In this document: positions 1 to 64,000 of the stretch, piece after piece
Layout of the letters: each line of letters starts with the position of its first letter
How positions within the stretch are numbered: position 1 is the first letter of the stretch
Assembly (NCBI GenBank): GCA_052144335.1
Contig: JBKQQP010000053.1
Location: forward strand, 62,818-126,817
DNA from: Syntrophales bacterium
GTDB taxonomy: Bacteria; Desulfobacterota; Syntrophia; Syntrophales; UBA2185
DNA length: 64,000 nucleotides
Direction of reading: 5' to 3'
Program-made: the position numbers and the translations under genes
The notes under the pieces: model-generated
Databases searched by the model: none
What the model saw: only the letters and a program-made list of their open reading frames with translations
Told to the model about the DNA's origin: nothing

Positions 1-620
1 CTTTCTATGAGATTTTCTGCAATGGCGGCACAGTTAATCTTGACGAACGGATTATCCCGGCGCGGGCTGTTTTTGTGAATCGCATAGGCTATGAGATCTT
101 TGCCGGTGCCCGTTTCCCCAGAAATGAGCACGGTTGTCGTTGTTGGCGCCACTCTCTTGATCGTATCATATATTTTCAGCATCGGTTCACTGGACCCGAT
201 TATCCCTTGCCGGTCTATATCATCGGGGCTGACAAGCAGCTCTTCCTCATTGAGCCTTTGGGTCCTGATGGCCTTATGGATTGTATTTTTCAATTCATCG
301 CGCTCAAAAGGTTTAGTGATATAATCGAAGGCACCCTTCTTCAGCGCATCTACCGCCGTGGCAATAGTTCCATGAGCTGTGATAATGATAACCGGCGTAG
401 ATGGATAATCACGAATCACCCGCTCCAAAAGACCCACGCCATCGAGCTTCGGCATTCTTAGATCAGTCACGACGACTTGCACGCCGCCGCTCTTAAGGAC
501 CTTCAAGGCCTCGATTCCATCCGATGCCGTGGCCACATCATAACCTTCCTTATTCAGCAGGGCCTTCAGGACCAGCCGCATATTGAGCTCATCATCAACG
601 ACTAATATCTTCTCTGCCAT
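1..620 (-). CDS. sigma-54-dependent response regulator (NtrC/AtoC family), C-terminus cut by window edge
   Basis: Own reverse-strand translation from the ATG at 618-620. It reads [42 protein letters not shown]...[13 protein letters not shown] (receiver domain), then ...[37 protein letters not shown] (sigma-54-interaction AAA+ Walker A). It is absent from the ORF track because the frame runs off the window. Confidence 0.85.
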
Positions 621-661
621 AGTATGCCTTATAATTCCTTACCGTCTTTATCTCACGCTTC

Positions 662-2185
662 TCAAGTCGCGACACCCAGCCTGATATAGAATATGCTCCC
701 CTGAAGCGGTATGGATTTTACCTTGATATGGCCGCCATGATTCTTGATGATCTTCTGGCTAATGGCAAGGCCAAGGCCGACTCCCCGCTCTTTGGTTGTA
801 AAAAATGGTTTAAAAATATTTTTCATTTCCTCTTTTTTGATTCCTTTTCCCGTATCCCTGATGGAAATGCCTATCGCCTCACCGTCACCGCTGCTGATCT
901 TAGATGTCCTGAAAATCAAGGTCCCGCCCTCAGGCATTGCCTCTATCGCGTTGAATGCTATGTTCAGGATTACCTGAACCAGCTGTTCCGCATCAACTTC
1001 GATGAGGGGTATATCCGGGCGCAACTCTTTTTCAATGACGATATTATCTGAACGCGGGCTCGCTTTGATGACCGATATGGCCTTCTCAATAACCTGATTA
1101 ACATCCTGCATCTTCACTTTAAGGGTATACGGTTTGGCATAATTGAGAAACTGGGATACAACGCTGTTCAACCGGTCTACTTCTTCTATTATGACGTCTA
1201 ACAGCTTCTGATGATCGCCGGCGTTCGATTCCGATCTAAGGTACTGGGCGGCGCCTTTGATGGAACCCAGGGGATTTCGTATTTCATGAGCCAACACGGG
1301 CGCCATTTCCTCGAGGAGGAGAGACTTCTCTTTCTCCAGCATTTCATCGAAGGCATAAAGGGATGTGAATACATCCTTCCCTTCCGGGTAGAAATAACTG
1401 AACATCATCTTTAAGACGAGTTTAAATGGTTCGATGGCAATGACAATTATCAGTGAGGCCAACATAATATGGGTGAAGGGGGGCGTTTCGCCCCTTCCGA
1501 ACAATCCCACAATCAGGGTAAATGCAATAGCGGCAAAAAGAGTGATGATAGAGAGTACAAGTGCCCTTCCCATGAGTTCATGCAACTCCGGCAGGCGGGG
1601 GTGTGTAATAAGAATCAGGACAAAATAAAGCAGGATTGCAATAAAGAGGTTGGATACGGGTGGAAAAGAAAATCCATAATAATAGAATATATCAAACGCG
1701 CTGAGGATTGCGGTTGCCCCACAGGCGCAAGCCAGATACACCATCCGGGTTCTTTCAACGCCTACGGGCCTATTTCTAATATACAGGATAAGGGCAACAT
1801 AACAGACAGCAATTGCAGTTCCGGCATATATTAAGAAGACCGTTTCCAGGTAGGGCCAGCTGTAAAGCGGGGAGAAAACGACAACGGCAAGGACAAAACT
1901 GAAGATTGTGCAGGATATGATATCTCTTTTTGTCAAGAAGGTCTGTTCACGAAGGAGAGAGCGTACAAATTTAATCGAACAGGGAGGGATGGCTATCAAT
2001 CCCGCGTATTCTATAATTCTCCAGTTATGACCGGTAAGAATTTCATTGAAAAAGGCGCCGCTCTTATAGAAAAAGATGGCGAGACAAAGTGAAGCAAAAG
2101 CCAGATGGGTAGGAACTTTTTTTTTATTTATAATCAGGGTAAGAGAAATTATCAGGCTGACCGTTGCTAATGTAAAGGTTTCCAT
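662..2185 (-). CDS. membrane sensor histidine kinase
   Basis: 507-aa ORF. The N-terminal half has about 8 hydrophobic segments. It is followed by the H-box HEIRNPLGSIKGAAQYL and HATPase_c motifs (NIAFNAIEAM, RDTGKGI, GVGLGLAIS). The stop lies 41 nt upstream of the regulator ATG at 620, so this looks like an HK->RR operon. Confidence 0.85.
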   Translation of the reverse strand: METFTLATVSLIISLTLIINKKKVPTHLAFASLCLAIFFYKSGAFFNEILTGHNWRIIEYAGLIAIPPCSIKFVRSLLREQTFLTKRDIISCTIFSFVLAVVVFSPLYSWPYLETVFLIYAGTAIAVCYVALILYIRNRPVGVERTRMVYLACACGATAILSAFDIFYYYGFSFPPVSNLFIAILLYFVLILITHPRLPELHELMGRALVLSIITLFAAIAFTLIVGLFGRGETPPFTHIMLASLIIVIAIEPFKLVLKMMFSYFYPEGKDVFTSLYAFDEMLEKEKSLLLEEMAPVLAHEIRNPLGSIKGAAQYLRSESNAGDHQKLLDVIIEEVDRLNSVVSQFLNYAKPYTLKVKMQDVNQVIEKAISVIKASPRSDNIVIEKELRPDIPLIEVDAEQLVQVILNIAFNAIEAMPEGGTLIFRTSKISSGDGEAIGISIRDTGKGIKKEEMKNIFKPFFTTKERGVGLGLAISQKIIKNHGGHIKVKSIPLQGSIFYIRLGVAT

Positions 2186-2282
2186 AAAGAATTGTCTTTT
2201 TAAATAATGATATATGAATGAAGATATAGATAAAAAACGAGGATGTCAAGAAAGACAAGAAGGAGATGATTAAACCGCGGGA

Positions 2283-2327
2283 GAAAAAAGGCCGAGCATG
2301 TTGTAAGCATGCTCGGCCACCTTTTTC
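2283..2327 (-). terminator. rho-independent terminator after the small lipoprotein gene (bidirectional appearance)
   Basis: 11-bp perfect stem GGCCGAGCATG (2290-2300) / CATGCTCGGCC (2308-2318) with a 7-nt loop. The A-run at 2284-2289 is a U-run on the minus strand. There is also a T-run at 2322-2326 on the plus side. Confidence 0.6.
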
Positions 2328-2346
2328 TTTCAAGATATTACCAATG

Positions 2347-2580
2347 CTACTTATGCGCGGGGGCAGCTGGTGCCGGTGCTGGTGCCGGTGGCGCTGGTGG
2401 GGCCGCTGGCGCTCCCGGTGCCGGTGCTGGCGCTCCTGGTGCTGCCGGGGCCGGAGCCGCTGCTTCTTTCTTCGCAGGCTCAGGCGGTTTCTTCTCTGGT
2501 GCTGATGGGCAGCCTACTAATGTAAATGTAACCGCCACGACGAAAAGAATTGATAAAATGATTGCAAGCAGTTTCCTCAT
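2347..2580 (-). CDS. small secreted Pro/Ala-rich lipoprotein (hypothetical)
   Basis: 77 aa. The signal peptide plus lipobox is MRKLLAIILSILFVVAVTFTLVGC. The remainder is low-complexity: PSAPEKKPPEPAKKEAAAPAPAAPGAPAPAPGAPAAPPAPPAPAPAPAAPAHK. A strong SD (AAGGAGG) sits about 8 nt upstream of the ATG and a terminator follows directly. Confidence 0.6.
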   Translation of the reverse strand: MRKLLAIILSILFVVAVTFTLVGCPSAPEKKPPEPAKKEAAAPAPAAPGAPAPAPGAPAAPPAPPAPAPAPAAPAHK

Positions 2581-2909
2581 CGATTCTTACCTCCTTTGTG
2601 AAAAAAGTTTCTGTCGTTGGTAAATCAACCCGTTCCTTGATGCTGGGAAGATACTCCATATATTTTTGCCTTGTCAAGATAAATTTTTTGCCGTTTGAAG
2701 AATACTCCCGAGCAGTTGTGATCAGCAGAAATGGTCTCCAATTTTGCATTATTATATGATGCGTAATCGCATACGCACTGCAAAGAGAATTACGCGTTAT
2801 AAGCCCGTAGCACCCCCTTCTGGAAGCCACCCGGAAAAATCAAATTAATCATAAATTAGTCAATAAATATGGGTCATTATAGTCCACAGAAGGGTGCCAA
2901 ACATGCTCC

Positions 2910-2925
2910 TGGCACGGATAATGCT
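2910..2925 (+). promoter_or_regulatory. candidate sigma-54 (-24/-12) promoter of the lipid operon
   Basis: cTGGCACggataATGCTg compared with the consensus TGGCAC-N5-TTGCW. The invariant GG and GC are present at correct spacing. The element ends 47 nt upstream of the ATG at 2973 and is divergent from an NtrC-type regulator operon. Confidence 0.55.
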
Positions 2926-2972
2926 GGGCGCTTACAAGTTTATGGCAAAAATTTGCACGAAGGATTTCAGTA

Positions 2973-4172
2973 ATGGATTTTAATCTCACAAGCGCTCAAC
3001 AGATGTATGTAGATACAGTTAAGAGATTTGTCAGGCACGGAATTATACCGCAGGTTATGGAACTAGAAAAGAAGCATACTTTTCCCTGGGAAATTATCCA
3101 GAAAGCTTGGAGCCTCGGAATTTTGAATCTGAGCATCCCTGAATCGGTTAAAGGATTTGAGGTTGATCCCGTTTCCACAGCCCTTATTATTAAAGAACTA
3201 TCCTACGGAGATACCGGGATTTCCACGTCGGCAATGTGCAATGACCTCGCAAATACAGTTATTGCCCAACATGGTACGGATGAACAGAAGGCCCTTTTCT
3301 TAGGTCCCTTTGTCGAGAATCCCGTGATGGCCTCTTTCTGCCTGACGGAACCAGGCGCCGGTTCCGACAACTCTGCGATGACGACGTTCATCAAAAAGAG
3401 CCCCGATGGGACGTATGTCCTCAATGGCAGCAAGTGCTTCATCACCAATGCTTCCTATGCATCACAGTTCACCGTTTTTTGTAAAGTCGGCAAACCAACG
3501 GGCAATTTCATGGCCTGCTTAATAGTTCCCGCCCTGCAGGTGCTTCCCTCCAATTCGGATCCGCATCTCGCCCATGGCAAAGAGATGACTCTTCCCACGG
3601 GCGGAAAAATCATCATCGGAAAACCGGAAGACAAGCTGGGACAGCGTTTGTCAAATACGGCCGCCGTCACATTTGAAGACGTAGTTATCAATGAGAATCA
3701 GATAATCGGAGATCGGAGGCAGGGGTTCAAGTATGTCATCGACGTTCTTGACTATGCCCGCCCCATGGTTGCGGCAATTGGCGTGGGGCTCGCCAAACGG
3801 GCATTAGATGTTACTTTGGAATACACAAGAGAGCGCAAGCAATTCGGGCAAAGAATTTGTGATTTGCCGGTTGCAAGAGAGACCTTGGTGCTAATGTGGA
3901 AAAAGGTCGAGCTTGCGGATATGGCGCTCTTGAAAGCGGCTTGCAAGGTTCAGGAAAAAGCCGACGACAGGGGCATGTACGCCTCGCTCGCGAAGAATGC
4001 CGCCGCGGAGGCGGCCTTGTTCTGCGCCAACGAAGGCCTGCATCTCCATGGCGGATATGGATTCATGTCAGAATATGAAATCTCGAAGCTGGCAAGGGAT
4101 GCGCACATCATCGACATTTACGAGGGTGTGCGAGAGGTCCAGAACATGATTATCGGAAGGGAGCTTGTATGA
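2973..4172 (+). CDS. acyl-CoA (or acyl-ACP) dehydrogenase family flavoprotein
   Basis: 399 aa with ACAD-like sequence throughout (FCLTEPGAGSD, ...IYEGVREVQNMIIGREL with the catalytic-Glu context). The stop overlaps the next start (ATGA at 4169-4172). Confidence 0.85.
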   Translation: MDFNLTSAQQMYVDTVKRFVRHGIIPQVMELEKKHTFPWEIIQKAWSLGILNLSIPESVKGFEVDPVSTALIIKELSYGDTGISTSAMCNDLANTVIAQHGTDEQKALFLGPFVENPVMASFCLTEPGAGSDNSAMTTFIKKSPDGTYVLNGSKCFITNASYASQFTVFCKVGKPTGNFMACLIVPALQVLPSNSDPHLAHGKEMTLPTGGKIIIGKPEDKLGQRLSNTAAVTFEDVVINENQIIGDRRQGFKYVIDVLDYARPMVAAIGVGLAKRALDVTLEYTRERKQFGQRICDLPVARETLVLMWKKVELADMALLKAACKVQEKADDRGMYASLAKNAAAEAALFCANEGLHLHGGYGFMSEYEISKLARDAHIIDIYEGVREVQNMIIGRELV

Positions 4173-5161
4173 GTGTACTCTATCTTCACGGTATGGGCCA
4201 TTTCCACCCGGAGAATGTTATCACCAATAGATTTTTGGAAGAGATGGATATCGGAACAAATGAGACATGGATCATGGAGAGGGTTGGTATTCACACACGA
4301 CGCACCGTGCTCCCTTTGGACTATATAAAGGAGACGAAAAATAGAGACCCGAGAGAAGCCTTCGCGGCAGGCCTTTACAATAACGCGCAAACGGGCGCAT
4401 CTGCCGCGCGGATGGCCACCGAGCGCGCCGGACTCAAAAAGGAAGATATCGGGCTTGTCATCTCCGGTAGCTCGGCCGCAGATAATGCTTCACCTGCGGA
4501 AGCTTCCACCATAGCTGCGGAATTGGGAATCGATGTACCCTGCTTCGACGTGAATTCTGCCTGCACCAGCTTTGGAACACAGCTGCATCTTATGAGCCTC
4601 ATGCGGCCCGAGGCGCTGCCGCCTTTTGTCCTTCTGGTTAATCCAGAAAATCTCACGCGCTGTGTGGACTATGCCGATCGTAAATCCGCGGTGCTGTTCG
4701 GTGATGGCAGTTCCGCGGCGGTTATATCAGCCACGGTGCCGTCGCGCAAATCCTTCACGGCATGCGCTTATGAAACGAAACCGTCAGACTGGGATAAGGT
4801 GGGGATACCCCGCATGGGTTACTTCCACCAAGACGGGAATGCTGTCCAGGGCTTTGCCATTCGCAAGACAACAGATGCTATTCGCATGCTGCAAAAGACC
4901 TATGCACTCAACGGCAATCGCTTCATCTTTATCGGCCATCAGGCCAATATGGGCATGCTGAAAACTGTCTGCGAACGTTCGCAAATTACGGAAACCAATC
5001 ATTGGCACAATGTAGAATTTTTTGGCAACACCGGCTGCTCCGGAGCGCCGACTGTTCTCAGCCAACGGTGGAATGATCTCAAGCCGGGGGATCATGTGGC
5101 CATTGCCATTGTCGGGGCGGGACTGTCCTGGGTGCACATGGTCTTACAGGTAGAGGAATAA
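4169..5161 (+). CDS. 3-oxoacyl-ACP synthase III-like (KAS III / FabH family)
   Basis: 330 aa. The Cys-His-Asn triad contexts are present: DVNSACTSF, IGHQANMGML, FGNTGCSGAP. Confidence 0.8.
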   Translation: MSVLYLHGMGHFHPENVITNRFLEEMDIGTNETWIMERVGIHTRRTVLPLDYIKETKNRDPREAFAAGLYNNAQTGASAARMATERAGLKKEDIGLVISGSSAADNASPAEASTIAAELGIDVPCFDVNSACTSFGTQLHLMSLMRPEALPPFVLLVNPENLTRCVDYADRKSAVLFGDGSSAAVISATVPSRKSFTACAYETKPSDWDKVGIPRMGYFHQDGNAVQGFAIRKTTDAIRMLQKTYALNGNRFIFIGHQANMGMLKTVCERSQITETNHWHNVEFFGNTGCSGAPTVLSQRWNDLKPGDHVAIAIVGAGLSWVHMVLQVEE

Positions 5162-5163
5162 TC

Positions 5164-5757
5164 ATGAAGTATGCGGAATTCAGAGAATGTCAGAGCTTCG
5201 GGCTGGAGCAACTCATCGCTTTTTCCTACGGGACACTGGTAGATGATCCGCCTGCAAATTTCGAGGCCCGTTTACCGGCACCCCCCTTTCTTATGGTAGA
5301 TCGGGTGCTCTCATTTTCTACTGTCGGCAGGCAAGGTTCGATCGTAGCCGAACAGGATATTAAACTGGACGCCTGGTATTTTCAGTGCCACATGCCCGGG
5401 GACCCGGTGCAGCCGGGCTGCCTCTGTGTAGATGCGGTGTGGCAACTTCTGGGTTTTTATTGTGTATGGCGCGGTGCCTTAGGCGCTGGCAGGGCCCTCG
5501 GTTGCGGTGAGATTACCTTCAGCGGTCAGATTCGCCCTTATAATAAATGCGTCCGCTACGATATTGAAGTGAGACGTTTCGCCCAATTGAAGGACTCGGG
5601 CGCGAGCATTGCAATTGGAGACGGTAAAGTTTTTGTCGACAATGAACTGATTGCCCACATCAAAGATGCCCGTACGGGTGTTTTCAAGGAGATTATCTAT
5701 CCTGACTATCCGAAAAGATCGGTAAACTCTATCGGCGGCATCATGAGGAGTGGCTGA
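5164..5757 (+). CDS. fabA: FabA-type 3-hydroxyacyl-ACP dehydratase/isomerase
   Basis: 197 aa. From memory it aligns along its length with E. coli FabA. Matches are LPAPPFLMVDRV (E. coli LPAPNMLMMDRV), DAWYFQCHMPGDPVQPGCLCVDAVWQLLGFY ([31 protein letters not shown]) and GRALGCGEITFSGQIRP (GRALGVGEVKFTGQVLP). Confidence 0.8.
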   Translation: MKYAEFRECQSFGLEQLIAFSYGTLVDDPPANFEARLPAPPFLMVDRVLSFSTVGRQGSIVAEQDIKLDAWYFQCHMPGDPVQPGCLCVDAVWQLLGFYCVWRGALGAGRALGCGEITFSGQIRPYNKCVRYDIEVRRFAQLKDSGASIAIGDGKVFVDNELIAHIKDARTGVFKEIIYPDYPKRSVNSIGGIMRSG

Positions 5758-6485
5758 TGAGTGAGAAACCTGTTGCCATTGTAACGGGCGGCGGAAGAGG
5801 AATAGGTGCGGCTTGTTGCCGGGCGCTGTCAAAAGAAGGATTTCTGGTGGGCATTCACTATCGGAGCAGCCAGGAACAGGCAAGAGCTTTGCTCTCTGAG
5901 ATAGGTGATGGCTTTCTTCTTCAGGCTGATCTCACCAATGTGGATCAGGTGGAAGCCTTGGTCAACAAGACAAAAGAGGACGCGGGCCGCGTGGATGTCC
6001 TTGTCAATAGTGCCGGACTATCTCTCAATGCCGATATCGTCAGCATGAAGATCGAGCAATTCGATGCCCAGCGGGCCTTGATGCGCGGCATATGGTTTCT
6101 CACCAAACGCATAATCCGCCTCTTCATGCTGCGTCAGAGGGGAGGCCGCATCATAAATATATCGAGCGTCGTGGGACATACCGGCAATGCCGGCCAGATC
6201 CCATACACCATGGAAAAGGCCGCTCTCGACGCTTTTACAAAGTCCCTGTCGAAAGAACTGGCGGGAAGGAATATCCTCGTCAATTCCGTTGCCCCGGGAT
6301 TCATTGAGACAGAGATGACACAGAATCTCCCCGAAGAGGTGCAGCGGAGGATCCTCGAGAATATTACCCTGGGCCGCATGGGACGCCCCGAAGAGGTGGC
6401 GGAGGTGGTGGCCTTTCTCGCAACAAGGGGTTCCTATATATCGGGAAGCGTCATCCATGTGAATGGGGGGCTCTATGGCGGCTGA
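5757..6485 (+). CDS. fabG: 3-oxoacyl-ACP reductase (SDR, FabG-like)
   Basis: 242 aa with the cofactor motif TGGGRGIG, the catalytic YTMEK (YxxxK) and NSVAPGFIETEM. The ATG overlaps the preceding stop by 1 nt. Confidence 0.8.
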   Translation: MSEKPVAIVTGGGRGIGAACCRALSKEGFLVGIHYRSSQEQARALLSEIGDGFLLQADLTNVDQVEALVNKTKEDAGRVDVLVNSAGLSLNADIVSMKIEQFDAQRALMRGIWFLTKRIIRLFMLRQRGGRIINISSVVGHTGNAGQIPYTMEKAALDAFTKSLSKELAGRNILVNSVAPGFIETEMTQNLPEEVQRRILENITLGRMGRPEEVAEVVAFLATRGSYISGSVIHVNGGLYGG

Positions 6486-6951
6486 TCGGGAAACGATGAC
6501 ACGAATTCTAAATAGTGTTCCTCAGGAGCATCCCTTTCGCTTTATCGACGATATATTGGAACTGGATGATGAACACATTGTAGGCACTTACCGCTTTCGT
6601 GAGGATGAGTATTTTTACAAGGGACACTTCCCCGGCCAGCCGATCACCCCAGGTGTCATTCTCATCGAAGCCATGGCACAGACGGGGGTTGTCGCCTTCG
6701 GCCTTTATCTTCACATGAGGCAGACCCATACAACTGTGGAGGATGCAAAAAAGCTGACTACATTATTTACCCTTGCCGAAGGAGTGGAGTTCACGGGGGT
6801 CGTACATCCCGGTGAGCGAGTGATCGTTAAAGGTCACAAAGTCTATTTTCGCATGGGAAATCTGAAAATGAAGGTTTCCATGGAAAGAGAAAATGGAGAG
6901 ACGGTGAGTTCCGGCATACTTGCCGGGAGGGGAGTGCCTTCCCGGATTTAG
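6463..6951 (+). CDS. FabZ-like hotdog-fold 3-hydroxyacyl-ACP dehydratase
   Basis: 162 aa with HPFRFIDDILELD...YFYKGHFPGQPITPGVILIEAMAQTG, a FabZ-type His context. The start is uncertain between 6463 and the ATG at 6475. Either start overlaps the fabG stop at 6483-6485. Confidence 0.7.
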   Translation: MGGSMAADRETMTRILNSVPQEHPFRFIDDILELDDEHIVGTYRFREDEYFYKGHFPGQPITPGVILIEAMAQTGVVAFGLYLHMRQTHTTVEDAKKLTTLFTLAEGVEFTGVVHPGERVIVKGHKVYFRMGNLKMKVSMERENGETVSSGILAGRGVPSRI

Positions 6952-6983
6952 CGCTTAATGATTTCTATGGAGGTTTACTTTAG

Positions 6984-8276
6984 TTGAAAAGAAGGGTCGT
7001 CATAACCGGGATGGGAATAGCAGCCCCCAATGCCCACGGCTTGGTCAATTTTGAAGATGCCCTGCGGAAAGGCCTCTCCGGCATCCGGTTTTTTCCTGAA
7101 CTTAAGGAATTGAACTTTTCTTGCCAGATAGGCGCGGCCCCGCACGACTTTGACAATATCCGCAAGGGCTATTTTAATGAAGATACACTGATGTCGATGA
7201 ACGAAAATATCGGCTACGCAGCTGTTTCTGCCGTAGACGCATGGACCGACGCCGGTTTCAAGATGCCTGACATTCACGATGATACGGTGGACTGGGATAC
7301 AGGCGTAATTGTCGGCTCCGGAATCGGCGGCATGGATACAATTACAACCATTCTCGTGCCCATGGTCTCCCAAGGAAAAGTGCGCCGCATGGGAAGCCGT
7401 ATAGTGGAGCAGGTGATGAACAGCGGCACAAGCGCATGTATCGCGGGCCTCTTGGCCCTCGGGAATCAGGTGACTTCAAATTCGTCTGCCTGCAGCACGG
7501 GGAATGAGGCGATTGTTGAAGGGATGTGGAGAATACGGAATGGTCTTGCAAAGAGGGTCTTGGCCGGTGGCTCTGAAGGCCAATCCCCTTTTATCTGGGC
7601 CGGATTCGAGGCCATGCGCGTTATCTGCAAGAAGTTTAATGATTACCCGGAGGCTGCTTCACGGCCGATGAGCGCCACCGCATGTGGTTTTGTCCCCGGG
7701 TCGGGTGCTGGAATTCTGGTGCTTGAAGACCTGGAATCCGCGCTGGCACGTGGAGTAAGAATTTATGCTGAAGTTCTCGGAGGCGCTGTCAATTGCGGAG
7801 GGCATCGTATGGGCGGCTCCATAACCGCACCGAATCCCGAGGGTGTCAAACGATGCATCAAGGCCGCCATATCCGACGCATGTATTGTGCCGGCTGATAT
7901 AGACGCAATCAACGGCCACTTAACGGCAACCTTTGCCGATCCTTATGAAGTGAAGAATTGGTCGGCAGCCCTCGAGCGCGGCCCCGCCAATTTTCCCTAC
8001 ATCAATTCCACAAAATCTATGGTGGGGCATTGCTTAGGCGCAGCGGGCGCGATAGAGAGCGTTGCCGTCGTATTGCAATTATACAAGGGTTTCCTCCATC
8101 CTTCCGTTAATTGTGAGGATATACACCCCGATATCGCTGAATTTAAAGATAAGGTGCCACAGAAGTGCATGGATTATCCTGAATTAAATATGATCGCCAA
8201 AGCCGGTTTCGGCTTCGGCGATGTGAACAGCTGTCTCATCTTCAAGAGATGGAATAATAACCAAAGGAGCTATTAA
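6984..8276 (+). CDS. beta-ketoacyl-ACP synthase (KAS I/II family, divergent)
   Basis: 430 aa with a TTG start and GGAGG 10 nt upstream. The Cys-His-His contexts are NSSACSTGNEA, INGHLTATFADP (unusual compared with HGTST) and STKSMVGHCLGAAG. Confidence 0.85.
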   Translation: MKRRVVITGMGIAAPNAHGLVNFEDALRKGLSGIRFFPELKELNFSCQIGAAPHDFDNIRKGYFNEDTLMSMNENIGYAAVSAVDAWTDAGFKMPDIHDDTVDWDTGVIVGSGIGGMDTITTILVPMVSQGKVRRMGSRIVEQVMNSGTSACIAGLLALGNQVTSNSSACSTGNEAIVEGMWRIRNGLAKRVLAGGSEGQSPFIWAGFEAMRVICKKFNDYPEAASRPMSATACGFVPGSGAGILVLEDLESALARGVRIYAEVLGGAVNCGGHRMGGSITAPNPEGVKRCIKAAISDACIVPADIDAINGHLTATFADPYEVKNWSAALERGPANFPYINSTKSMVGHCLGAAGAIESVAVVLQLYKGFLHPSVNCEDIHPDIAEFKDKVPQKCMDYPELNMIAKAGFGFGDVNSCLIFKRWNNNQRSY

Positions 8277-8279
8277 GAA

Positions 8280-8528
8280 ATGGACGAACAGACAATTTTT
8301 AACAAAATGATCGATATCCTCAGGGGCTACACGAAGGACCCGACCTTGCTGGACAAGGCGACAAAGGATACCCACATTCTCAATGACCTCAAGGTCAATT
8401 CCGCCAGGCTGGTAGATGTAATTATAAAGTGTGAAGACACATTCGGCATCACCGTCGAAGATGACGAGGCCGATAAGATAGGTACAGTCGGAGATGCGGT
8501 GGCTATCATCAAAAGCAAATTAGGATAA
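8280..8528 (+). CDS. acyl carrier protein (dedicated)
   Basis: 82 aa with ACP-like helix pattern DLKVNSARLVDVIIKCEDTFGITVEDDE. The probable phosphopantetheine Ser lies in NSA rather than the usual DSL. An AGGAG SD is present. Confidence 0.7.
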   Translation: MDEQTIFNKMIDILRGYTKDPTLLDKATKDTHILNDLKVNSARLVDVIIKCEDTFGITVEDDEADKIGTVGDAVAIIKSKLG

Positions 8529-8536
8529 GGTCAGTC

Positions 8537-9346
8537 ATGAAGAAGATGTTGATGCTCCAGGGCCCTCTGCTGATTCAATACATGCTCGGTCAGATAGCTA
8601 TCTTTGTTATCGCCCCGCTTTATTTTTCAGTCATCTGGCTCATGGGCTACAGGGTGAGGAATATACAGAAGATCAGGCAGGAGTGTTCCCGTTATTTCAG
8701 GAATTACGAGGGGCCGTGGATCATCTGCGCGAATCACCTTACAATGATCGATTCCATGATCATTACATATGCGGTATTTTCTTTCACCCGTAATTTACTG
8801 CACTACCGTGAGCTGCCCTGGAATTTGCCAGAAAGAAGCAATTTCCAGCGGAATACTTTCATGGCAATCCTGTGCTACCTGGCCAAGTGCGTCCCCATCA
8901 ACAGGGGCGGCAATCGTGAAGAGATGAAAAAAACCCTTGATAAATGCACATCGCTTCTCGAATGGAAACAACCATTACTGATTTTTCCTGAAGGAGGGCG
9001 CTCCCGGACCGGCCGCGTGAATACCGAGAGTTTTTCCTACGGTGTGGGCCGGTTCATCAAAGATTTTGAAAACTGCAAGGTAATGTGTATCTATCTGCGA
9101 GGCGATAGCCAGCACTCTTACGGCTTCATTCCCAGATTTCGCGAGCGCTTTACAGTGAATGTGGAAGTCTTTCGGCCCGAACTAACACAAGAAAACGGAC
9201 TCAGGGCTCAGCGCAATTATGCAGAGCAGATCATCAACCACATGGCACAAATGGAGAAAGGTTATTTTGATTCGCATAGGCAACGATATTGTGGATCTGA
9301 CCGATCCGCACAATATGGGGACGAGTCGGAATACGCGATTCATTAA
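8537..9346 (+). CDS. lysophospholipid/glycerolipid acyltransferase (PlsC/LPLAT family)
   Basis: 269 aa with an N-terminal TM segment, the HX4D motif CANHLTMIDS and IFPEGGRSRTG. Confidence 0.75.
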   Translation: MKKMLMLQGPLLIQYMLGQIAIFVIAPLYFSVIWLMGYRVRNIQKIRQECSRYFRNYEGPWIICANHLTMIDSMIITYAVFSFTRNLLHYRELPWNLPERSNFQRNTFMAILCYLAKCVPINRGGNREEMKKTLDKCTSLLEWKQPLLIFPEGGRSRTGRVNTESFSYGVGRFIKDFENCKVMCIYLRGDSQHSYGFIPRFRERFTVNVEVFRPELTQENGLRAQRNYAEQIINHMAQMEKGYFDSHRQRYCGSDRSAQYGDESEYAIH

Positions 9347-9923
9347 CCGAGTTTTCACGACCGGTGAACAAGAACTAATATCCCGTGCTCATAACCAGGA
9401 CACCGTCTTATGGGCGCTCTGGGCAGGCAAGGAGGCAGCGTACAAGCTTGTCAAGAAGCATGACCCCTCCGTCAATTCTGTCCCCAGGTTATATGAAGTG
9501 AGTCTGGATTGCGCGGAGGAATCAGTTGGACCTTCTCCTGGAAGCAATGCCCTTACAGGATTCGTCACTACACCACGCGGCAGGGTTCAGATCAGGATTT
9601 TCATAACGCCCGACTATGTTCATTGTATCGGAACTACATCTGCACTGGATCAGATGGATGCGCTCGTTTGGCATGTGGACCGCATCAGCCCCGATTCACA
9701 GGCCTCTCCCGATTATGAATCGATATTTGTGCGTAAAGCCCTCAAGCTCCGCCTCTCAGAACATTATGATGAATCTCCGGAAAATATCGAAATCTGGCGG
9801 GTGAACAGTCCTTATGGTCTGGGACCGCCATTCGTCTGCATAAGCGGTGAATCCGCGGCAATCGATGTCAGTCTCAGTCATGACGGCCTCTTTACCGCCT
9901 ATGTCTTTGCCGCAAACGCTTGA
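9219..9923 (+). CDS. 4'-phosphopantetheinyl transferase
   Basis: IRIGNDIVDL near the N-terminus and WAGKEAAYKL further in. The start is uncertain. The ATG at 9219 gives a 128-nt out-of-frame overlap with the previous gene. A TTG at 9267 preceded by GGAGAAAGG gives an 80-nt overlap. Confidence 0.7.
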   Translation: MQSRSSTTWHKWRKVILIRIGNDIVDLTDPHNMGTSRNTRFINRVFTTGEQELISRAHNQDTVLWALWAGKEAAYKLVKKHDPSVNSVPRLYEVSLDCAEESVGPSPGSNALTGFVTTPRGRVQIRIFITPDYVHCIGTTSALDQMDALVWHVDRISPDSQASPDYESIFVRKALKLRLSEHYDESPENIEIWRVNSPYGLGPPFVCISGESAAIDVSLSHDGLFTAYVFAANA

Positions 9924-9926
9924 GTC

Positions 9927-10430
9927 CTACGCTGTCTCCCCTTTCAGAAATTTGTCTTCTATGAGATCGGCAATGCCCCGGATATCATCGATATCAAGGC
10001 AGGGTACGCCTTTGTCTACGGGCTCGTCACTCACAATGGCCAAAAGATTATCTTCTCGTGAACAGAGAGGGTCGTGCTTCATTTCCGCTCGCACCACCTC
10101 AATTTTTGGATACGGATTTCTTTTAAAACCTTCGGAAAGGATGATGTCGACGTCACGTATATAGCGATCCCGCAATTCCGCCAATTCAAGGTCCCTGTCC
10201 ACATCCTCAATGACAGCGACGGTATGGGGTGATGCGATGACCGTGAGGCGCGCCCCAGCCTTCTTGTGCCGCCAGCTGTCTTTGCCCTCGTGGTCTATGT
10301 CGAAGCCGTGGATGTTGTGTTTGATCGTAGCCACCTGATAGCCCCTTCGCCTCAGCTCCGGTATCAACTTTTCGATCAGCGTCGTCTTCCCGGTATTCGA
10401 TCGACCGACTATAGATATTATGGGTATCAA
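9927..10430 (-). CDS. mobB: molybdopterin-guanine dinucleotide biosynthesis adapter MobB
   Basis: IISIVGRSNTGKTTLIEKLIPELRRRGYQVATIKHNIHGFDIDHEGKDSWRH. I prefer the TTG start at 10430 (GAAGGGGAAAGG upstream, TTGA overlap with the GNAT stop) over the ORF-track start at 10556. Confidence 0.8.
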   Translation of the reverse strand: MIPIISIVGRSNTGKTTLIEKLIPELRRRGYQVATIKHNIHGFDIDHEGKDSWRHKKAGARLTVIASPHTVAVIEDVDRDLELAELRDRYIRDVDIILSEGFKRNPYPKIEVVRAEMKHDPLCSREDNLLAIVSDEPVDKGVPCLDIDDIRGIADLIEDKFLKGETA

Positions 10431-10951
10431 GTGCCTTTCCCCTTCATACCGAACGCCCGCCGTTCCGCAAGAACGACGGATGTTTCGATCTGACGTTCCG
10501 GTATCGACCAGTATCGTTTCAGCAAGCGATCCTTTTCTTCGGGAGAGACCAGACAAAAGCCATGCGCCTCATAGAAACGAACCGCCCAGACTGCCGCCGC
10601 CCAGGTGCCGATCAGGATCGGACGGGACGCTTTCTTCCGAAGTTCCGACAATAGCCTGCCGCCGATGCCCTGGCGGCGCCTCACCGTACGCACGTATGCA
10701 TGTCTCATCAACGTTACATCCTCTATATCCTGCGTGCCCATGACTCCCAGAAGTTCCCCATTCTTTATATAACTCCAGAATTTTACTCCTTCGTCAATTT
10801 CATGTCGGAGTTCATCTTTCGACATATAGGGTTCCTTCCATCTATCCGTGGGAATGATGCCTCTGTAAGCCTCGGCAGCGTCGTTAATAATCTCATAGAT
10901 AATTTCAAAATCCCTTTCCCCGCAGGGACGGATCTCAAGATGGCTCGTCAT
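10427..10951 (-). CDS. GNAT family N-acetyltransferase
   Basis: 174 aa with the acetyl-CoA binding motif VRRRQGIGGRLL. The start overlaps the upstream stop (ATGA at 10948-10951). Confidence 0.8.
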   Translation of the reverse strand: MTSHLEIRPCGERDFEIIYEIINDAAEAYRGIIPTDRWKEPYMSKDELRHEIDEGVKFWSYIKNGELLGVMGTQDIEDVTLMRHAYVRTVRRRQGIGGRLLSELRKKASRPILIGTWAAAVWAVRFYEAHGFCLVSPEEKDRLLKRYWSIPERQIETSVVLAERRAFGMKGKGT

Positions 10952-11382
10952 TCAGAGTCCTTTTTGTCAGGAAACATCAGGAATGTCGCCGTGCAACGCA
11001 GCACATCCCTGTCATTCTCGTCCTTGACCAGACAATCACCGATAATCAGTGTACGCCCTTTCTTGAATATGCTTGCCTCCGCAATCAGTTCACCCTTCTT
11101 AACCGAGGCCAGGAAATTGCATTTCAATTCGACGGTCGTTATTCCGAAAGAAGGTTCCAGGACTGTCATCGCGGCATGGGCAATGGCCTCATCAGCTAAG
11201 GCTACAATGAGTCCTCCCTGTAAGAAACCTGCCCCTTGCATATACTCGCCTAGGACCGGCATCCGGAAACGCGCATATCCTGCACGCACCTCTTCGAGGG
11301 TTATTTCAAAATAATCGAGATAGGGGTTCAGGTTCTTTTCGCCAGCTTGAAACCGCCGGAGATAAGTCGAGTAATCAGGCAT
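10948..11382 (-). CDS. PaaI-family hotdog thioesterase
   Basis: 144 aa with LQGGLIVALADEAIAHA... and a typical PaaI/4HBT layout. Confidence 0.75.
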   Translation of the reverse strand: MPDYSTYLRRFQAGEKNLNPYLDYFEITLEEVRAGYARFRMPVLGEYMQGAGFLQGGLIVALADEAIAHAAMTVLEPSFGITTVELKCNFLASVKKGELIAEASIFKKGRTLIIGDCLVKDENDRDVLRCTATFLMFPDKKDSE

Positions 11383-11422
11383 AGTCTCATCCTTGTCGAT
11401 AACGCTGACTTCTGAGAGGTTC

Positions 11423-11451
11423 TATTTAACCCTCCTGCTCCTTTATTTCAA
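11423..11451 (-). promoter_or_regulatory. possible sigma-70-type promoter for thioesterase-GNAT-mobB
   Basis: On the minus strand: TTGAAA (11451-11446), a 17-nt spacer, then TAAATA (11428-11423). This lies in the 99-nt gap after the DUF364 gene. Confidence 0.3.
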
Positions 11452-11481
11452 ATAGAAAGATGTATCTGTCTGACTGCATTA

Positions 11482-12249
11482 TTATTTAACGAACAGGTTT
11501 ACGAACCTGAGATAAGGTCGCATCGCCGGTGTGCCGCCGCCTTCGGAGATGATCTGCATGCATTTCCCGGCATCCCTGACTACGGCGCCTCCCAGGTGGT
11601 GGACAGGCGTTCCCTGAAAAATTTCGGGCAGGAGGGGTGTCGAGGGGCCGAGAATGGCTACATGCCTTGGATTGCCCAAGCCATTCAGAACTTCTTCCAG
11701 GGTGTCATTAAGAAGTGCGGTTGCCGTAACAATCGCTACAGTGCATTCCTTCAATATCCTGTCACTGTCTTTTTTATCGAGAACTGCCAGACGGGCGGGG
11801 TTCCGTTCAATGACGGTGAGCTTCGCTCCCGTTCTTTCGATCTTCGGAACCATCGGCGTGAAGAGACCGACCATGGCCACATGATCTTCCGGCTTCAATT
11901 TCATGATCGAGAGGGAGTCTCTTTCATCTTCACCGAATTCTGCATGGAGAACGGCATTCGCAGCAGCAAGTCCTAAGGCTCTTTTTAGGGGATCCTGTCC
12001 TTCCGTGATGTTTATGAGGAGAGAGGTTGCCTTTGATCCGGCCAATCTTCCAGCCTCGGGAAATACGGAGCAGCCCCATGGCAGCTCGTGGAGCAACAGG
12101 GCCGCGAGCCCCACGCATCGGTCATTCAGCATCACCCCCACGTAGCCGAGGCCGATGCGAACCTCTTCGATCACGGCGTTTTTCCCTCTATGAAACACAA
12201 TGTCAAAGAGACGGCGAGCTATTTCACCTTTCGGAAGCATGGCGTTCAC
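11482..12249 (-). CDS. DUF4213/DUF364 protein (annotated elsewhere as a putative heavy-metal-chelation Rossmann-like domain)
   Basis: 255 aa with EEVRIGLGYVGVML...GLAALL...ALGLAAANAVL then VAMVGLF...VAIVTATALLNDTLEEVL...VAILGPSTPLLPE. This is recognised from memory of the family pattern. The GTG start at 12249 overlaps the TGA of the giant ORF (GTGA). Confidence 0.6.
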   Translation of the reverse strand: MNAMLPKGEIARRLFDIVFHRGKNAVIEEVRIGLGYVGVMLNDRCVGLAALLLHELPWGCSVFPEAGRLAGSKATSLLINITEGQDPLKRALGLAAANAVLHAEFGEDERDSLSIMKLKPEDHVAMVGLFTPMVPKIERTGAKLTVIERNPARLAVLDKKDSDRILKECTVAIVTATALLNDTLEEVLNGLGNPRHVAILGPSTPLLPEIFQGTPVHHLGGAVVRDAGKCMQIISEGGGTPAMRPYLRFVNLFVK

Positions 12250-15200
12250 ATCGAATAATGGGTAAATCGCTTGTCGGATGCAAATCCCTCACCCTCCTTT
12301 TTTGCGCCGGTCTTTGTCGGTTTTTTATCATCGGAGATTTTTTCATCGCGTGCGTCTCTCCTCTTTTTCCCCTTACTTTTCTTGTGAGACGCTGGCGCCT
12401 CTCCTAGAGCGTTGCTCCAGGTGTCTACCAAACCGGCCAGCTCTCCCAAATTGGTCAACTCCTCAACCCATACTTCTGTAAATCTTGATCTCAGAGCAGG
12501 TGACAGCAGGTTTCGCGATTGATGCACGGAGGGAGGATTCATTGAAAGAAATATCCGGAAATTAGGATGGGCGTGACAGACATTCTCCTCTCCATCGATG
12601 ACGTAGCCGAAGTCCAGCAGAGTGTTTAAGTATTCGGACAGGGGGGAGAGATTCGCTTCGTCTATGAGGAGCCAGCTGCCCTTCTCCATGGCCATGAACA
12701 GCAGGCCTTTCCTGTAATGCCATTTCCCCTTCTTGTCTTGAGTATAACCGCCCAGAAGCTCCTCCAGTCCCGTATCGGAGGAGAGGTTGACATAGTAGAG
12801 GTCCGTCTCTTTTTGACCGGCCAGATATCTGATGAGAGTGGTCTTTCCTGAAGCGGGATTTCCCGCCACAAGCAGAGGTTCGTTATTTATCAGGGCCTTC
12901 AGGAGGAGATAGAGGATCATGTTCTGCGTCGGCGTAGGTACAATCGCTGCGTCATGTCGGGGAATCAATGCATCTCCCTTTGACGCTGTTAAGGCTGCAA
13001 GCAGGGAATCCAAATCCAAAGAAGCGGACATGAGCACTTCTTTTAGGTCCAGGCCCTCAGCCCGGAAACCAAAATGTGCATCCAAGAGACTGACCACTGC
13101 CTCTCTTTCGGAGCTGTCCCGAAGCCTCCCTATATAAACACTGAAGAACTCCAGGAAAAACTTTTTGAAATATTCCTTGTCGGCTGATCTATTCGCGAGG
13201 AGTGGCTCCAATCTCCTCCCCAGTCTTATTACATCCCTGAGGGTAAATATATACGGGTCTTTTTCCGCCTTGCCGATGATGCGGCTATCCGCCTGATTCT
13301 GTAAAGTGGTGTGGAATCTGGCAATGGGAAGGGCGGAGGCGGAAGTAATCTCAAATAAGGAACTTAGTATCTGGGACAGTTCCTCTTCAGAGAGCTCTTT
13401 CTGGTAAAGGATCTTGAACCTGGACAAGAATACCTCCGAGAGTTTCTGCCTCTGGCTGTAGCTTTCCGGGTTCCCTGTGGCAAAAAGTCTGAAATCGGGA
13501 TGGGGATACAATTCCCTCTGCTCCCCGTTTGCCGAGTAGGATATCCTTCCCGTAATGAGATAGTCATTCATTATCTCGACCACTTCGGAAGATGCCAGGT
13601 TTATCTCTTCGAGAGTCAGCCACAGGCCATCACGCGCTGCATTCAGAAGAATACCGTCCTGCCAGATGAATCTGCCCTCCCTGTCAGGTTTAATGCCTCC
13701 GATTATCTCAAACTTGGAGGTGTAGGGGTTGATGGAATACGAGAGATGCTCATAGCCCAAGACGTGAGCGAGCCATTTAATCAAGAAGCTCTTCCCCGTT
13801 GATGTAGGGCCCAGGAGCAGGACGGAGTGTCTCAAGAGATAGCCTATACATAATGTCTCCAAAATATGGTAGCCGGACTCCGTCATCACGCAGGCAGGTA
13901 TATCGTACCGCTGCTCTGCCCTCTTTAAAAGAAGATCTCCCACTGTTAAAGATTGTTCACCGATCTGCACTTGGCCCGCATGCGTACCTGCTATGGTATT
14001 TCTCATAGGTTCACCGAGCATCTCATTGAAGGAAGCGAGCGCCTTGATAAATTCCTTCTCCCTGCCCGAGATTATATCCGAAAAGATTCTTATTGCCGCC
14101 CGTGCCGCGGCCTGACGGACGGACCAGATCTTATCCTTCAATCTCTTTTCCAGTTTGTTTAATTCGACGTCATTCCCCCGTCTGATAAGGGCGTGTTGTA
14201 TCTGGACCAAGGCAAGTGCGGCAGCCTGGTGTACAAACCAGTTTTCATCCTTCAAGCTTGCTTCCAACTCTTTTGAAGTTACCTTCTTCCGATGATAGCT
14301 GCGAGGCCAGATGCGGCCCAGGGCCTGCGCTGCGGCCTGGCAGACGGATCTGTCCACATCCGCGTCTCTCAATCTGTCTTCCAAATTCCCTAAGTTCACA
14401 TTTTTCCCCCGTCCGATGAGGCCGGGATAGATCTGCCCCAGGGCCTGGCATGTAGCCTGACGGACAGGCCAGCTGGGGTCTTCGAGCCTCTTTTCCAAAT
14501 CTTTCAAAGCCATCCTGCCATGGTAATAGCTGTGGAACCATATCCGACCTAAGGCCACCGCAGCGGCCTGGCGGACCGACCAGTCGTCGTCGTCGAGCCT
14601 TTCTGCCAATTTTCCCAAATTAACATCTCGCCCACGCTTGATGAGGGGCGGATAGACCTGACCCAAGGCCACGGCGACGGTTTGACGGGTCAGTATGTTT
14701 TTATCTTTCAACCTTTCTTCTAACCCCTCCAGGTTGATCTCTATTCCCTTTCTGATAAGAGCGCCGTAGGTCTGCCCCAGGGCCTCGGCCTCGGCCTGGC
14801 GAACAAACCAGTTCTTATTCCACAACCCTTCTTCCAATTTGCCGATGTTCACATTCATTCCCTGTTCCATAAGGGGCGGATATATCCTGCCTAATGCCCT
14901 TGCCGCAGCTTGGCGGACGGCCCAGTTTTCGTCCCGCAGCCTGTGCTCCAATGTCCCCAGCGTTATTTTCCCCTTGCGATAATAATAATACCATATCCGG
15001 CTTAAAGCCTGGGCGGCGGCGCGGCAGACGGACGGATCTTCATCCTTCAGCATTTCCTCGAGCAGACTCAAATCCACATCTTTTCCCTGTTTGATTAGCG
15101 CGAGATAGACCCGGCCCAAGGCTGAGGCTGCGGGCTGGCGGACAGCCCAGCTTTTATCCTCTAATTTTTTCTCGAGCTCCTCGATGGCTATTTCTTTTAG

Positions 15201-17663
15201 AAGTTCGTCGTCAATGACCCGGAAACTCGCTTCCAGTCCAGGGATGCTCACGAAAGCCATGTCAGAGGAACTGATGAGCGACTTCAGCAATGAGAGGGCC
15301 TTCTCGATCTGAGGGTCAGCGTTATTCTTCATCAAAATATCCAGGACGGAAGCCAGGTCGTGCGGAATAGAAGACACACGGGAATCCGTCTGTGAAGACG
15401 CTGAGTGAAATTCCTGCGGCACTTCTTCCCGCGTGAAGTCGGGGAATATCTTCCGTATTTCTTCAATCCTTTCGACGATGAGATCTCTAACCCGCTGGGA
15501 CTGTTCCTGGGTATCTATAAACGCGTATTTCAGGCTCCTTCCGAACGCTTCTCTTGCCTGATAGCCCCGGTTCATCAAGAACCCCATGAGCTCCGACGCC
15601 CTCTTTAGATGTCTCACATTGAAGATCGGGATATTCTGCTTCAGGCAAAGATAGAGAGACGCCAGGAGTTCTGACAAATCCGCGGGCAGGGACGAAGCGG
15701 TATCTTCTTTCTCTATATGGGCCTCATGCCGGGGCGTCAGAAAACTGTCCCAGTATGCATCTTGCGTGACAAGTTTTTCCTCCAGTATGCCTGAGAGGAC
15801 GGACGGCAGTTCTTCCACTGCGTCAATCTGCATGCCGCTGGCGTATCTCTTTATCACCTCCGTTACCTCTTCACCCAAACCCACACCGAGCACCTCTATC
15901 TTTTGATCCAGAGCCTCTTTCTGAAGCTCGGCAAATGTCTTACCGGTTGTATTCACGTTTCCTTCTCCGTCCGTCACCATGATGATCCACCTAGATGACT
16001 CCTCGGGTTGATCTTTCAATATATTCGTCGCTAACTGTAGAGCATCCGCATCGGCGGTGGAGCCTCCCGGTATGCACAGGGAGACCTCATCGAACAATAC
16101 CCGCCTGCCTGCCGTATCCAGCTTCACGCCCAACTCTTTGTGCATTATGGGGCTGTCGGAGAACCCGATTACCCCGTAATCGATACCGATATGATCGAGA
16201 GCCTCCATGAAGACGAGAAGCCCTGCGAGGGCAAATGTCCTTTTGGGTTCGTCCATGGAACCCGATTCATCGAGGGCGAGGATTATTTTGTGGTCTCTCT
16301 GGGTAGGGAGTCTCCTCTTCAGGAAGACCCGCAAATCTTTATCCTGCACCGGAATACCCTCGCTCAATTTCCGGGAAAGCTCCATGGCCCTCCGTAAATC
16401 CGGCTTTTGGCCGGAAGGGAAATAGCCCTTGAAGGAAGGCCTTCTATTTTTCGCGAAGTGATTTTCCAAAATGCCACTTAAGGCGTGGACCAAGGTCGAG
16501 ATCAACCTGTAAACCCTCTCGTACTCGCCTATCTTCGCATCCTGTTCGCGGTCTATTTTTCGCTGCTTCTTGATGAGGTCGCGGAGAGTCTCTATGGGCA
16601 ATGGGGTCGTTCTTTCACCGGAGGCTTTGCCGCCTTCACGGCGCGCTTTTGTTTCTTCCGGGGTCTCCTTCCTGTATTCCTCCGTTTTCCTCGTCTGCTG
16701 CTTATCCGTCTTCGATGATAACTTGTCCGCCAGCTCCCTGGCTTTTAACTCCAATAATTTTCTCGCCTCTTCCTCGATCTCATCCGGGCTCAACTCCTCC
16801 GGGGCGCATTTTTTCTCCTTGACTTGGAGCTGGCCGTCTTTTATGGCCTCCGCCAGCTTAGCAATCGCCAGTCTAACGAGGATTTCATACTCCGGGAGAA
16901 TATTGTCCCTCACCATCAGGGCAGTTTCTTCTGCGAACCTCAGCTTCTCATTTTCGGAGACCGGCCCGGGAGGACAGTGATTGAAGATCACCGCAAAATT
17001 TCCGTGCGTCCGCAGAAGGGCGGCGCCTACTTCCGGATTCATCAATTGGGACGGAAGGTGGCCATACAGCCAGTAATAGCGCATACCCAGCAAGTATTCC
17101 AGGTGCGGATACAGAACATACGGATGGCAGGATGTGCTCGCCCTTTCGGAGATTTCACCCTTCAGATGATCGACATACGACGATCTGGACAAATCCCGGG
17201 GAAGCATTTCGGCGTAGGCAATATTCAGGTAGTGTTTGATCCCTTTGAAAACGCTTATCAGCCAGTTATCGACACGGCTGTCTTCGAAGGCATTCAAGAG
17301 AAGCCTGGTGGATTCCGTGGCGGAGAATGTCTTAAAGACCGCCTTCCTCAAGTTCCGGCGGGATATTTGCCTGTGTCCCGTCTCGTGAGCGCAAAAGGCG
17401 ATGACCTCTTCCACTGAAGAGGATAATAACAATCCTACGGGAAACACAATTTCATTGGTCTCGCTGTTATATCTCCAATTGCTGCCGGGGGCAATTTTCA
17501 GGTGAATATCCTCTCCCAGTCCCGTGGAGATAATCTGCATGAGCGTGAGCAGGCGCTCGTCGATTACCAGCGTTTCTCCCTCGTCAAGTCCTTTCCTGCG
17601 GATCAGTTCTTCTACACACCGCGCCCGCAAACGGCCTTCTTCTGTTTCTGATTTGCCTTTCAT
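12246..17663 (-). CDS. giant multidomain protein: zincin-like (DUF2201_N-type) + vWA/MIDAS + 10 HEAT-like repeats + 2 x AAA_5 (MoxR/midasin-type) ATPase
   Basis: A single open frame runs 12246-17825 (1,859 aa in the ORF track). I place the start at the ATG at 17663 (MKGKSETEEG...) because the first 54 codons look like non-coding read-through. No good SD is present, so the start is uncertain. Domain motifs are listed in the sub-features. Confidence 0.8.
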   Translation of the reverse strand: MKGKSETEEGRLRARCVEELIRRKGLDEGETLVIDERLLTLMQIISTGLGEDIHLKIAPGSNWRYNSETNEIVFPVGLLLSSSVEEVIAFCAHETGHRQISRRNLRKAVFKTFSATESTRLLLNAFEDSRVDNWLISVFKGIKHYLNIAYAEMLPRDLSRSSYVDHLKGEISERASTSCHPYVLYPHLEYLLGMRYYWLYGHLPSQLMNPEVGAALLRTHGNFAVIFNHCPPGPVSENEKLRFAEETALMVRDNILPEYEILVRLAIAKLAEAIKDGQLQVKEKKCAPEELSPDEIEEEARKLLELKARELADKLSSKTDKQQTRKTEEYRKETPEETKARREGGKASGERTTPLPIETLRDLIKKQRKIDREQDAKIGEYERVYRLISTLVHALSGILENHFAKNRRPSFKGYFPSGQKPDLRRAMELSRKLSEGIPVQDKDLRVFLKRRLPTQRDHKIILALDESGSMDEPKRTFALAGLLVFMEALDHIGIDYGVIGFSDSPIMHKELGVKLDTAGRRVLFDEVSLCIPGGSTADADALQLATNILKDQPEESSRWIIMVTDGEGNVNTTGKTFAELQKEALDQKIEVLGVGLGEEVTEVIKRYASGMQIDAVEELPSVLSGILEEKLVTQDAYWDSFLTPRHEAHIEKEDTASSLPADLSELLASLYLCLKQNIPIFNVRHLKRASELMGFLMNRGYQAREAFGRSLKYAFIDTQEQSQRVRDLIVERIEEIRKIFPDFTREEVPQEFHSASSQTDSRVSSIPHDLASVLDILMKNNADPQIEKALSLLKSLISSSDMAFVSIPGLEASFRVIDDELLKEIAIEELEKKLEDKSWAVRQPAASALGRVYLALIKQGKDVDLSLLEEMLKDEDPSVCRAAAQALSRIWYYYYRKGKITLGTLEHRLRDENWAVRQAAARALGRIYPPLMEQGMNVNIGKLEEGLWNKNWFVRQAEAEALGQTYGALIRKGIEINLEGLEERLKDKNILTRQTVAVALGQVYPPLIKRGRDVNLGKLAERLDDDDWSVRQAAAVALGRIWFHSYYHGRMALKDLEKRLEDPSWPVRQATCQALGQIYPGLIGRGKNVNLGNLEDRLRDADVDRSVCQAAAQALGRIWPRSYHRKKVTSKELEASLKDENWFVHQAAALALVQIQHALIRRGNDVELNKLEKRLKDKIWSVRQAAARAAIRIFSDIISGREKEFIKALASFNEMLGEPMRNTIAGTHAGQVQIGEQSLTVGDLLLKRAEQRYDIPACVMTESGYHILETLCIGYLLRHSVLLLGPTSTGKSFLIKWLAHVLGYEHLSYSINPYTSKFEIIGGIKPDREGRFIWQDGILLNAARDGLWLTLEEINLASSEVVEIMNDYLITGRISYSANGEQRELYPHPDFRLFATGNPESYSQRQKLSEVFLSRFKILYQKELSEEELSQILSSLFEITSASALPIARFHTTLQNQADSRIIGKAEKDPYIFTLRDVIRLGRRLEPLLANRSADKEYFKKFFLEFFSVYIGRLRDSSEREAVVSLLDAHFGFRAEGLDLKEVLMSASLDLDSLLAALTASKGDALIPRHDAAIVPTPTQNMILYLLLKALINNEPLLVAGNPASGKTTLIRYLAGQKETDLYYVNLSSDTGLEELLGGYTQDKKGKWHYRKGLLFMAMEKGSWLLIDEANLSPLSEYLNTLLDFGYVIDGEENVCHAHPNFRIFLSMNPPSVHQSRNLLSPALRSRFTEVWVEELTNLGELAGLVDTWSNALGEAPASHKKSKGKKRRDARDEKISDDKKPTKTGAKKEGEGFASDKRFTHYSM
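12456..12878 (-). other. AAA_5 (MoxR/dynein-related) ATPase module 2
   Basis: Walker A LLVAGNPASGKTTL, Walker B SWLLIDEANL, and FLSMNP...LSPALRSRFTEVWVEEL (midasin-like sensor motif). Confidence 0.8.
13401..13823 (-). other. AAA_5 (MoxR/dynein-related) ATPase module 1
   Basis: Walker A LLLGPTSTGKSF (nt 13788-13811), Walker B-like LWLTLEEINL (EE instead of DE), and FATGNP...VFLSRFKILY. Confidence 0.75.
14076..15176 (-). repeat. ten tandem ~37-aa HEAT/PBS-lyase-like repeats (intragenic, ~111-nt period)
   Basis: Repeat cores: DKSWAVRQPAASALGRVY, DEDPSVCRAAAQALSRIW, DENWAVRQAAARALGRIY, NKNWFVRQAEAEALGQTY, DKNILTRQTVAVALGQVY, DDDWSVRQAAAVALGRIW, DPSWPVRQATCQALGQIY, DVDRSVCQAAAQALGRIW, DENWFVHQAAALALVQI, DKIWSVRQAAARAAIRIF. 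Confidence 0.85.
15756..16289 (-). other. von Willebrand factor A domain with complete MIDAS motif
   Basis: KIILALDESGSM (DxSxS at nt 16257-16271), GGSTADADALQLA, and WIIMVTDGEGN. Confidence 0.8.
17196..17558 (-). other. zincin-like putative metallopeptidase module (HExxH)
   Basis: FCAHETGHRQ (HETGH at nt 17373-17387) followed by LLLNAFEDSRVDNWL. This is the HExxH ... A-x-D-x-x-(V/I)-N pattern I associate with DUF2201_N domains of MoxR-partner proteins. Confidence 0.5.
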
Positions 17664-17945
17664 AGCTGTAGTTGTCTTCAAAAAATAGTTTTCATTCCTG
17701 CGCGCAAGAATCCGAAAAGGGAAGCATAGAAGAAAACGGGTGGGTGTGTCAATGGGAAAAGGGCCATCGAATTGTCTCGTAGAAAGAGAAGCTGGATAAA
17801 CCACACAAAGAAACACACCCATCATCCATTCCCTGATCCGAAATTCAGGTTTTTTAAAACTGGATTTTATGAATTCTACGATGGATGAAATTTCTCATCA
17901 GCCTTAGATTTTGCTTGTAATTTGAAAATACCAAGGGGGAACAAA

Positions 17946-18236
17946 ATGGCATATTACGAAAGAGTTAAACCGTTCGACACATTTCTCAATGACATTACGA
18001 GGGAATTTGAAAGCGGGAGGGATAGAGGCCGCGACAGAGAACTAGATGAAATGATCTGGGAACTCGGCGATTATGAAAACGAGGAGCCTCTGATGGAGGT
18101 CCTTGAATTCGGGGAAGAAGCGCCAGTCGAAGAAGAACTTTCGGAAAAGAAGCTTCGCCCCTCCCACGGGAAGACGCCTTTCAAGCATGTCAAAAAAAAC
18201 GGGCGCAAGAGAGCCGCTGCGGGTGCAGCACGGTGA
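17946..18236 (+). CDS. hypothetical small charged protein (acidic centre, basic tail)
   Basis: The ATG at 17946 has AAGGGGG 7 nt upstream; the ORF track starts at a TTG at 17922. Sequence is MAYYERVKPFDTFLNDITREFESGRDRGRDRELDEMIWELGDYENEEPLMEVLEFGEEAPVEEE...KHVKKNGRKRAAAGAAR. I recognise no family. Confidence 0.4.
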   Translation: MAYYERVKPFDTFLNDITREFESGRDRGRDRELDEMIWELGDYENEEPLMEVLEFGEEAPVEEELSEKKLRPSHGKTPFKHVKKNGRKRAAAGAAR

Positions 18237-18421
18237 TTAGTATTCTAATCGAAATAATGCATGCATGGAAAGGCCGCTGGCCCTTATCGCGCCGGCGGCC
18301 TTGCAATTTACGAAACCTTAATGCCTGTGATGGGCGCGTTACTTCTTCACATTGACGGCGTGCTCCCCCTTTCCTAACGGAGTTTTTTGACAAAATAGTG
18401 CAGGACATTGGCCCTGCTAAT

Positions 18422-18485
18422 ACAGAGCACCTAAAGGTACGCACTACATCTAATACGGCACAGCAAACCTGAAGGTCTGCACTAC
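18422..18485 (+). repeat. two tandem copies (one degenerate) of a REP-like hairpin element
   Basis: ACAGAGCACCTAAAGGTACGCACTAC (18422-18447) and ACAGCAAACCTGAAGGTCTGCACTAC (18460-18485). This is the same unit as at 23662-23702 and 24639-24679. Confidence 0.7.
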
Positions 18486-18490
18486 ATTCT

Positions 18491-18556
18491 GTCATTCCCA
18501 CGAAAGTAGGAATCCAGGATTCAAAGAACTAGACTTCCGCCTCCGCGGGAGTGACA
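18491..18556. repeat. composite palindromic element
   Basis: The termini GTCATTCCC (18491-18499) and GGGAGTGAC (18548-18556) are 8/9 inverted repeats. Internal small hairpins are ATTCC...GGAAT and CTCC-GCG-GGAG. Confidence 0.5.
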
Positions 18557-18562
18557 CACTAA

Positions 18563-19672
18563 CTATTTCAGCACTGCCTTCAGCGCGGCAAGAAACCTTA
18601 CAACGTTTTCTTTTCTCGCTGTGTGCCCCATTAGCCCGACGCGCCATATCTTTCCCGCAAGCGGTCCGAGGCCGGCGCCGATCTCAATCTTAAATTCGCT
18701 TCGCAGGCGCTTCCTGACGGCTAGTTCATCCACGCCATCAGGTACACACACGGCATTCAACATCGGCAGTCGATAAGGCTCCTCCACGAGCATCTTCAGT
18801 CCCATATTCTTCAACCCATCCACGAGGGCACGGTGGCTTTCCATGTGCCGCTGGAATACCTTTTCCGGCTTTTCCTCAAAGATGACAAAGAGGGCCTCGT
18901 ACAGACCATAGATCATGTTCACGGGAGCCGTATGATGATAGACTCGATTCTTCCCCCAATAGTTTGCAATAAGCGTAATATCGAGATACCAATTGGGCAC
19001 CTTCGTCTTGCGCCCGTTCAGCTTGGCCATCGCTTTGTCTGAAAATGAAAGGGGCGCAAGTCCCGGCGGGCAGGAGAGACATTTCTGCGTGCCGCTGTAA
19101 AGTGCGTCTATGTTCCAGTCGTCCATCATGACTTTGGTGCCGCCCAGACTGGTGACTGTATCCACCAGGTAGATGGTATCACTGCCCTTAAGGAGAGCGC
19201 CGATTTCGGCAACTGGATTTTTCACTCCTGTGGATGTCTCGGCATGGACCACTGCGATTATCTCGTAGGAATCCTCCTTGATCTTTTTCTCCACTGCCTC
19301 GGGCACAACCGGGGTTCCCCAGGCAAACTCAAGCGCGTCAACCTTCGCGCCAAGCCGACCCGCTACGTCCTGCATCCGTACGCCGAAGACGCCGTTGGCA
19401 ATGATGAGAACCTTGTCACCCGGTTCTACCAGATTTACGAAGCATGCCTCCATGCCGGCAGAACCCGTTCCCGATATGGGGATTGTAAGATTGTTTTTGG
19501 TGTTCATGATACGACGCAGCATTTCCTTGACTTCTTCCATGATGTCCAAGAAATAGGGATCCAGATGTCCCAGGGTTTTGCGGCTCAGGGCCGCATAAAC
19601 CTGAGGAGGCACACAGGAGGGGCCGGGACCCATCAGCAGGATTTCGTCGACATTTTCCAATAGATTGTTCAT
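18563..19672 (-). CDS. class V PLP aminotransferase (alanine-glyoxylate / serine-pyruvate type)
   Basis: 369 aa with LLMGPGPS..., ISGTGSAGMEA, and the PLP-Lys context YSGTQKCLSCPPG. Confidence 0.85.
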   Translation of the reverse strand: MNNLLENVDEILLMGPGPSCVPPQVYAALSRKTLGHLDPYFLDIMEEVKEMLRRIMNTKNNLTIPISGTGSAGMEACFVNLVEPGDKVLIIANGVFGVRMQDVAGRLGAKVDALEFAWGTPVVPEAVEKKIKEDSYEIIAVVHAETSTGVKNPVAEIGALLKGSDTIYLVDTVTSLGGTKVMMDDWNIDALYSGTQKCLSCPPGLAPLSFSDKAMAKLNGRKTKVPNWYLDITLIANYWGKNRVYHHTAPVNMIYGLYEALFVIFEEKPEKVFQRHMESHRALVDGLKNMGLKMLVEEPYRLPMLNAVCVPDGVDELAVRKRLRSEFKIEIGAGLGPLAGKIWRVGLMGHTARKENVVRFLAALKAVLK

Positions 19673-19960
19673 ATCATTTTTCTCCTCGATATAGATAATT
19701 TCGTTAAGGTTTCCTATGCCATCTTAATCGCACAGATTTTATAAATTTTCAATAACAGTCAGAAGGAAAAAAATCAATACCGCAGGGAAGTTAACCATTC
19801 CGAAAGGAACTCTTGCAAAGCGCACCGTGGTTATGTATGTATGAAATAAAATTGAGATTGTTTAATATATATTAGCATTCAATCAGCTGCTTTATCTGAG
19901 TCTTTTCGTCTTACGAAATTTTTGGGAATCTAATCATTCGCTTTCTTAGAGGAGGTCATT

Positions 19961-21823
19961 ATGAGCAACTTATTGGTGAACACGAGAGATCAGCAATTCG
20001 TCCTTCATGAACAGCTCGGCATAGAGAATATTTTCAAGGCTAAGTATGCGGATTATGCGAAAGAGCTGGTGGACATGATGCTTTCCCAAGCGGAGAGGCT
20101 GGCGATTGACGTCATCCTGCCGACATATGTGGACGGCGACAGGGAAGGGTGCACGTTCAAGGACGGAAAGGTTTCCGTGCCGAAGAGCTTCCACGCCGCA
20201 TACAAGAAGTTTGTCGGAGCCGGCTGGCAGTGCGCGATTAAAGACCCAGAGGTGGGCGGACAGGGAATGCCGATAAGCGTTTCCACCGCATGCTTTGAAC
20301 TTTTTCAGGCCGCAAACTACCCCCTCCTCATGTACCCGCTCCTTACGACCGGGGCCGCCTCGCTCATCGAACGTTTCGGCACGGAGGAGCAGAAGAACAA
20401 ATACATGTACAAGATGTTTGCCGGCGAGTGGGGCGGGACTATGTGCCTGACCGAGTCCGGAGCCGGGACTGACGTTGGCGCCCTGAAGACAACGGCAAAG
20501 AAATTGCCCGACGGAAGATACAGCATTACAGGGACCAAGATCTTCATCTCCGGCGGAGACCACGACCTCTGCCAGAATATCGTCCATCCCGTTCTTGCGA
20601 GGATCGAAGGGGATGTGCCGGGAACGAAGGGCATCTCCATCTTCATCGTCCCCAAGTACCGCGTCAACGACGACGGGAGTATGGGCGAATTCAATGACGT
20701 CCGCACGGGAAACATCGAACACAAGATGGGCATCAAGGGCTCCGCCACCTGCACCATCAATTTCGGCGACGACGGGAAATGCATAGGCGAGCTCCTCGGA
20801 AAAGAGAGGGCGGGCATGGCAATCATGTTCCAGATGATGAACGACGCCAGGCTTGAAGTGGGCATACAGGCGCTGGGCGTTGCGACGGCTGCCTATGAAC
20901 ATGCGGTGGCATATGCGAAGGAAAGAATTCAGGGTGTCGCCATATGGGACATGAAAAATCCCGATGCAAAGCCCGTACCTATTATCCAGCATCCCGATGT
21001 CAAACGAACTCTCCTCTGGATGAAGGCCCATGTGGAAGGGATAAGGGTGCTGCTTTATTATACGGCCTATTGTTTCGATATGGCCGATATCTCCGAAACC
21101 AAGATAGAGAAATCAAAGTGGCAGGGATTGGCGGAACTCTTGATACCGATCTGTAAGGCCTATTCCTCGGACAAGGCCATGCAGGTCTGTTCGAAGGCTA
21201 TCGACGTATACGGCGGCTACGGTTACTGCAGCGAATATCCCGTTGAACAGTACATGCGAGACTGCAAGATCACGACCATCTATGAGGGAACGAATGCGGT
21301 TCAGGCCCTTGATCTTGTCGGGAGAAAGCTCGCGCAGAGAAGAGGCGAGTTCATGATGAGCCTGTACAGCGAGGTGTACAGTGTCATAACAAGGAGCAAG
21401 GGATTTGAAGATCTGACCGTGCCGTGCAACTACCTGGAAGAGTCCCTGAAGGCCTTCTCCGATCTGACTACACATTTTTACCGGCTAGGCAGGGGTGCAA
21501 GCTTCCTGATCCCCGTCCTTAATGCTTCTCCATACCTTGAGCTTTTTGGTGATGTTGCTGTTGGATCGCTCCTGATGCAGGCGGCTACGATCGCGAACGA
21601 AAAGTTGAACACCATCTATACGGAAAATGACGCAAAAGGATCAAAGGCAAGACAGAGAGCCCTTATCCATAAGAACAAGGACGTCGCCTTCTATAACGGG
21701 AAGATAGCCGCTGCAAAATTCTTCGCACTGAATATTCTTTCCACGGTCAAGGCCCGGTGCGAAGCGATAAAAGTCGGAGACAGGACCCCCATTGAAATGG
21801 CGGAGGAATTATTCACGATATAA
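19961..21823 (+). CDS. long-form acyl-CoA dehydrogenase (with C-terminal extension domain)
   Basis: 620 aa with MCLTESGAGTDVG and TIYEGTNAVQALDLVGRKL, plus about 170 aa of C-terminal helical extension. A GAGGAGG SD is present. Confidence 0.85.
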   Translation: MSNLLVNTRDQQFVLHEQLGIENIFKAKYADYAKELVDMMLSQAERLAIDVILPTYVDGDREGCTFKDGKVSVPKSFHAAYKKFVGAGWQCAIKDPEVGGQGMPISVSTACFELFQAANYPLLMYPLLTTGAASLIERFGTEEQKNKYMYKMFAGEWGGTMCLTESGAGTDVGALKTTAKKLPDGRYSITGTKIFISGGDHDLCQNIVHPVLARIEGDVPGTKGISIFIVPKYRVNDDGSMGEFNDVRTGNIEHKMGIKGSATCTINFGDDGKCIGELLGKERAGMAIMFQMMNDARLEVGIQALGVATAAYEHAVAYAKERIQGVAIWDMKNPDAKPVPIIQHPDVKRTLLWMKAHVEGIRVLLYYTAYCFDMADISETKIEKSKWQGLAELLIPICKAYSSDKAMQVCSKAIDVYGGYGYCSEYPVEQYMRDCKITTIYEGTNAVQALDLVGRKLAQRRGEFMMSLYSEVYSVITRSKGFEDLTVPCNYLEESLKAFSDLTTHFYRLGRGASFLIPVLNASPYLELFGDVAVGSLLMQAATIANEKLNTIYTENDAKGSKARQRALIHKNKDVAFYNGKIAAAKFFALNILSTVKARCEAIKVGDRTPIEMAEELFTI

Positions 21824-21996
21824 AGACGCCGTGTTGTACAGTCTATTGCAGCTTTCTGATCTCTCACGGTAGGGCATCCTTTCGCATGATGATTGAGTGA
21901 TTATTTCTTGCACCTACCAACTGTTTAGCAGTTGTGATTCATTCAAGCTAAGTATTACAGAAAGAAAGCCCTCTGCCATCTAATAGGCATTGCATC

Positions 21997-22869
21997 CTAT
22001 CCGAACTCAGGGCCGAGGGAGGCGCAAAGCAACTCTACTTGGCCAGCATACCCGTTCGTTCCACGGAACATCCTAGTTAAAGGACGTGAGAATTCGAAGC
22101 CGCGAGCTTTAAGCAGAGGAACTGCCCAGGGATTCATCCGCAGACAATCGATAAATATAAGTTCTCTCGACGATCGGAGTAAAAAAGAATTCAGCAGCCT
22201 CTCCGCCGCGTCTTCATTGCGAGCAACCCATGGCCCCATGTGATCGGCACGCGAACCCAGCCGACCGAAACTGTATCCGGTAATTTCCCCTTCTTGTTGA
22301 TCTACCAAAGTGAGGTGTTGTGCCTCTTGAGCAAGAGAACGGAGAAGTACGCTCCTATTGGCTCCGAATATTTTCCGGTCCATTCGCAGTACATCTTCTA
22401 TCGATACTGGCACATTCTTCGCCGCTTTCTCTTTTGCAGTGCGACTTAGCATCCAGCGCTCGATACCGTATTCGCTCATGAAGCCAAGTTTTTCATAAAG
22501 GGGTTTGCCCTGCGGTGTGGCATCGAGCTTTATGGTGGGGATCTTTTGCGAATCAAGGAAGTGTATTGCATGTTCGAGCAGAGCAGTTCCAATACCCTGA
22601 CCTCGATACTGTTCGTCAACGATTAGCATCCCAATCCACGAAAATCTGCCATCGTATGAGATTGTCGCAGACGTACCTATCACATTGTCATGACATTCCA
22701 TAACAAAGCACCCTTCAGGACTGGCCGATATAAATCGAGCCCAATCAGCAGTTGTCTGATTCCAACCGGCTGCTTCTTTCAATCGAATTACGGCGGGGAT
22801 GTCCTCAAAGGTCATCGTTCGCAATCTGAAATTCATCAGTTTAAGTCCCAGAGAGTTTCTTAATTTCAC
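21997..22869 (-). CDS. two-domain GNAT acetyltransferase
   Basis: 290 aa with VDEQYRGQGIGTALLEHAI and a second GNAT-like C-terminal half. The start may be one of the internal Met codons (MNFRL / MTFEDIP). Confidence 0.75.
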   Translation of the reverse strand: MKLRNSLGLKLMNFRLRTMTFEDIPAVIRLKEAAGWNQTTADWARFISASPEGCFVMECHDNVIGTSATISYDGRFSWIGMLIVDEQYRGQGIGTALLEHAIHFLDSQKIPTIKLDATPQGKPLYEKLGFMSEYGIERWMLSRTAKEKAAKNVPVSIEDVLRMDRKIFGANRSVLLRSLAQEAQHLTLVDQQEGEITGYSFGRLGSRADHMGPWVARNEDAAERLLNSFLLRSSRELIFIDCLRMNPWAVPLLKARGFEFSRPLTRMFRGTNGYAGQVELLCASLGPEFG

Positions 22870-23010
22870 ATATTCTACAATTATTTATTTCATCGTTCAA
22901 TATTAAGCCATCTTTTCGTACCTTGGTGACGAACAATTGCAATCGTAATGTTGCATGCCGCAAATCATTTGAGAAAACAACATTACAAGGAAGGTTAGAT
23001 TAGAAACTTT

Positions 23011-23646
23011 TCAGACCAATGCAGCACCCTTGTCTTGTATCGTTATCCCGTCAAGATGATCCATCTCGTGCTGGATAACCCATTCCGGATTGCTGTATGA
23101 CGAATATATGGGATCCTCCCCTGAGTAAAAGTCCTTTGATCCGTATTCTAATTCAATGCGCTCTTTCTCGATAGTATATCCGGAGATTAATACATACGGT
23201 TTTCTTCTGACTATATAGACTTTGTTGGGTATTGAACCGCATGCCTCCACGTAATTATTATCTTGCCCCTCCAGCTTCAGAATCTCCGGGTTTATAACGG
23301 AGATATATTTTCTTTCCGTTGTCGGAATGAGTATTTGCCTGATTGGCGTCTGTGTCAAGTTCCAGTATATATTGTTGGAGCTTACGCCGACAAACTTATA
23401 CATGTCTCTCATATGTCTCATAATTCTATCCAGGTCTTTGGCCACATGCAGTTCTTTATCCAGATCTACTTCGCGCGCCTTGGCTTTCACCCAATCGTTA
23501 TCATCGACGATAGTTGCTATCCTGAGTCCATCTTCATCCCACATGCGATGGATGCTGGTTGCTTCAAGACTTGAAGTCTTTTTGTTTTTCTTCTTGAAAA
23601 ACATAATCTGTCTGTACGAAAGCGGTGCCTGGATTCCCGTCTGCAC
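23011..23646 (-). CDS. atypical, C-terminally short peptide deformylase homolog
   Basis: Motif 3 QHEMDHLDG is canonical. Motif 2 is EACGSIP (usual EGCLS). Motif 1 is FVGVSSNNI (usual GxGxAAPQ). The start is uncertain among GTG 23646, ATG 23604 and ATG 23544. The last gives a PDF-like N-terminus, MWDEDGLRIATIV. Confidence 0.65.
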   Translation of the reverse strand: MQTGIQAPLSYRQIMFFKKKNKKTSSLEATSIHRMWDEDGLRIATIVDDNDWVKAKAREVDLDKELHVAKDLDRIMRHMRDMYKFVGVSSNNIYWNLTQTPIRQILIPTTERKYISVINPEILKLEGQDNNYVEACGSIPNKVYIVRRKPYVLISGYTIEKERIELEYGSKDFYSGEDPIYSSYSNPEWVIQHEMDHLDGITIQDKGAALV

Positions 23647-23661
23647 GGGAACGATGTCTGA

Positions 23662-23702
23662 TTTTAGATATCAGCTACAGCAGACCTGAAGGTCTGCACT
23701 AC
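23662..23702 (+). repeat. 41-nt REP-like element, copy A
   Basis: TTTTAGATATCAGCTACAGCAGACCTGAAGGTCTGCACTAC, containing the hairpin GCAGACC-TGAA-GGTCTGC. It matches copy B at 40 of 41 positions. Confidence 0.8.
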
Positions 23703-23757
23703 GTTAAATATTGTGGGATAGCGAATGGGCTTGCCGTCCACCACAGATGTGAGGATT

Positions 23758-24498
23758 TTATACCTTCACCGTTCGGCCGTCTTCAGCATATTCATATTCA
23801 GTTTTATCTGACATAGCGAGCATGTCTGAACTCATGTGGATCAGCATCAGGCGCTTTGCCAGGGTCCTGGGATAATTCTGTTTCAGCGTCATATAATCCA
23901 TATGCCCCTTGATCTTCTTTTCATAAAAGTATGCCTCGGCTATGAACAGGTCTGCACCGGCGGCTGCTTCACAGAGCATTTCTGTCCATTCTGTATCGCT
24001 CGAATAGCCAATGACTTTCCTGTCACACTCTATTCGCAGGGAAAAGGATGAATCGCCGTGATGAAGGTTCGAATAAGGGGTTGCCGTAACATCTCTTATA
24101 GTCTCGGGGCAGCGATCCTTGAACTCGATGATTTCAAGTGGGAACCGCCTATTCACCCGGGAAGAGCCGGGAAAAAATATTTCCATCGCCTGAGAAATCC
24201 ATTCCTTCATACCCGGAGGTCCCACGATCAGAAGGGGTTCGCTTCGTTTGTACAAGAGCTGCGAACCGATCAGGAGAAAGGGAATTCCGCCGCAGTGATC
24301 TCCATGCAGGTGGGAAATGAAAATCATGTTTATATCATTCGGGTCGACGGCGTACCGGTTTATCCCGATCAAAGCGGATGCACCGCAGTCGATCAGAAAT
24401 CGGCCGCGGGTGTACCGGACAAGAACGCAGCTCTGGAGCCTCCCGCCGCTTCCAAAGGCGTCACCGCTGCCGAGGAATTTGATTTCAACGTTACTCAT
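23758..24498 (-). CDS. MBL-fold metallo-hydrolase
   Basis: 246 aa with ISHLHGDHCGG (HxHxDH) and downstream His/Asp ligand contexts. Confidence 0.8.
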   Translation of the reverse strand: MSNVEIKFLGSGDAFGSGGRLQSCVLVRYTRGRFLIDCGASALIGINRYAVDPNDINMIFISHLHGDHCGGIPFLLIGSQLLYKRSEPLLIVGPPGMKEWISQAMEIFFPGSSRVNRRFPLEIIEFKDRCPETIRDVTATPYSNLHHGDSSFSLRIECDRKVIGYSSDTEWTEMLCEAAAGADLFIAEAYFYEKKIKGHMDYMTLKQNYPRTLAKRLMLIHMSSDMLAMSDKTEYEYAEDGRTVKV

Positions 24499-24638
24499 GA
24501 TATACCGCCCGTTATGAAATTTGTTTGCTTTTCGTCTGGATCAGAATGTTGGACCGCATCCCTGTTGCCTTTGCAGTCAACTGTTTGCACTTGATGTATC
24601 TTTCCTGTTCCCCAGGCTTTCGAGGATGAGTGAACAGT

Positions 24639-24679
24639 TTTTAGATATCAGCCACAGCAGACCTGAAGGTCTGCACTAC
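24639..24679 (+). repeat. 41-nt REP-like element, copy B
   Basis: TTTTAGATATCAGCCACAGCAGACCTGAAGGTCTGCACTAC, in the same orientation as copy A. Confidence 0.8.
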
Positions 24680-24737
24680 CTTCAACAATGAGAGAAATTG
24701 CCGCGGCGCGGCGCGCCTCCCAGTGATGGTGTGCTTT

Positions 24738-25223
24738 CTACACCTCTTGTACTTTTACGCGCAGTATTTTGTCTCCCTGCTGAATTGCATCGACTACGTC
24801 CTGGCCGCTCACCACTTTACCGAATACGGTGTGTCTGCCGTTCAGGTGCGGTTGTGGGGAATGCGTGATGAAGAACTGGCTCCCGTTCGTGTTCGGTCCG
24901 GAATTCGCCATGGAGATCACCCCTGTTTCATGCTTCAAGGGATTTTCCTTCAACTCATCGACAAACTTGTAGCCGGGGCCGCCCCTTCCCGTGCCTGTCG
25001 GATCTCCGCCCTGTATCATGAAATTTTTTATCACCCGATGAAAGGATACGTCGTCATAGAAACCCTCTTTCGCGAGGAAGACAAAGTTATTGACCGTTTT
25101 GGGTGCATGCTGCGGATATAGCTCCAGTTCAATGTCACCCCTGCTCGTTTCAATGAAGGCCTTGTATCTCTTGGCCAGATCGATCTGCATTTCAGGTGGA
25201 TTTTTCCATTCCATATTTTTCAT
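24738..25223 (-). CDS. cyclophilin-type peptidyl-prolyl cis-trans isomerase
   Basis: 161 aa with [27 protein letters not shown] and [10 protein letters not shown]. Confidence 0.9.
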
Positions 25224-25312
25224 CAGTTATTCCTCCTTGACACGATTGCTTGGGAAAACCGGGGACAGCAGTCTTGATTCGCAGAACGATATCTGAAACG
25301 GCTTTTTACAAT

Positions 25313-27403
25313 TTACCACAATATCCGGGCGTCCACGGCAATACATCTGTTGCTCGTCGCTATAACAGGATTGATGTCCAGCTCCGAGATATCCGATAGT
25401 GTGCTTGCAAGAAACGATAGCCTTTCCAAAATGTCGACGAGACCCTTCCAGTCAATGCCTGCCTCGCCCCTCAATCCTTTCAATATAGGCGCTATCTTGA
25501 GAGATGAGAGCATACCATCGGCCTCTTCCTGATCGACAGGGACAATCGCCCGACTGATGTCCTTGAAGACTTCCGTATAAATACCGCCAAGGCCGCAGGC
25601 GACAACGTGACCGAATTCATGGTCTCTCTTCAAACCCAAGAGCAGTTCATGCCCATGGATCTGCTCCTGAATCTGCACGGCTTCGACCTTAGCATCCGGC
25701 TGGCGCGCGCTCGCGTTATGAAGAACCCGGTCGAAGGCGCGATGAAGATCTTCCACACTCCTGATTCCCGTCACGACGCCCCCCCATTCCGTCTTGTGCA
25801 GGAATGCGGCCCCGGTCAACTTCAGCACAAGCGGGTACGTCATAGATGATGCGATGTTTTCCAATTCTTTGCGACTTCTAGCGATGCCGCTCTTGACAAC
25901 GGGAATGCCGAAGAGATCCAATAGCAGCAGCGCCTCATCTCCGACCAGGAGCTTCTCTTTCCTACCCTTCTCGGCGAAAGGACGCAGTTTTTCAAGATCG
26001 ATGGGGAACGTCCTTTGCAGAGGAATACGGCGTTTCATAGCTTGGTGATATCTGTAGCAGAATGCAAGCCCATGCACCGTCTGCTCTATGGTATTAAAAC
26101 AGGCCACTCCGGGAATACTCTCAAATTTATCGATAATGGAAGAAGTGTCCAAGTAAGGCCATAGTGCAAGCGGCTTTCTATTGCCTGCATTTTTTCTTGA
26201 TTCCTTGACGGATTCAACCATGTTGAGAATCTGATGAAGCGGAGAGTTTGACGTAGGCAGGATGGCCAAGACCCCATCCACCTCCTTGGAGCGCAGTAAT
26301 TCTGTCAGCGCTGTGCCGAATGATCCGGTATAATTGCCGCCAATCATGCCAATGGGCCAGATGTCCACCGGATTGCCGACATGAATCCAGTCAGGCAACC
26401 CACCAGAAAGTTTATCCGCCAGCCCTTCGGGGATCTTTGCCAATTCCAGTCCATAATCTTCGCAGGCATCCGCCGTCATGATACCACCTGCGCCCGTTAC
26501 GCTCACCACTCCGAGCCGCGGTCCTTCCATCTCCTCCATGAGCAGAAGGGCATGAATCGCGTCAATTAGTTCAATCCCGCTTTTCACCCGGATTATGCCG
26601 GCCCGTTTGCAGCCAGCATCAAAGACTTGATCCTCTCCGACCAGTGAACCGGTATGAGAAAGTGCGGCTTTGGCGCCTGCTTGGCTGCGGCCTGACTTAA
26701 ACACAATGACAGGTTTATTAAGCGTAACCCGAGATATAATCTTCAGAAAATCAGAGCCACGTTTAACCCCTTCCATGTGAATGACAATAATTTTTGTCTC
26801 CGGGTCGTCTGCGAGATAAGCGAGAGAGTCAACCGCATCAATGTCACAGCCGTTGCCTATATCGATTGCCTTTCCCCAATCTCTATATGCCATGTTCTGC
26901 GATGCAACTTGAATGACTCCCGTCTGGGCAATCAGCGAAACCGGTGAAAAGGTCTCGGGTCGAACCACATCAATAAAAGAGGTGGTAAATTTTCTGAAAT
27001 TATTTAGAACTCCCATCGTGTTGGGGCCCAGGATGCGCACGCCATTTGCCTTGGCTTTTGCTACGATTTCTTCCTGCAGTTTCTTGCCTCTTTCGTCTGC
27101 GTCGGCAAAGCCCTGTGTGATAATGATCATCCGTCTGGCACCGGCTGAAATACACTGATCAAGCATAGGAATCACCCGTTCTCTGCCAACAGATATCACG
27201 GCCAAATCGGCGGTCTCCGGGACATCAGCAATAGAAGGATAAGTCTTGAGACCGCAAATTTCCGTGGTGTTTGGATTAACGGGAAATATCTTTCCCTCAT
27301 AGCCGTAACGCAAAAGTGTTTCTGCGTTGTTGAAAGAACCGTTGCCGGTGTTACGCGGGACACCGATGAGAGCAACTGACGCGGGGTCAAGAAATTTCTG
27401 CAT
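25313..27403 (-). CDS. ADP-forming acyl/acetyl-CoA synthetase (CoA-binding + ligase-CoA + ATP-grasp)
   Basis: 696 aa with N-terminal PASVALIGVPRN and the typical three-domain ACS(NDP-forming) layout. Confidence 0.85.
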   Translation of the reverse strand: MQKFLDPASVALIGVPRNTGNGSFNNAETLLRYGYEGKIFPVNPNTTEICGLKTYPSIADVPETADLAVISVGRERVIPMLDQCISAGARRMIIITQGFADADERGKKLQEEIVAKAKANGVRILGPNTMGVLNNFRKFTTSFIDVVRPETFSPVSLIAQTGVIQVASQNMAYRDWGKAIDIGNGCDIDAVDSLAYLADDPETKIIVIHMEGVKRGSDFLKIISRVTLNKPVIVFKSGRSQAGAKAALSHTGSLVGEDQVFDAGCKRAGIIRVKSGIELIDAIHALLLMEEMEGPRLGVVSVTGAGGIMTADACEDYGLELAKIPEGLADKLSGGLPDWIHVGNPVDIWPIGMIGGNYTGSFGTALTELLRSKEVDGVLAILPTSNSPLHQILNMVESVKESRKNAGNRKPLALWPYLDTSSIIDKFESIPGVACFNTIEQTVHGLAFCYRYHQAMKRRIPLQRTFPIDLEKLRPFAEKGRKEKLLVGDEALLLLDLFGIPVVKSGIARSRKELENIASSMTYPLVLKLTGAAFLHKTEWGGVVTGIRSVEDLHRAFDRVLHNASARQPDAKVEAVQIQEQIHGHELLLGLKRDHEFGHVVACGLGGIYTEVFKDISRAIVPVDQEEADGMLSSLKIAPILKGLRGEAGIDWKGLVDILERLSFLASTLSDISELDINPVIATSNRCIAVDARILW

Positions 27404-27508
27404 TTATAAACTCACTTTCCATTGCTTTTGGGTAAGCCCTGATTTGCGCGACTTTCTTCCTCCTCCCGTCGCGGGCTTATACATACTTCTTTTCTCAATC
27501 ACGGTATA

Positions 27509-27536
27509 GAAAAAAATTCCCGCCTCGCGGGAATTT
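27509..27536 (-). terminator. rho-independent terminator after the methyltransferase gene
   Basis: Stem AATTCCCGC (27515-27523) / GCGGGAATT (27527-27535) with a 3-nt loop. The A-run at 27510-27516 is a U-run on the minus strand. Confidence 0.6.
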
Positions 27537-27579
27537 CCTGGCGAGTGCAACTTTTTTGAGTCGGGGATAGGTTTTGTGC

Positions 27580-28260
27580 TCAGGGCTTGAGCCATCGCAC
27601 GGCAGCAAACGCGCCTGTCATCAATCCCATGGTATGACCTTCACGCTCCGTCTCCACAGCTTTTTCAGGTGCATCTTCCTTGTCAAAATGGATGGCCGTT
27701 CTCACCACGCCCTGGACAGATGAAAGGGAGAGCAGGTCATCAGGCGATCTCAAGACGGCCTGGCTGAAAATGGAATGTCCTTTTCTTGCCTCCTCCCTTC
27801 TACGGGCTGCCCAAGGGCTCCCGCTGTTGAGGGTTGCCACTACAACGACCCCGCCTCTTTGTACAACACGAAATAACTCAGCCACAGCAGCTTCGGCCTC
27901 GGCAATAAATTCGAGGGCAGTGATGGAGACAACCTTGTTGAAGGACTCTGCACGAAATGGCAGAGTTGATATATCGCCCCGCACCGCACGGAAGGGAGAC
28001 CTTCCGAACTTTTCCCTTGCGCGCCAAAGCATGGGAAAAGATATATCGATCCCTATTACCTTTGATCCTCTCGAGATAATATCGCGCGTAAACACCCCCG
28101 TGCCGCAGCCTGCATCAAGAGTTATTTCTCCGGGAGCAGGATTCAAAAAGTTCAATATAAGTTCGCTTTCGTATTTTCTTACGAGGGAACCGACAGGGGT
28201 CGTGAACCACAGGTCATATTTTTCAGGCCATTCGTCAAAAATAGCTTTCTCTCTTGTCAT
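27580..28260 (-). CDS. class I SAM-dependent methyltransferase
   Basis: LDAGCGTGVFTRDI motif. I prefer the ATG at 28260 (MTREKAIFDEW..., GGAGG 11 nt upstream) over the ORF-track start at 28350. Confidence 0.75.
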   Translation of the reverse strand: MTREKAIFDEWPEKYDLWFTTPVGSLVRKYESELILNFLNPAPGEITLDAGCGTGVFTRDIISRGSKVIGIDISFPMLWRAREKFGRSPFRAVRGDISTLPFRAESFNKVVSITALEFIAEAEAAVAELFRVVQRGGVVVVATLNSGSPWAARRREEARKGHSIFSQAVLRSPDDLLSLSSVQGVVRTAIHFDKEDAPEKAVETEREGHTMGLMTGAFAAVRWLKP

Positions 28261-28346
28261 GGATAAACGGTACCTCCAGCATTTGCCTCTATGGTTCCAC
28301 TCGCAATTACGAATACTTAATAAGCTATCACCTTTTTCAGAGAGGG

Positions 28347-28682
28347 TCAATTTCGTTTGGGAGCGTGCGCGGTTTCATCAATGGATATATGCGGGTAGTT
28401 CAGCTGCGTCCACAATGGCGCTCTATCTCGTATTCCCAAATAGCCCTTGACATTCAAATACATTTTATTTACTTCTCTTGCAGAAGTGACTGACCAAAGA
28501 AACCCAATAATGACATGAGAGCCGGAAATAAGCCGCATGATGCACTTGAGAGCCTTGTCCGCGTCTTTGAAGCCAAAGGATGGCTCAATCAGACGCTCCG
28601 CGTCAGGCATCGTGACAGAAGATATCGGATATTCTGCAGCAAGAAGAAATTCCTTGCCTACCGGATAAACGATAACAGTCAT
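28347..28682 (-). CDS. hypothetical protein
   Basis: The ORF track gives a TTG start at 28733. The first ATG (28682) gives MTVIVYPVGKEFLLAAEYPISS... I recognise no motif. It looks more protein-like than the overlapping Arg-rich plus-strand ORF at 28515-28832. Confidence 0.3.
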   Translation of the reverse strand: MTVIVYPVGKEFLLAAEYPISSVTMPDAERLIEPSFGFKDADKALKCIMRLISGSHVIIGFLWSVTSAREVNKMYLNVKGYLGIRDRAPLWTQLNYPHISIDETAHAPKRN

Positions 28683-28839
28683 GTCCCGCACGGTTTTCCC
28701 GGCTGGCCCGTGTGTATCATCACCGTTGATCAAATCATTGACGATTACGAGATGTCTCGGTTCCCATCAACTGAGCCCAGTGCGCGCGACTGGCTACGTT
28801 GCATCAACGAAGGCGACTTCGAAGTGATCTGAGAGGCTC

Positions 28840-29769
28840 ATGAATATGAAGATAATCGTTTCCGGGTCTCTGGCATACGACAGGATTATGGATTTCCCGG
28901 GACACTTTTCGGATCACATCCTTCCCGGGAAGATCCACGTCTTGAATGTCTGCTTCCAGGTTAACGGCATGAGGGAGAAATTCGGCGGCACGGCAGGAAA
29001 TATTGCCTACGCTCTGTCTCTCGTAGGCGAAAAGCCGATCATATCCGCCGCTATCGGTCATGATCATCACAGGTACTTCGACTGGATGGCGAAGAACGGG
29101 ATCCCCACAGACGACATCAAAATCATAAAAGATGAATTCACGGCATGCGCCTACATAACTACCGACCTTGCCGACAACCAGATCACCGGCTTCAACCCCG
29201 GCGCCATGAAATATTCTTCATCTCTCGATTTCGACAAGCTCAACTCTGAGGATACTATCGCCATCATCTCTCCCGGCAATCTCGAAGACATGGTAAACTA
29301 TCCGCGCATCTGTAAAGAAAGAGGAATCGGCTACATCTTTGATCCCGGACAATCTCTGCCCGTGCTCAATGCCCCGGATGTTGCAGACGCCATAGACGGG
29401 TGCCGGATCCTGATATCCAATGATTATGAATTGGACCTGATCACGAAGAAGACCGCTTTAGACAGGAATGATTTGATACGGCGGGCCGGGACTGTCATTG
29501 TCACCTTAGGGGAGAAGGGTTCGCAGGTTCTCACGGCGGGCGGCGAAATAAATATCCCTGCCATTAAGCCGAGGAAGGTCGAAGACCCGACAGGCGCCGG
29601 CGATGCATACAGGGGCGGGCTGATAAGCGGACTGATCAAAGGCAAGGATATCGAAGAGTGCGCCAGGATGGGGAGCGTATGCGCCTCTTTTGCGGTGGAG
29701 AGTTATGGAACGCAGGACTACAGGTTCGGCCCTGAGGAATTCGAGGAGAGACTCAACAGATCATTGTGA
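28840..29769 (+). CDS. PfkB-family carbohydrate/nucleoside kinase
   Basis: 309 aa with the C-terminal signature DPTGAGDAYRGGLI. The start is 28840 or 28846. Confidence 0.8.
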   Translation: MNMKIIVSGSLAYDRIMDFPGHFSDHILPGKIHVLNVCFQVNGMREKFGGTAGNIAYALSLVGEKPIISAAIGHDHHRYFDWMAKNGIPTDDIKIIKDEFTACAYITTDLADNQITGFNPGAMKYSSSLDFDKLNSEDTIAIISPGNLEDMVNYPRICKERGIGYIFDPGQSLPVLNAPDVADAIDGCRILISNDYELDLITKKTALDRNDLIRRAGTVIVTLGEKGSQVLTAGGEINIPAIKPRKVEDPTGAGDAYRGGLISGLIKGKDIEECARMGSVCASFAVESYGTQDYRFGPEEFEERLNRSL

Positions 29770-29815
29770 TATAACGAGTAGGCCCGGCATAAAAATAACG
29801 TCAGGAGAAAATACC

Positions 29816-30253
29816 ATGGCAAAGATGAAAACGGTAAGCATCGAGGCAAAGTCTGATGATAGATTCAAGGTTGAAGTAAAGGCGGGAAACCATACGCTCT
29901 ATGTCGACCAGCCGACAACGGGCGGTGGAAAAGATACGGGACCGAACCCCATCGAATACATGTTCACGTCCCTTGCGGGCTGCATCGCCACGGTGGCAAG
30001 AATCATTGCCATCCAGAAAAGACTTAAGCTTAACGGCATGCAGATGAGGGTGGAAGGGACATTTGATCAGGAGACGATACTCGGCAAAAGCAAGGAGAAC
30101 AGGCCCGGAGTCGAAGGCATAAATGTTACCTTAAGCATCGATGCCGAGATGACGAAGGAGGAAAAAGAGGCCTTCGTGCATGAAATAGAAAACAGGTGTC
30201 CTGTTTCGGACAACCTGTCCTGTACAACTCCCATTAAAGTTGAATTGGTGTGA
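29816..30253 (+). CDS. OsmC-family peroxiredoxin-like protein
   Basis: MAKMKTVSIEAK...GGGKDTGPNPIEYMFTSLAGCIA...CPV. AGGAGA lies upstream of the ATG at 29816. The ORF-track start at 29690 overlaps the previous gene. Confidence 0.8.
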   Translation: MAKMKTVSIEAKSDDRFKVEVKAGNHTLYVDQPTTGGGKDTGPNPIEYMFTSLAGCIATVARIIAIQKRLKLNGMQMRVEGTFDQETILGKSKENRPGVEGINVTLSIDAEMTKEEKEAFVHEIENRCPVSDNLSCTTPIKVELV

Positions 30254-30354
30254 TTCTCAGAACAAAAGTGATTGATCGATTTCACGGGCGATGGGAGGAT
30301 TCTTCGACCACCTTTACTCTTTTCATTCTACCCTGACAGAAAAGAAGGCGCGGA

Positions 30355-30738
30355 TCAGCCGTATCCGAGCTCCGCAAGCCTTTCCTCACTGATTCCCAAA
30401 AAATGCGCGATTTCATGCACCACGGTAATTTCTATTTGTTCCTCAAGTTCGTCTACCGTGTTGCACATTTTTTCTAAAGGCTCCTGAAACAGAATAATGG
30501 TATCCGGGTAAAGGGGCGGATAGAACACGGAACGATCCATGAGTGCTGTACCCCTGTAGATGCCAAGCAAAGGTTCATTCCGATGAAGGCCCATCTCCTG
30601 GAGAATTCCCTTAGAAGGACGCTTCTGAACGGAGATGACGATATTTTTTAGATGGCGTCTTATCTCCGATGGGATGCGGTTGATCGCTCTTTTTACAGCC
30701 CGATCAATTTCCGTCTCGCCCAGCTTTAGAGTCTTCAT
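30355..30738 (-). CDS. small zincin-like metallopeptidase family protein (DUF1025 type)
   Basis: 127 aa with LLGIYRGTAL...IILFQEPLE...ITVVHEIAHFLGISEERLAELGY. Confidence 0.7.
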   Translation of the reverse strand: MKTLKLGETEIDRAVKRAINRIPSEIRRHLKNIVISVQKRPSKGILQEMGLHRNEPLLGIYRGTALMDRSVFYPPLYPDTIILFQEPLEKMCNTVDELEEQIEITVVHEIAHFLGISEERLAELGYG

Positions 30739-30807
30739 AATAGGTCCACTATAACAGCAGGACTAAAGCCATGCACTGCGTTCCCTAAAATCCCCCTGCA
30801 TCCCCCT

Positions 30808-32802
30808 TTATGAGAGGGGATTGATAGAAGATGCTTCGTGGGTTGCAATTTTTTTGGTAAGCGTTTCCCATGAAGAGTACAAATTTTCGAGTTCGCTGGT
30901 AATATCATGCAGCTCCTGACTCAGGATTTTGATCTTCTGCGGATCCCTGTGAATGCCTGGTTCACAAAGAATCTTTTCGTTGTCCGCCTTCTTCTCTTCG
31001 AGGTCGATAATGTGATTCTCCAGCGCCTTGAGTTTCTTCTTAAAGTCGCTCATGATTCGCGAATGCCGATTTCTTTCCTCCGCCTCCAGCCGTTTCTCCT
31101 CCTTCGTCTTAAAAGGCTTGCGGCCGGGTGTCATCTCAGTTACTTCCGGCAGCGAGGCCGTTGCAGAAGGATTGCCGGTCACAGATGCCGCGGCCATTTC
31201 ACCGCGCTTCTGGATGAAGTAAGAGTAGTTGCCAAGATATTCGTAGCATCTCCCGTCGCGAATCTCGATCACCCTGGTCACGAGGCGATCCAGAAAATAG
31301 CGGTCGTGGGATACGATCACAACCGTACCCGTATAGCCGAGCAGGGCATTCTGGAGAATCTCTTTTGTTTTCATGTCCAGATGATTGGTGGGCTCGTCGA
31401 GGATCAGCAGGTTGGAATCCTGGAGAAGTATTTTCAACAGGGCGAGGCGAGACTTCTCCCCGCCGGATAGCACGGAAATCTCCTTGTAGATGTCATTCCC
31501 GGAGAAGAGAAAAGTCCCGAGGAGGTTCCGTCTTTCCTGATCATTGCTGCGACCGCCAACCAGGCAGACATCGTCCCAGATGGTACGCCCGTAGTCGAGG
31601 TTCTGGGCGCTTTCCTGAGAAAAGAAGGCCATGCTCACGTTGAGGCCATAGGTGACCGTACCGGAAGATGGCTCTTCTATGCTGCCGAGAATCCTGGCCA
31701 TGGTGGATTTACCTGCCCCGTTGACACCAACAAGAGCGATCTTTTCGCTCCTGTGGATTGTCAGGTCAAAGGAATTGAAAACGCAGAGGTCCCCATAGCT
31801 TTTCCCGACCTGTCTTACAGATACAACATCCCTGCCACTTTTAGGCGCTTCGGGAAATCTGATATGAACCTGTCTTCGGCTTCTTTCGCTTTCAATGACT
31901 TCAAACCGTTCTAGCATCTTGATGCGGCTCTGAACCTGCTTGGCCTTGGTGGCTTTATATCGGAACCGCTCGATGAATTCCTGCGTCTTCTTGATCTCTC
32001 CGCGCTGAAGGGCCATCTGTTTTTTCAAGGCCTCCAGACGCCGTTCCTTCTCCGCGAGATAGTAGGAGTAGTTTCCCTTGTAGACGGTGAGGCGATGATT
32101 GGCGAGCTCCACTATCTGATTGACCATCTTATCCAGGAATACGCGGTCGTGCGCAATGGCAAGCAGGGTGCCGTGGTAATTCTTCAGATAGCTTTCCAGC
32201 CACTCCATGCTTTCCGTATCCAGGTGATTGGTCGGCTCATCGAGGAGCATGATATCCGGGGCGGACAGTAAGATCAGGGCAATCAGGATGCGCATCTTCC
32301 AGCCGCCGGAAAATTCAATGCAGTTCTTGGAGAAATCCTTTTCGCGGAACCCGAAGCCGTTTAGTATCTGCTTCGCCTTTGCGTCGAAACGGTATCCCTC
32401 GGCAGTCTGAAAGCAGGCAGTCGTGGCTTCATATGCCTTCAGTATCACCTGATACTCGGTCGAGCCAGGATCACAGTGGGACATATGTCTTTCCTGATTT
32501 TTCAGGGTCTGCTCAATATCTTCGATGCCACTCTTCTTACGCAGATATTCTATGAGAGGAAAAGGCTCCAGTTCTACCAGGTCCTGGGGCAGATAACCTA
32601 TTGTCCTGTTCCTTCTATTCGGAATCTCTATGCTGCCCCCGTCGATATCGACCATCCCCAGGATGGCCCGGAAAAGGGTGGTCTTCCCGGTGCCGTTATC
32701 ACCTACGAGACCGATCCTGCTTTTTTCTGGAATCATCCAGGTGATGTTGTCGAAGATCCTGTTGTCGGCAAAGGACAGGGAAATGTTGTTTAGATAAATC
32801 AC
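30808..32802 (-). CDS. ABC-F family ATPase (two ABC domains, coiled-coil C-terminus)
   Basis: 664 aa with GLVGDNGTGKTTL / LSGGWKMR / LLDEPTNHLD and GVNGAGKST / LSGGEKSR / ILDEPTNHLD. It has no TM domain. Confidence 0.9.
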   Translation of the reverse strand: MIYLNNISLSFADNRIFDNITWMIPEKSRIGLVGDNGTGKTTLFRAILGMVDIDGGSIEIPNRRNRTIGYLPQDLVELEPFPLIEYLRKKSGIEDIEQTLKNQERHMSHCDPGSTEYQVILKAYEATTACFQTAEGYRFDAKAKQILNGFGFREKDFSKNCIEFSGGWKMRILIALILLSAPDIMLLDEPTNHLDTESMEWLESYLKNYHGTLLAIAHDRVFLDKMVNQIVELANHRLTVYKGNYSYYLAEKERRLEALKKQMALQRGEIKKTQEFIERFRYKATKAKQVQSRIKMLERFEVIESERSRRQVHIRFPEAPKSGRDVVSVRQVGKSYGDLCVFNSFDLTIHRSEKIALVGVNGAGKSTMARILGSIEEPSSGTVTYGLNVSMAFFSQESAQNLDYGRTIWDDVCLVGGRSNDQERRNLLGTFLFSGNDIYKEISVLSGGEKSRLALLKILLQDSNLLILDEPTNHLDMKTKEILQNALLGYTGTVVIVSHDRYFLDRLVTRVIEIRDGRCYEYLGNYSYFIQKRGEMAAASVTGNPSATASLPEVTEMTPGRKPFKTKEEKRLEAEERNRHSRIMSDFKKKLKALENHIIDLEEKKADNEKILCEPGIHRDPQKIKILSQELHDITSELENLYSSWETLTKKIATHEASSINPLS

Positions 32803-32890
32803 TGATTAAATACCGATATCAACCCTATTTCGAGGTGAGGAGTATAATGAAAAAAGACGGGGGTGTCAATACAAGGGAGGTCATCACATC

Positions 32891-33457
32891 TTAAATAACG
32901 AGTCGGCTTACTCTTCTGATCTTCCAGATATAGTCGATTGTTTCGGGGTCAAATCCATTGTTCAATCCGTTTCCCACTTTACCTGGGCCAAGGTTGTAAG
33001 CTGCCAAAGCCAGTTCTCTGTCCTTAAATTTATTGAGCAACATCTTATAGTATTTTGTCCCAGCCTTGAGGTTATTAAGAGGATGGTCGATATCATCAAA
33101 ACCCATTTCCTTGCCTGTCGTTCGTTTAACTCCCATCAGACCTATAGCGCCGGCACTGGACGCGGCATTCTCATCAGTCAAAGACTCGACAATAGCAATG
33201 GCCTTGATATCTTCTGGACGAGCGTAATACTTTCTTGAAATCTGCTCAATTTGGCTGCCATATTTTTTCTCTATGATCTGGGCCAATCTGCGAATCTCTT
33301 CATCGGTGGCCCATACTGTAGATTTCACTATCGCCCTTTCTACTCTATTGTCACGGGCTTGCTGATATGAAGGGGCTTCCCCTTTAAATCCGCAGTTCAG
33401 GGCTACTATAAAAATAATAGCCGCAGCTACGATAAAAGAAATTGAAAGTTTGCGCAT
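32891..33457 (-). CDS. secreted lytic transglycosylase (SLT domain)
   Basis: 188 aa with a signal peptide, the catalytic context AIAIVESL and SSAGAIGLMGV, and AAYNLGPG. Confidence 0.75.
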   Translation of the reverse strand: MRKLSISFIVAAAIIFIVALNCGFKGEAPSYQQARDNRVERAIVKSTVWATDEEIRRLAQIIEKKYGSQIEQISRKYYARPEDIKAIAIVESLTDENAASSAGAIGLMGVKRTTGKEMGFDDIDHPLNNLKAGTKYYKMLLNKFKDRELALAAYNLGPGKVGNGLNNGFDPETIDYIWKIRRVSRLVI

Positions 33458-33577
33458 GATCTACTCTCCTGCATCTGGAGCTACCCTCCCAATGAGCCGG
33501 ATTCGTCGGTTATGCCCGCTCCCAAGCCGTAACCGAAATAAGTTAGAATGGGACCATTTTACGTATGGTCTTATACA

Positions 33578-33623
33578 AAGCAAAAGGCACTCGTCTATAG
33601 TTGCCTATAGACCTGAGTGCCTT
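33578..33623 (-). terminator. terminator hairpin after the cold-shock gene
   Basis: Nested stems AAGGCACTC (33584-33592) / GAGTGCCTT (33615-33623) and GTCTATAG / CTATAGAC, followed on the minus strand by TTTTGCTTTG. Confidence 0.55.
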
Positions 33624-33647
33624 ATTTGTTTCCTGGCAATTGCGCTT

Positions 33648-33848
33648 TTACAGGGCCTTCACATTGCCTGCTGCTGGGCCTTTCTTGCCCTGCTCAACGT
33701 CGAAGCTTACTCGCTGACCTTCATGCAACGTCTTGAATCCCTCGGCTTGTATGGCACTGTGATGGACAAACACGTCGCCCCCATCATCCTTTTCGATGAA
33801 GCCGAATCCCTTCTGCTCATTAAACCACTTTACTTTACCTTCTGGCAT
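33648..33848 (-). CDS. cspA: cold-shock protein (CspA family)
   Basis: 66 aa: [33 protein letters not shown], with RNP1/RNP2 motifs. An AAGGAGG SD is present. Confidence 0.95.
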
Positions 33849-33902
33849 CGCTTAAATCCTCCTTTCTCAAAATTTTCTCAAAGTCGGATTGCAGCTTTGA
33901 CA

Positions 33903-33942
33903 GAAAGAAAAAAGCCACCAAGACCTAAAGGGCATGGCGGCC
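33903..33942 (-). terminator. terminator-like hairpin + U-run inside the 437-nt cspA upstream region
   Basis: Minus-strand RNA reads GCCGCCA...UGGUGGC (33941-33935 / 33920-33914; one G-U pair) followed by UUUUUUCUUUCU. It lies about 65 nt upstream of the cspA ATG. Confidence 0.4.
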
Positions 33943-34285
33943 AACCTTTGCACTTCAATATGTCTGATCCAACTTCTACTGCGCCCTATCATTTCCAGGG
34001 GCGCAAATGTTAAATGTTAAGATGTATCTAGTACGACCAAAGCCGAAAGTCAAGGATTATTTCATTTATTTCCAACAGCCCCATATTCTTGATCACGCTC
34101 GATACTGTATGCTTTCATCCACAACATTGGAATTACTACACTTCTCAGTATGATGCTACATTGAGAATCCGGCACATGACGAAAGCTGTTAAGCCTTCAT
34201 TGCATCTGCTTCTCTCTTATTTATCGTGAATGCCTTCTTAGCAATGGAATGTGTACGAGCAATTGTAGGGTTCTCAGCTCTTTCA

Positions 34286-35341
34286 TCATTTTTTGAAATG
34301 CCGTGTTATCTTTCCAATGCCTTTCTGATAAGGGGGGAAGACAACGCCCGCTTCGGTTATAATGGCAGTGATGTAACGGTTTGGGGTAACATCAAAGGCC
34401 GGGTTATACACATGCATCCCCTCTGGCGCCACTCTTACACCCCGAATGGTTGTGATCTCCTCCGCGTCTCTTTCCTCGATGGGGATCTCATCGCCATTTT
34501 GAAGCGACACGTCTATAGTAGATAAAGGTGCCGCCACATAAAAAGGAGCGTTATGCTCTTTGGCCAGGACAGCGAGGGAATATGTGCCGATCTTGTTTGC
34601 CACATCACCGTTGGCGGCGATCCGGTCCGCCCCGACGATGACTTTGTTGATCTTTCCCTGCTTCATTAAGAATCCTGCCATGCTATCGGCTATGAGCGTA
34701 GCCGGTATCTTCTCTTTCATGAGTTCCCAGGCTGTGAGCCGCGCCCCTTGGAGCACAGGCCGTGTTTCATCGACAAAGACGTGAATTTTCTTCCCTTCCT
34801 CCCAGGCGGCCCTGACCACACCCAGGGCCGTGCCGCAGCCGGCCGTAGCCAGGGCACCAGCATTGCAGTGGGTAAGGATTTTGTCGCCGTCCTGAATTAG
34901 TGGCCGTCCGTTAATGCCGATTGTCTCATTTATGGCGATATCCTCCTCACAGATGCGTATGGCTTCTTCCACAAGAATCCTTTTAATCTGATCCGTGGGT
35001 GCGGATAATGCTTCGTCGAAACGCCTTTTCATCCTCTCTATGGCCCAGAAGAGATTTCGCGCCGTGGGCCGGGTTTGGGAAAACTGATCACAGATTTCGA
35101 GGAATGAGCGCTTGAAGTCTTCTTTCGATGAGACGGCAAGATGGAGTGCGCCAAGCGCAATGCCCATTGCAGAGGCCACCCCGATTGCCGGGGCGCCGCG
35201 GACAGTCAGATCTTTGATTGCCGCCATGACATCCTTATAATCAGTAAACCTCAGTTGGCGCTCTTCATTAGGAAGGGCCTTCTGGTCGATCATGACGACC
35301 GCATCATCTTTCCAGAAAATGGTCCTGATGGCACTGCCCAT
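34286..35341 (-). CDS. mtnA: S-methyl-5-thioribose-1-phosphate isomerase
   Basis: 351 aa in the eIF-2B alpha/beta/delta-like family. Motifs include [15 protein letters not shown]..., [10 protein letters not shown], and [19 protein letters not shown]. Confidence 0.9.
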
Positions 35342-35591
35342 CTTACAAGTTTTCCCCCTCTAAATGTAAAAAGGTTCTTTGTCCTGTTCACTGTTCTTGC
35401 AACGACAAAATAATTTCCTGCAAATCATTCGGATAAAGTTCTCAGGGGCGAGTCAAAAATGTTTTCTTGACTAGATCTATACAACAGTTCACTGCCGCTC
35501 GGCATATTGATCAAAACTGTAATATGGGTAAAAAAAGATTTCGAGCCCCAAGGCAGCTTCTGAGAAATCCGCTGATTAGGGCGCGGGATGA

Positions 35592-37025
35592 TTAAGACCC
35601 TGCCAACACCTTTTTCAGAAGGTCGTTGATGAGTTGCGGATTGGCCTTTCCCTGGGTTGCTTTCATTACCTGACCTACAAAATAGCCAAAGAGTTTCTCT
35701 TTCCCTCCCCGGTACTGCTCAACCTGCGCCGTATTCGCTGCCAGGATCTTGGCAATAGTTTCTGCAAGCGCGGCCTCGTCAGTAATCTGAACCATGCCTT
35801 TCTCTTCAATAATCATCTTCGGCGGCTTGCCTGTCCTGTACATCTCCTCAATAATATCCTTGGCCATCTTCCCGCTGATGGTTCCATTTTCAATAAGCTG
35901 AATCATTTCCGCGAGTGATTTGGGCAGAATGGGACACTCCTTTATATCTCGCTTTTCCTCATTGAGGAATCGGAGGATGTCCCCCATGACCCAGTTGCTC
36001 GCTGCTTTCGGTTTTCCGGAAAGCCTCGCCACATCTTCGAAGTAATCAGCAAGTACTCGGCTCGATGTCAATACACCGGCATCATACGAAGGGAGCTGAT
36101 AATCTCTCATAAACCGCTCCCGTTTCGCCAGTGGAAGTTCAGGAAGGTTTCTCTTGACCTCCTCCACCCATGACTCGTCTATTACTATAGGAACGAGATC
36201 GGGATCTGGGAAATATCGGTAATCGTGCGCCTCTTCTTTTCCCCGCATGGATAGGGTTACCCCCTGTGCATCATCCCACAGCCTCGTCTCCTGAATCACG
36301 GCCTGGCCGCTCTCCAGGATATACTGTTGACGCTTGATTTCATAATCCAGGGCGCGCTGGACATTCCGGAAGGAGTTCATGTTTTTCAGTTCTGTCCGTG
36401 TACCGAAGGCTTCTTCTCCCCTGGGCCTGATGGATACATTGGCATCACAGCGAAAGCTACCCTCTTCCATGTTCCCGTCGCAGATCTCCAGATAAACGAG
36501 TATTTCATGCAGTCTTCTCAGATAGGCGGAGGCCTCTTCGGCGCTTCTCATCTCCGGCTCGCTCACAATCTCAATGAGCGGCACGCCTGTCCTGTTGAGA
36601 TCAATGTAACTCGACGGCATATGCTCATCGTGAATCATTTTACCTGCATCTTCCTCCATGTGGATCCGCGTTATGCCAATCCTCTTCTTTCCTCCGTTCT
36701 GTTCAATATCGATATATCCATGTTCGGAAAGAGGCTGGGCATACTGGGAAATCTGATACCCTTTGGGGAGGTCAGGATAGAAATAGTTTTTCCTCGCAAA
36801 ATTACATGACTTGTTTATTGGGCAGTTGGTCGCGAGCGCCATTTTAATCGTATACTCAACCACCGTCTTATTCAAAACGGGAAGGACACCTGGCATCCCC
36901 ATACACACCGCACAGGTGTGGGTATTGGGCTCCGCCCCGAACAGCGTTGAGCAGCTGCAGAATATTTTAGATTTTGTAAGAAGCTGGGCATGTACCTCCA
37001 GCCCTATGACGGGTTCATATGCCAT
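35592..37025 (-). CDS. gatB: Asp/Glu-tRNA amidotransferase subunit B
   Basis: 477 aa with [15 protein letters not shown]...SKIFCSC... and a full-length GatB pattern. Confidence 0.95.
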
Positions 37026-38482
37026 CAGAGCTTTGGTCTCCTCTGCTTTACGTTTGCATGCTTTTCAAATGCAGCGGCAATTTGAAGCAACTTCCCTTCT
37101 TCAAAATGCCCTGCCAGGAACTGGGATCCTATAGGGAGTCCTTGCCGCGTAAATCCGCACGGCACGGATATGCCCGGTATGCCTGCGAGGTTTGTTGATA
37201 TAGTGAATATATCAGAGAGGTACATTTGCAGTGGATCGTCCATCTTCTCGCCGATCTTGAAGGCAGGGGTGGGGGTTGTCGGCGTAAGGATTACGTCGCA
37301 ATGTTTCAATGCCTCTTCAAAATCCCGCTTGATCAGCGCCCGCACCTGGGAAGCCTTCTTATAGTAAGCATCGTAATAGCCGGAAGACAGCGCATACGTC
37401 CCTATCATTATCCGTCTTTTTACCTCGGCCCCGAAACCGGCGGAACGGGTCTTCTTGTACATATCCAGAAGGTCTCTGCAGTCCTCCGCCCGGAATCCGT
37501 ACTTCACGCCGTCATATCGGGCGAGATTGGAACTCGCCTCCGCCGGGGCAATGATGTAATAGACAGCCAGGCAATATTCCGTATGGGGGAGGGATATCTC
37601 GACACACTTTGCTCCCAGTCCTTCGATGGCCTTCATGGCTCCGTTCATGGCCTCCGTTATCTCCCGGTCAATGCCTTCGATGAAGTACTCCTTCGGAATC
37701 CCGACTGTGAGGCCATCAATCCCCCGTGAGAGAAATGCCGTGTAATCGGGCACGTCCAGGGGAACAGATGTAGATTCCCTTGGATCATATCCGGAAATAA
37801 CATTCATCATGATGGCGCAGTCTTCCACATCTTTCGCAAAAGGACCAATCTGATCCAGGGAGGAGGCAAAGGCGATGAGTCCGTACCGGGATACCCTTCC
37901 GTAGGTTGGCTTCATTCCCACAACACCGCATAAGGCTGCGGGTTGTCTGATGGAGCCACCCGTATCGGAACCGATGGAGGCAATGCACTCATCAGCGGCC
38001 ACAGCGGCGGCCGACCCGCCGCTCGACCCGCCGGGTATCCTGTCGAGTGCCCAGGGATTTTTGGTTATCCCAAAATATGACGTCTCCGTGGACGACCCCA
38101 TGGCAAATTCATCCATATTCGTCTTGCCGGTGAACACAGCACCGGCATCCCTTAATTTCTCCACCACTGTGGCATCGTAAGGAGGGATATAGTTGTACAG
38201 GATGCGCGACCCGCAGGTCGTCAAGAAAGCCTTCGTGCAGACGATATCTTTGAGGGCGATGGGTATGCCCGTCAGCGCTTGAATGTTTCCTTCTTTGATA
38301 CAGCGGTCTGCTTTGGCGGCCTCTGCGAATGCATATTCCTTCATTAGGGTAATATATGCATGAACACGGCCTTCTACAGCATCGATCCTCTGGAACACGG
38401 ATTTAACTATGTCTGAGGAATTTACCTGCTTCGACCTGATCAATTTCTGCAACTCGTGTATTGTTAACTGATGGAGTTCCAT
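37025..38482 (-). CDS. gatA: Asp/Glu-tRNA amidotransferase subunit A
   Basis: 485 aa with the amidase signature [13 protein letters not shown]...[13 protein letters not shown]. Confidence 0.95.
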
Positions 38483-38494
38483 GCCGCCCCTATC

Positions 38495-38782
38495 CTATTC
38501 TATCACTTTTGGTACCCGGAAGAACGGGCCCCTTGCTTCCGGGGCATTGGACAGGGAAAGTTCATGGCTGAGGGAATCTCTGACTGTATCGTCTCTGAAG
38601 GCATTCTGAAGGGCAATGGCATGACTCATCGGTTCGATACCGGCTGTGTCCACCTCATTGAGCTTATCCATATACATCAGTATATCGTTGAGCTGTGAGG
38701 TGAATTTCACCTTTTCTTCTTCGCTGAAATCGAGCCTCGCCAGATGAGCCACGTACTCAACTTCTTCTTTTGTGATTTTCAA
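38495..38782 (-). CDS. gatC: Asp/Glu-tRNA amidotransferase subunit C
   Basis: 95 aa with MKITKEEVEYVAHLARLDFSEEE, located immediately upstream of gatA. Confidence 0.9.
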   Translation of the reverse strand: MKITKEEVEYVAHLARLDFSEEEKVKFTSQLNDILMYMDKLNEVDTAGIEPMSHAIALQNAFRDDTVRDSLSHELSLSNAPEARGPFFRVPKVIE

Positions 38783-38812
38783 CGCTGTATCCTCGTAACT
38801 TCAAGAATCAAC

Positions 38813-39868
38813 TTACGACAGCCGCCAGTAAGGATTTACCTGATCAACTACTTTCTTGATGACGGGATCCGTATTGCTGTCCGCCTCTTTTGCGATCCGC
38901 TCAAGCTCATCATTCGTCACATGCGTGCCGTCCCTCATTTCGATAAGCACCGCTTTTATCGAATCTGCGAGCCCGCCGATGTGGTATCCGCCTTCCAGGG
39001 TCGCGACAACCTTTCCGCCGCAGCACTGATCGGCAACATCCATGAGGATACGTGTCAGACAGGCAAACCCAGCGGGCGTAACTTTCATTCCTCCCAGGGG
39101 ATCCTTGTAATAAGGATCGAACCCGGCTGAGATAAGGACCAGCTCGGGCTTAAACTTCATGGAGACGGGATAAATAATTTTTTTGAAAATCTTGACATAC
39201 TGAGAGCTATCCGTACCGGGTCTCAGAGGAACATTGATATTGTAGCCGATGCCTTTACCTCGCCCTATTTCTTCTATCGCGCCTGTACCCGGATAATATG
39301 GATACTGGTGGGTTGAGAAATACAAAACCCTCGGGTCCTCATAGAATTGCGCCTGGGTTCCGTTACCGTGGTGCAGGTCCCAGTCGACTACTAGAATCCT
39401 CTCCATCTTGTGCCTGGTAATAGCATGCATGGCGCCTATGGCAACATTATTGAAGAGGCAGAAGCCGGCTGCATTGGATACTCCTGCGTGATGTCCGGGA
39501 GGTCTGACAAGGGCAAAGGCATTGTCAACTTCACCCGATACGACGCTGTCAATGGCGCTAAACAGTCCCCCCACCGCCAACTTCGCAACATCATATGATT
39601 CCGGTGTGGCGGCCGTGTCGGGATCAAGGGGAACAAATATCTTCCCTGCCGTAGAGGCCACAAGATTTATGTAAGAAAGAGAATGAATCAAGGCAATCTC
39701 TTCATGGGTGGCATATCGCGGCTCAATTTCGACAAACTGTCCGGCCATATCATTGGCTTCAAGCATAGCGTAGGTCGCTCCCAGCCTCTGTGGCGATTCG
39801 GGATGTCCAAATCCGGCGTCATGCTTTAGATACCTTTCATCCTTAACGATACCCGTTTTTCGAGACAT
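38813..39868 (-). CDS. histone deacetylase-family (acetoin utilisation/deacetylase) protein
   Basis: 351 aa with RPPGHHA and DWDLHHGNGTQ. Confidence 0.85.
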   Translation of the reverse strand: MSRKTGIVKDERYLKHDAGFGHPESPQRLGATYAMLEANDMAGQFVEIEPRYATHEEIALIHSLSYINLVASTAGKIFVPLDPDTAATPESYDVAKLAVGGLFSAIDSVVSGEVDNAFALVRPPGHHAGVSNAAGFCLFNNVAIGAMHAITRHKMERILVVDWDLHHGNGTQAQFYEDPRVLYFSTHQYPYYPGTGAIEEIGRGKGIGYNINVPLRPGTDSSQYVKIFKKIIYPVSMKFKPELVLISAGFDPYYKDPLGGMKVTPAGFACLTRILMDVADQCCGGKVVATLEGGYHIGGLADSIKAVLIEMRDGTHVTNDELERIAKEADSNTDPVIKKVVDQVNPYWRLS

Positions 39869-39983
39869 TGGTCACCATCCCTGGAAGGGTTTTTTTACAT
39901 AGGCCCAAGCTATTAGCATAAAAGCCATGAGAACGCAAAAATTTTCCAAACCCAGAAGGGCTGCCCCCGTTTTTGGAAAAACA

Positions 39984-40011
39984 TTGACAAATGCATAAAA
40001 CTATATATATT
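39984..40011 (+). promoter_or_regulatory. sigma-70-type promoter upstream of tatA
   Basis: TTGACA (39984-39989), a 16-nt spacer, then TATATT (40006-40011). This is about 32 nt upstream of the ATG at 40044. Confidence 0.45.
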
Positions 40012-40043
40012 TAATGCCATTTAGCGAACAAGAGGTTAGATTC

Positions 40044-40355
40044 ATGTTTGGCATCGGTTTGCCGGAACTCATGGTAATAGCAATGATTGCGTTGCTCGTT
40101 GTGGGTCCCAAGAAACTCCCAGCCCTCGCCAATTCTCTGGGTAAAGGCCTCTCCGAATTTCGCAGGGCGGCTGATGATGTAACGGAGAACGTGAGAGAAA
40201 CGCTGAAGCCGGAAGACCTAAAGAAAGAAGTCAATGACTTTAAGGATTCACTACTGTATCGTATGGGAAATGACCCTCAGTACTCTCCCCCGCGCGGAGA
40301 CGATAGAAGAGACTCCGCACGCAAAGATTCCACTTCTAATAAAGCTCAATCTTGA
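40044..40355 (+). CDS. tatA: twin-arginine translocase TatA/TatB-family subunit
   Basis: MFGIGLPELMVIAMIALLVVGPKKLPALANSLGKGLSEFRRA. The ATG at 40044 follows AAGAGG. The ORF-track start at 40014 adds 10 unlikely residues. Confidence 0.85.
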   Translation: MFGIGLPELMVIAMIALLVVGPKKLPALANSLGKGLSEFRRAADDVTENVRETLKPEDLKKEVNDFKDSLLYRMGNDPQYSPPRGDDRRDSARKDSTSNKAQS

Positions 40356-40407
40356 TTTCACACATCGATATAGAGTTCATTTTGAAAGGAGCGGCGATAA
40401 TTAATCT

Positions 40408-41178
40408 ATGGAAGAGCCTGTAGAAGAAAGAATGCCTTTCACCGCTCATCTGGAAGAATTACGGACCAGAATCATCCGTATAGTGATTGCAGTTTGTGTG
40501 GGTTTCGGCGTCTGTTGGTTTCTTAGGGAATGGCTTTTCCAGATCATTACAAGGCCTCTGTACCAGGTCCTGCCCCCGAACAGCTTTATGATATATACAA
40601 GCCTGCCGGAGGCTTTTTTCAACTACATGAAAATATCTTTCTACGCATCCCTCTTTCTTACAAGTCCCTACATACTTTATCAACTGTGGAAATTCATCTC
40701 ACCTGGTCTCTATAAGTCAGAGAGAAAATACATGCTTCCCTTCGTTATCTCTTCCACGATTCTGTTCATCTGCGGTATACTGTTCGGATATTATCTTGCC
40801 CTTCCTCCCGCATTCAGCTTCTTTGTGGAATTTTCGTCAGACTTTCTCAAGCCCATGTTTTCACTGCGCGAATATCTTTCACTCTCCCTGAAGCTCCTGC
40901 TGGCATTTGGTGTGTCATTCGAACTACCTGTTGTCATCTTCTTCTTAGCCAAAATCGGCATCGTCAGTTCAAAAATGTTGTCGCGAAATAGGCGATATGC
41001 AATCCTTATAATATTCATCGCTGCTGCCATCCTTACGCCTTCTCCCGATGCTCTCACCCAGATTATCATGGCTGTGCCCTTGATAGGTCTTTATGAGATT
41101 GGTATAATTGTGGCGAAATTTGCCGAAAAAAAACGCCCTAAAGCAGAAGATTTGAAAGACGATCAAAAGGAAATATGA
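40408..41178 (+). CDS. tatC: twin-arginine translocase subunit TatC
   Basis: 256 aa with MPFTAHLEELRTRIIR and six hydrophobic helices. Confidence 0.9.
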   Translation: MEEPVEERMPFTAHLEELRTRIIRIVIAVCVGFGVCWFLREWLFQIITRPLYQVLPPNSFMIYTSLPEAFFNYMKISFYASLFLTSPYILYQLWKFISPGLYKSERKYMLPFVISSTILFICGILFGYYLALPPAFSFFVEFSSDFLKPMFSLREYLSLSLKLLLAFGVSFELPVVIFFLAKIGIVSSKMLSRNRRYAILIIFIAAAILTPSPDALTQIIMAVPLIGLYEIGIIVAKFAEKKRPKAEDLKDDQKEI

Positions 41179-43217
41179 GATTTAAAGACAAAAAAAGGAA
41201 ACCAAAACGCTCCCGCCTGGGCACAGTACTGTTGGTAGTCACACTATGCTTTGTCATTCTGACGATTATAGTAAGCAGTATCTTGTACTATGTCCTCCAA
41301 CAGGAATTGCCCAGTATTGCTGCCTTAAAGGACTACCGTCCCAGCATCGCCACGCGCGTGTACGCAGACAATAATGAACTAATCGATGAGTTTTTTATGG
41401 AAGATAGAAAAATCATTAGGTTGTCCGAAGTTCCAAAGGTGGTCATTCAGGCCTTTGTGGCTGCGGAAGATGCAAGATTTTATCAACATACTGGCTTCGA
41501 TTTGGTGAGTATGACAAGGGCTTTTTATAAAAATATCGAAGCCGGTCACATAGTTCAGGGGGGCAGCACCATAACGCAGCAGGTGGCTAAATCACTCTAT
41601 CTGTCTTCGGAAAAAAGCTACATGAGAAAAATCAAGGAGGCCATCCTGGCCTATAAGATTGACAGGTATCTTTCGAAAGACGAAATTATGAACTTATACC
41701 TAAACCACATATATTTGGGGCACGGCACTTACGGCATCGAGGCAGCATCACAAGGGTATTTTGGAAAAAGTGCCAGGCATCTGACCCTAGCGGAAGCCTC
41801 ACTCCTGGCCGGTCTTCCCAAGGCGCCCAGCAGCTATTCTCCTTTCTTCCATCTCGACCGCGCCCGCCAGAGACAGGCCTACGTACTTGAAAGGATGGTT
41901 GAAGATGAGTACATCACCACGGCAGAGAAAGAGCGAGCCCTTGCAGCGCCCATAATCCTCAAATCCATCAGGCCTAAAGAAAAGATTGCCCCTTATTTTG
42001 TGGAGAACATCCGGAAATACATTATGGAAAAATACGGGAGCGATGTACTTTACAGGGAAGGTCTTGAAGTCTATACGACCCTTAACATAGAAATGCAGAA
42101 AGCGGCACGGGACGCAGTGGAAAAGGGACTTCAAGAATTGGAGGAGCGGGAGAAGTATGAGAAAGGACTCGTTCAGGGTGCTCTTCTTTGCATGGAGGTG
42201 AAGACAGGCGCTATCACGGCTATGGTCGGAGGCAGGGATTTCAAGAAGAGTGAATTCAACCGCGCCACCCAGTCGCGAAGGCAGCCTGGATCGGCATTTA
42301 AGCCATTTATCTACACAGCCGCCTTCGACAAGGGAATGACGCCATCAACACGCATACTGGACGCTCCCATTGTCTTTGAAGATAAGTCATCTCCTGATGG
42401 TTTCTGGAAACCAAGAAACTTTGACGGAAAATTCAATGGGCCCACGACTCTTAGAAACGCCCTCGTGCAGTCGCGAAATATCATTACTATAAAGATCCTC
42501 CAGGAGATCGGCGTCGATTATGCCGCCTCATATGCCACGAATATGGGGATTACTTCTCCCCTCTCCAAGAATCTCTCCTTGGCTCTGGGGACGTCAGGCG
42601 TAACCCTTCAGGAAATGGTTAGGGGATATGGCGTCCTGGCAAATCAGGGTAAACGAGTCGTGCCTTTCTTCATCAAGAAGATCGTTGATCGAACGGGTCA
42701 TATCTTTGAAGAAGCCCAAGTAAAAAGTGAAGAGGTCATCGACCCCCGGATAGCGTTCATGACATCATATGTTATGCAGGATGTCGTGGAAAGCGGGACG
42801 GGGAGACGAGTTAAGAGCATCGGCAGGCCTGTTGCAGGTAAGACGGGAACGACAGATGACACGAGAGATGCCTGGTTCATAGGCTTTACACCGTCTCTGG
42901 TGGCAGGGGTATGGGTTGGGTTTGACCAGGAAACCTCTCTCGGTAGAGAAGAAGTGGGGGGCAGGGCAGCAGCGCCCATATGGCTCTATTTCATGGAAAA
43001 AGCCCTACAAAACAGGGCCAGGGAAGTTTTTCCCGTCCCGGACGGGATTGTCTTCATCAAGGTGGACCCTCACACAGGCATTCCCGCTACACGGTCGACC
43101 CAGGACGCCATATTCGAGAGTTTTCTTGAGGGTACAACAGGGACTCGTGCAGTACCCATAGAGATCAAGGAAACGCAGGATGAGATAGACAGGCGCGATA
43201 AGGACAATTCCCGTTAA
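41175..43217 (+). CDS. mrcA: class A penicillin-binding protein (PBP1A; glycosyltransferase + transpeptidase)
   Basis: 680 aa with GT51 motifs EDARFYQHTGFD and GGSTITQQVAK, and transpeptidase motifs SAFKPF, SRN and KTGTT. Confidence 0.9.
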   Translation: MRFKDKKRKPKRSRLGTVLLVVTLCFVILTIIVSSILYYVLQQELPSIAALKDYRPSIATRVYADNNELIDEFFMEDRKIIRLSEVPKVVIQAFVAAEDARFYQHTGFDLVSMTRAFYKNIEAGHIVQGGSTITQQVAKSLYLSSEKSYMRKIKEAILAYKIDRYLSKDEIMNLYLNHIYLGHGTYGIEAASQGYFGKSARHLTLAEASLLAGLPKAPSSYSPFFHLDRARQRQAYVLERMVEDEYITTAEKERALAAPIILKSIRPKEKIAPYFVENIRKYIMEKYGSDVLYREGLEVYTTLNIEMQKAARDAVEKGLQELEEREKYEKGLVQGALLCMEVKTGAITAMVGGRDFKKSEFNRATQSRRQPGSAFKPFIYTAAFDKGMTPSTRILDAPIVFEDKSSPDGFWKPRNFDGKFNGPTTLRNALVQSRNIITIKILQEIGVDYAASYATNMGITSPLSKNLSLALGTSGVTLQEMVRGYGVLANQGKRVVPFFIKKIVDRTGHIFEEAQVKSEEVIDPRIAFMTSYVMQDVVESGTGRRVKSIGRPVAGKTGTTDDTRDAWFIGFTPSLVAGVWVGFDQETSLGREEVGGRAAAPIWLYFMEKALQNRAREVFPVPDGIVFIKVDPHTGIPATRSTQDAIFESFLEGTTGTRAVPIEIKETQDEIDRRDKDNSR

Positions 43218-43296
43218 AGACAGTAACCCAAAAATTCCTTGACAAATCTGAATTCTTGTATAAAAGTACTGTGCATTAACGAGTAAAGGTAAGCAG

Positions 43297-43386
43297 ATGA
43301 CCTCTTACAGCCTGAGCATCAATCTCCCTATCGTAGCCGTAGTAGTAGTATCTGTACTTCGGGGGACCGCTGCTCGGTTTCTGTGA
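43297..43386 (+). CDS. Val-rich leader peptide of ilvBN-1 (attenuator)
   Basis: atg..tga encodes MTSYSLSINLPIVAVVVVSVLRGTAARFL (29 aa; 6 Val, including four consecutive GTA codons). It lies 20 nt upstream of a strong terminator and 127 nt upstream of ilvB. Confidence 0.6.
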   Translation: MTSYSLSINLPIVAVVVVSVLRGTAARFL

Positions 43387-43406
43387 TGGAATGACATAGA
43401 ACTTAG

Positions 43407-43439
43407 AGCCGCGGGCCCCGATGACCCGCGGCTTTTTTA
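43407..43439 (+). terminator. attenuator terminator upstream of ilvBN-1
   Basis: 9-bp GC-rich stem AGCCGCGGG (43407-43415) / CCCGCGGCT (43425-43433) followed by a T-run to 43438. Confidence 0.7.
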
Positions 43440-43512
43440 TGCCTTACAGGCCGCTGCACAGATGAACTGGCGGCTTTTCTATTTTCTAAACAGCAAGGAG
43501 CACGTAGCAAAT

Positions 43513-45186
43513 ATGGGAACCATTGGCGCAGAAATAGTTATACAAATCTTAAGGGAGGAGGGAGTCGATGTAGTCTTTGGATACCCGGGGGCGAACACCC
43601 TACCCCTTCATGACCGGTTGATAAACAGCCAGATCCGCCATTACCTCATGCGGCACGAACAGGGTGCAGCTCATGCGGCTGATGGCTACGCTCGCGCTAC
43701 GGGAAAGGTAGGCGTCTGCATCGCCACGTCCGGGCCCGGTGCTACCAACCTGGTGACAGGGATTGCCACGGCCTTTATGGACTCAACGCCCATGGTCGCC
43801 CTTACTGCACAGGTTAGCACGAGCCTCCTCGGGCATGACGCCTTCCAGGAGACGGACATCATCGGGATAACCTTGCCTATCACAAAACACAGTTACCAGG
43901 TGCATGATGTGAATAATCTCGGGGCAACGCTGAGGCAGGCATTTGAACTCGCCAAGACGGGCAGGCCAGGTCCGGTCTTAGTGGATATCCCCCGCGATGT
44001 TCTGTCGTCGAAATGCCCCCTCGCAGAAAAGAAAGCTACCACTGCGCTGAGGACGAACTACAAGACTGAAGAAGATCGTGAACAACTGGAGATGATCGCC
44101 AAGACATTGAATCAGAGTGAAAGGCCCATCCTCATTATCGGAGGAGGAGTCAAACTTAGTAATGCCTTTCGTCTGATACGCGAGCTGATCGAAAAGGCGA
44201 AGATCCCCTTCGTTACAACAATGATGGGCATTGGTTCCGTTGACTCCGTCAATGGCTACAACCTGGGGTTGATAGGAACGCACGGTAATGAACTTGCGAA
44301 CCGGATGGTACATCAGTGCGATTTTATCCTAGCTATAGGTACACGCTTCTCAGACCGCAGTACAGCACTTATTGAAGAATTCGCGCCCCTGGCAAAAATT
44401 GCCCAGATAGATATCGACCCTACTTCGATCGGAAAGAGCATCAAGATTAATCTACCTTATGTGGGGGATATTCGCGATGCGCTGACGGCCTTGCTGCCTC
44501 TGATAGATGCAAAGGAAAAGTCGGAGTGGCTTCAAAGAATACAGTCTGAGCGTGACGCCATCAACGGAAAAGTCGCGGACACGGGATGCGGACCGGCAGG
44601 AGATTTCATCCGGATGGTACAGAATGCCATGCCCGTCGAAACAACGGTGACTGCGGATGTGGGATTGAATCAGATATGGACAGTGCGCACATGGCAGGCA
44701 CGAAGCCCGCGCAGTCTCATCACCAGCGGCGGCATGGGTACAATGGGATTCAGCCTGCCTGCAGCCATCGGCGCTAAGGTCGGCACTCCGGAGAGGGCAG
44801 TCGTAGCTATCACAGGCGACGGAGGATTCTACATGAACATCCAGGAACTGGCCACTGTTAGCTACTACAATTTACCAATAAAGATCGTAGTTATCAATAA
44901 CGGCCATCTGGGGATGATCCGCCAGATTCAGGACCTTTTTTACAATGCCCGTTTTAACACCATTGATTTGGGGAGCAAGGTTGATTTTGTAACTGTTGCC
45001 CGGGGCTTCGGCATCCCGGGGAGCAGAATTGCCGTAGATAAAGACCCGAAAGCCGGCATTGAAGCTATGGTAAAGGCCGACGGCCCGTATCTTCTGGAAG
45101 CCATTGTTGATCCGGAAAACTATGTCTATCCCATCATACCGCCGGGATGTTCGAATATCGAAATGATGTACGATAGACTTGACTGA
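43513..45186 (+). CDS. ilvB: acetolactate synthase large subunit, copy 1
   Basis: MGTIGAEIVIQILREEGVDVVFGYPGA...RHEQGAAHAADGYARATGKVGVCIATSGPGATNLVTG...; ThDP motif GDGGFYMNIQELAT...NNG. The start at 43513 follows AAGGAG (43495-43500). The ORF-track start is 43462. Confidence 0.9.
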   Translation: MGTIGAEIVIQILREEGVDVVFGYPGANTLPLHDRLINSQIRHYLMRHEQGAAHAADGYARATGKVGVCIATSGPGATNLVTGIATAFMDSTPMVALTAQVSTSLLGHDAFQETDIIGITLPITKHSYQVHDVNNLGATLRQAFELAKTGRPGPVLVDIPRDVLSSKCPLAEKKATTALRTNYKTEEDREQLEMIAKTLNQSERPILIIGGGVKLSNAFRLIRELIEKAKIPFVTTMMGIGSVDSVNGYNLGLIGTHGNELANRMVHQCDFILAIGTRFSDRSTALIEEFAPLAKIAQIDIDPTSIGKSIKINLPYVGDIRDALTALLPLIDAKEKSEWLQRIQSERDAINGKVADTGCGPAGDFIRMVQNAMPVETTVTADVGLNQIWTVRTWQARSPRSLITSGGMGTMGFSLPAAIGAKVGTPERAVVAITGDGGFYMNIQELATVSYYNLPIKIVVINNGHLGMIRQIQDLFYNARFNTIDLGSKVDFVTVARGFGIPGSRIAVDKDPKAGIEAMVKADGPYLLEAIVDPENYVYPIIPPGCSNIEMMYDRLD

Positions 45187-45209
45187 AAAATAATTGCGGA
45201 GGTTCTGCC

Positions 45210-45722
45210 ATGTTAAGAAAAGCACGCGAAAAGGAACAGACCGTTTCCATTCTGGTAAACAATCAGCCGGGTGTGCTGTCCCGTGTGGGAGGCGTATTTG
45301 GCCGACATGGATACAACATCAAAAGCCTTTGCGTAGCGGAAACGACGAACCCAGATGTTTCGAGAATCACGCTGACCAGCGAATCGGATCCTGACTTTAC
45401 TGAAAAGATAAAAAAACAACTGGACAAGCTTGTAGATGTAATCGATGTCTCCGATGTCTCAGGACAGTCCTACATTCAGAGAGAATTAATGTTGATCGGC
45501 GTCAATGTCAAAGAGGGAGCCTATCAAGAAATCCTGCGGGCGATTGAAGTGTTAGGCTGCAGAATCGTCACCATGACACCGGATTATTTCATCCTGGAAT
45601 TGACGGGTCAGCCGGATGAAACGGCCGCATTCCTGAAATTCTTTCAATCATTCGGCGTAGAGGAAATAAATAGAACTGGCCTAATCGCCCTGCAAAGAAC
45701 CAGGCCCAAGAGAAAAGTCTAG
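45210..45722 (+). CDS. ilvN: acetolactate synthase small (regulatory) subunit, copy 1
   Basis: 170 aa with an ACT domain, VSILVNNQPGVLSRVGGVFGRHGYNIKSLCVAETTNPDVSRITL. Confidence 0.9.
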   Translation: MLRKAREKEQTVSILVNNQPGVLSRVGGVFGRHGYNIKSLCVAETTNPDVSRITLTSESDPDFTEKIKKQLDKLVDVIDVSDVSGQSYIQRELMLIGVNVKEGAYQEILRAIEVLGCRIVTMTPDYFILELTGQPDETAAFLKFFQSFGVEEINRTGLIALQRTRPKRKV

Positions 45723-45797
45723 AACAATTACAAAAATATTCTTGACAATACTATGGGAGGCTGTTAAGAAGGTCCCATAGTGAGGATTGATAACGAC

Positions 45798-45875
45798 ATG
45801 CACGCGCTTACCATCGCAAACATCATCATAATTATTATCGGCGTAATCATTCCCTTCCATAGGGAGGCTGGATGA
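45798..45875 (+). CDS. Ile-rich leader peptide of ilvBN-2 (attenuator)
   Basis: Encodes MHALTIANIIIIIIGVIIPFHREAG (25 aa; 9 Ile, with six consecutive). GAGGA lies 11 nt upstream and a terminator lies 35 nt downstream. Confidence 0.65.
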   Translation: MHALTIANIIIIIIGVIIPFHREAG

Positions 45876-45910
45876 TGGTTTGCGTTTAGCACATAGTTCG
45901 CAGTTAAAAG

Positions 45911-45943
45911 ACCGTTACCAGCCAAAGGTAACGGTTTTTTTTT
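45911..45943 (+). terminator. attenuator terminator upstream of ilvBN-2
   Basis: Stem ACCGTTACC (45911-45919) / GGTAACGGT (45927-45935) with a 7-nt loop, followed by a run of 9 T. Confidence 0.7.
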
Positions 45944-46047
45944 GGAGAAATATCCCTACAGGTATTAAGCAGGGAAGGATCCCATCCTCGACGCCATAAT
46001 GTCGCGGGGCGCTGACGGCGGGATTTTAAACAAGGGGGTAGAGAAAA

Positions 46048-47736
46048 GTGAAGTTAACAGGAGCGCAAGTCCTTTTTGAGGCCTTGCAAAAGGAGGATGT
46101 CGATACGATCTTTGGGTTTCCCGGTGGAGCCGTTCTCGATATATTTGATGAACTGTACAGAAGAAAGATTAAAAATATTTTAGTCCGGCATGAACAGGGT
46201 GCCATACACGCAGCCGACGGATACGCGAGGGTTTCTGGCAAGGTTGGCGTATGCCTAGTCACGTCCGGGCCGGGAGCTACAAACACGGTAACTGGCATTG
46301 CCAATGCTTTCATGGATTCCATCCCCGTCGTCGTACTTACAGGTCAGGTGGCAACCTCTTTGATTGGCGGCGACGCCTTTCAGGAAGTGGACATCACCGG
46401 TATTACAAGACCATGCACGAAGCATAATTTTCTGGTTAGGCGGATTGACGACCTGGGACGCATCGTCAGGGAGGCCTTTGACATCGCCCGCTCAGGACGC
46501 CCCGGTCCTGTTCTTATCGATATTCCCAAGGATATCACTAGATCCTTTATAGAAGATTCTGATGTATCCTGGACATCAAGCCTCCCTAATAATAACAAGA
46601 AGACTTCTATCGAAGATGCATGCATTAAAGCACTTGACATGATCAGGAAGGCAGAAAGACCGCTTATCATCTCAGGCGGCGGCGTACTGCTCGGCCGGGC
46701 CTGGGACGAGTTGAGAACATTTGTGAAAATGCTCAACGTGCCCATCACCTCGACCCTTATGGGGCTCGGGGCCTTCCCCGCATCCGATCCACATTGGCTC
46801 GGTATGCCGGGTATGCATGGCACGTATTACGCCAATATGGCAATCACTAATTGCGACCTTTTGATCGCCCTGGGCGTCCGTTTTGATGATCGGGTCACGT
46901 CGAAGCTTGACGCCTTTGCGCCCCATGCTAAGGTCCTTCACATCGATATTGACCCTGCGTCCATCGATAAATTTATAAAGACGCACCTGTCGATAGCAAG
47001 CGATTGCAAGCCCGTATTGCAACTACTCAATAAGTGGATTTCGGATAAGAGTTTTGCAATCACCGGGAAGCAAACAAAGGCATGGCTCGAGCAAATTCAG
47101 AAGTGGAAAGCGTTCGCACCCATGACGTACTGTCAGTCTGATAAAATCAAGCCTCAATACGTCGTGGAAACACTTTATCGCCTCACGGAAGGAAAAGCGA
47201 TCATCTCGACAGAAGTGGGGCAGAACCAGATGTGGGCGGCCCAGTTCTACCATTTCGATTACCCCAATTCATTCATTACATCGGGCGGCCTGGGAACAAT
47301 GGGTTATGGATTCCCGGCTGCCATCGGTGCGCAGGTTGCCCGCCCTGACAACGTTGTCGTAGATATTGCCGGAGATGGAAGCATCCAGATGAACATACAG
47401 GAGCTCGCAACGGCTGTTAATTATAGCCTTCCCGTTAAGATAGTCATCCTCAATAACGGCTTCTTAGGCATGGTTCGCCAATGGCAGGAACTCTTCTACG
47501 GGAAGCGTTATTCCCACAGCAATATATCCAATGTGCCTGACTTTGTGAAGCTGGCCGAAGCTTATGGCGCTGTTGGCCTACGGGCGACACGCCATGAAGA
47601 GGTGGAGGCCACCTTAAGGAAAGGCCTCGATACTGCAAAGACCGTCGTGATGGATTTCCATGTTGAACCTGAGGAGGGCGTATATCCCATGGTTTCACCG
47701 GGTGCGGCGATCTCAGATATGGTCTTGAGCAAATAG
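46048..47736 (+). CDS. ilvB: acetolactate synthase large subunit, copy 2
   Basis: 562 aa with a GTG start. Motifs include MKLTGAQVLFEALQKEDVDTIFGFPGGAVL...RHEQGAIHAADGYARVSGKVGVCLVTSGPGATNTVTG and GDGSIQMNIQELAT. Confidence 0.9.
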   Translation: MKLTGAQVLFEALQKEDVDTIFGFPGGAVLDIFDELYRRKIKNILVRHEQGAIHAADGYARVSGKVGVCLVTSGPGATNTVTGIANAFMDSIPVVVLTGQVATSLIGGDAFQEVDITGITRPCTKHNFLVRRIDDLGRIVREAFDIARSGRPGPVLIDIPKDITRSFIEDSDVSWTSSLPNNNKKTSIEDACIKALDMIRKAERPLIISGGGVLLGRAWDELRTFVKMLNVPITSTLMGLGAFPASDPHWLGMPGMHGTYYANMAITNCDLLIALGVRFDDRVTSKLDAFAPHAKVLHIDIDPASIDKFIKTHLSIASDCKPVLQLLNKWISDKSFAITGKQTKAWLEQIQKWKAFAPMTYCQSDKIKPQYVVETLYRLTEGKAIISTEVGQNQMWAAQFYHFDYPNSFITSGGLGTMGYGFPAAIGAQVARPDNVVVDIAGDGSIQMNIQELATAVNYSLPVKIVILNNGFLGMVRQWQELFYGKRYSHSNISNVPDFVKLAEAYGAVGLRATRHEEVEATLRKGLDTAKTVVMDFHVEPEEGVYPMVSPGAAISDMVLSK

Positions 47737-47780
47737 GATATACTAGAATATATCAAATTCATTGTGAGGTGAATGAGCTT

Positions 47781-48266
47781 ATGGAAGTAAAAGAGAATAC
47801 CATTTCCATCTTGGTAAATAACAGGCCCGACGTTCTGGCCAGAATCGCGGGCACCTTTAGTGGCCGTGGCTTCAACATCGAAAGCATCTCCGCAAATATC
47901 ACGAGAAATCCTGAATTTACCAGAATCATTATTACTACTCTCGGTAACCGCGAGACCGTCATCAAACTTGAGAAGCAGCTGACAAAAATTATCGATGTCC
48001 TGGAAGTGAAGGATCTGACCCGCGCCAACGCGGCCTGCCGCGAAATGGTGCTGGTGAGGATGAAATTAAGCGATGTGAATCAGGTGAAAATCATGCAGAC
48101 TGTTGACACGCTTAAGTGGAAGATTGTAAAGATGGACGCTGACACCTGTATATTAGAGGTAACGGGCGGCAAAAAGGAAATCGACGACGCCCTTGCTCTT
48201 TTGGAAAAGATGGGTATGGATGACTTTACAAGAACCGGCGTTGTCGCTTTGGAGCGTCAGAAATAG
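47781..48266 (+). CDS. ilvN: acetolactate synthase small subunit, copy 2
   Basis: MEVKENTISILVNNRPDVLARIAGTFSGRGFNIESISANITRNPEFTRIIITT. The ATG at 47781 lies 8 nt after GAGGTG. The ORF track starts at a GTG at 47769. Confidence 0.85.
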   Translation: MEVKENTISILVNNRPDVLARIAGTFSGRGFNIESISANITRNPEFTRIIITTLGNRETVIKLEKQLTKIIDVLEVKDLTRANAACREMVLVRMKLSDVNQVKIMQTVDTLKWKIVKMDADTCILEVTGGKKEIDDALALLEKMGMDDFTRTGVVALERQK

Positions 48267-48342
48267 ATGCAAACTAGTTTTAGGAGCGGACACCACACAA
48301 TACTATAAATAATTTAATTCATAACAATAAGGAGGAGCTAAT

Positions 48343-49389
48343 ATGCCTAAAATCAACATTGGCGGGGTCATGGAAGAGGTTGTGACATCAGAGGAGTTTA
48401 CCCTCGAAAGGGCGCGCAAAGTGCTCAAGGATGAAACGGTTGCCGTGATAGGTTACGGCGTACAGGGACGCGGCCAGGCCTTAAACATGAGGGATAACGG
48501 AATCCGTTGTATAGTGGGTGAAGGCGACTTCAACTGGCAGAAGGCCATTGATGAAGGCTTCAAACCCGGCGAGACGCTTTTTCCACCCATAGAGGCTGCA
48601 AAACGCGGTACCATTATTCAGTACCTTATGTCAGATGCAGGCCAGAAGGCTATGTGGCCGGAACTCAAAACCCAGCTGACAAAAGGAAAGGCTCTCTATT
48701 TTTCTCATGGATTCTCTATCGTGTATAAAGATCAGACTGGCGTAATCCCCCCCTCTGACATCGATGTTATATTGGTAGCGCCAAAAGGTGCCGGCCGTAC
48801 CGTGCGCGACAATTTTCTTGCCGGAAGCGGCATTAATTCGAGTTACGCAGTTTTCCAAAACGCCACAGGCAAGGCACTGGAAAGAACTCTTGCCGTCGGC
48901 ATTGCCATAGGGTCGGGATATCTGTTCCCTACCACCTTTGAACAGGAAGTTTACAGCGACCTCACAGGGGAGCGCGGTGTCCTCATGGGTTGTCTCGCCG
49001 GTGTCCTGGAGGCGCAGTATAATATTCTTCGTAAGCATGGACACAGCCCCAGTGAAGCCTTCAATGAAACCGTCGAGGAACTGACCCAGAGCCTCATGCC
49101 GCTTGTCGCCCAAAATGGTATGGACTGGATGTATGCCAATTGCAGCACAACTGCCCAAAGAGGCGCTTTAGACTGGAAAAACAGATTCCGTGATGCTGTT
49201 GCACCCGTATTTGATGAACTGTATGACAGGGTGGCATCCGGCAAAGAAACTGCCATTGTCCTGGAAGTCAACTCCGCACCCGATTACAGGGAAAGACTGC
49301 AGAAAGAACTCGATACCATGAGAAACAGCGAAATGTGGCTGGCTGGCGCCGTGGTTCGTTCATTGAGACCAGAACGAAGAAAAAAGTAG
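48343..49389 (+). CDS. ilvC: ketol-acid reductoisomerase
   Basis: 348 aa with VIGYGVQGRGQALNMRDNG. An AAGGAGG SD is present. Confidence 0.95.
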   Translation: MPKINIGGVMEEVVTSEEFTLERARKVLKDETVAVIGYGVQGRGQALNMRDNGIRCIVGEGDFNWQKAIDEGFKPGETLFPPIEAAKRGTIIQYLMSDAGQKAMWPELKTQLTKGKALYFSHGFSIVYKDQTGVIPPSDIDVILVAPKGAGRTVRDNFLAGSGINSSYAVFQNATGKALERTLAVGIAIGSGYLFPTTFEQEVYSDLTGERGVLMGCLAGVLEAQYNILRKHGHSPSEAFNETVEELTQSLMPLVAQNGMDWMYANCSTTAQRGALDWKNRFRDAVAPVFDELYDRVASGKETAIVLEVNSAPDYRERLQKELDTMRNSEMWLAGAVVRSLRPERRKK

Positions 49390-49465
49390 GAAATGACTAA
49401 GCGGAGGAGTAGCAACATGCGACTGTATAACTTCCGCGCATTGCAAAAAATATAAGGAGGAAAAC

Positions 49466-51127
49466 ATGCGAAGCGACCTGATGAAAAAGGGGCTTGAACG
49501 GGCGCCCCACAGATCTCTTTTTAAAGCCATGGGGTATACGGATGAAGAAATTGTACAGCCTTTGATAGGCGTGGTGAATTCCGCCAATGAAATCATACCC
49601 GGCCATATTCATCTGGATCTCATAACTGAAGACGTAAAGGCAGGCATCCGCATGGCAGGCGGAACGCCGGTCGAATTCCCCGTCATCGGCGTTTGCGACG
49701 GGATTGCCATGGGACATACGGGCATGAAATACTCCCTTGCCAGCCGCGAGCTGATCGCCGATTCCATTGAAGTCATGGCAATTGCCCATCCCTTTGATGC
49801 CTTGGTCATGGTCCCCAACTGCGATAAGATCATTCCCGGAATGTTGATGGCGGCGCTTCGCCTCAACATTCCTACCATCTTCATCAGCGGCGGTCCCATG
49901 ATGGCAGGAACCCTGGAGGGCAAGACCGTTGATCTCATAAGCGTCTTCGAAGGTGTGGGGAAGGTAAAATCCCGCCAGATGAAAGAAGAGTATCTGAAGG
50001 CGCTGGAAGATTGCGCCTGCCCCGGTTGCGGGTCCTGCTCAGGGATGTACACGGCCAATTCCATGAACTGCGTAACCGAGGCTTTAGGCCTGGGCCTCCC
50101 CGGAAATGGCACCGTACCTGCCGTCAATGCGGCCCGACGGCGCCTGGCGAAGCAGGCCGGCATGAAGATCATGGAACTTCTCAAGAAAGATATTCGTCCG
50201 CGGAAGATCGCGACACTATCAGCCTTCAAGAATGCCATCGCCGTGGACATGGCACTGGGCTGCTCGACCAATACGGTCCTCCATATTCCCGCCATCGCCC
50301 ACGAAGCGGGAATTAAACTGGACCTCGACCTCTTTAATGAGATTAGCAAGAAAACGCCTAATCTCTGCAAGCTCAGCCCAGCAGGGCCGCACCACCTGGA
50401 AGACCTAGACATGGCAGGCGGAGTTCAGGCGGTGATGAAACAAATCAGTCAGCTCGGCGTCATCGATATGAAGTCCTTGACGGTCACGGGGAAAGTGGTG
50501 GGCGCAAACCTTAAAGGGGCTGCGGTGCTGAACAGCGACGTCATCCGGCCTCTTAGCAACCCCTATTCGAAAGAAGGGGGAATTGCCATCCTGAGGGGTA
50601 ATCTGGCCCCCGATGGCGCCGTCGTCAAGCAGTCCGCTGTGGCGGAAAGAATGCTCGTCAACGAAGGCAAGGCCCGCGTCTTTGACTCCGAGGACGATGC
50701 AATTGCCGCCATCCTCGGCGGTAAGATCAAACCGGGCGATATTGTCGTAATCCGCTATGAAGGTCCGAAAGGCGGTCCGGGCATGCGCGAGATGCTCGCT
50801 CCAACGTCGGTCATCGCCGGTATGGGCCTCGATACAACGGTGGCACTCCTGACTGACGGAAGATTCAGCGGCGGCACCCGGGGCGCGGCTATCGGACATA
50901 TCTCTCCCGAAGCTGCCGAAGGAGGGCCCATAGGTCTTGTCAGGGAAGGTGATATTATCGCCATCGACATACCGAAAAAAACAATCTCTCTCAATGTCAG
51001 TCCGGACGAATTGAAGAAAAGGCAGGCTAAGTTTAAACCGAGACCACCGGCAGTCAAAAGCGGTTACCTGGTACGGTATGCCGGACTTGTGACTTCCGCA
51101 AGCACAGGCGCCATTTTAAGAGACTGA
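49466..51127 (+). CDS. ilvD: dihydroxy-acid dehydratase
   Basis: 553 aa with [32 protein letters not shown] and [13 protein letters not shown]. Confidence 0.95.
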
Positions 51128-51164
51128 TAAATATATCTTCAACTCAGGCCTGTCTCAAACGAAC

Positions 51165-51203
51165 AAAAAGAGCGTCCATTTTATGCTGATGGACGCTCTT
51201 TTA
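51165..51203. terminator. bidirectional terminator between convergent ilvD and thioesterase genes
   Basis: 11-bp stem AGAGCGTCCAT (51169-51179) / ATGGACGCTCT (51189-51199), with an A-run before and a T-run after. Confidence 0.7.
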
Positions 51204-51225
51204 CTTCTGAAATACCGGGGAAAAA

Positions 51226-51630
51226 TCAGGCGGGAAGCACCATTTGCGTTTGAATGACGACGGCGCAGAGCTTGCCGTTCTCGGACTTCACGCGTGTCTG
51301 CCATACCATCGTGGTCTTGCCACGGTGCAAGGGGATGCACTCGCCGATGATACGAGTGCCAACGGGCATGGCGCCGAGGAAATTAGTCTTCGACTCAATG
51401 GTAGTTGTACGTGCGCCGTTTTCGAGGTTGACAAGCGTCGCTATCCCGCCAAGGGTGTCCGCAAAGGCCATGAGTGCGCCGCCGTGAAGTATCTCTCCGA
51501 CGGTACATAGATCCGGACGAACCTCCATGGACGCAATAATTCTTTCAGGCGTAACCTCCATGAGCTGCATTCCCATTAAGCCGGGAAACAAAGGCTTGAT
51601 AAGTTCTTGAATGAACGCGATGGCACTCAT
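51226..51630 (-). CDS. PaaI-family hotdog thioesterase
   Basis: 134 aa with LHGGALMAFADTLGG. Confidence 0.75.
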   Translation of the reverse strand: MSAIAFIQELIKPLFPGLMGMQLMEVTPERIIASMEVRPDLCTVGEILHGGALMAFADTLGGIATLVNLENGARTTTIESKTNFLGAMPVGTRIIGECIPLHRGKTTMVWQTRVKSENGKLCAVVIQTQMVLPA

Positions 51631-51683
51631 ATGCCGCTTCCCGTTGAATTAGTGACTGGGTTGGAGCGTGAATTGCTATAACG

Positions 51684-52619
51684 TCATGATCCGGTGAAGG
51701 CGCGCCTATACTTCTCGTCTAGGAGCTTATTGATGTTTTCCATGACGATTTCCGTCACCTCTTCAAACTGTCTCTTGTACTTCTTTTGCGATTCCTTGGA
51801 AAACAGCTTGAACGGTTCATCTATCGCGAATTCCCGCAACTGATTGTCCAGAGAGAGAGGCTCTCCCACGCGATAGACAATCCTTCCGCTTTTGGCGAAG
51901 GGCAGGCTCCCCGTGTATAACTGATCTGAATTGTTACACCCGACGGGAACGATCTTTTTCCCTGTGGATAATGCAAGCTGCGCAACGCCGGTCCTTCCTT
52001 CTCCCAACTGGGCGCCCCTCGTACCTTCAGGGAAAATGATGAGGTTGAGTTTTTTTTCGGAGAGCGCCGTCCGGCTCAATTCCGCCACCCGCTCCATCAT
52101 GAGATCATAGTAACCCCTGACAAAGTCAGCAAACTGTTCCCCTAATGCATTGAGCGCCTCTGCAGCCTTCCGCGGGTAGGCTTCGATACTTTCATACTTC
52201 CCGTCAATGATATCTTTAATAGCTCTGTAAACATTCTTATCGAGCCGCTGTTTGAATTTCCTCCTGTAGAATTCCTCGATCAAATAACCCATGGAGGGGA
52301 CGGGGATGAGGTTACACAGGTCGAGCGCTTTGGCAAGCAGTACATTTCTATAGTACTTTCCCTTAACCCAGACCGTGGTATATGAGAAACATTTCATACT
52401 CCAGAGTTTATATTGGAAAGGCCAGTAATTGAAACGATCCGTGTGATTCATCGCAATGATCACATTCTCGTCTCTCGGAATACGCTCGATATTTTCGATC
52501 TGGATATCTACGTTGGCGAAAATACGGTAATTAGGAAACAGCAATAAAGTCGCAACGAGCTGCTGACCCAGAGGTGAGGTTACCAGTTTGATCTTCTTCA
52601 AATAATCAATATCTATCAT
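51684..52619 (-). CDS. PlsC/LPLAT-family acyltransferase
   Basis: 311 aa with AMNHTDRFN (HX4-type motif) and IFPEGTRG. Confidence 0.7.
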   Translation of the reverse strand: MIDIDYLKKIKLVTSPLGQQLVATLLLFPNYRIFANVDIQIENIERIPRDENVIIAMNHTDRFNYWPFQYKLWSMKCFSYTTVWVKGKYYRNVLLAKALDLCNLIPVPSMGYLIEEFYRRKFKQRLDKNVYRAIKDIIDGKYESIEAYPRKAAEALNALGEQFADFVRGYYDLMMERVAELSRTALSEKKLNLIIFPEGTRGAQLGEGRTGVAQLALSTGKKIVPVGCNNSDQLYTGSLPFAKSGRIVYRVGEPLSLDNQLREFAIDEPFKLFSKESQKKYKRQFEEVTEIVMENINKLLDEKYRRAFTGS

Positions 52620-52632
52620 TCATCCTTCCTGT

Positions 52633-53379
52633 TTACGCTTTCCCCTTTGCTTCGAGGAGGCGCCTAACCCTCTCCAGTTCCCGGGGTGTATCAACTTCTA
52701 CAGAGTCGTAAGGCGTCTCCACAACCTTGATCCTGTATCCATGCTCTATGGCCCTCAGCTGCTCAAGTGCTTCCAGTTTCTCAAGATTACTTTCAGGAAG
52801 CTTGGTAAACTCTTTCAGAAATGCCCTTCTGTAGGCGTAAATGCCGTGGTGCTTGTAATATGAAGCCTTTGCGCCGCTGTCTCTTGCGTAGGGAATTGTT
52901 GCCCGGGAAAAGTAAAGGGCAAAGTGATCCTGATCAAAGACGACCTTCACTGCATTGGGGTGGGTAATCTCTTCTTTCCTCACGATTTTATATATAAGGG
53001 TGGACATGGGAATGACCTGGTCGTCCAAAAGCGGCTGCGCCACTTCGTCAATCTGCGAAGGTTCGAAGAGAGGTTGATCGCCCTGAATATTAACCACGAT
53101 ATCAGAATCATCGATATCGAGGCGGGAAGCTGCTTCTGCTATGCGGTCTGTCCCCGACCTGTGTGACACTGCCGTCATAATGGCGCGGCCTCCGAATCTT
53201 TCCACAGCAGCGATGATCCTTTCATCATCAGTCGCCACAGCGGCCAAGGATACTGTACCGGCCCTCAACACACGCTCGTATACGTGCTGGATCATCGGCT
53301 TTCCCAAGAGATCCGCAAGGGCTTTCCCTGGAAAGCGAGTGGAAGCATAACGGGCAGGAATGATGCAGAAAACTTTCAT
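52633..53379 (-). CDS. kdsB: 3-deoxy-manno-octulosonate cytidylyltransferase (CMP-Kdo synthetase)
   Basis: 248 aa with MKVFCIIPARYASTRFPGKALADLLGKPMIQHV. Confidence 0.9.
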   Translation of the reverse strand: MKVFCIIPARYASTRFPGKALADLLGKPMIQHVYERVLRAGTVSLAAVATDDERIIAAVERFGGRAIMTAVSHRSGTDRIAEAASRLDIDDSDIVVNIQGDQPLFEPSQIDEVAQPLLDDQVIPMSTLIYKIVRKEEITHPNAVKVVFDQDHFALYFSRATIPYARDSGAKASYYKHHGIYAYRRAFLKEFTKLPESNLEKLEALEQLRAIEHGYRIKVVETPYDSVEVDTPRELERVRRLLEAKGKA

Positions 53380-54347
53380 AGATGCGGATCAGGTTTTTTT
53401 AAGTAGTTCACCACGTAGTCTTTAACAGCGTCTTCCAATGGAGCAAAGTTGAGTGGACATCCTGTCGCAAAGAGCTTATCCATTTTTGCCTCCGTCAGAT
53501 ACTGGTATTGGTCTCGTAGCTCCGGCGGCATGTCGAAATACTCTATCTTGGGTTTCATTTCCATGGCAGAAAAAAGGGCATGGATCAGGTCATTCCATGT
53601 ACGGGCCTTGCCTGTCCCTAAGTTGAAGATGCCGTTTATCTCCGGATGTTCAAAGAGCCACCACAAAACATCGACGCAGTCTTTGACGTAGACAAAATCA
53701 CGCATCTGTCCACCATCTTTGTATTCAGATCTATAAGACTTGAAAAGCTTGACCTTTCCCGTGTCCCTGATTTGTTCAAAGGCCTTATGGACAACGCTCC
53801 GCATGTCACCCTTATGGTACTCGTTGGGACCAAAGACGTTGAAAAATTTTATGCCCACCACCTGCGTATCTACTTGTTGCCGCAGCACCCAAAGGTCGAA
53901 GACCTGTTTTGAATACCCGTACATATTCATGGGTCGGAGCGTCGGTGTTGCGGAGCTGTCATCGGAAAATCCCCGGGAGCCATCGCCATACGTGGCGGCC
54001 GAACTTGCATAGATAAAGCGAATTTTCTTCGGCAGTGCCCACTCTGCCAGCCGGCACGTATAGTGGTAGTTGTTGTCCATCAAATAGTCGGCATTACGCT
54101 CTGTTGTGGATGAACACGCCCCCATGTGGACGATGGCCCGCGGCGTGAAAGGCATCTGTTCGTTGCGGATCATCCTGAGGAAGATGTCTTTGTGTATGTA
54201 CTCAACGTAACGCCGGTTCACCAGATTCTTCCATTTGCCCGATTCGCCGAGTTCATCAACTATTAAAATGTCGTCGATTCCTTCTTCATTGAGCTTCCAT
54301 ACAAAGGCACTCCCGATGAATCCGGCACCGCCGGTGACGATAATCAT
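53376..54347 (-). CDS. hldD: ADP-L-glycero-D-manno-heptose 6-epimerase
   Basis: MIIVTGGAGFIGSAFVWKLNEEGIDDILIVDEL...ACSSTTE...YASSAATYG...YGYSK... aligns from memory with E. coli HldD (RfaD). The ATG at 54347 follows GAGGGG. The ORF-track start at 54404 overlaps the upstream gene. Confidence 0.9.
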   Translation of the reverse strand: MIIVTGGAGFIGSAFVWKLNEEGIDDILIVDELGESGKWKNLVNRRYVEYIHKDIFLRMIRNEQMPFTPRAIVHMGACSSTTERNADYLMDNNYHYTCRLAEWALPKKIRFIYASSAATYGDGSRGFSDDSSATPTLRPMNMYGYSKQVFDLWVLRQQVDTQVVGIKFFNVFGPNEYHKGDMRSVVHKAFEQIRDTGKVKLFKSYRSEYKDGGQMRDFVYVKDCVDVLWWLFEHPEINGIFNLGTGKARTWNDLIHALFSAMEMKPKIEYFDMPPELRDQYQYLTEAKMDKLFATGCPLNFAPLEDAVKDYVVNYLKKPDPHL

Positions 54348-54357
54348 AGACCCCTCT

Positions 54358-55560
54358 CTATAGACTCTTTGCTGCCTTCTCAATCCCTTCTCTGATCTTC
54401 GCAAATTTTTCTTTGGGCATTATCACTGATATATTCATGACCAGCGTACGGCCGAGGAGATCCTCCGCCCGGGGTATGGTTGATCTGTCGTAGTTAACCT
54501 TTCCTTTGTAAGACGGGTCCGTAAAAGGGTATTTTTTCGAGTTTGCTGTTGACCGCGCCAGAAAATGCTCCCAGTTGGGAAGATAGTGCCAGAGATTTTT
54601 TTTGAAGCAGACGGTATCGACTCCTTCACCAGAGAGGGCCTTCTGAAACCGCGCTGCTGTATTTTCATCAGACAGATTGAACGCCAGAAAGGTTGCCGTA
54701 TCTCCATCTGGATCTGGGATGTCCCTGAACTTAATGCCCTTGACCGCGCTGAGGACATCTTTAATCGCTTTTTTATTTTTTCTCTGCTCGGCAATAATCG
54801 TATCAAGTTTCCTCATCTGGGCAAGGCCGAGGGCGCCCTGAAGTTCATTCATGCGGTAATTAAAGCCCAGAATCGTCCGCCCTTCAAGGGCTCTGCCGAC
54901 ATTGGGGTTATGGTCATGGCCATGATCGTGGTACCACTCGGCACGGAGATAAAAATCTTTATTATCAGTCAAGACCATTCCTCCTTCGCCTGTGGTCAGG
55001 GTCTTATAGTAGTCAAAACTAAAGATGCCCATGTCGCCGAATGTTCCTAGCTTTTTCCCACGATAGCTGCCACCAGAGGCCTGGGCATTGTCTTCGAGGA
55101 CGAGGAGTTTATTCTTTCTTGCCACAGCCATGATCTTGTCAATCTGTGCCGGTGCACCGCACATGTGCACGGGGATGACGGCTTTCGTGTAGGGTGTTAT
55201 CCTCTTTTCTATATCACCAGGATCCATATTCAAGGACGCATCGATGTCGGCCGCGACGGGAAGCGCGCCGACTTCCAATACTGCCTCGTACGTGGCGATG
55301 AATGTGAAGGCCGGCACGATAACCTCGTCTCCCGGTCCTACATCCATTGCCGCCAGGGCTACTTTGAGGGCTGTGGAGCCGGATGTAACGCCCAGGGCAT
55401 ATTTTGCCCGGCAGTAGCCGGCGAACGCCTCTTCGAATTCCCGAACCTTAAAGACGCCCTTTCTTTCCTTGTCAAATCCGTATCTCATGAGGATGCCCGT
55501 TTCCATGACATCCATAATTTCTTTTATCTCTTCTTTTCCAATTAGCTCCGCACCGGCCAT
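54358..55560 (-). CDS. DegT/DnrJ/EryC1-family PLP sugar aminotransferase (KdnA-like?)
   Basis: 400 aa with TSGSTALKVAL and the PLP-Lys context FSFDYYKTLTTGEGG. Confidence 0.85.
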   Translation of the reverse strand: MAGAELIGKEEIKEIMDVMETGILMRYGFDKERKGVFKVREFEEAFAGYCRAKYALGVTSGSTALKVALAAMDVGPGDEVIVPAFTFIATYEAVLEVGALPVAADIDASLNMDPGDIEKRITPYTKAVIPVHMCGAPAQIDKIMAVARKNKLLVLEDNAQASGGSYRGKKLGTFGDMGIFSFDYYKTLTTGEGGMVLTDNKDFYLRAEWYHDHGHDHNPNVGRALEGRTILGFNYRMNELQGALGLAQMRKLDTIIAEQRKNKKAIKDVLSAVKGIKFRDIPDPDGDTATFLAFNLSDENTAARFQKALSGEGVDTVCFKKNLWHYLPNWEHFLARSTANSKKYPFTDPSYKGKVNYDRSTIPRAEDLLGRTLVMNISVIMPKEKFAKIREGIEKAAKSL

Positions 55561-55710
55561 ATAACTACCTCCACTGCCTTATTATCAACCAGCATCGATA
55601 CATGGCCACAGTTCTCTTTACCGTCATTTCTCTCTTCGCTAAGTTTCTTTGAAATCGCTTTTTATTATCTCTATACATATACATCGAAAAGATACTCTGT
55701 GGCCTTTCGC

Positions 55711-56871
55711 TTAATATGCCTCTCCGTATATGTCTATGGCATCCTCTATCGTTAATTTCCGGGGATTGTTCTCCAAGGGCCTTAGAACAGTCATTGCCAC
55801 CTCGGCAAGCTCCGGCAGGGCCTCCTCGGGTATACTCAAGTCCTCCAGGGTAGTGTAGATGCCGCAATCTTCGATCAGGGCCTGCACCGCTTCTACGGCC
55901 ATGAACGCGGCTTCGCGCAGCGGCAGCGCATCGATGACCTCTCCCATCGTTTCGGCGATGATGGCAAATTTGTCGAGGGCTCCCGGCAAATTGAAGGCCA
56001 TCACATGCGGCAGCATGATGGTGTTCGCGAGCCCATGAGAGACACCGTATTTCCCGCCGAGTGGATAGGAGAGCGAATGAACAGCGCCTACCCCGGCGTT
56101 AGCGAGCCCCAAGCCCGCATAAAGACTTCCCAGGAGCATATTTCCCCTTGCCTCGAGATTGCTGCCGTCATGGACGCATGTGCGGAGATTCGACGAAATC
56201 AAATAGATTGCCTCCAGGGAAAGTAGTTCACTCATAGGAGAGGCATTAATAGATATGTAGGATTCTATGGCGTGACAGAGTGCGTCTATTCCTGTTGACG
56301 CAGTGGAAACAGAAGGGAGAGAGAGTGTAAGGGTCGGATCGAGGATCGCAAGCTCAGGATAAAGGTGTGGGCTATTCATCCCTTCTTTTTTCTTCAAATT
56401 CTGTCTGACAAAAACAGCCGTAAAGGTGACCTCGCTTCCCGTTCCTGCCGTGGTAGGGATCATGATCTTGGGAAGCCCCGGCCCGGGAACTTTGTTTAGC
56501 CCTAAATAATCCTTAGCCCTGCCGTTATTGGCTGCCAGGACGGCAACGGCCTTTGCCACATCCATGGCGCTTCCGCCGCCGATGCCGACGACGATGTCAC
56601 ATTTCCCCTTCTGGGCCGCCTTGACCCCCTCATCGGCTACCTCAAGCCTTGGCTCGGCTTCAACCTTCTGATCGAACAGAGTCGCCTTCAGACCGCCGTC
56701 ACCAAGGATATCCAAAAGTCTTCCTTTGAGGTCTGTCTTGGCTAGATTCCTATCGAGGACAATGAGGGGACGGCTCGCCTTCAGTTCACGAACATGCTCT
56801 GCGACAGACTCCAAGGCACCATTGCCAAATATAATCTTCTTGGCGCCCGTGAAGGAGAAATTCTTATACAT
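55711..56871 (-). CDS. iron-containing alcohol dehydrogenase family protein (KdnB-like?)
   Basis: MYKNFSFTGAKKIIFGNGAL..., GIGGGSAMDVAKA, and His-rich metal-site contexts. The ATG at 56871 follows GGGGGTG. The ORF-track start is 56895. Confidence 0.85.
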   Translation of the reverse strand: MYKNFSFTGAKKIIFGNGALESVAEHVRELKASRPLIVLDRNLAKTDLKGRLLDILGDGGLKATLFDQKVEAEPRLEVADEGVKAAQKGKCDIVVGIGGGSAMDVAKAVAVLAANNGRAKDYLGLNKVPGPGLPKIMIPTTAGTGSEVTFTAVFVRQNLKKKEGMNSPHLYPELAILDPTLTLSLPSVSTASTGIDALCHAIESYISINASPMSELLSLEAIYLISSNLRTCVHDGSNLEARGNMLLGSLYAGLGLANAGVGAVHSLSYPLGGKYGVSHGLANTIMLPHVMAFNLPGALDKFAIIAETMGEVIDALPLREAAFMAVEAVQALIEDCGIYTTLEDLSIPEEALPELAEVAMTVLRPLENNPRKLTIEDAIDIYGEAY

Positions 56872-56923
56872 GATTGCACCCCCATGGAATTTCAATGAGT
56901 AATAAGTTTCTGTCGATGGAAAG

Positions 56924-57661
56924 TCAAGTCTTTTTGTTTTTCAGATACCAGTCTAACTGCCGACAGATACCCCTGATAATCTTCACTTCCTTGGAGAAGA
57001 GATTTGTCCTGGAAAGGAAACGGCGGATATGCATCATCCAGAAATCCGGGTTCTCCGGATTCAGAAAGCCGATCTTCATCAATATCTCCCTTATATGTTC
57101 ATACATCCCTTCGAGCTCTGCCGATTGGGCAAGACGAGGTGTAAATGCCTCCAGGGATTCCATAGGGGCCACAAATATCTCATAGCAGAGAATCATCACC
57201 GCATGAGATAGGTTGATAGATTTGTTATATCTGGAGGTGGGTATGGTTACCAAGAGGTGGCAGAACCGCAGATCGTCGTTCGACAATCCTGTATCCTCCG
57301 GCCCGATGAGGAGCGCCACTTCATTCTCCTGTGATATATCCACGATGCGTGCCGCCATCTCTCGGGGAGAAACAACTGGGCCTCGCGCAGAGCCGCGTCT
57401 CGATGTTGCTCCGACGATATACTGAAATCGCGCCAAGGCATCGTCCAAGGCATCGAAATATTGAATATGGTCGACAATTCCGGCAGCAAAATGGGTGGCC
57501 ATCTGTTTCATCTGCGCAGGGGCAAGGTCTCTATTACCTACTACGGAGATTCTTTCGATTCCCATGTTTCTCGCACACCTCGCCACGGACCCGACATTGC
57601 CCGGATATTTCGGCTTGTTCAGAACGATGGTGATATGTTCAGTTTTCGCTCTTTTCCGCAT
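56924..57661 (-). CDS. SpoU/TrmH-class RNA 2'-O-methyltransferase (TrmJ/LasT-like)
   Basis: 245 aa with IVLNKPKYPGNVGSVARCARNMG and LLIGPEDTGLSNDDL. Confidence 0.8.
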   Translation of the reverse strand: MRKRAKTEHITIVLNKPKYPGNVGSVARCARNMGIERISVVGNRDLAPAQMKQMATHFAAGIVDHIQYFDALDDALARFQYIVGATSRRGSARGPVVSPREMAARIVDISQENEVALLIGPEDTGLSNDDLRFCHLLVTIPTSRYNKSINLSHAVMILCYEIFVAPMESLEAFTPRLAQSAELEGMYEHIREILMKIGFLNPENPDFWMMHIRRFLSRTNLFSKEVKIIRGICRQLDWYLKNKKT

Positions 57662-57798
57662 CTTCCTTTTAACTCTGTTGCATTTATTAGATAATGAATA
57701 TTATTTCTACTAAAAAATTGCACGGAAATCAGTTCAGACGATTCGAACCAGGATAAGAAAAGATTGACATGCCCAGCCACCTCTGAAAGAAGTAACCA

Positions 57799-58467
57799 AT
57801 GGAAAAGAGTGTATCGCAAATATTTTCCGAGGCTGCAAACACGATGGGGATAGCCCTTGGAGACAGGGAAACATCCATGTTCACAATCTATTACCATGAG
57901 CTTGTTGCCTGGAACAAAAAGATAAGCCTGATCTCCACGAAATCAGAACGGGACATTATCATAAAACATTTCATTGACTCTTTAACGCTGTTGCCGTATA
58001 TCAAATCTGAAACCTGTCGGGTTCTCGATATCGGCTCAGGAGCCGGATTCCCCGGTATCCCTTTAAAGATCGCGGTAAATTCACTGAAGGTCTTCCTCCT
58101 TGAGTCATCAAGAAAAAAATCGTCTTTTCTGAAGCATGTGATCCGGAGTTTGGGCCTCGCAGATACCGTGGTCATCCACGACCGAGCCGAATTTCTGATG
58201 GAAGACGAAACCTGCAAAGATTTTTACCAGGTGGTCACATCCAGGGCTGCATTTAAACTGCCACAGTTCCTCCGAATGGGCGCATTTTTTCTCGCCCCGA
58301 AAGGTTCCTTGATAGCAATGAAAGGGAAAATATCCGATCAAGAACTGACAGATGCCGCCGGGATATCTCGTAGGCTGGGATTAGAATACACCGGCAGCCA
58401 TGATTTGACGTTGCCTATAACCGGTGATTTTCGAAGAATTATAATTTATGAAAAACTTTCTTTATAA
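57799..58467 (+). CDS. rsmG: 16S rRNA (guanine527-N7)-methyltransferase
   Basis: 222 aa with VLDIGSGAGFPGIPLKI. It is positioned before parAB, as is typical for gidB. Confidence 0.9.
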   Translation: MEKSVSQIFSEAANTMGIALGDRETSMFTIYYHELVAWNKKISLISTKSERDIIIKHFIDSLTLLPYIKSETCRVLDIGSGAGFPGIPLKIAVNSLKVFLLESSRKKSSFLKHVIRSLGLADTVVIHDRAEFLMEDETCKDFYQVVTSRAAFKLPQFLRMGAFFLAPKGSLIAMKGKISDQELTDAAGISRRLGLEYTGSHDLTLPITGDFRRIIIYEKLSL

Positions 58468-58557
58468 GGTAAATATTCCTTCTAAAGATTCGTGTTTTAT
58501 GCTAACGTTTCTCCAAAATTTGCGTATCAAAATGCCGGTTGTGTGCTTTGCTAAATC

Positions 58558-59328
58558 ATGCGTAAAATCATATGCATAGCGAATCAAAAGGGGGGGGTCG
58601 GCAAGACAACCACTGCCATAAATCTTGCCGCAACTCTGGCAGCGGCGGAAAAGAGGACCCTGCTCATCGACTGCGATTCTCAGGGCAATGCTTCGAGCGG
58701 CATGGGCATCGATAGGGAAACAATCAGCAAGAAAAATCTTTATCATTCTCTCATCGGTAGGGTTCCCTTAAAAGAGGTGATTATTGGCACCCAGTTGCCC
58801 TATCTTGACGTGGCGCCTGCCAACCAGGATTTGATAGGGATCGAGGTGGAATTCGTAAATCTCGAAGACAGGGAGAAAAAACTCCGCGATCTGTTGAAGA
58901 GCCTTGATACTGCGTATGACTACATCATCATCGATTGTCCGCCATCTCTCGGATTCTTGACGGTAAATGCCCTTGTTGCATCTGATTCCGTTATCATCCC
59001 TCTGCAGTGTGAATATTTTGCTATGGAGGGCCTCGGATATCTGCTCAATACTGTCAAGCTTATTAAAGCACGGCTGAATCCATCCTTGTCTCTGGGAGGC
59101 ATTCTGCTCACTATGTTTGATACGAGAAATTCGCTGTCCCACAGGGTGAGCGAGGATGTGAGAAGGCATCTGGGGGGGAAAGTTTTTAATACGATTATAC
59201 CGAGAAACGTCAGATTATCGGAAAGTCCGAGTCATGGCCTCCCCATTATTCTCTATGATATTAAATCCCGCGGCGCTGTTTCCTACATGGACCTCGCTCG
59301 AGAAATCCTGGTAAACGGGAGGATTTAG
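58558..59328 (+). CDS. parA: chromosome partitioning ATPase ParA/Soj
   Basis: 256 aa with the deviant Walker A IANQKGGVGKTTTAINLAA. Confidence 0.9.
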   Translation: MRKIICIANQKGGVGKTTTAINLAATLAAAEKRTLLIDCDSQGNASSGMGIDRETISKKNLYHSLIGRVPLKEVIIGTQLPYLDVAPANQDLIGIEVEFVNLEDREKKLRDLLKSLDTAYDYIIIDCPPSLGFLTVNALVASDSVIIPLQCEYFAMEGLGYLLNTVKLIKARLNPSLSLGGILLTMFDTRNSLSHRVSEDVRRHLGGKVFNTIIPRNVRLSESPSHGLPIILYDIKSRGAVSYMDLAREILVNGRI

Positions 59329-60201
59329 ATGCAGCCAAAAAGTTCCCTCGGCAAGGGTCTAGGTGCATTGTTCCCTGACCTGCTTGATAATGTCAGCACT
59401 AGACCTGCGTACATTGTATGCGGAATTGAAGAGCTTTCCCCCAACCGATTCCAAGCCCGCAAGGATTTCAGCGACAGCGAACAGAAAAAACTCGTCGCAT
59501 CCATAAAGAAGAATGGCATTATTCAGCCCATCGTTGTGCGGAGATCCGATTCGGGATATGAGATCATAGCCGGAGAGAGACGCTGGCGGGCCGCTCAGGA
59601 AGCAGGCCTCAAGGAAGTGCCGGTTATTATCAGGGAGGCTGCCGACGAGGCGGCGGCAGAATTGTCTCTCTTAGAAAACCTGCTGCGTGAAAATTTGAAT
59701 CCTCTCGAAGAGGCCGAGGCTTACCAGACTCTTATCAATAAGTTCAGCCTGTCGCAGGAGGAGGTCTCTGCCAGGGTGGGAAAGGATCGCTCAACCGTTG
59801 CCAACACATTAAGGTTGCTAAAACTACCCCGGGAAATCAGGTTGGCCCTGATTAATAAGACCATTAGTCCCGGGCATGCGAGATCCATACTCATGCTTAA
59901 TTCGCCCGGGGAACAGATTAGATTCCTCAATCTCATCATGAAAAAGGCTCTCAGCGTCCGGGAAACTGAAGGCCTGATTCAAAAATTGAGAAAAACGCCC
60001 TCGGAAAAAAAGATCAATAAAAAGGACCAGTTCCTTCTCGATATTGAAGAAGAGCTTTCTTCAACGCTGATGACAGAGATTCATATTCGTCAGCGCAAGA
60101 ATAAGGGGTCAATAGATATTAAGTTTAAGACAGCGGAAGAACTGAATAGACTCGTGACATTACTGATGAATGCCGTCGACAGTAAACGAATTTCCAGGTA
60201 A
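59329..60201 (+). CDS. parB: chromosome partitioning protein ParB/Spo0J
   Basis: 290 aa with IQPIVVR and IIAGERRWRAAQEAGL, plus an HTH region. Confidence 0.9.
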   Translation: MQPKSSLGKGLGALFPDLLDNVSTRPAYIVCGIEELSPNRFQARKDFSDSEQKKLVASIKKNGIIQPIVVRRSDSGYEIIAGERRWRAAQEAGLKEVPVIIREAADEAAAELSLLENLLRENLNPLEEAEAYQTLINKFSLSQEEVSARVGKDRSTVANTLRLLKLPREIRLALINKTISPGHARSILMLNSPGEQIRFLNLIMKKALSVRETEGLIQKLRKTPSEKKINKKDQFLLDIEEELSSTLMTEIHIRQRKNKGSIDIKFKTAEELNRLVTLLMNAVDSKRISR

Positions 60202-60207
60202 ACTGAT

Positions 60208-60239
60208 TTATCAACAGGTGTTGACAACGTTGTTTATAA
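60208..60239. promoter_or_regulatory. three DnaA-box-like 9-mers upstream of dnaA
   Basis: TTATCAACA (60208-60216) matches TTATCCACA at 8/9. TGTTGACAA (60219-60227, reverse complement TTGTCAACA) matches at 7/9. TGTTTATAA (60231-60239, reverse complement TTATAAACA) matches at 7/9. Confidence 0.4.
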
Positions 60240-60250
60240 GGTGATTAGTA

Positions 60251-61606
60251 GTGGACATGCTTTGGGAAAAGAGTATTCAAATCATTAAAGAAAAGGTCAG
60301 TCCACAGAACTTCGAGACGTGGATTAGGCCCGTCAAAATGTCTTCTCTGGAGGGGAACAATGTTACCCTGAATGTTCCCAATAAGTTTTTCAAAGACTGG
60401 CTTATAGAAAACTACCACCATGTCATCAAGGAGGCCATCGCTAAGGTGGCGGGAATCGACCTCAAGGTAGAACTTCAGATAGGCCAGGAAATGAAAAAGA
60501 GCCAAACTTCTGTTCGCCGTCATGGAGAACATCAGGAAAAGGCTCGCTCTCAGAGCAAGCGCGTCCGCTCAGGGATTAATCAGTCCTTGAATCCTCATTA
60601 CAGTTTTGAAAGATTTGTAGTAGGGCCTTGCAACCAATTCGCTCATGCCGCATCCGTATCTGTAGCGGAACAGCCTGCGAAGAATTATAATCCCTTGTTT
60701 ATCTATGGCGGAGTTGGTCTCGGAAAAACACATCTGCTTAATGCCATCGGACTCCGTGCGCTGTCGCGCCATCCAGACATGAACGTCGTGTATGTCTCAG
60801 CAGAAGAATTCATGAACGAATTGATTAACTCGATCAGGTACGACAGGATGCCGAAGTTCAGAGAGAAATACAGAAACATTGACTGTCTTCTGATTGATGA
60901 CATTCAGTTTGTTGCCGGGAAGGAAAAAACGCAGGAGGAATTTTTTCATACCTTTAATACGCTGCACGATTCCGGCAAGCAGATCGTCGTCTCGAGTGAC
61001 AAGTTCCCCAAGGACATACCGAATATGGAAAACAGGTTGCGTTCAAGGTTCGAGTGGGGCCTTATCGCCGATATTCATCCTCCGGAAATTGAGACGAAAA
61101 TCGCCATCCTGGAAAAAAAGGCTCAGGAAAATAATCTGACCCTGCCGACTAACGTGGCGCATTATGTAGCATCCCAAGTGGAATCAAATATCAGGGAACT
61201 TGAGGGTTATCTCATAAGAATTTCCGCTTTCTCCTCTCTCACGGGTAAAGAAATTGATATAAACCTTACCAAAGAAGTCTTAAAAAGGATTCTGAAGAGA
61301 ATTGAAAAGGAAGAAGTCACAATTGAGGAAATTATAAAAGCCATAGCCGCGAAACTCAATGTTAAGATATCAGACATCAAATCACAGAAGAAGAATAAGA
61401 ATCTTGTATTTGCGAGACAGATTGCCATGTATCTTGCCAGAAAGTTAACTGCCTTATCATTCCCCGACATCGGGGAAAAAATAGGCGGCAGGGACCATTC
61501 TACGGTCATTTATGCAAACAATAAGATGAAGAAAGGTTGTGACGAAGATAGAAATCTAAAAAAAATCATCCAGGAAATTGAGGAGGCATTGCAACAGAGA
61601 GGTTAA
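60251..61606 (+). CDS. dnaA: chromosomal replication initiator DnaA
   Basis: 451 aa with NPLFIYGGVGLGKTHLLNAIG, LLIDDIQF, and the C-terminal DNA-binding region with DHSTVIYA. The start is a GTG at 60251, 7 nt after AAGGTGA. Confidence 0.95.
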   Translation: MDMLWEKSIQIIKEKVSPQNFETWIRPVKMSSLEGNNVTLNVPNKFFKDWLIENYHHVIKEAIAKVAGIDLKVELQIGQEMKKSQTSVRRHGEHQEKARSQSKRVRSGINQSLNPHYSFERFVVGPCNQFAHAASVSVAEQPAKNYNPLFIYGGVGLGKTHLLNAIGLRALSRHPDMNVVYVSAEEFMNELINSIRYDRMPKFREKYRNIDCLLIDDIQFVAGKEKTQEEFFHTFNTLHDSGKQIVVSSDKFPKDIPNMENRLRSRFEWGLIADIHPPEIETKIAILEKKAQENNLTLPTNVAHYVASQVESNIRELEGYLIRISAFSSLTGKEIDINLTKEVLKRILKRIEKEEVTIEEIIKAIAAKLNVKISDIKSQKKNKNLVFARQIAMYLARKLTALSFPDIGEKIGGRDHSTVIYANNKMKKGCDEDRNLKKIIQEIEEALQQRG

Positions 61607-61756
61607 CAACATTTGTCCTCACAGGTTATCAACAACAATGTTTGGTCTATCTTCGCGGGACAATAGAAGTAAGTACACGTATGAACAATCACAACAGGGA
61701 CTATTACTATGACTATTATATTTAATAAATAATATAACTTAAAATATAGGGAGGGT
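61607..61756. other. candidate oriC segment (dnaA-dnaN intergenic)
   Basis: A TTATCAACA box lies at 61626-61634. Around 61700-61748 there is a roughly 85% A+T tract (ctattactatgactattatatttaataaataatataacttaaaatata) containing the repeated CTATTA. Confidence 0.4.
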
Positions 61757-61762
61757 ATGGTA

Positions 61763-62887
61763 ATGAAATTTAATATACTAAGAGATTCTTTCTTGGAAGG
61801 TATCCAAAAGACGCTCAGCATCGTGGAGAAAAAAACAACCATGCCGATCCTCAATAATGTTCTAATCAGGGCGGAAAAAAATAAAATAACAATTGTGGCA
61901 ACCGACAGGGAGATAGGATTGGTTGCAGACTATGAAGCAGAAATCATAAGTAAAGGCGATGTTACTATTTCTGCAAGAAAACTCTATGAAATGATCAGAG
62001 AGATCGAGGGCGATACTGTTCAGTTTGAAGCAAACGAGAGCCACAGGGTAACACTGACATCTCAGAAAATAATCTATAAAATACCCGGCTTACCTGCAGA
62101 TGATTTTCCCAGCGTTGCTGATGGCCGCAGTGAATTGAATTTTTATAAGATCAAAGGATGCTTGATTGAAAGATTAATTCGTAAGACATCCTTCGCCATG
62201 TCGGCCGATGAAATGAGGAAGAATTTGAACGGTGTTTTTTTTGAAACTATAAACGACGGAGACAAGAATAAGCTACGCATGATCGCAACGGATGGTCATC
62301 GCCTGGCTATGGCTAATGTGGACACAGAAGGGACGGAGTTCTTAAAGATGGAAAAGGGAGTTATAATTCCCAGAAAAGGATTGGGTGAAATAAGAAGGCT
62401 CATCGAAAGTGCACCGGAGGATGTCTTCGTAGGGGTGCGTCAAGGAATGTGCGTCATCAAAACGGACAGCACCATGTTAAAGGTTAGCTTGGTAGATGCG
62501 GATTATCCGGACTATAAGCGGGTTATACCCACGGAGAAAGGGGTCCTCGTGCGATTTGATAAAGACACAATTCTGCATGCCTTAAGAAGGATGAGTGTCA
62601 TCTCAAGCGAAAGATACAGTGGTGTTATAATCAAATTAGAAAATGGCAGAATGGTGTTGGAATCGGCAAATCCGGATGTGGGAGAAGCCAAAGACGAACT
62701 TGAAGTAGACTATCACGACAGTGAGTTCTCTGTAGGTTATAACGTCAAATACTTGATTGATGCCATAGAGGTGATCGATGAGAAAAAGGTCATCTTTGAA
62801 ATAGGGGCGGGCATGAAGCCGGGCATTATAAAGCCGGCTGAGAACGATGATTACCTGTGTATTGTCATGCCGCTGAAGCTTCAATGA
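61763..62887 (+). CDS. dnaN: DNA polymerase III beta sliding clamp
   Basis: MKFNILRDSFLEGIQKTLSIVEKKTTMPILNNVLI... The ATG at 61763 lies 7 nt after AGGGAGGG. The ORF-track ATG at 61757 is too close to the SD. Confidence 0.95.
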   Translation: MKFNILRDSFLEGIQKTLSIVEKKTTMPILNNVLIRAEKNKITIVATDREIGLVADYEAEIISKGDVTISARKLYEMIREIEGDTVQFEANESHRVTLTSQKIIYKIPGLPADDFPSVADGRSELNFYKIKGCLIERLIRKTSFAMSADEMRKNLNGVFFETINDGDKNKLRMIATDGHRLAMANVDTEGTEFLKMEKGVIIPRKGLGEIRRLIESAPEDVFVGVRQGMCVIKTDSTMLKVSLVDADYPDYKRVIPTEKGVLVRFDKDTILHALRRMSVISSERYSGVIIKLENGRMVLESANPDVGEAKDELEVDYHDSEFSVGYNVKYLIDAIEVIDEKKVIFEIGAGMKPGIIKPAENDDYLCIVMPLKLQ

Positions 62888-62994
62888 GAGATGGCATGTG
62901 CCGTGGCAATCCCGGAGACTGCCTCGTGCAGCCCGCCTCGCAGTGACAAAGAGCAGGAAAGCATTTTGGAAGAAGTGGAAGGAATAAGGAAAAT

Positions 62995-64000
62995 ATGACA
63001 GAGCGGTACGAGGCAGACAGTATAAAAGTATTGGAAGGTCTTGAAGCCGTGCGCAAGAGACCCGCCATGTACATAGGCAGCACCGGTAAAGATGGTCTGC
63101 ACCATTTGGTGTACGAAGTCGTTGATAACAGCGTTGATGAAGCAGCAGCGGGGTTTTGCGATACTATCGATGTCCGCGTCCGGGCCGATAACAGCGTCAT
63201 GGTAGATGACAACGGCCGCGGTATTCCCGTGGACATGCACAAGGAAGAAGGAATTCCGGCGGCCCAGGTTGTTCTCACCAAGCTTCACTCTGGTGCGAAG
63301 TTTTCTAACGAGAGCTACAAGATTTCCGGCGGTCTTCACGGCGTCGGCGTTTCCGTCGTCAATGCCCTTTCCTCATACCTCGAGCTGGAAGTGAGGAGGG
63401 AGGGGAAGGTTTACAGGCAGTCTTACTCAAGGGGTGAACCCACAAGCGAGTTGGAGGTTGTGGGGAAGACTCGTGGCCGAGGAACGAAGGTCACCTTCAA
63501 GCCCGACGACGAGATATTCGAGGAAGTTGAGTTCAGTTTCGATGTGCTTTCCAACCGTCTCCGCGAATTAGCCTTCCTGAACAAGGGACTTAAAATAACT
63601 CTGACGGACGAAAGGGACGGCAAGAAGAGCGAATTCTTTTACAAGGGCGGGATCGTATCCTTCGTAGAGTACATCAACCGCAACAAAGGCGTCCTTCACA
63701 AGAAGCCAATATATTTTGAAGGGGAGAAGGAAGATTGCTATGTGGAGGTCGCACTCCAATATAACGACACCTACGCAGAGGGCATCTTTTCCTATGTAAA
63801 CAGCATCAATACTACAGAAGGCGGAACACACTTAAGTGGTTTCAAGTCCGCTCTGACCCGTGCAATCAACAATTACGCGGCCAACAATAACCTTGTGAAA
63901 AACGGAAAAGACTCCATCCGGGGCGAAGATGTCCGGGAGGGGCTCTCCTGTGTCATCAGCGTTAAGCTGAAGGAACCCCAGTTTGAAGGGCAGACCAAAA
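62995..64000 (+). CDS. gyrB: DNA gyrase subunit B (N-terminal part; runs off window)
   Basis: Own translation from the ATG at 62995: MTERYEADSIKVLEGLEAVRKRPAMYIGSTGKDGLHHLVYEVVDNSVDEAAAG...DNGRGIPVD...GGLHGVGVSVVNALS. It is not in the ORF track because there is no stop within the window. Confidence 0.95.
   Translation, partial: MTERYEADSIKVLEGLEAVRKRPAMYIGSTGKDGLHHLVYEVVDNSVDEAAAGFCDTIDVRVRADNSVMVDDNGRGIPVDMHKEEGIPAAQVVLTKLHSGAKFSNESYKISGGLHGVGVSVVNALSSYLELEVRREGKVYRQSYSRGEPTSELEVVGKTRGRGTKVTFKPDDEIFEEVEFSFDVLSNRLRELAFLNKGLKITLTDERDGKKSEFFYKGGIVSFVEYINRNKGVLHKKPIYFEGEKEDCYVEVALQYNDTYAEGIFSYVNSINTTEGGTHLSGFKSALTRAINNYAANNNLVKNGKDSIRGEDVREGLSCVISVKLKEPQFEGQTK

Follow-up and report, generated by a model that had tools for sequence, protein, structure and literature searches.

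A predicted isoleucine-specific leader-peptide attenuator upstream of the second ilvBN copy in a Syntrophales-like bacterium

The second acetohydroxyacid synthase (AHAS) gene pair of the bacterium analyzed here is preceded by an isoleucine-rich leader that very probably acts as a ribosome-mediated transcription attenuator, which would sense charged tRNA-Ile and gate transcription from a promoter, P2, into ilvB2-ilvN2-ilvC-ilvD. The Ile leader lies in a stretch of 64,000 nucleotides (the window) and combines a Shine-Dalgarno (SD) sequence and short ORF, a cluster of codons for the end product, a terminator, an antiterminator that excludes it, and a region 1 that overlaps the codons. An isoleucine-specific attenuator had been proposed at this place in an original prediction, which is supported in silico by the antiterminator, by a region 1 that overlaps the Ile codons, by a leader stop codon within region 2, and by eight conserved leaders. 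The Ile leader would be a new example of a long-known mechanism, well supported in silico, and leaves the general understanding of attenuation unchanged. With it, leader-peptide attenuation of the classical kind reaches uncultured Thermodesulfobacteriota (Syntrophales-like), the host being a bacterium of sulfate-reducer type known from a MAG. Features are collected in Table 1, in which gene identities are from NCBIfam, those of ilvB2, ilvN2, ilvC and ilvD being equivalog matches above cutoff.

Table 1. Positions of the Ile leader, its structural regions and neighboring features in the window.
Feature	Position	Strand	Remarks
tatC	40408-41178		TatC; NCBIfam
PBP1A gene	41175-43217		PBP1A; NCBIfam
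Val-rich leader element	43297-43438	+	upstream of ilvB1N1
Val leader ORF	43297-43386		MTSYSLSINLPIVAVVVVSVLRGTAARFL, then stop; six GUA codons
Val leader terminator	43407-15 / 43425-33		AGCCGCGGG / CCCGCGGCT, then T6
ilvB1	43462-45186 (longest ORF)		AHAS large subunit; NCBIfam
ilvN1	45210-45722		AHAS small subunit; NCBIfam
-35 hexamer of P2	45742-45747	+	TTGACA; CTTGACA invariant in 8/8 orthologous leaders
Extended -10 of P2	TG 45762-63, hexamer 45765-70	+	hexamer TAAGAA; 17 nt after -35
SD of leader ORF	45782-45786	+	GAGGA; 11 nt before ATG 45798
Leader ORF	45798-45875	+	MHALTIANIIIIIIGVIIPFHREAG; 25 codons + TGA; ATG start; read directly
Ile codons of leader ORF	45813-15, 45822-39, 45846-51	+	from sequence
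Region 1	45815-45827	+	predicted anti-antiterminator 5' strand; overlaps start of Ile run
Small hairpin	45850-45866	+	UUCCCU/AGGGAG; between Ile codons and region 2
Region 2	45866-45884	+	predicted to pair with region 1 or region 3; holds leader stop TGA 45873-75
Region 3	45906-45923	+	45906-19, terminator 5' arm; 45909-23, antiterminator partner
Terminator core stem	45911-45919 / 45927-45935		ACCGTTACC / GGTAACGGT, then T9 at 45935-45943
Region 4	45927-45943	+	terminator 3' arm 45927-40 and T9 45935-43
ilvB2	46048-47736	+	AHAS large subunit; GTG start
ilvN2	47769-48266	+	AHAS small subunit
ilvC	48343-49389	+	ketol-acid reductoisomerase
ilvD	49466-51127	+	dihydroxy-acid dehydratase
Perfect 14-bp inverted repeat	51166-51202		AAAAGAGCGTCCAT-N9-ATGGACGCTCTTTT; between ilvD and convergent hotdog-fold thioesterase gene

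The leader ORF, 172 nt before ilvB2, is essentially Ile-only. Nine of its 25 codons specify Ile, six of them consecutively (45822-45839), against one Val and one Leu, and eight of the Ile residues fall inside a single 10-residue stretch. At the local Ile frequency of 8.3%, the binomial probability of at least nine Ile in 25 is ~1e-4, and the ORF ranks first for single-amino-acid enrichment among 569 short ATG ORFs taken from six frames of the whole window. With a distance of 11 nt, the SD stands rather far from the ATG; an AGGA-like motif stands ~5-13 nt before the leader ATG in 8/8 leaders. Reading of the sequence agreed with the elements called in the original prediction, namely the TTGACA, the GAGGA SD with its 25-codon ORF of nine Ile (six consecutive), the 9-bp stem with a run of nine T at 45911-45943, and the GTG of the second ilvB at 46048. 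The protein encoded there aligns with TIGR00118 starting at residue 3. In the public assembly, a 31-aa gene is annotated at window positions 45780-45875 (L161 2733-2828), which is the leader ORF extended upstream to GTG 45780. ATG 45798 is the better leader start, since GTG 45780 has no SD and lies at the presumed transcription start, and the annotation is corrected on this point.

A dedicated promoter for the Ile leader is supported by the invariant CTTGACA and by a TG-extended -10 at fixed spacing; the motif TG(T/C)TA (TG-N-TA) is found at the same distance from the -35 in 8/8 loci. The -10 hexamer of P2 is weak, and P2 is not listed by a consensus promoter scan. Transcription from P2 would start near 45777.

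Downstream of the ORF, the terminator stem is lengthened by A-U pairs from 9 to 14 bp (45906-19 / 45927-40), with a 7-nt loop and a predicted energy of -17.9 kcal/mol, and it ends ~105 nt before the ilvB2 start. Mutually exclusive structures were looked for by folding the leader, as had been proposed along with the original prediction, in which no antiterminator had been identified by eye. An antiterminator was found in which 45866-45881 pairs with 45909-45923 (15 bp, one bulged A, -20.6 kcal/mol). The antiterminator takes 45909-45919 of the terminator 5' arm (45906-45919) and continues into the terminator loop, and the energies of the two structures are comparable. A third predicted pairing, the anti-antiterminator, joins 45815-45827 to 45871-45884 (13 bp, one bulge), the folded 1:2 domain having -24.2 kcal/mol. 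The leader region folds better than 200/200 dinucleotide shuffles (z = -3.46). Modeled in this way, the Ile leader has the four-region layout that is classical in trp, his and ilv attenuators. The leader stop is placed inside region 2, so that a terminating ribosome would block region 2. Going by the geometry, the footprint of a ribosome halted at the final Ile codons (45846-51) would extend to ~45864-66 and end right before region 2. The small hairpin between the Ile codons and region 2 is possibly a pause hairpin; a CCC.../...GGG hairpin is predicted at the matching place in at least 7/8 orthologues and drops out of the masked fold of one of them (L006).

To imitate folding during transcription, the RNA was also folded in a form truncated ahead of the terminator 3' arm; its minimum-free-energy structure is the antiterminator, with or without a ribosome mask. 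Equilibrium folds of the full-length leader, even ribosome-masked, contain no antiterminator and always favor the terminator, so the switch would have to be kinetic. Classical attenuators switch kinetically.

The course of events inferred from this layout, from initiation through stalling of the ribosome to termination or read-through, and its physiological logic are as follows. RNA polymerase starting near 45777 would transcribe the 25-codon leader ORF. With Ile-tRNA plentiful, the ribosome would reach UGA 45873-75 and sit on region 2 (45866-84); with region 2 covered, the region 3:4 terminator (45906-40) with its nine U would form, and transcription would stop ~105 nt before ilvB2. In the absence of translation, region 1 (45815-27) would pair with region 2, again leading to termination. 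With Ile-tRNA scarce, the ribosome would stall on the Ile codons at 45822-39 and 45846-51, covering region 1 and leaving region 2 free; the free region 2 would pair with 45909-23 as it emerges, take most of the terminator 5' arm and permit read-through.

To collect relatives, the IlvB2 protein was used as the query in a scan of GTDB genomes and JGI metagenomes, which gave 160 loci. Orthologous Ile-type leaders lie upstream of an ilvB2-type gene in 7/160, all Thermodesulfobacteriota, and the closest relatives of the window are labelled Deltaproteobacteria, Thermodesulfobacteriota or Syntrophales. The nearest locus, L081, with an IlvB2 93% identical to that of the window, encodes the leader peptide MDAFSIANIVIIIIGIIIPFHRGAG; the other six encode ...TIAIIIGIIIPFHMGAG (L001), ...IANIAIIIIIGIIIPFRTGAG (L002), ...IAIISGIIIPYDIGVG (L005), ...IAIIGIIIPFRRGGVMV (L006), ...TIAIIIGIIIIPDIEGAG (L083) and ...KIISIVIIIDIIILVSTGAG (L084). 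These orthologous leaders have 6-10 Ile codons each and a common tail, ...GIIIPF(H/R)xGAG and stop. Ile codon usage over the eight leaders (ATC 31, ATT 24, ATA 12) and synonymous changes between loci indicate that the constraint is on codon meaning. Comparative genomics of the leader, also proposed with the original prediction, found the Ile run, the promoter and the three pairings kept in the seven other loci. Every relative with this terminator has an Ile-rich ORF, so that the pattern named beforehand as evidence against the attenuator, a terminator kept by close relatives that lack the leader ORF, was not encountered.

Terminator, antiterminator and 1:2 pairing are predicted in 8/8 leaders. 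Standard pairs make up 95.8% of the antiterminator cells and 96.4% of the terminator cells in the alignment of the eight sequences. At two pairs of the antiterminator both partners differ between sequences, one of these pairs (C68-G21 to U-A in L005) being within the terminator loop. Antiterminator covariation is not significant, the observed score being reached by 34/500 shuffles; it is weak because the RNA is very conserved and the sequences number only eight. The TGATGGT of region 2 is invariant in 8/8 leaders, and the leader stop of L006, placed two codons later, is still within region 2.

The genes from ilvB2 to ilvD (46048-51127, plus strand) are separated by short intergenic gaps and form an operon behind the Ile leader, probably closed by a bidirectional terminator at the 51166-51202 repeat. 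A Val-rich leader precedes ilvB1N1 on the same strand. It has its own antiterminator, with the strand GGGGACCGCUGCUC, and is built likewise, which suggests that leader-peptide attenuation is used by this organism. The Val leader stands upstream of ilvB1 in 7/7 two-copy loci (the window, L001, L002, L006, L081, L083 and L084), and all seven share the order Val leader, ilvB1N1, Ile leader, ilvB2N2. Single-copy relatives (e.g. L003, L004, L086, L087 and L104) have only Val-type leader RNA, directly before an ilvB2-type ilvBN-ilvC-ilvD. Whether the Val-type and Ile-type leaders share an ancestor was considered; layout and length match, and alignment identity is too low to call homology.

The window holds no terminator between ilvN1 (stop 45722) and P2, and for this reason transcripts that escape the Val attenuator would also meet the Ile terminator. 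In the proposed scheme ilvB1N1 would respond to Val and ilvB2N2CD to Ile, and the arrangement yields a prediction of the pathway branch that each AHAS serves. It offers a clean natural case of candidate Val-only and Ile-only attenuators in series before two AHAS isozymes. One point stands against the scheme. Both ilvC and ilvD, needed also for Val and Leu synthesis, are placed behind an Ile-only gate, which would be odd unless basal read-through is enough.

How the pair arose is a matter for a tentative suggestion, to which we give a little less than even weight: one ancestral Val/Ile-rich ilv leader may have split into a Val-only attenuator before a divergent AHAS (ilvB1N1) and an Ile-only attenuator (ilvB2N2CD) in series, the Ile one doubling as conditional terminator of the first operon and each isozyme being tied to the end product that it mainly serves. 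If so, P1 transcripts would get as far as ilvCD only when Val and Ile are both short, and the switch in specificity could need nothing beyond first-position G-to-A transitions (GUN to AUH).

Among the alternatives, control in two layers fares best and is nevertheless unlikely. Here attenuation would be joined by a dimeric repressor with its operator in an inverted repeat over the promoter, the second, protein-based layer suggested in the original prediction. That prediction had described an 8-bp repeat after the TTGACA; the repeat is present, but its right arm (TCCCATAG, 45773-45780) ends at 45780 instead of 45779, and the arms are 14 nt apart instead of 13. It extends to a perfect 9 bp, ACTATGGGA (45750-58) and TCCCATAGT (45773-81) in the form ACTATGGGA-N14-TCCCATAGT, and with 45750-45781 spans the P2 -10 and the presumed transcription start. 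A perfect palindrome set exactly over the core promoter favors an operator, as does its rarity: perfect 9-bp inverted repeats with gaps of 3-25 nt occur ~6 times per 64 kb in shuffles, or ~0.03 times per 325 bp. The repeat is not conserved, however, even at 93% IlvB2 identity, which leaves the operator unsupported. In L081, the closest relative, it is broken (ATTATGGGA ... TCACTAAAGT) by one change in the left arm and three in the right, and its arm positions vary more than any others in a region of otherwise ~92% identity. The orthologous promoters of L001, L002, L005, L006, L083 and L084 do not have it. The -35 and TG-extended -10 around it, unlike the repeat, are invariant in 8/8 loci. A second copy of the motif was not found in the window, even with 3 mismatches, and no regulator gene adjoins it among the annotated neighbors. 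As judged from these sequences, the repeat is probably fortuitous or strain-specific. The chance-control scan also gave further perfect inverted repeats in the window, 9-11 bp long with arms a short distance apart, at 2290-2318, 27514-27536 and 28894-28931.

Less probable still is a constitutive terminator of ilvB1N1, formed by the hairpin and T-tract, with the Ile-rich ORF untranslated or incidental and the ilvB2 promoter located past the terminator. Since ilvN1 is followed by no other terminator, the hairpin does end P1 transcripts, and the ~105 nt after the T-tract in the window could hold a promoter. Most relatives, however, have just 36-54 nt from T-tract to start codon, and the promoter that is conserved precedes the leader. 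Across eight loci the Ile-rich ORF keeps its SD and its frame while its codons change synonymously, and a strong antiterminator is conserved. In L005 the Ile leader follows a pirin-family gene with no ilvB1N1 upstream, an arrangement which argues that the leader belongs to ilvB2 and not to the ilvN1 3' end.

T-boxes control ilv and leu operons in many bacteria. A ligand- or tRNA-binding riboswitch (T-box or metabolite) can nonetheless be dismissed as highly improbable here, since a scan of the whole window brought no Rfam family up to its gathering score, a sensitive local search gave only a weak Thr_leader match, the leader of ~165 nt is mostly ORF and terminator and leaves no room for a T-box, and what is conserved in region 1 is codon identity (Ile), not nucleotides.

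The match to Thr_leader (RF00506) scores 23.9 bits against a gathering score of 55 (E = 0.03). Among Rfam models, Thr_leader alone gives an end-to-end alignment with the Ile leader (model positions 1-118), the sensitive local scan otherwise giving chance miRNA and sRNA matches. The E. coli thr leader also contains Ile codons. Membership in the Thr_leader family was rejected, because the score is below the gathering score, a Thr run is missing from the Ile leader, and the operon downstream is a different one. No DNA similarity of the Ile leader to E. coli was detected at E <= 1 (blastn, word size 11, 5,426 E. coli genomes). With no Rfam family at threshold and no E. coli match, the Ile leader falls outside the curated families by sequence.

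By layout, several known systems are comparable. The E. coli ilvGMEDA leader (ilvL) likewise has a leader peptide, three alternative structures and an AHAS operon that also carries ilvD. The ilvL peptide ends ...VVIIIPPCGAALGRGKA, and this ending loosely recalls the ...GVIIPFHREAG found here, with an Ile run, Pro and then Gly/Ala. The E. coli leader is, however, multivalent (Ile, Val and Leu codons), whereas the leader described here is essentially Ile-only, has no DNA similarity to it and belongs to another phylum. One AHAS isozyme of E. coli, encoded by ilvBN, has a leader-peptide attenuator of its own, ivbL, which is rich in Val (and Leu) and whose counterpart is the Val-type leader at 43297-43438; the blastn comparison with E. 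coli genomes gave no DNA similarity between ivbL and the Ile leader. Whereas E. coli has its two AHAS operons unlinked, the Val-type and Ile-type attenuators here stand in series, 2.5 kb apart on one strand, and no terminator intervenes. Lopatovskaya et al. 2010 reportedly survey attenuators widely and may list ilv attenuators of Thermodesulfobacteriota. Our literature search returned no description of ilv leader-peptide attenuators for that phylum, and a paper on delta-proteobacterial regulons (PMC545781) does not mention ilv attenuators. The Corynebacterium ilvBNC leader, or ilvB-II motif, has been studied experimentally and comprises a short uORF with branched-chain codons, alternative hairpins and a terminator (PMC10272879, PMC11857589). 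It is likened to the Ile leader by layout; it is actinobacterial, with mixed Ile/Val/Leu codons, and is not known to stand in series with a second attenuator. In Staphylococcus aureus, a Leu-rich attenuator peptide controls the branched-chain amino-acid operon ilv-leu together with CodY (PMC5794164). That peptide is Leu-specific and acts with a protein regulator, while the leader described here is Ile-rich and a protein layer is not supported.

Other features of the locus bear on its annotation and its history. The spacer of ~105 nt between terminator and ilvB2 (45944-46047) is present only in the window and L081, the other relatives having 36-54 nt. A second regulatory RNA within it was considered and rejected, since the spacer of the window folds like shuffles (z = 0.17) and other relatives lack it; that of L081 folds somewhat better than shuffles (z = -2.0). 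A possible compensated hairpin in the spacer reads CGAC..GTCG in the window vs. CACCT..AGGTG in L081.

Directly after the Val-leader terminator lies a second terminator-like hairpin, GCCGC...GCGGCTTTT (43449-43486). It is kept in every Val-type leader examined, including those of single-copy relatives, and makes up tandem terminators with the first. The longest-ORF start of ilvB1, ATG 43462, falls within the loop of this hairpin. Sequence comparison places the true ilvB1 start probably at ATG 43513, because an SD (AAGGAG) lies at 43496-501, several homologues (L001, L083 and L084) align only from residue 17-18 onward, and the NCBIfam match begins at residue 22; this is a second, probable correction to the annotation.

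More distant, Desulfobacterales-type relatives (L007, L016, L019-L021, L027, L030, L033, L036, L038, L045, L092, L103, L106 and L110) have a different conserved leader-peptide family upstream of ilvB, with mixed Ile/Leu/Val runs and commonly an ending of ...GLIMA or GLVMx (e.g. MHKIIAIYNLISLILVLAGVLIICGEHPGLIMA). These mixed leaders make leader-peptide control of ilvB look widespread in the phylum.
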